Below are positions 1 through 20,915 of a DNA stretch of 20,915 nucleotides, piece after piece. The notes under the pieces are model-generated. The model was not told where the DNA came from, did no database searches, and saw nothing but the letters and a program-made list of their open reading frames with translations. The translations under genes and the position numbers were made by a program. The first letter of the stretch is position 1; every line of letters starts with the position of its first letter. The stretch is from Oculatellaceae cyanobacterium bins.114. Lineage in GTDB: Bacteria; Cyanobacteriota; Cyanobacteriia; Elainellales; Elainellaceae. Where the stretch lies: positions 1-20,915 of the forward strand of contig JANRJA010000246.1 in the NCBI GenBank assembly GCA_033764315.1. Direction: 5' to 3'.

Positions 1-707
1 TCCAATACTTGTTCTAAGATATAATTGCAATCAATTTTTTGAAATTCTTGCGGTTGTTTGCCAACTTGAGCATAGGCAAGTAAATCTTGAATGAGTCGCT
101 GCATTCGGTTGCCTGTTTCGTGAATCCGATTGAGATAATCCTGTGCTGTTTCATCTAAGGTTGTGTCGTACTTTAACTGCAACAGACGGACAAAACCAGT
201 CACACTTTGGAGAGGTTGCTGCAAATCATGAGAAACAACGTAGGCAAATTGTTCTAGCTCCTGGTTAGAGCGATGTAATTCTTCGTTTTGCTTGACGAGC
301 TGTTGCTGGAGTCGTTGAATCCGCAATTGGTGCTCAATGCGGGCTAAGACTTCAGCCTCTTGAAATGGCTTTGTCACGTAATCTACACCTCCGGCGGCAA
401 AGGCTCGAACCTTGTCTAAAGCATCGTCTAGCGCACTGATAAAAATAATTGGCACCTCACAGGGGCTAGGAGTTGCTTTTAGCCGCTTACACACTTCATA
501 GCCATCCATCTCTGGCATTTTGATATCTAATAAGATGAGGTCGGGTGGTTCAGATTGCACAGAGGCGATCGCTCGTTGTCCATTTAAGGCTTTGCGAACT
601 TCATACCCCCGATTTGTCAACATGGCGGATAAGACGCGGAGGTTGTCGGGAGTATCATCCACAATTAAAATATCGGCTTTAGCAGGTTGTCCTGGAATGT
701 CAATCAT
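1..707 (-). CDS. Response-regulator receiver + histidine kinase (REC-HisKA..., 3' end runs off the window)
   Basis: Not in the ORF track; translated by hand from ATG at 707: MIDIPGQPAKADILIVDDTPDNLRVLSAML...PDLILLDIKMPEMDGYEVC...IIFISAL...YVTKPF (REC), coiled coil, then ELEQFAYVVSHDLQQPLQSVTGF (H-box). Open to the window edge. Start overlaps the upstream stop (ATGATTGA, 700-707). Confidence 0.93.
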   Translation of the reverse strand, partial: MIDIPGQPAKADILIVDDTPDNLRVLSAMLTNRGYEVRKALNGQRAIASVQSEPPDLILLDIKMPEMDGYEVCKRLKATPSPCEVPIIFISALDDALDKVRAFAAGGVDYVTKPFQEAEVLARIEHQLRIQRLQQQLVKQNEELHRSNQELEQFAYVVSHDLQQPLQSVTGFVRLLQLKYDTTLDETAQDYLNRIHETGNRMQRLIQDLLAYAQVGKQPQEFQKIDCNYILEQVL

Positions 708-2544
708 TTTTTTTATAGTGAATTAAAGAAATAACGTGGTCAAAATGAAAGTCTTCTATCCAACTTTTAAGAATATTGGCTAAAGGAGAGTAGCTCACCG
801 GAATTTCATTCAAGAGTTGAAAAATCTCGTCGTCGCGCCCTTTTACAGCGGCCTGATGGAGTTGGTCGATCCAGTGAGGCTCCATTTGAATCAGGTAATA
901 GTGCAACAGAGCATTAATGGATGTAGTAGATGGCTCTAACTCAGAGGGCGATCGCTCTGTTAGGGCTTGATCCAGGTAATAGGCATGATATTCATGGGTT
1001 GGCAGACGAGATACTCTTAAAATGTTGTTGATAAGAGATAACAGTTGGTTGCCGTTGCGGTGCATAATTGCAATTTGGGTTTGGTGCTCTTGAGAAAGTG
1101 CAGGATCATGTTTCATCATTTGAGCAAAGCCAATAATTGCGTTGAGTGGAGTCCGCAGTTCATGACTAACCTGAGCTAAAAATTCACTTTTTGCCTGGTT
1201 GGCGGCTTCCGCTGCATCTTTAGCTTGAGCAAGCTCAGCCGTTCGTTCGGTAATGCGGTTTTCTAACTCTGTAAATGAGGCTTGGAGTTGGGCGGCCATC
1301 TCGCTAAAGGACTGAGAGAGTGAGTTCAACTCATGAATGCCATAGGACTGGGGTGGTTGGTCGAGGTTGCCCTGGGCGATCGCCCGACTTGCTTCGGCCA
1401 ATTGACGGATAGGCTGAGTCAACCAACGGGAGGTCATCAACCCAACTAAAATGGCTACGGTGAGGGCTAACAAACATAACAGAAGAGTGGTACGGGTATT
1501 GGCATAAATGCGTTCTGTGAAGTCTGATTCTGGTACGACAAGCACAATTAACCAGTCCAATCGCATCTCGTCTTGCCAGGGGATGACGGAGACAAACAGG
1601 CGGTTTCCCTGCTCCTTAAAATCAAGGGTTTGACTGGTTTGAATGGTTTGCAAATTGCCAAACTGCTGTTGCAGTTGCAAAGCGGTGGCTTGAATCACAG
1701 GATCTTGGCTTTCGATTGCAGCGAGCCGAGTTACCTCTCCATTGACCACTTTAAAGGCAGGTTGAGCACTAGAACTGGCAACGAGTAAACCGTTTCGTTC
1801 TACTATAAAAGTTTTGGCAGATGGGCTGATGTTAATAGATTGCAAAAATCGATTAAAGTCTGACAAGATTAGATCAACCCCAATTACTCCCAACAGGCGT
1901 TGATCGGAGTCAAAAACGGGATAGCTAGCCGAAATGGAAAGCACTTCCGGTTTGTCGTCCCACTGATAAATGTTGCTCCACACGGGTTTTCTGGCTTGAG
2001 CCGCGTCTGCATACCAGGCTTCTTCATACACGGGGGGTTGTTCATGAATAATCTCTTCCAGGCGGAGCCGATTTCCCTGCTCATCGGCTTGATAGACAGC
2101 CATGTCAGACAATGAAGACTGACGGGTTTCGTTGATGACAATCGTTCCGTCATCTAACCGTTCAACCCCGATGAACTCTCCTTGAGGATTGGCAAAGTTA
2201 ATATAGCCGACGTCAAACAATTGCATCTGTTTCCAAAACAGTTCACCCATGCGATCAAAATCTTGTAGGTTAAGCATGTTTAACTCGATCGCTTTCAGAT
2301 TGAGTTGATTAATCTCATGGGGAGAGATTAATTGATCTTCGAGGTAATGGGAAATTTGGTTACTGGACTGATTTCGCAATTTTTGAACCAACTCATATAC
2401 GGATTGTTCCCCATTTCGTAGTGACAACCAACCTGTGATCCCAACGGCGATCGCTAATTGCAAAACAAATGGAACGACTAAAACTAGTCGCAATGGCATC
2501 CGACGTAGCAATGGAGATATAGATAAGGGACGTACAGGATTCAC
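700..2544 (-). CDS. Membrane sensor: TM-Cache-TM-HAMP-HisKA(DHp) + C-terminal helical module, no HATPase domain
   Basis: 614 aa ORF with two hydrophobic segments flanking a Cache-type region (WYADAAQARKPVWSNIYQW...GVIGVDL), a HAMP domain (LTQPIRQLAEASRAIAQG...ELNSLSQSFSEMA) and an H-box ([19 protein letters not shown]). No N/G1/G2 boxes follow. Alternative ATG start at 2499. Confidence 0.9.
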   Translation of the reverse strand: MNPVRPLSISPLLRRMPLRLVLVVPFVLQLAIAVGITGWLSLRNGEQSVYELVQKLRNQSSNQISHYLEDQLISPHEINQLNLKAIELNMLNLQDFDRMGELFWKQMQLFDVGYINFANPQGEFIGVERLDDGTIVINETRQSSLSDMAVYQADEQGNRLRLEEIIHEQPPVYEEAWYADAAQARKPVWSNIYQWDDKPEVLSISASYPVFDSDQRLLGVIGVDLILSDFNRFLQSINISPSAKTFIVERNGLLVASSSAQPAFKVVNGEVTRLAAIESQDPVIQATALQLQQQFGNLQTIQTSQTLDFKEQGNRLFVSVIPWQDEMRLDWLIVLVVPESDFTERIYANTRTTLLLCLLALTVAILVGLMTSRWLTQPIRQLAEASRAIAQGNLDQPPQSYGIHELNSLSQSFSEMAAQLQASFTELENRITERTAELAQAKDAAEAANQAKSEFLAQVSHELRTPLNAIIGFAQMMKHDPALSQEHQTQIAIMHRNGNQLLSLINNILRVSRLPTHEYHAYYLDQALTERSPSELEPSTTSINALLHYYLIQMEPHWIDQLHQAAVKGRDDEIFQLLNEIPVSYSPLANILKSWIEDFHFDHVISLIHYKKND

Positions 2545-2618
2545 AGCAATGCGTTTGATTTGTGGTGATTGAAAACCTGAGTGAATGGATACTGACCTGG
2601 GGTGACTAGAGCAGGAGA

Positions 2619-4154
2619 CTATTGGGGGACTTCAGTCACCTCAACGATGCGATCAAATTGAAAATTGTGAGTCCACATTTCTAGCGTTTTTGCCAGGGAA
2701 GCATGGTTTGCCGGAACCTTTTGTAAAAGATGGAGAATTTGTTGGTCAAACCCTTTAACAGCAGCTTGATGCAATTGCATTAACCAGTCATTGGGCATGG
2801 CAGTTTGCAAGGTTTCTTTGGTGAGTGTGTCTGGCTCTAAAATAGTTTGCCCAACAGAGGCTACAAAATGAGACGAGGATTGAGCCACTGCCTGCCGGGA
2901 TGCCACCTGAACTGGCAGATAAACCCACACTCCATTGCTCTGCCCAAGGGAACTCTTGAAAATCACATCGCCCCCCATTAATTGAGCAAATTGACGCACC
3001 AGTAGCAAACTCAGTCCCAGTTCTTGCCCCAACTTTTGATTAGATTCGGTTTGAAAAAATGCTTGCAGTCCCATCTCTAGATCACTTAACGCCACCCTTA
3101 CACCATTCCCTTGGACTTCAAAGACGAGCTTGCAAGTTTCATCGACTGAGAACGAGAGTGGATTTTCGACAGCAACCTTGATGGCGATCGCCCCTGTATC
3201 AGTCGTTTGAATGGCGTTGTCCAACAGATTCATCAAGATCTGCCGAACTTTGCTCTCATCTGCTCGGATGTGCTGAGGCACTTCAGAACTTCGCTGAAAC
3301 TCAAACCGCAAGCCCTTTTTCAGAGCTTTAGATTGCCACAGTGCCACAATGGAGTCTAAAAGATGATGGAAATCAAACTCTTGTTCGTTGAGAGACAGTT
3401 GATGCAGTTCTGCATGGGTAATCGCCAAGATATTGTTGATCAGTTTGAGGAGCCGTTGAGCACTGTCATCAATGGCGGCTAAGGAATCTTGGTGATCTGG
3501 TGTCAAATTGCCCTCTCCTCTCATGAGGGCTGTATATCCCAAAATAATATTGAGAGGCGTGCGTAACTCATGGCTCATTTGAGCTAAAAACTCACTTTTG
3601 ATATAGTTCGCAGCTTCTGCCATATTTTTGGCATCTTGCAGGGAGGCTTCAGTTAAAATGCGGCACTGAATTTCTTCATGTAACGATTGCTCGATTTGTT
3701 TGCGTTCATCAATTTCTTGAAGTAATTGCTTGTTTTGAATAGCTAACTGGTTCTTCAGTTCTTGAATCGTCAGTTGATGCCGAATTCGAGCCAGCACTTC
3801 TTCTGTTTGAAAGGGTTTTGTAATGTAGTCAACCCCGCCCACTTGAAAGGCACTGACAATATTTCTGACATCACTTAAGGCACTCAAAAAAATGATCGGA
3901 ATCTCTTCTGTCTTAGGGTTTTGTTTCAACCGTTGACACACCTCATACCCATCCATTCCCGGCATCCGCACATCTAGTAAAATCAGATCGGGCGGCAAGT
4001 TTTGAATGCTGACAAACGCCATTGAAGCGTTGATCACACAGCGGACGGTATAACCATGAGCCGTCAGAGTTTTCGACAACACACGCAGGTTGTCTGGTGA
4101 ATCATCGATGATGAGAATAGTACCTTTAGGGGGGTTGGCCGACTCAAGGGTCAT
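2619..4154 (-). CDS. REC-HisKA-degenerate HATPase + C-terminal helical module (probable pseudokinase)
   Basis: 511 aa; REC (ILIIDD...LLDVRMP...FLSA...ITKPF); H-box [16 protein letters not shown]-box NLLDNAIQT; G1 reads VQGNGVRV and G2 reads GQELGLS. Start overlaps the upstream stop (ATGA, 4151-4154). Confidence 0.9.
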   Translation of the reverse strand: MTLESANPPKGTILIIDDSPDNLRVLSKTLTAHGYTVRCVINASMAFVSIQNLPPDLILLDVRMPGMDGYEVCQRLKQNPKTEEIPIIFLSALSDVRNIVSAFQVGGVDYITKPFQTEEVLARIRHQLTIQELKNQLAIQNKQLLQEIDERKQIEQSLHEEIQCRILTEASLQDAKNMAEAANYIKSEFLAQMSHELRTPLNIILGYTALMRGEGNLTPDHQDSLAAIDDSAQRLLKLINNILAITHAELHQLSLNEQEFDFHHLLDSIVALWQSKALKKGLRFEFQRSSEVPQHIRADESKVRQILMNLLDNAIQTTDTGAIAIKVAVENPLSFSVDETCKLVFEVQGNGVRVALSDLEMGLQAFFQTESNQKLGQELGLSLLLVRQFAQLMGGDVIFKSSLGQSNGVWVYLPVQVASRQAVAQSSSHFVASVGQTILEPDTLTKETLQTAMPNDWLMQLHQAAVKGFDQQILHLLQKVPANHASLAKTLEMWTHNFQFDRIVEVTEVPQ

Positions 4155-7100
4155 CGTTGGATGGGTTGGGTTAGGGTTAGCAGTTGGTCAAAGCAAAAAT
4201 TGTTAACTAACTCAGTGAGTGTCGTGGCGATCGCTGGATGGCTATCAGGGATTTGATCAATTAGAGCCAATAACTGTTGATCGGAGCCAAGATTAGCGGC
4301 TTGATAAAACTGCTCAAACCACGCGGTTGGCATCAACCCACTCAGCTCAGATTGCACTAATTCCAGGTCTAATGGCTTTACTGGCACCTGTTCAGTGGAT
4401 GGCAAAGGGGTGAATTGAGCGGTGACAAATTGCACTCCTAAATAGTGTTGGATTTTGCTCAATAGCAGATCTTCTCGAAAGGGTTTGCGGACAAAATCAT
4501 TACAGCCTGATGCTAATACTTCTGCCCGATCTTCCTCAAAGGCACTCGCTGTTAGTGCAATGATGACCGTTGAAGATGGAGGATCAGGATCATCGTCCCA
4601 TCGTCCCTGTTGTTCTAATTGTTCTAATACTCGAATTTGTCGAGTGGCTTCATAGCCGTCTAGACCGGGCAAGTGCATATCCATCCAGATGAGATGGGGT
4701 CGCCACTGTTGCCAGAGTGCGATCGCGGCGTTGCCGTCCAAGGCTTCTTGAACGTCAAACCCCAACGACTGTAACAGCGTCACCAACAAGCACCGACTTT
4801 CAACGTGATCCTCTACAACAAGAATTCGATAGGTGGGTTGCCCTGGACCTAAATGGATGGCGGACTGCCTTAATTGGTGCGATCGCGTTGAAACAGAGGC
4901 AACTGGCTGAACTGGAATTTTGATTTTTACGGTGGTGCCAACTCCCACCTGGCTCAAGAGTTCGATTGTGCCTTGCATCAATTGCACAAACTTACGACTG
5001 ATGGGTAGCCCCAACCCCGTGCCCTCAGTGGCGTGAGATCGACTGCGTGACTGCATAAATGGTTCAAACAACAGGGGCAGTTCCTTTGGCTCAATGCCTA
5101 GTCCGGTGTCGCACACCTCGATTTTGAGGAATACGGTGTTCGGTGGATGGGGAAGTGGTTGATTGGGTTGTGTTTCAGGAGTCTCTAAAAGGGGTGTCTG
5201 CAAGGAGTCAGAGGGTAAGCTGAGAGAGGCTGTCTCGGATGGGTCAACCCTCTCAGTTGCGCTCTCTCCCTCTTCTGCATGCTCAACTGACACCCGCAGT
5301 GTGACCGTTCCAACCTGGGTAAACTTGATGGCATTTCCCAACAGATTGACTAGCACCTGGCGTAATTTGCCTTCATCGGTTTGAATGTATCGGGGTGAGT
5401 CTGGTGTTAATTCAACGGCAAGCTGTAACCCTTTAGACTGTGCCCTTAAGTGAAACATTTCCTCCAGACTGATCAGGAGATCCTGTAAGTCAAAATCACT
5501 GGAATTAAATGACTGTTTTCCAGCCTCAATCTTAGACATTTCCAGGACTTCATTAATCAAATCCAAAAGATTTTCGCCACTGCGGTTGATCGTAGCTAAG
5601 TAGTCTCGGACAGAGTCGGTTAATGAGTTCTCTCGCGCAATCACTTGAGTGAAACCCAAAATAACATTGAGTGGAGTGCGTAACTCATGGCTCATATTAG
5701 CCAAAAACTCGCTTTTAGCCCGATTGGCTGATTCGGCGGCATCTCGTGCTTTTTCAAGCTCAACCGATTGCTGTTGAGTTTGGGCAAGCAAGCCTGACAA
5801 AGCATCTTCTGCCTGTTTGCGTTCTAGTTCAGCTCCGGCTCTGGCTGCAAAAATGCGGAGGATTTGCTCAGAGAATGGATATTGGGTCAGAGGTTTGCTA
5901 TCTAGCACCTTTAAGTGCCCAATGACATTTCCTGAGGAGTCATTTAATGGGATGCCAAAATAGCTCTCTATACCCAGTTCTATCAAGTGTTCGTGATCTG
6001 GGAAATGGGTCTGAAGGGAGTCTCGATAGTAAATTATCTCGCCAGCTAAGACTTGTGCGCATGGAGTTCCAACGATTTCATATTCAAAATTCTCACCAAA
6101 TGTATTGCCCTTCCAAAATGCTAGGGTTCGTGCGGTTGTTTTGTCGGGTTTGAGCAATTCGGTGACAAAGGCATACTTCACTTGCAAGATTTCGGCTAGG
6201 TGACGCACTAGCGACAGGAAAAACTCACTCCCTGTTTTAGCCGCTGTTCCTTCAACAATTAATCGCAGTGCTTGCTCCATTTGCTTGCGCTCAGTAATAT
6301 CAGTGGCGACTCCAAGCACTAATGTGGATTGAGCATCGATTGATTTAATCGGTTTTTTAATCGTTTGAAAGAAGCGCGTTTCTCCAGAGGCAGAGGTCAC
6401 ACATTCTTCGATCAGTTTAGGTTGCTGGGTGCTGATGACTTCACGATCGTCTTGCAAAAAATGCTCAATCTCGGCTGAGTTAGGGTTGAAGTCAGCATCA
6501 CTTTTGCCAATCAAATTTTCAACCGTTGTCCCATAAATTTCTGCTACCGCCTGGTTTGCTAACACAAATCTGGCATTCCAATCTTTTGCAAAAATAAGAT
6601 TGGGTGGAGTGTCAATGACGTTGCGGAGAAATTCTTGTTGCCGTTTTAGAGTTTCTTCGATGCGTTTGCGATCGCTAATATCGGTGTCAAGTGTGGTAAC
6701 GATCCAACAATTGGCTGTATCGTCCCATTGGGGAGTGTAGACTTCAGAAATCCAATGAATGGTGCCATCGGCGTGGTAGAAGCGATATTCCACAATGCCA
6801 GACTGTCCTGCAAAGACATCTGTTGTCAGTTTTGCTTGATAGATCTCCAGATCCCTGGGAAAAACATGCAATGCCCAAAAATTGGGGTCGGCTACAAATT
6901 GTTCTAAGGGAAACCCAAATACTCTTTCATACCCGACAGAGCGATACTCCGGACTCCAAGTATGATCTGCAAAAAAACGAATGGAGGCGATCGCGGCATT
7001 CGCACTGTTTAATACGTTACTGAGCTTGGCTTCAGACTGTTTGAGGGCTAGTTTTAGTTGTTGGCTTTTGGCTTCTGTTTGCTCAAGGCTGATAAACTTA

Positions 7101-8449
7101 CCAATGCTCTCAGCCATGAGTTCAATGATTTCTTGCTCATGATGCTCAAACTCAGGCGATCGCGGTTGAGTTGAAAAAAAGCACAGTGTCCCAAACAGGG
7201 CATCATCAACCCAGATAGGAGTTCCTAAATAGGATTCCAGTTTTAAGCTTTGATAAAGTGGGTGATCACACATCTCCGCCATCTGACCCACATGATGAAA
7301 GGCCACCGTCTGTCTCCGTTCCACCACCTTGCCACAGAAGGTATTGCCCAACTCTGTCTTCATTCCAGAGACTAACGACTCTATATCGGACTGAACCTTT
7401 AAGAACGTAAAGGTTTGATCTTGAACTTGTCCGGCTGACCCAGCGGCAAACCCTAAAATCTGACAACCTGTTTGGATGTAGTCTGAAAACAAGTGTTCAA
7501 GGCTATCAAAGTGGGTGACGCTGAGTCGATGCAATTGTTTTAAGCTATGGCCAAACTCAGCCAGTCGTTGAGTCTTTTTCTGTAACTCAGCCTCAGCCAG
7601 TTTGCGATCAGTCAAATCTCGACCTACGCCAATTACCCCTAATACAGTGTTCGTCTCATCCACAAAGGGAGTTCTTAAAATGTCGAGCCAGCGTTGATTG
7701 CGGTGTTGATCTGGCAGACATACCTCATAGCGTTGAAACGTGTATGGTGCTAATGCGGTTGTCGTAACCTCCAGATCAGTCGATGCCCCGACATGTAACA
7801 GGGGATCGGGGTGCCCCATCATGTCTTGCTGAGATTGCCCGATAAATGCTTCAAATGCTCGGTTACAACTCTGGCATGTGCCATCGGGAGCCTGATAAAA
7901 AATCAGATCAGGGATAGAGTTAATTAAACATTGCAAAAATGCCCGTTCACGACTTAATGTATCTTGCAAATTCTGGCGATCGACAATTTCTTGTTGAAGC
8001 CGCTGATTTTGAGCAATTAGTTGGTCTTTTTGTTGATGTAATGCTTGGTTTAAGTGCAACAATTGCAATTGATATTTCACCCTGGCCATGATTTCAGGGG
8101 CTTGAAAGGGTTTGTGAATAAAATCAGCTCCGCCGATTGAAAAAGCTTTGACCTTATCTGCAATTTCGTCGAGGGCACTAATAAAAATTACGGGAATGTG
8201 ACGGGTATGGGGTTGAGCTTTTAGAATTCTACAGATTTCATAGCCATCTATTTGTGGCATCATGATGTCTAGCAGAATTAAGTCAATCGCCTGATTAGAG
8301 GTAACTGTTAATGCAGCGACGCCATCAGAAGCCGTTTGGACATTGCAACCTAATCTAGCCACGATATTGACTAGCAAATCTGAACTCACTTGATTGTCAT
8401 CCACAATCAAGACAGTTGCTTGAGATAGCGAAGCCCATTCTATACTCAT
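4151..8449 (-). CDS. Cytoplasmic multi-sensor hybrid histidine kinase (REC-PAS-GAF-PAS-PAS-GAF-HisKA-HATPase-REC)
   Basis: 1432 aa; N-terminal REC (LLDIMMP), three PAS/PAC ends (DLTDRK, DISDRK, DITERK), two GAF-like regions, H-box [13 protein letters not shown]-box [11 protein letters not shown]1 DTGLGI, G2 GTGLGL, C-terminal REC (IWMDMHLP...VRKPF). No transmembrane segment seen. Confidence 0.95.
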
Positions 8450-8573
8450 GTTGCCAATATGTTTTCAATGATTAGATTACAGAAGTTGGATACTTAAAAA
8501 CTACTAAACCCAGTCTTAATGACGTTCTATGTTTTCTCATGACAGATGCCTTAACCCCCTTTAAAAACTACGG

Positions 8574-9650
8574 TCAGTTGTTTAAATGTTTGTCTGAGTA
8601 AAACTTTAATAGTTTAGTAGCAGCGACCTCCGCTATCGGTCTTGAAAAGAAGTAGCCTTGCATACGGTTACACCCTAAAGATTGAAGCGCGATTGAGTCT
8701 TCTGGAGTTTCTACTCCTTCTGCAATAACTTGCAACCCCAGACGAGAAGCGAGCAAAATAATCGTTTCGCTGATATCCCAACGTTTAGATTGAATGAAAG
8801 ACCGATCGATTTTAAGGGCATCAATGGGCAGGTCTTGTAACCGCGCTAGAGAAGAATATCCTGTCCCAAAGTCATCGAGATAGACCTGCAAACCCATGCT
8901 GCGAAATTGTGACAGCAGATAAATGGCAACGTCTTGATTGGCAATTAGCATGGTTTCTGTGATTTCTAGTTTTAAACTACCAGGCGCAATTTTGCTCTCT
9001 TGTAGAATCTGTTGTATCTGTTGTAATAGGTCAGGTTGTAACAGTTGCACCACTGAGAGATTGACACTAATAGAGATGGGAGGAGCACCAGAAAATTGTC
9101 GCTGCCAGTCTGCCAATTGGTAACATGCTTGTTTTAAAGCCCACAACCCCAATTGCTGAATGATGCCAGTGCGCTCTGCCATAGGAATAAACACGGTGGG
9201 AGAGATGTCGCCTTGAGTGGGATGTTGCCAGCGCAATAATGCCTCAAAACTAACGATTCGCTCTGGATTAGTCTCGATGATAGGTTGATAAACTAGCTGA
9301 AATTGTTGTTGATTTAATGCGTGATGTAGGCTGTTTTCGAGTTGAAGCTGTTCAATTTCAGTCGATGAGAGTAGTTTTATTGGTGTTACAGCTGCTTGCT
9401 CAATCGTGTTTGCTAAACGAGTTAACCGATTGGCATTATTTAGAGCGATCGCAATTAGCCGATATCCTTCATCAGACAGATCTCCTAATTGCCCAGTCTG
9501 AAGTAATCCCAAAACACCCTGAATCGAGGTCAATGGAGTTCTTAATTCATGACTGATAAATAAAGTTGGGCTTTCAAATAAGTTTGCCATCATTTCTTTC
9601 AGATTCTGCAATGCGCTGGGAGATAGAGAAGTGGTGTTCTGGAAACTCAT
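8574..9650 (-). CDS. HisKA(DHp)-EAL fusion, probable c-di-GMP phosphodiesterase
   Basis: 358 aa; N-terminal [20 protein letters not shown]...RLTRLAN; EAL domain with YQPI, FEALLRW, ISVNLS, KLEITE, DDFGTGYSSL, LKIDRSF, IAEGVE and QGYFFS motifs. Confidence 0.92.
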   Translation of the reverse strand: MSFQNTTSLSPSALQNLKEMMANLFESPTLFISHELRTPLTSIQGVLGLLQTGQLGDLSDEGYRLIAIALNNANRLTRLANTIEQAAVTPIKLLSSTEIEQLQLENSLHHALNQQQFQLVYQPIIETNPERIVSFEALLRWQHPTQGDISPTVFIPMAERTGIIQQLGLWALKQACYQLADWQRQFSGAPPISISVNLSVVQLLQPDLLQQIQQILQESKIAPGSLKLEITETMLIANQDVAIYLLSQFRSMGLQVYLDDFGTGYSSLARLQDLPIDALKIDRSFIQSKRWDISETIILLASRLGLQVIAEGVETPEDSIALQSLGCNRMQGYFFSRPIAEVAATKLLKFYSDKHLNN

Positions 9651-9879
9651 TATGATGATAACCCTGTAAAATTTTGGTCGTTTGGCATTGGTTCGTTTAA
9701 CCTTACTGTTAAGAGTTGAGGGGTTAAAAGGGTAGCATTGCTGAATTAGAAATAAAGCGATGAATATCTATCCTTAAGAAACCCTAACTATCGGGAGTTT
9801 TATCGACTGATGGGGATGAGCTAGTTGACATCGTATTAAATAAGGTAAGGGATAAGTTTCATATAAATTCTTGAGGCAC

Positions 9880-10233
9880 TCATAATGGAAGTCCTTTAGG
9901 AGACTGACCTGTTAAGACAGCATTCAGCGATCGCAAATTTAACCAAACTGAGTAAGTGGCTTTAGAAACGGTTATGCAAACTTGAATCTCACTTAAGGTC
10001 TGTTCGCAAGCGACATCAGACGCTTTTAGGCGATCTTCAATGGGATAAGACTGAAATAATGTGTAAAGTTCAACCCCGTACTGCATTCCAAAACGCAACT
10101 TAACATCCCAATAGGTGAATCTAGAGACCAGGCTCTCATGCACCATAAAGGGCAAATCACCCAGAAGCAATGTTGGTGCTGACTCTACGTCAGGTGTTGA
10201 CTCTACATCAATGGTTGAAGATACAAGGGTCAT
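9880..10233 (-). CDS. Small hypothetical protein (117 aa from ATG 10233; the track's GTG start at 10296 gives 138 aa)
   Basis: Co-oriented with the cluster and fills the gap between receiver and EAL genes. The C-terminal ~75 aa (RFTYW...GMQYGVELY...R..A...CITVS...YSVWLNLR) looks like a folded domain. Start uncertain. Confidence 0.65.
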   Translation of the reverse strand: MTLVSSTIDVESTPDVESAPTLLLGDLPFMVHESLVSRFTYWDVKLRFGMQYGVELYTLFQSYPIEDRLKASDVACEQTLSEIQVCITVSKATYSVWLNLRSLNAVLTGQSPKGLPL

Positions 10234-10390
10234 GTCAGGGATTGAGAACAAGCAATAACTCAATCCTAAAGATGAAATGTGGCATTCCCGTGACAACCTT
10301 TCGGCTCGCCTGCTTCTCTACAGGTATTCCAGCCTAAATCTTGAATCAATTGATGATCTTCGGCACTTGTGTGGGCTTAGCTTGCTCTCA

Positions 10391-10771
10391 CTAAACCGTC
10401 CAATTTAATACTGTTTCAATCTGGTTTCCCAAAACACCGGGATCAAACGGTTTGATTAGAACTGCTTTAGCTCCCAATTCGTCATAGTATTGTTGAGATG
10501 CGACCTGCACCGTTGCAGTTAGCAATAGCACTGGTATATGTTGGGTGGCTGGGTTGAGATGCAAGTCTTTGAGGGTGGTCAACCCATCCATCTCTGGCAT
10601 GATAACGTCGAGCAAAATGGCGTCGGGCTGCTCTGTGACAGCGATCGCAATACCCTCTTTACCGGAGGCGGCTGTCAAAACATCCCACTGTTTTGTAATT
10701 TTGAGACTCATCCTGGCGATCTCGCGAATATCTGCCTCATCATCAATTACTAAAATGCGTTTGATATTCAT
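10391..10771 (-). CDS. Single-domain (CheY-like) response regulator
   Basis: 126 aa; RILVIDDE, PDAILLDVIMPEMDG (phospho-Asp), LLTA and IKPFD are all intact. Confidence 0.95.
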   Translation of the reverse strand: MNIKRILVIDDEADIREIARMSLKITKQWDVLTAASGKEGIAIAVTEQPDAILLDVIMPEMDGLTTLKDLHLNPATQHIPVLLLTATVQVASQQYYDELGAKAVLIKPFDPGVLGNQIETVLNWTV

Positions 10772-10816
10772 AAGATAGATTCAATCCAGAAAAAGGCATC
10801 GCCATCATTCAATCAG

Positions 10817-10834
10817 TATATAGCAGTCCTAAAT
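10817..10834 (+). repeat. Isolated terminus of a TATAGC-N2-TCCTAAAT small repeat element
   Basis: TATATAGCAGTCCTAAAT matches the termini at 12172, 12324 (reverse) and 20868. Confidence 0.55.
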
Positions 10835-10919
10835 TACACCCATTTAAACTGCAAGCCTTGCATATCACCCCACCGCGGCTCAACGGCTCGACTGAGCTTT
10901 GCCGAACGTCCCCTGAGGC

Positions 10920-10949
10920 GATGCGTTACGCTGCGCTAACACATCCTAC
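10920..10949 (-). repeat. REP-like GTAG-palindrome
   Basis: Minus strand reads GTAG-GATGTGTTA-GCGCAGCG-TAACGCATC: a GTAG tetranucleotide followed by an imperfect hairpin, in an intergenic position. Confidence 0.6.
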
Positions 10950-11008
10950 TCAAGCATTCGGAGTTATTAAATCCATGACCCTATACGACTTTAGAAAGAG
11001 TCGAGGGA

Positions 11009-12136
11009 TTAAGACCAGGGCAGTTGCAGTGTAAAACAGGTCATGCGATCGCCACTCGTTACTTGAATTGTGCCACCCATTTGCTTGACCAGTTGCCACA
11101 CTAACGATAATCCTAACCCCGTACCATTGTGTCGCCAGGGGTCATGATTGGGAATACGGTAAAACTTGTCAAAGATGCGAGACCGTTCCTCAGGTGGAAT
11201 CTCAACGCCGGAGTTGCGAATGTGGAGCAGGATGTGTGAGGCATTTGCCTCGCTAGACACCATGATCTCTTGATTGACAGGAGTATATTTCAAGGCATTG
11301 TTCAATAGTTCTGTGACAATGCGGCTCAAACTGTTTACGTCAGTTGTTAACGCTGGCAAATTGGGGGAAAGCTTGACTGTCAACCGTTGGTGGTGGGTTT
11401 GAAACTGAAGTTCATAGGATTCCAGGAGGTGAAGCACCCACTCGTTCAGGTCTAGGGGTACGAGCTTTGGGGGATGAGCACCTGCTTCTAAATGTTGTAG
11501 GTCTAACAGGTCTTGAATCAAACTAATTTCTCGTTCGCACTCCTCCTGTAAAATCTTGAAATATTGCATAATACGGTTGTTTTCGGGTTCAGTTCCCGCC
11601 ACTTGGTCTAGAAAAGTCTGCCCTTGCTCAGTCGCCAACATCAGCAGTTGTAGCACCATACGCATATTGGCAACAGGCGTGCGTAACTCGTGGGAAATAG
11701 TGCTTAAAAAGTCATTTTTAAGCTGATCTAACAAGTCTGACCATTGGCGTTGCTTTTGTTGCAAGATGAGTTGATTATTAATGCGAGCTACCACTTCTCC
11801 AATTTGAAAGGGTTTAGTAATGTAGTCTACCCCACCCATATCAAATGCTTTGATTTTGTCTGACACTTCATCTAAGGCACTTAAAAAAATGATGGGAATC
11901 TCTCGTGTTTGTGGAGCCAGTTTAAGCGCGGTACACACTGTATATCCATCCATTTCAGGCATCAAAATATCTAGCAAGATGAGATCAGGCGGTTGTGCGG
12001 CGATCGCCCTTAAAGCCATTGACCCACTTGGAGCCTGTCTAACCCGATAGCCTTTCCCTTGCAAAATCTTTGAGAGTGCTCGGAGATTGTCTAACTGATC
12101 ATCAATAACCAGGATATTTGCAGTGCTGTTTGACAT
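11009..12136 (-). CDS. REC-HisKA-HATPase hybrid histidine kinase
   Basis: 375 aa; REC (LLDILMP...ITKPF), H-box STISHELRTPV, N-box ELLNNALKY, variant G1 NSGVEI, F-box IFDKFYR, G2 GTGLGL. Confidence 0.93.
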   Translation of the reverse strand: MSNSTANILVIDDQLDNLRALSKILQGKGYRVRQAPSGSMALRAIAAQPPDLILLDILMPEMDGYTVCTALKLAPQTREIPIIFLSALDEVSDKIKAFDMGGVDYITKPFQIGEVVARINNQLILQQKQRQWSDLLDQLKNDFLSTISHELRTPVANMRMVLQLLMLATEQGQTFLDQVAGTEPENNRIMQYFKILQEECEREISLIQDLLDLQHLEAGAHPPKLVPLDLNEWVLHLLESYELQFQTHHQRLTVKLSPNLPALTTDVNSLSRIVTELLNNALKYTPVNQEIMVSSEANASHILLHIRNSGVEIPPEERSRIFDKFYRIPNHDPWRHNGTGLGLSLVWQLVKQMGGTIQVTSGDRMTCFTLQLPWS

Positions 12137-12171
12137 TGATGTATTTACTATGGGGAGATCAGGCTACGTAG

Positions 12172-12324
12172 ATAGCAATCCTATTTGGTTCGTGAAAAAG
12201 CTTAGGAGTATGGTCATCTGTCAATCATCCTTTGTCAATCGTCCTTAACCTTTAGTCCCTGTTACATGCCAATGACCCATGATCAATCACAGAGCAATTT
12301 TTACAAATGATTTAGGACGGCTAT
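12172..12324. mobile_element. 153-bp MITE-like element with imperfect terminal inverted repeats
   Basis: Left end ATAGCAATCCTATTTGGTTCGTGAAAA versus reverse complement of right end ATAGCCGTCCTAAATCATTTGTAAAAA: 19/27 identical. Interior has short GTCAATC/AATGACC-type repeats. Non-coding. Confidence 0.6.
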
Positions 12325-12372
12325 GGATACAAATCACCTCGATTGCTCTACTCATAAATGGCTGGGCGATCG

Positions 12373-15300
12373 CTAACTAGAGGATTGGCTGAGATATATG
12401 ATGATTTCAAAATCATAGTTATAAACCAGTTGCTTTAAATCGTTGATCAGTGCGGTATGGTGGGCTGGAATTTGGTCAATCAAGCTCTCAACCTCCTCAG
12501 AGGAGCAGTTGAGAGCAGTTTTGTAGAGTGCTGCGATCCACTCAGGGGGCATGACTTGAAGTGATTCTGGCTTTAGGGCTTTTCGTCTGTTGCTGGAGCC
12601 GATTTCAACTACATTTGAAGGGGCAGAGTCGGCATACTGGCATTGCAGATCTAGATGGGTGGCCAACTGTTGAAAAATAAGGGTTGTCTTTAGAGGTTTA
12701 GCCATAAAGTCAGTAAACCCAGCGGCAAGAGCGCGATCGCGCTCTTCTTGATAAGCCTGGGCTGTCAACGCAATAATGGGAACGGGTACTGGAGGGACGG
12801 GGTCGTTCTCTGCTATTCTTCCACTCTCCCACATTTTCTGGATGTCTTGCTCTTCTTGTCGAATCTGTTGCATGGCTTCATAGCCATCCATCCCAGCCAT
12901 ACGAATATCCATATAGATCAAATGAGGTCGCCAGTTCTGCCATTGTTGAATGGCTTCAACTCCACTAGCGGCTTCACGCACGTCTAGACCCACCTTGCGT
13001 AAAATGCTCACTAACACTTGTCGATTGGCGATTTGATCGTCTACCACCAAAATACGGAATTGGGATTGACCCAGAAGCAACCCATTGATCGGACGTTCAG
13101 CCGTAATAGAGGCAACTTGATCGGAGTTGCTCAGTTGCACCGGAACCCAAAAACTGAACAGACTGCCTTGACCAACCACACTATGAACTCGCAATGAACC
13201 CTCCATCAACTGCACGAACCGATCGCTGATTGCTAACCCCAGTCCTGTTCCTTCGGTTGAGCATTTACCGGCACTCGCTTGGGAAAATGCTTCAAAAATG
13301 GTGTCCAGTTCATCTGGAGCAATGCCCACCCCTGTATCTTCGACCTCAATGTAAAGGACAGAGGAGGTCGGAGAAAGCAGCGGAAAGAGGGTCTGGTTCG
13401 ATGGGTAATTGTCCGTTCGTTTACCCATCCACTCCCTGACTGGCTCACTCCCCCACTCTCCTGCGTTGACCCGCAACGTAATCATTCCTGCTTCGGTAAA
13501 TTTCACAGCGTTGCTGAGCAAATTGATCAGGATCTGCCGTAGTTTGTTGATATCGGCAACAATCCATTCAGGCAGGTTGGAGGGCATGTCTAGAATCAGG
13601 TTTAGCCCTTTTGAATTAGCCCGCAATTGAAACATTTCCCATAGGGCTGTGATTAAATTGGGTAGATTGAAGCGGTTTTCATTTAAGGTCAACCGTCCTG
13701 CTTCAATCTTGGACAGATCTAACACATCGTTAATCAGCGTTAGCAGGTGTTCACCGCTGCGATGAATCGACCGCAGGTATTCTGGGTATTCCGGCATCAG
13801 GGACAGGTCATAGTTCAACAGTTGGGTATACCCCAAAATCACATTGAGTGGGGTTCGCAGTTCATGGCTCATATTGGCTAGGAAGGCACTTTTTGCTCGG
13901 TTGGCCGCTTCGGCAGCTTCTTTTGCTTGTTGCAGTTCCTGTTCTGCCCGCTTGCGATCGCTGATATCGACGACCCGCACCAGATTAAACCGCTGTTCTC
14001 CAAAGATAATGGGCTTGGCAGAGATATCTCCCCAAAATTCTCGTCCCTGGCGAGTTATATATTCTATTTCCAGGTTCCAGAAGCCCTTTTGGTTAATTTC
14101 TTGTTGAATGGTGGCTAATTCATCAGTCGTAAATTGTCGCTTTTGCAGCGTGTGACCTTCAATATTCATCAAGTCAGCTTTGCTAGCCACCTCAAACATC
14201 TCTATGGCTTGTTGGTTGCAGTCTACTGTCAATAAAGTGTCACCATCGACTAGAAATAAAGCATCATTAGATTTGTCGAAAAGCAGCTCTCGAAAATCGC
14301 GGTTTTTGACGAGTTCCTGTTCTAAATGTTTGCGATCGGTGATATCTCTGGCGGCAGAATAAATTAAGTTGCCGACTGGGTAGGAACGCCATTCAATCCA
14401 GCGGTATGACCCATCGTGGCATCGATAACGGTTGACGAAGTTGGGCAATTCTTGTTGATTGACAAGAATTGCCATCGCGTTTAGAGTGCTCTCTAAATCC
14501 TCTGGATGAACGTAGTCCAGGAATCGGACTCCTTCAAGGTCTTCTAACCGATAGCCGAGGGTTTTTTCCCATTGGGGGTTGAGGCGCAGAAAGTAGCCAT
14601 CGATATTGGCAATGGAGAGCAGATCGAGGGCAACTGAGAAGAAGCGATCTAACTCCTCTGTTTTGGTTTGCAACACCAGTTCTGCCTGTTTGCGATCGTG
14701 AATATTAACAACAACGGCTATATGGGAGAGGATGTGATTGTGATTGTCCTCTTGGGTTAGGGTGGAAATGGTTACTTGGGTCCAAATATAGTGCCCCGCT
14801 TTGTGGCGATAGCGTTTTTCATGCAGAAAAAAGGGAATGTGCTGATTTAGAAATTGTTCGTATGATTGTTGGTGATTGACAATATCTTCAGGGTGAGTCA
14901 GATCCCAGGCTGTTAATTGCAAGAGTTCTGGGTTGGTATAACCCACCATGTCGCAAAACGCCTGATTTGCACTGATAAACTTACCGGATGAGTCCACCTG
15001 ATTAATCCCCACGGCTACCTGATTAAAGATGGCACGATAGCGATTTTCACTCGCTTGTAAGGCGGCTTCGGCTTGTTTGCGATCGGTAATATCTACTGAA
15101 AATGCGGTGACGACCCAACAATGTTGCGCTTCATCCCAGCGGGAATTGTTGGTTTGCGAGATCCAGAGCAGGTTGCCATTTCTATGATAAAAACGATATT
15201 CATAGGTTTTGGTTGTCTCTGCAAAGATGTTGGCAAACAGTTGGGGGGCGATCGCCTGCCAATCGTCGGGTTCAATGCGCTCGATCCAAAGGGTATTGTT

Positions 15301-17598
15301 GAGCGTCAGTTCGTCGGGAGGGTAACCCGATAAGACTTCACACCCTGCAGACACCTGATCAATTTGCCAGGTGTGATCTTGAAAGACTCGCAGACTGGTA
15401 ATCGCCGCACTCGCACTATTTAGAATGTCTCTTGTTTTTGTTTCAGAGCGTTGTAAGGCCGCTTCTAGCCGTTTGCGATCGCTAATATCGATTAAGACTC
15501 CTAATACACAGTCTTGATCGTCTAGACGAATGGTAACTGCGGATAATAAAACTGTCTTTGCCTCGCCTGATTTTGTGCGAAACAAGGCTTCAAAATCACT
15601 GATGTTGCCAAATTGATGCAGCGTTTGTCTAAAGTGCTGCAAATCGTCTAGATCGTCCCATAGCCCCAACTCAACGCAGGTCTTGCCAACTACTTCAGGG
15701 AGAGAATGACCAAGAACCCGACTGAAACTGGTGTTTAGGTTTAAGCAAAGCCCCTCTGCCAGAGTGGCGATCCAAGCAGGTTGGGGGCTGTCTCGAAAAA
15801 TCGTTGAAAACTTAAGTTCAGATTGCCGCAAAGCGGCTTCGGCTTGTTTGCGATCGCTGACATCTAACAAAACCCCATACCAGGTGGTGCTGCCATCGGC
15901 ATGACGCAAGGGACGAGAACTGGATTCTAGCCATTTAAATTGACCAGAGGGAGTGATATTGCGAGTGACAAAGGTAAACGGCTCTAGCGTCTCGGCACTG
16001 TGAGCAATAGCTGCATTGAGGGCAGGGCGATCGTCAGGATGAATCAGATCTAAATCGACGTTGGCATCTGCAATAATTTGCTCTGGTTCCAGTTCCAAAA
16101 TATCTCGGCTACCCAAACTGACGTAGTCAAAGCCGTGGGAGCCATCGGCATACTGAGTATAGGTGTAGATCATACCCGGTACAGCCGCTGCTAGTTGTTG
16201 AAACCGGGCTTCACTCTGGCGGGCGGCTTCTGCTTCGACTTTGCTTTGAAATAGTTGCCGCAGTTGCTCTGCCATCTGGTTAAAGGATTGTGTCAAGCCT
16301 TGCAGTTCTGCGATCGCGCTATTGTTGGGCAACTGTTGCGTCAAATCACCGGCTGCTAATTTTTGACTGGCGCGATTGAGTTGAGCCATGCGAGCCGTAA
16401 AGCGATTAGCAATGGTTAACCCTGAGGCGATCGCGACTCCTAATGTCAGCAGACAGAGTAACCCTGTGGTGCGTGTATTCTGTTGAATTTCGGCTGTGAA
16501 ATCGGACTCTGGAATCGCTGTCACGATTAACCAATCTAATCCGTTGGCGTCGGTGTAGGGAGAGATGGTTAAAAAATAAGGATGACCCTGTAGTGAAAAG
16601 TGGGACGACTGGGGCGATCGCAAGGAGGCAAAATCACCAAAGGTCATCCTCATATACTCATAAGTGTCTTGAAGGGTTTGATTGGATAATTCATCGGGGA
16701 AACGCCGCTGAAAGGTCAGGTTTCCAGGGGCAGTGATTCCGTCTAAGTCAGGTTTGCCCGCTACAGAGTAAGAAACCTCGGTGGTTGAGTTAGCAATCAG
16801 TTGACCGCTGCGTTCAATAATAAAGATTTCCCCCGATCGTCCTACTTCTACATGCTTCAGAGAGTCACTCAGTTGATTGAGGCTAATATTAACTGCAAAG
16901 ACCGCTAATAATTGGTCTTCTTGGTTATACAAGGGAGTGTAAGCATTAAGAGCTAAAAGATTGGTGCTACCGATTTGAAAGGGTTGAGTCCACCCGGATG
17001 TTCGGGTTGCAACGGCTTGACGATACCAGGGGCGATCGCGCACATCAATATTTTCGAGCGTTTCTAAATGACGTCCTAACTCTCCGGACTCATTAACGCC
17101 ATAGGTTTGGTTGATAGCAGGATTAGATGCGGTTGACACAGCCGCTTCAAATGGCAATTCCCAGGGTTGTAACTGCGTCGTTACCCCATAATCTTGAGGG
17201 CTGACATGGTGACTGACCCTCAAATCTCCCTGGGGAGTTCCAACTAAAAGAGTTGTCAGATCTTCTGTTTGTCGATGTTGCAAGATTAAATATCGATGCA
17301 GTTGATCGAGGTTTTGTAGGTCAATGGCTCCTGAGGCGATCGCTGTAATTTGACGCTGATTAAATTCATGAGCACTCTGCAAATAATGGTCAAGCTTTTG
17401 ACAGACTTGTTGTCCTGCATTTTCCAGGAGTTGAGTGGCAATTTTCTCTACTGCCCGCTGCCCACTGCGGTAAGACAGATAGCCGACTACCGCCACGGCT
17501 CCTACCGTTTGCAATACAAAAGGCACCACCAAGACTAGATGTAGTGGAATAGTTGAGCCGAAACGAGCCGGTCGGCGAAAAAATGGGTGGGGTGTCAT
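12373..17598 (-). CDS. Membrane hybrid histidine kinase (TM-Cache-TM-HAMP-6xPAS-HisKA-HATPase-REC)
   Basis: 1741 aa; Cache motif DVRDRPWY, HAMP, six PAS/PAC units ending in DRK, H-box [13 protein letters not shown]-box NLLSNAVKFT, G1 DTGVGI, G2 GTGLGL, REC (IYMDIRM...MAKP). Confidence 0.95.
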   Translation of the reverse strand: MTPHPFFRRPARFGSTIPLHLVLVVPFVLQTVGAVAVVGYLSYRSGQRAVEKIATQLLENAGQQVCQKLDHYLQSAHEFNQRQITAIASGAIDLQNLDQLHRYLILQHRQTEDLTTLLVGTPQGDLRVSHHVSPQDYGVTTQLQPWELPFEAAVSTASNPAINQTYGVNESGELGRHLETLENIDVRDRPWYRQAVATRTSGWTQPFQIGSTNLLALNAYTPLYNQEDQLLAVFAVNISLNQLSDSLKHVEVGRSGEIFIIERSGQLIANSTTEVSYSVAGKPDLDGITAPGNLTFQRRFPDELSNQTLQDTYEYMRMTFGDFASLRSPQSSHFSLQGHPYFLTISPYTDANGLDWLIVTAIPESDFTAEIQQNTRTTGLLCLLTLGVAIASGLTIANRFTARMAQLNRASQKLAAGDLTQQLPNNSAIAELQGLTQSFNQMAEQLRQLFQSKVEAEAARQSEARFQQLAAAVPGMIYTYTQYADGSHGFDYVSLGSRDILELEPEQIIADANVDLDLIHPDDRPALNAAIAHSAETLEPFTFVTRNITPSGQFKWLESSSRPLRHADGSTTWYGVLLDVSDRKQAEAALRQSELKFSTIFRDSPQPAWIATLAEGLCLNLNTSFSRVLGHSLPEVVGKTCVELGLWDDLDDLQHFRQTLHQFGNISDFEALFRTKSGEAKTVLLSAVTIRLDDQDCVLGVLIDISDRKRLEAALQRSETKTRDILNSASAAITSLRVFQDHTWQIDQVSAGCEVLSGYPPDELTLNNTLWIERIEPDDWQAIAPQLFANIFAETTKTYEYRFYHRNGNLLWISQTNNSRWDEAQHCWVVTAFSVDITDRKQAEAALQASENRYRAIFNQVAVGINQVDSSGKFISANQAFCDMVGYTNPELLQLTAWDLTHPEDIVNHQQSYEQFLNQHIPFFLHEKRYRHKAGHYIWTQVTISTLTQEDNHNHILSHIAVVVNIHDRKQAELVLQTKTEELDRFFSVALDLLSIANIDGYFLRLNPQWEKTLGYRLEDLEGVRFLDYVHPEDLESTLNAMAILVNQQELPNFVNRYRCHDGSYRWIEWRSYPVGNLIYSAARDITDRKHLEQELVKNRDFRELLFDKSNDALFLVDGDTLLTVDCNQQAIEMFEVASKADLMNIEGHTLQKRQFTTDELATIQQEINQKGFWNLEIEYITRQGREFWGDISAKPIIFGEQRFNLVRVVDISDRKRAEQELQQAKEAAEAANRAKSAFLANMSHELRTPLNVILGYTQLLNYDLSLMPEYPEYLRSIHRSGEHLLTLINDVLDLSKIEAGRLTLNENRFNLPNLITALWEMFQLRANSKGLNLILDMPSNLPEWIVADINKLRQILINLLSNAVKFTEAGMITLRVNAGEWGSEPVREWMGKRTDNYPSNQTLFPLLSPTSSVLYIEVEDTGVGIAPDELDTIFEAFSQASAGKCSTEGTGLGLAISDRFVQLMEGSLRVHSVVGQGSLFSFWVPVQLSNSDQVASITAERPINGLLLGQSQFRILVVDDQIANRQVLVSILRKVGLDVREAASGVEAIQQWQNWRPHLIYMDIRMAGMDGYEAMQQIRQEEQDIQKMWESGRIAENDPVPPVPVPIIALTAQAYQEERDRALAAGFTDFMAKPLKTTLIFQQLATHLDLQCQYADSAPSNVVEIGSSNRRKALKPESLQVMPPEWIAALYKTALNCSSEEVESLIDQIPAHHTALINDLKQLVYNYDFEIIIYLSQSSS

Positions 17599-18054
17599 AG
17601 CTTAATATATTAAGAATATATTATGACCTGGAAGTTTTTAAGTCGTCGGTAGAGTACCCCAAGTATTAAATCACCAGTAAAGTCTTGACAAAGTTTTTTT
17701 AGAAACTTGATTTCACAAAGAGTGAATCGAGGGGAGTGACAATAATTAGATATTTTGGTTGATGGAATGACGAAATCACGAGACTTTCGCGCCCTCACTT
17801 CTGCTTGTCACCCTGCCTTTCCCAGTACCACCAGGTATATAATCGACTCCACCCTACCTCATACAAAATTTATTTTGTAAAAAGAAATACTGTTTGTTTT
17901 GAAGAGTTTAGAAAATGGCTTGATCTTGTCTTAAAAGTAGACTCATGTCCTTTATTTGAGTCTACTAAAGAGATGGATGATTCTCGTTTAAGACATATTG
18001 ACGACACTCTCCCCCTGTCCCCCTCCGACTCGGCTACTGTGCATACAGAGTGGT

Positions 18055-18310
18055 GTCGATCAAAATCAAACTGTTTTTTCAAGACCGAGTCCGCTTAGAC
18101 TTTGTCACCAGCTTTACGGGATCAAATGCTTTAAGCGTTCGCTTTGAAGCAGGTAATGCAGACACGTTTGCTGAACTCGATCAAGGTGAGTTTACCTACA
18201 ACTTCCTCAACACCAATAACGAGGTTGTCATAGGGTGGTTAGCTTACACTTTCTCTGCTGGTGACTTTAGTTTCTACATCGCTCCTGCATTACCTTTTTG
18301 GCAAGACTTT
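18055..18310 (+). pseudogene. Internal fragment of a cyanobacterial SomA/OprB-like outer-membrane porin gene, frameshifted
   Basis: Removing one T from the T6 run at 18074-18079 gives VDQNQTVFQDRVRLDFVTSFTGSNALSVRFEAGNA...NNEVVIGWLAYTFSAGD...FWQDF. This matches, from memory, the porin motif TVFQDRVRL-x-F-x-TSFTG-x-D-x-L-x2-R-x2-AGN. No signal peptide, SLH domain or C-terminal barrel strands are present. Confidence 0.7.
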
Positions 18311-18322
18311 CCGGTTCTAGGG

Positions 18323-19847
18323 CTAATGGAGAAGGCGATCGCGCAAGGTTTGAGCTTGTTGAGCATACGGTTCTGCCTGATCGCCTTGTCCTTGGGTGTT
18401 ATAGAACTTTGCGAGAGCGTCCAGTACGTGAATGTGTTGCAGAGAATCTTCTGTTTGTTCGGTTTGATAGAGGGTGAGGGCTTGTTGATAAGCCGTTAGA
18501 GCTTGTTCTGGCTTTTCTTGGGCTTCGTATATTGCTCCGATTCCCAACAGGGTTTGGGCTATCTCATCGGTCTGTCCCCCATACTCGCGATCGCTGTCCT
18601 GATAATTAGTTAAGGCTTGTTGATAGGTGCTCAAGGCTAAGTCGAGTTGTCCAACGGTTTGATACATCGTTGCTAATCTGCGTAGTGATGATGCGGTGTT
18701 TGCTGATAACCCCCTGTCTTGAAGCATTGCTATATATCGTTGCTGATAAGGAATGGCTGGTGCAACCTGACCGTGTCGAGTGTACTCAACTAAGATGCCG
18801 TTGAGAATCACATCAGGGTTGCCAGTGGTGTGTTGACTGGCGATCGCCATTGCCCGATCAAAATAACTTGCTGCCCGTTCAAGTTGACTGTTCACTAAAT
18901 AGAATCTGCCAATTTTTTGCAGCAGATCCGCTCCACGAAACGGACTTTCTATTCCATATGAATCAACTGACGCTTGAGTGAGGGCAGTGGTAGCTTGTTC
19001 AGCGTAGTGTGTTGCTTGCTCTGTTTGTCCTTGAGCTTGATAGAGACGACTGATATTTTCTAGCGTGAGGATGCGATCAACTGATTGAAACTCTTCAGAT
19101 TGTTCTGCAACCATTGCTAACCCTTGTTGATAGACGGTTAAGGCTAACTCAAATTGTCCTTGCTCTTGATACAACATGCCCAACTGATTAAAGAGTTTGA
19201 CCGCTTCATAGGGGTTACTACTCGTCTCTGTGTAGATCGAAGCCGCCTGTTGATAGGTAGCCAAGGCTGGCTCAAGTTGTCCTGCAATTCGATAGGTTGT
19301 TCCCAAATTGCTGAGAGTGCTTGCCTCTGTCCACCCTGGGGTGGTTCGGCGATCGATCGCTAAGGCTTGTTGATAAGTTTCGATTGCTTGCTCAGTTTGC
19401 CCCAAGGTGAGATAGATGGAAGCGATCGTGTTTGCAATCTTACTTGCCTCATACAGTTGAGCGGTGCGATCGATTGGCGAAATTATCCTTCCTCCATAGA
19501 TGGCTAACGCCCGGTGATAATAGGTCAATGCGTTTTGCAGGTCTCCTCGTAATTCAAAGCTAGACGCAATACTTTATTAAAAAGCTAGCTTCTTCAGTGC
19601 GATCGCCTGTTTCTTGAATTTGTTGTAGCAATTGTTCATAGAGGGCAATGCTTTCTGTGGTAAAACCAGCCGATGCTAATCCATCTGCATACAAATAAAG
19701 TTGTATGGTTGGGTCGCTAATGTCAGGAAATATTTGGGCGATCGCACTAGACGATGCGGAAATAGCAGTGCGATCGAAATTGAGAGTGGGTAAACCGATT
19801 GTCAGGGGAATGGCGAGAGCAAACGACAGAAGTTTAGGAAATTTCAT
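18323..19847 (-). pseudogene. Secreted tetratricopeptide-repeat protein split by a +1 frameshift (ORFs 19560-19847 and 18323-19528)
   Basis: The upstream ORF has a signal peptide (MKFPKLLSFALAIPLTIG...AIAQ) and ends EEASFL-IKYCV*. The downstream frame continues SIASSFELRGDLQNALTYYHRALAIY and then about nine TPR units (e.g. LSNLGTTYRIAGQLEPALATYQQAA). Deleting one base near 19573-19576 gives a 507-aa protein. Confidence 0.8.
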
Positions 19848-19952
19848 TATGCAGGCTGCAAAAAAACCTTGTCTAAATATGCCCTAAGCTCGGATAAAAA
19901 TGTCGAACTTTAAAGCAAAACAGAAGCTGGGGAGGAAGGAACCATGCTGAAA

Positions 19953-19974
19953 AGTTGTAAAGCCGTTTACAACT
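19953..19974. promoter_or_regulatory. Perfect 9-4-9 palindrome containing an NtcA-type TGTA-N8-TACA site
   Basis: AGTTGTAAA-GCCG-TTTACAACT; GTA at 19957, TAC at 19968; about 105 bp upstream of the TPR gene start. Confidence 0.4.
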
Positions 19975-20212
19975 ATGACTGGCTTGACTAACTGCGGTAT
20001 CAGCAAATAATCAAATCCCTAATCTTCTTGCCTTGAAAGGGCTTTGAGAGTTCAAAATTTTTGCTGGACTAGATTTGGACTAATTTTTGCAGCTCTGATC
20101 AGCCTTGATTTAGCCCTTTAGAGCGATCGCTTATCCATGTCGCCAGTCTATCTCATCTCGATCTAGGCAACACATTTTCCTTGCTTGATAGCCTTGATAG
20201 AGGGACTGCACT

Positions 20213-20240
20213 GTAAGGGTTATTTACAAACCGCCCCTAC
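20213..20240 (-). repeat. REP-like GTAG-palindrome
   Basis: Minus strand reads GTAGGGGCGGTTTGTAAATAACCCTTAC, a degenerate GTAGGGG...CCCCTAC hairpin. Confidence 0.5.
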
Positions 20241-20293
20241 TGCCGACCTATAACGGCTATGGGTTGAATGGATATACTCTGCAATAATTTTAT

Positions 20294-20360
20294 GTCTCAT
20301 ATTAGACTTGAGTGAATCATTATTAGACTCATAAAGAGATTATTTAGTCTTAAATAAGAC
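20294..20360. promoter_or_regulatory. Module A: three phased 14-bp palindromic sites (consensus ~RTCTYA-N2-TDAGAC)
   Basis: GTCTCA-TA-TTAGAC (20294), AATCAT-TA-TTAGAC (20315, degenerate) and GTCTTA-AA-TAAGAC (20347, extended ATTTAGTCTTA-AA-TAAGACTAAAT). Confidence 0.6.
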
Positions 20361-20684
20361 TAAATTTGATTCAGCTATTCTTTCCCCTAAAAGCAAAAAC
20401 TCCTATTAAACCTGACTGCAATTTAGCGATCGCTTACAAGCGATGTAAGGTACTCATGCTTATTAAATAACCTAAGTTTGGGATAAGGATTTTGGCGGGT
20501 GAAACCGCTGACTTCGCTCTGGTAGACGCAAATTGATTCGCTGGGCTGCTTAAACCGAACTTTTCTAAGATCTCCGGTGTCTAGTGATGTGAACCAGACC
20601 TTTTTGAAAATACTGATGTGAAATCAGGGATCTAGATCTCTAAGATGATTCACCGTACTACCCTACCTCAATAAGCGATCGCCT

Positions 20685-20751
20685 ATCTCAAATTAGACTT
20701 ACAAAGATCAAAATGGGACTCAAGACAAGAATAAAGAGTCTCAAATGAGAG
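20685..20751. promoter_or_regulatory. Module B: second copy of the three-palindrome module
   Basis: ATCTCA-AA-TTAGAC (20685), GATCAA-AA-TGGGAC (20706, degenerate) and GTCTCA-AA-TGAGAG (20738). Aligns to module A without gaps, 44/67 identical. Confidence 0.6.
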
Positions 20752-20797
20752 AAACTTAATCCTAAAGGCAAGGTATTGCCATAGTCATCCAGTTTAG

Positions 20798-20821
20798 AAC
20801 AAGGGACTTAAGCCCCTTGTT
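20798..20821. repeat. 24-bp near-perfect palindrome
   Basis: AACAAGGGACTTAAGCCCCTTGTT, one mismatched pair. Confidence 0.6.
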
Positions 20822-20865
20822 GATTCCAGGCTTTGAAATGCCCTAATGAGCGTGACTGCCGCCAT

Positions 20866-20915
20866 ATATAGCAATCCCAAATGGGTTGTGAGAGGCGCAC
20901 CCCAGAGGGGTGCGC
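20866..20915 (+). mobile_element. Start of another TATAGC-terminated small hairpin element (cut by the window edge)
   Basis: ATATAGCAATCCCAAATGGGTTGTGAGA followed by the perfect hairpin GCGCACCCC-AGA-GGGGTGCGC (20895-20915). The terminus resembles those at 10820 and 12172. Confidence 0.55.

Follow-up and report, generated by a model that had tools for sequence, protein, structure and literature searches.

A conserved cyanobacterial module of a single-domain receiver, a small protein and a DHp-EAL protein, with a possible DivL-like input to a predicted c-di-GMP phosphodiesterase

In the window analysed here, a 20,915-nucleotide stretch of DNA from Oculatellaceae cyanobacterium bins.114 (contig JANRJA010000246.1), one gene joins a histidine-kinase dimerisation/phosphoacceptor (DHp) hairpin directly to an EAL domain. 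Together with a single-domain receiver and a small protein, termed X, this DHp-EAL protein constitutes a conserved cyanobacterial module (Table 1). The reading we favour, at a confidence somewhat short of even, is a DivL-like 'reverse' input: the receiver would dock on the DHp and thereby set the activity of the EAL domain. It is the best-supported reading because the architecture recurs, the receiver accompanies it as a conserved partner in 40 of 52 relatives, and the DHp has the subtype of kinases that pair with receivers. The first-pass annotation of this DNA had proposed that c-di-GMP hydrolysis is switched either by phosphorylation of the DHp His or by docking of the nearby receiver; docking emerges as the stronger half of that proposal, whereas the His route is weakened by replacement of the residue in 8/52 relatives, in 4/17 cluster representatives and in 15/15 members of a sister family.

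Table 1. Positions of the module and its parts in the window
Feature	Position	Strand	Description	Evidence
DHp-EAL gene	8574..9650	-	358 aa, ATG start	Pfam HisKA + EAL
EAL domain	8637..9335	-	residues 106-338	Pfam, motif patterns, structural matches
DHp helical hairpin	9390..9569	-	residues 28-87	AlphaFold2 secondary structure + HisKA match
His34 codon (CAT)	9549..9551	-	canonical phosphoacceptor position	in S-H-E-L-R-T-P-L
Gene X	9880..10233	-	~100-117 aa, ATG at Met22 of ORF 9880-10296	homologues in related loci
Single-domain receiver	10391..10771	-	126 aa, pocket D10, D11, D55, T85, K107 intact	Pfam Response_reg 80.5 bits

Using Pfam, HisKA (PF00512) was matched to residues 32-83 of the DHp-EAL protein with 43.8 bits (cutoff 26.9; E 2.7e-11; profile positions 9-57 of 66) and EAL (PF00563) to residues 106-338 with 243.9 bits (cutoff 31.3; E 1.8e-72; profile positions 2-236 of 236). 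In the protein collection, the gene is called from Met20, with a product of 339 aa. Neither GGDEF, REC (Response_reg) nor HATPase_c was matched at E ≤ 0.01 in the 358-aa protein, in agreement with what had been read from the DNA, and Pfam placed no sensor domain N-terminal to the DHp. Because HATPase_c is absent, the protein cannot autophosphorylate; its input module is a kinase-type DHp hairpin that lost the ATP-binding (CA) domain, and the 'histidine kinase' labels carried by the family in databases are misnomers. An AlphaFold2 model (mean pLDDT 88.5, pTM 0.78) comprises helix 1 with the H-box (residues 28-51), a loop (52-59) and helix 2 (60-87), with a block pLDDT of 79-84, followed by an 8-residue linker (88-95), a further helix (96-111) and then the EAL barrel. 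The fusion of DHp and EAL and the position of the His codon, both claimed in the first-pass annotation, are thus borne out by Pfam, the model and a codon check.

Active-class EAL domains are defined by a list of catalytic and metal-binding residues and by the loop-6 motif DFG(T/A)GYSS. All catalytic motifs had been reported for the window protein, and a check of the patterns located E-A-L-x-R, N (SVNLS), E-x-T-E (EITE), DDFGTGYSS, K-I-D (KIDRSF), E-G-V-E and Q-G-Y; across 134 sequences, the EAL residues E136, N197, E232, D259, K280, E311 and E314 are invariant. The top structural matches of this part of the model are likewise EAL domains, namely BifA 8arv (TM by target 0.93, rmsd 1.4), MorA and TBD1265, and RocR was matched both by sequence and by structure. 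From its active-class motifs, the gene product is predicted to be a cytoplasmic c-di-GMP phosphodiesterase.

The architecture is not a one-off fusion, an outcome that the first-pass annotation had named as counting against its proposal: HisKA + EAL is common to 118 of the 120 best database clusters, and 17 representatives at 50 % identity match across both domains. Since the DHp-EAL family is conserved, we rejected a broken kinase or a chance fusion as the nature of the ORF. Sampled cyanobacterial genomes contained DHp-EAL in 14/401 and 43/391 cases, the 43 spanning 30 genera, with related genomes among the samples, which are therefore not independent. A scan of genome contigs with the single protein gave three loci, none with the full-length DHp-EAL architecture. 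A metagenome scan for which the query was an alignment across the DHp-EAL junction produced no DHp-EAL in the 14 loci examined out of at least 79, these being ordinary kinases or GGDEF-EAL proteins; the 14 were those with the widest query coverage among the loci listed, and have little bearing on metagenomes generally. As weak evidence concerning longer fused forms (628-2000 aa, query region 1-135), an EAL domain was found in 0 of 38 matches, all of which were HisKA kinases, 37 of them with HATPase_c listed.

Within the H-box, the column of His34 contains H in 113, Y in 3, Q in 2 and a gap in 2 of 120 sequences. The His noted in the first-pass annotation is accordingly present in the window protein and in 44/52 sampled relatives, but is not universal, being replaced in the other 8 (Y5, Q1, R1, D1); among the 17 representatives it is kept in 13 and replaced in 4. 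Six of the eight His-less genes retain a receiver nearby. By comparison, E35, R37, A69, R75 and L76 are invariant in the 134 sequences, and conservation of T38, P39 and L40 is 90 % or higher; E35 occurs in 118/118 and T38 in 116/118 sequences having that column. In these alignments, the flank of the H-box is more conserved than the His itself. A pure docking model does not explain the retention of His in 44/52 relatives.

The stand-alone receiver pointed out in the first-pass annotation is real, and its pocket residues (Table 1) are invariant in 12 linked receivers. Its co-occurrence with the DHp-EAL gene holds as a conserved genomic partnership: orthologues (blastp E ≤ 1e-30, ≤ 175 aa) lie inside the fetched flanks of 40 of the 52 relatives, 28 of the 40 upstream on the same strand, and the linkage survives convergent, divergent and co-directional gene arrangements. 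At one locus, L037, only the receiver and DHp-EAL are found amid housekeeping genes. This receiver type occurs in 81/401 genomes, including all 14 with DHp-EAL, with 1-5 matches listed per genome, and chance adjacency is therefore unlikely. No receiver was found in the fetched flank of 12/52 relatives, including four with full flanks of 8-9 kb (L142, L143, L167 and L168) and two with ~9 kb on each side (L034 and L038), and 3/52 loci have neither receiver nor gene X. The receiver family is wider than DHp-EAL, with several paralogues per genome; in one genome (G080) the closest receiver orthologue (70 % identity) is on another contig, beside a phytochrome kinase.

Between the receiver and DHp-EAL sits gene X, which had been overlooked in the first-pass annotation. 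Homologues occur near 27/52 related DHp-EAL genes, in 20 cases upstream, on the same strand and within 900 bp. An alignment of 28 X sequences has invariant F60, W63, R89, A92, Y115 and W118, and the AlphaFold2 core reaches a pLDDT of ~97. The X of the window has no Pfam match at E ≤ 1 (stray matches occur in at most 2/28 members), its best match among PDB sequences is no better than E 0.12, and its fold has no Foldseek match in the PDB at E ≤ 0.001. In a wide structural search (VIA), the best Z for X was 5.5, to protein-kinase N-lobes (rmsd 2.8-3.3 over 65-74 residues), which falls below the noise range of 7-8.

With respect to its origin, the DHp of DHp-EAL is 50-63 % identical over ~53 residues to the DHps of real kinases of the PAS/GAF class, which unlike DHp-EAL carry HATPase_c. 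Mean identity to five kinases directly followed by such receivers, which were chosen by eye, is 44 %, versus 20 % to 13 further kinases from these loci and 47 % within the DHp-EAL family. On these identities, the DHp belongs to the subtype of the receiver-followed kinases. Other DHp types (10.7 % and 20 % identity) are present in two kinases adjoining receiver paralogues. The window itself encodes no kinase of the matching subtype, candidates for which lie in this genome on contigs C113, C25, C142, C112, C241 and C123; in L040-L042 such a kinase is the direct neighbour of DHp-EAL. Tyr occupies the His position in 15/15 members of a sister family, DHp-GGDEF(degenerate)-EAL, with the remaining H-box near-invariant. 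In the same genome, 105 bp separate the representative of this family from a kinase gene upstream of it, and the two DHps share 59 % identity; the 9 kb examined there contained no receiver. When residues 1-320 of this paralogue were used as a DHp-GGDEF query, the only full-length match among the 401 genomes was in G000, which left no second gene context for comparison.

In the mechanism we propose, the receiver would be phosphorylated by sensor kinases of the same DHp subtype encoded elsewhere, and would then dock on the four-helix bundle of the DHp through the interface that kinases and regulators normally use, with T38, T41 and G45 on the predicted docking face. Docking would alter the bundle and, via helix 2 and the 8-residue linker, shift the mutual position of two EAL domains, which in turn would set the rate of c-di-GMP hydrolysis. 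This would be the logic of DivL/DivK, with a kinase core reused as a sensor of a phospho-receiver and, here, an enzyme as its immediate output. Members that have the His, the window protein among them, may in addition take phosphate back onto His34 or dephosphorylate the receiver; phosphotransfer through the His is an accessory at most, and not the common denominator of the family. Complex modelling, suggested in the first-pass annotation as a check, gave an ipSAE of 0.42 for two DHp copies plus the receiver, against 0.02 for the best of three controls, a result rated as weak support; the runs share at least 75 % of contacts and partner pLDDT is at least 78. For the two DHp copies themselves, the modelling returned no interface. 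The mark for such scores is reached by 116/157 solved complexes and 2/215 mismatched pairs, and passing scores of 0.60 or below comprise just 18 of the 157 solved complexes and both passing mismatches. Because kinase/regulator complexes have already been solved, the score may also reflect memory of these complexes in the predictor.

Spo0B and ChpT are DHp-type bundles without ATP-dependent autophosphorylation that exchange phosphate with receivers, and a comparable route, the first of the two alternatives in the first-pass annotation, would have the receiver pass phosphate to His34 of the CA-less DHp, with phospho-His rather than docking as the EAL switch. In line with this, His34 lies in a complete H-box and is kept in 113/118 close clusters besides the relatives and representatives counted above, the linked receivers are phospho-competent, and the identity of the DHp to real-kinase DHps reaches 63 %. 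Moreover, the neighbourhoods of DHp-EAL are multi-step phosphorelays: REC-Trans_reg_C-Hpt-REC (RcaC-like) proteins, which bear Hpt and several of which have a GGDEF output, recur beside the module. We nevertheless regard this route as improbable, given that the His has been replaced repeatedly and independently (by Y, Q, R, D and F) without loss of the fold, of the H-box flank or of receiver linkage, that no CA domain is present for loading the His, and that, according to the part of PMC4211667 available, the DivL core works without phosphorylation. We also see poor prospects for the idea that the DHp is a constitutive dimerization handle for two EAL domains, with receiver and X merely neighbours in a two-component cluster. 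EAL enzymes act as dimers, unrelated two-component genes crowd the window, the DHp has no sensor domain in front of it, and the 12 loci without a receiver in the fetched flank would fit such a role. A coiled coil alone, however, would not keep the H-box face E35, R37, T38, P39, L40, T41, S42 and G45 or the DHp subtype of receiver-partnered kinases, and receiver linkage survives rearrangement, also outside two-component clusters (as in L037).

Signals might instead arrive through heterodimers, for which RetS/GacS provides a precedent between the DHps of kinases: the DHp would pair with sensor kinases of its subtype, and sensor state or a CA domain acting in trans would control the EAL. The identity of the DHp to such kinases is as high as that within the family, and the adjoining kinases in L040-L042 and beside the DHp(Tyr)-GGDEF-EAL gene of the same genome point in this direction; most DHp-EAL loci, including the window, have no kinase of matching subtype but do have the receiver, and we consider heterodimerization very unlikely. 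Little credence is likewise given to a reverse flow, in which binding or turnover of c-di-GMP in the EAL would alter the DHp, itself a phosphatase or sink for the phospho-receiver, such that c-di-GMP feeds back on the phosphorelay. In HisKA kinases, phosphatase activity is associated with an E-x-x-T motif next to the His, and the DHp domain of EnvZ alone can dephosphorylate its regulator; the conservation of E35 and T38 and the GGDEF outputs of RcaC-like proteins in the same loci are consistent with that scheme. Against it, the catalytic motif patterns of the EAL have been retained, as would be anticipated for an enzyme and not for a sensor, and DivL, with the same Tyr substitution, is without phosphatase activity (PMC4211667).

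Receiver docking on a DHp has its closest counterpart in DivL-DivK of Caulobacter crescentus, where, in the available part of PMC4211667, a kinase DHp is the input for a single-domain receiver via the usual docking face, and the phosphoacceptor His is replaced by Tyr and dispensable. The Tyr found at this position in 5/52 DHp-EAL relatives and throughout the sister family is DivL-like, whereas the window protein still has its His. Furthermore, DivL retains CA and PAS domains and has another kinase, CckA, as its target, whilst DHp-EAL has an enzyme domain in place of the CA and no PAS. PvrR, RocR and VieA typify the REC-EAL and REC-GGDEF-EAL response regulators. As in these, and in Anabaena CdgSHA as far as covered by the accessible part of bioRxiv 10.64898/2026.09.11.750938, two-component phosphorylation would control an EAL phosphodiesterase in DHp-EAL. 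The EAL is of the same active class; however, in those regulators the receiver is fused to the enzyme, whereas here it is a separate protein and the enzyme bears the kinase-side half of the interface. Spo0B and ChpT share with DHp-EAL a DHp-type helical bundle that lacks ATP-dependent autophosphorylation, but they retain a degenerate CA-like domain, lack an enzymatic output and depend on a His that is lost in 8/52 DHp-EAL relatives. In the Rca phosphorelay, small single-domain receivers (RcaF) shuttle between the kinase RcaE and the complex regulator RcaC (PMC4752607). This relay is not known to include an EAL or CA-less DHp component; the RcaC-like proteins beside the DHp-EAL module recall it.

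We found no published description of a HisKA-EAL or DHp-EAL architecture in the c-di-GMP and cyanobacterial literature, and none is given in the accessible parts of PMC1183210, PMC2853384, PMC8846402, PMC13075795, PMC7063779, PMC3747582 and bioRxiv 2021.11.05.467447, whose supplementary tables may list domain architectures. A fuller reading, which we hold to be doubtful, is that of a three-part system new to c-di-GMP biology, in which the CA-less DHp senses the free phospho-receiver and drives the EAL, X is a third component binding DHp proteins, and the family records the evolutionary route by which phosphotransfer (His) gave way to pure docking (Tyr, Gln, Arg, Asp). Our searches turned up no studied example of this other than DivL. 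To our knowledge, two-component control of c-di-GMP enzymes is known almost only via receivers fused to the enzyme. Since the enzyme here sits on the kinase side of the interface, several outputs could be served by one free receiver, namely the DHp-EAL phosphodiesterase and the Hpt/GGDEF proteins encoded beside it in relatives.

If receiver docking is the correct reading, the labels 'histidine kinase' and 'bifunctional diguanylate cyclase/phosphodiesterase' would have to be corrected for the DHp-EAL family, and c-di-GMP hydrolysis would offer a simple enzymatic read-out of how docking of a receiver bends a DHp bundle. Gene X points to a widespread, uncharacterised family of small proteins associated with two-component genes. 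With receiver docking, DivL-type 'reverse' signalling would be a reusable design, rather than an alphaproteobacterial oddity.

A Pfam search of the 358 aa product of the DHp-EAL gene gave HisKA (residues 32–83; 43.8 bits, cutoff 26.9) and EAL (residues 106–338; 243.9 bits) as the sole matches at E ≤ 0.01, with GGDEF, REC and HATPase_c all absent. The first-pass annotation had read the gene as such a fusion, and Pfam, the AlphaFold2 model and the motif patterns bear this out; its placing of the phosphoacceptor codon at 9549–9551 was exact, this being the CAT codon of His34. The model, built from an alignment of 134 family sequences (mean pLDDT 88.5, pTM 0.78), runs from a hairpin of two helices (28–51 and 60–87) through an 8-residue linker and a further helix (96–111) into the EAL barrel. 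The closest structures are solved EAL domains (BifA 8arv, MorA and TBD1265), and none of the listed structural matches has DHp and EAL in one chain. The EAL catalytic motif patterns are matched, and the motif residues are invariant or nearly so across the family. The EAL part appears to be an ordinary member of the active class. The DHp part falls within the HisKA definition, yet the protein is not a kinase, being without CA, the ATP-binding half of kinases; nor is it a REC-EAL response regulator.

The minus strand carries every large ORF between positions 3 and 17598, and each of them is a two-component gene with the single exception of the small ORF X. The dCache-HAMP-HisKA product is a second CA-less DHp protein (614 aa, HATPase_c not matched), whose ORF overlaps the following one by 8 nt. 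By eye, the final ∼70 residues of this protein are similar to the tails of ∼60–100 residues that follow REC in both hybrid kinases (approx. 4151–4400 and 12373–12650, minus strand), and an internal deletion may have removed CA and REC from what was once a hybrid kinase. The two tails are themselves alike by eye, have no Pfam match and are possibly a degenerate Hpt-like module.

Genes of the window, listed in order of transcription
Feature	Position	Strand	Remark
Hybrid kinase dCache-HAMP-PAS-HisKA-HATPase-REC	12373–17598	−	
REC-HisKA-HATPase	11009–12136	−	
Single-domain receiver	10391–10771	−	
Small ORF X	9880–10296	−	
DHp-EAL gene	8574–9650	−	ORF, 358 aa
Second hybrid kinase	4151–8449	−	
REC-HisKA-HATPase	2619–4154	−	
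dCache-HAMP-HisKA	700–2544	−	Without HATPase
REC-HisKA	3–707	−	Continues past window edge

The architecture is not a one-off. PF00512 and PF00563 occur together in 118 of the best 120 clusters at 90 % identity (305–464 aa), the remaining two being gene calls short at the N-terminus, and all named organisms are filamentous cyanobacteria. When 1.84 billion representatives were scanned, 17 clusters at 50 % identity (341–415 aa) matched in one stretch over DHp and EAL; an ESM Atlas cluster of 110 members has HisKA in 95 % and EAL in 100 %, with Cyanobacteriota the most frequent phylum. In a phylum-wide sample of 401 genomes, 14 have full-length DHp-EAL; in a class-wide one of 391 genomes, 43 do (30 of 165 genera). 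The distribution is patchy, and G621, a complete congeneric genome, gave no match. A search for longer fused forms found none, EAL being absent from all 38 matches. A single contig (C68 of genome G503; loci L138 and L139) carries three DHp-EAL genes, including a tandem pair (L139:8845–9945 and 9978–11069) with one upstream receiver common to both. Database labels for members are ‘EAL domain-containing protein’, ‘histidine kinase’ and ‘bifunctional diguanylate cyclase/phosphodiesterase’. We found no published description of the architecture: no paper searched uses a name for it, and none of the consulted passages of c-di-GMP censuses and cyanobacterial surveys mentions it.

Co-occurrence with a single receiver was followed in 52 DHp-EAL relatives (51 loci, 50 genomes; 8–10 kb per side), leaving out L150, where the gene is cut at a contig end. 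Receiver orthologues (blastp E ≤ 1 × 10−30 to the window receiver, at most 175 aa; 53–79 % identity) lie within the fetched flank of 40, with 28 upstream on the same strand and others convergent or divergent; the distance is at most 500 bp in 18 cases and at most 3.5 kb in 35. Of the 12 relatives with no receiver in the fetched flank, contig ends truncate the flanks of six (L132, L134, L140, L144, L151 and L152), and six have ∼8–9 kb per side (L034, L038, L142, L143, L167 and L168). At L037, receiver and DHp-EAL form an isolated pair surrounded by cobW, VTT, pyridine-nucleotide oxidoreductase and inositol-phosphatase genes. The linked receivers are phospho-competent, with D10, D11, D55, T85 and K107 kept in the 12 that were aligned. 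In the three loci with a receiver convergent to DHp-EAL (L035:8976–9374, L036:4590–4988 and L039:9084–9458), K-L-I replaces the usual K-P-F after the conserved lysine.

X is a conserved third gene that the first-pass annotation missed; its likely start is the ATG at 10233 (Met22 of the ORF). Homologues occur at 27 of the 52 loci, and at 20 of these they lie no more than 900 bp upstream on the strand of DHp-EAL. The window's gene order, receiver-X-DHp-EAL, is found again in 11 loci, and only three of the 52 genes have neither receiver nor X nearby. Across 28 aligned sequences F60, W63, R89, A92, Y115 and W118 are invariant. X has no Pfam family and no PDB sequence match. For its AlphaFold2 core (residues ∼50–129, pLDDT ∼97; four strands, helix, hairpin, helix) there was no convincing fold match: Foldseek returned nothing at E ≤ 0.001, and the best score in a VIA search was Z 5.5. 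By profile search the family occurs in 132 of 391 genomes, with up to 11 copies each. Of seven paralogues examined in five loci (L171–L175), two lie upstream of sensor kinases, three adjoin a receiver, a ComFB gene and a DUF2252 gene respectively, one is divergent to an RcaC-like GGDEF protein and one lies among integrase and transposase genes. Our guess is that X is a putative partner of DHp-bearing proteins.

Three runs of complex prediction, with two copies of DHp residues 15–105, the receiver and a separate alignment for each, yielded ipSAE values of 0.44, 0.42 and 0.39, compared with 0.02, 0.00 and 0.00 for controls; at least 75 % of contacts agree between runs, and partner pLDDT is at least 78. 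This earned a verdict of ‘weak support’. Of 157 solved complexes 116 pass the mark, as do 2 of 215 mismatched pairs, but only 18 of the 157 pass at 0.60 or under, as do both of the passing mismatches. As kinase/regulator complexes have already been solved, the pass may stem from likeness to them; matches to the window receiver's sequence include PDB entry 3dge, which we take to be such a complex.

The first-pass annotation had DHp-EAL switched by phosphorylation of its histidine or by receiver docking. The histidine is present in 113 of 118 close clusters with the column (otherwise Y in three and Q in two), in 13 of 17 representatives at 50 % identity (otherwise Y in two, Q in one and F in one) and in 44 of the 52 genomic relatives (otherwise Y in five and Q, R and D in one each). 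It is lost repeatedly, with the rest of the H-box retained: across 134 sequences no substitution is seen at E35 or R37, and conservation is at least 90 % for T38, P39 and L40. Six of the eight His-less genes keep a receiver in their flank. A sister architecture in the same genome (L047:5279–7027, plus strand, contig C113) has Tyr for His in its DHp, a GGDEF domain in which the GG(D/E)EF motif is unmatched and an intact EAL; 105 bp separate it from an upstream GAF-PAS-PAS-HisKA-HATPase kinase whose DHp has 59 % identity to its own. Tyr occupies the position, within S-Y-E-L-R-(T/A)-P-L, in all 15 sister-family members (14 clusters of 549–574 aa and this copy). DivL carries the same substitution, binds phosphorylated DivK via its regulator-docking face and acts neither as a kinase nor as a phosphatase (PMC4211667). 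By analogy, DHp-EAL would work most like DivL/DivK, although without CA and PAS domains and with an enzyme as direct output. We tentatively favour, as quite possible, a scheme with the receiver docked on the DHp, where this docking, and not phosphorylation of the histidine, would be the switch common to the family and EAL dimer geometry would be its target. Phosphotransfer to the histidine is an unlikely switch.

Over 62-residue windows anchored on the H-box, 14 DHp-EAL hairpins average 47 % identity to each other, 44 % (27–58 %) to five kinases that have a small receiver gene immediately after them (L040–L042, L048 and L052) and 20 % (10–32 %) to 13 other kinases of the same loci, the groups being assigned by eye. 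The loop and helix 2 show the strongest contrast (38 versus 8.5 %). DHp-EAL and receiver-followed kinases share a DHp subtype, although two kinases beside receiver paralogues have other types (L049, 10.7 %; a phytochrome in L051, 20 %), which speaks against this reading. The nearest DHps in the genome are on other contigs (C113, C25, C142, C112, C241 and C123), and the window's own kinases match only at E 1 × 10−4. That DHp-EAL heterodimerises with kinases of its subtype seems very unlikely. The DHp is also unlikely to be a mere dimerisation handle: past the histidine on helix 1, T41, S42, I43, G45, L47, L49 and L50 are near-invariant, and these residues presumably form the regulator-contact face. 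Reverse flow, with c-di-GMP prompting receiver dephosphorylation via DHp-EAL, seems very unlikely as well.

The receiver type is not confined to genomes with DHp-EAL, occurring in 81 of 401 genomes (E ≤ 1 × 10−32), namely all 14 with DHp-EAL and 67 of the 387 others, with up to five matches per genome. Away from DHp-EAL its typical place is directly behind a sensor kinase gene, and an RcaC-type REC-Trans_reg_C-Hpt-REC protein is often encoded there too; the Rca system is reported to comprise a kinase, the single-domain regulator RcaF and the complex regulator RcaC (PMC4752607). RcaC-like proteins, several with a GGDEF end, adjoin DHp-EAL in L035, L036, L040, L041, L042 and L045, and in L043 a similar protein without an Hpt match does so. 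Large RcaC-like REC-Trans_reg_C-Hpt-REC-REC-GGDEF proteins, whose output would be a diguanylate cyclase, were seen at L035:6174–8600, L036:1982–4387, L041:11183–13549, L042:6639–9017, L051:3855–6185 and L175:16514–19360. Because RcaC-like GGDEF proteins recur beside the receiver/DHp-EAL module, their gene context suggests that one phosphorelay may feed c-di-GMP synthesis and breakdown alike.
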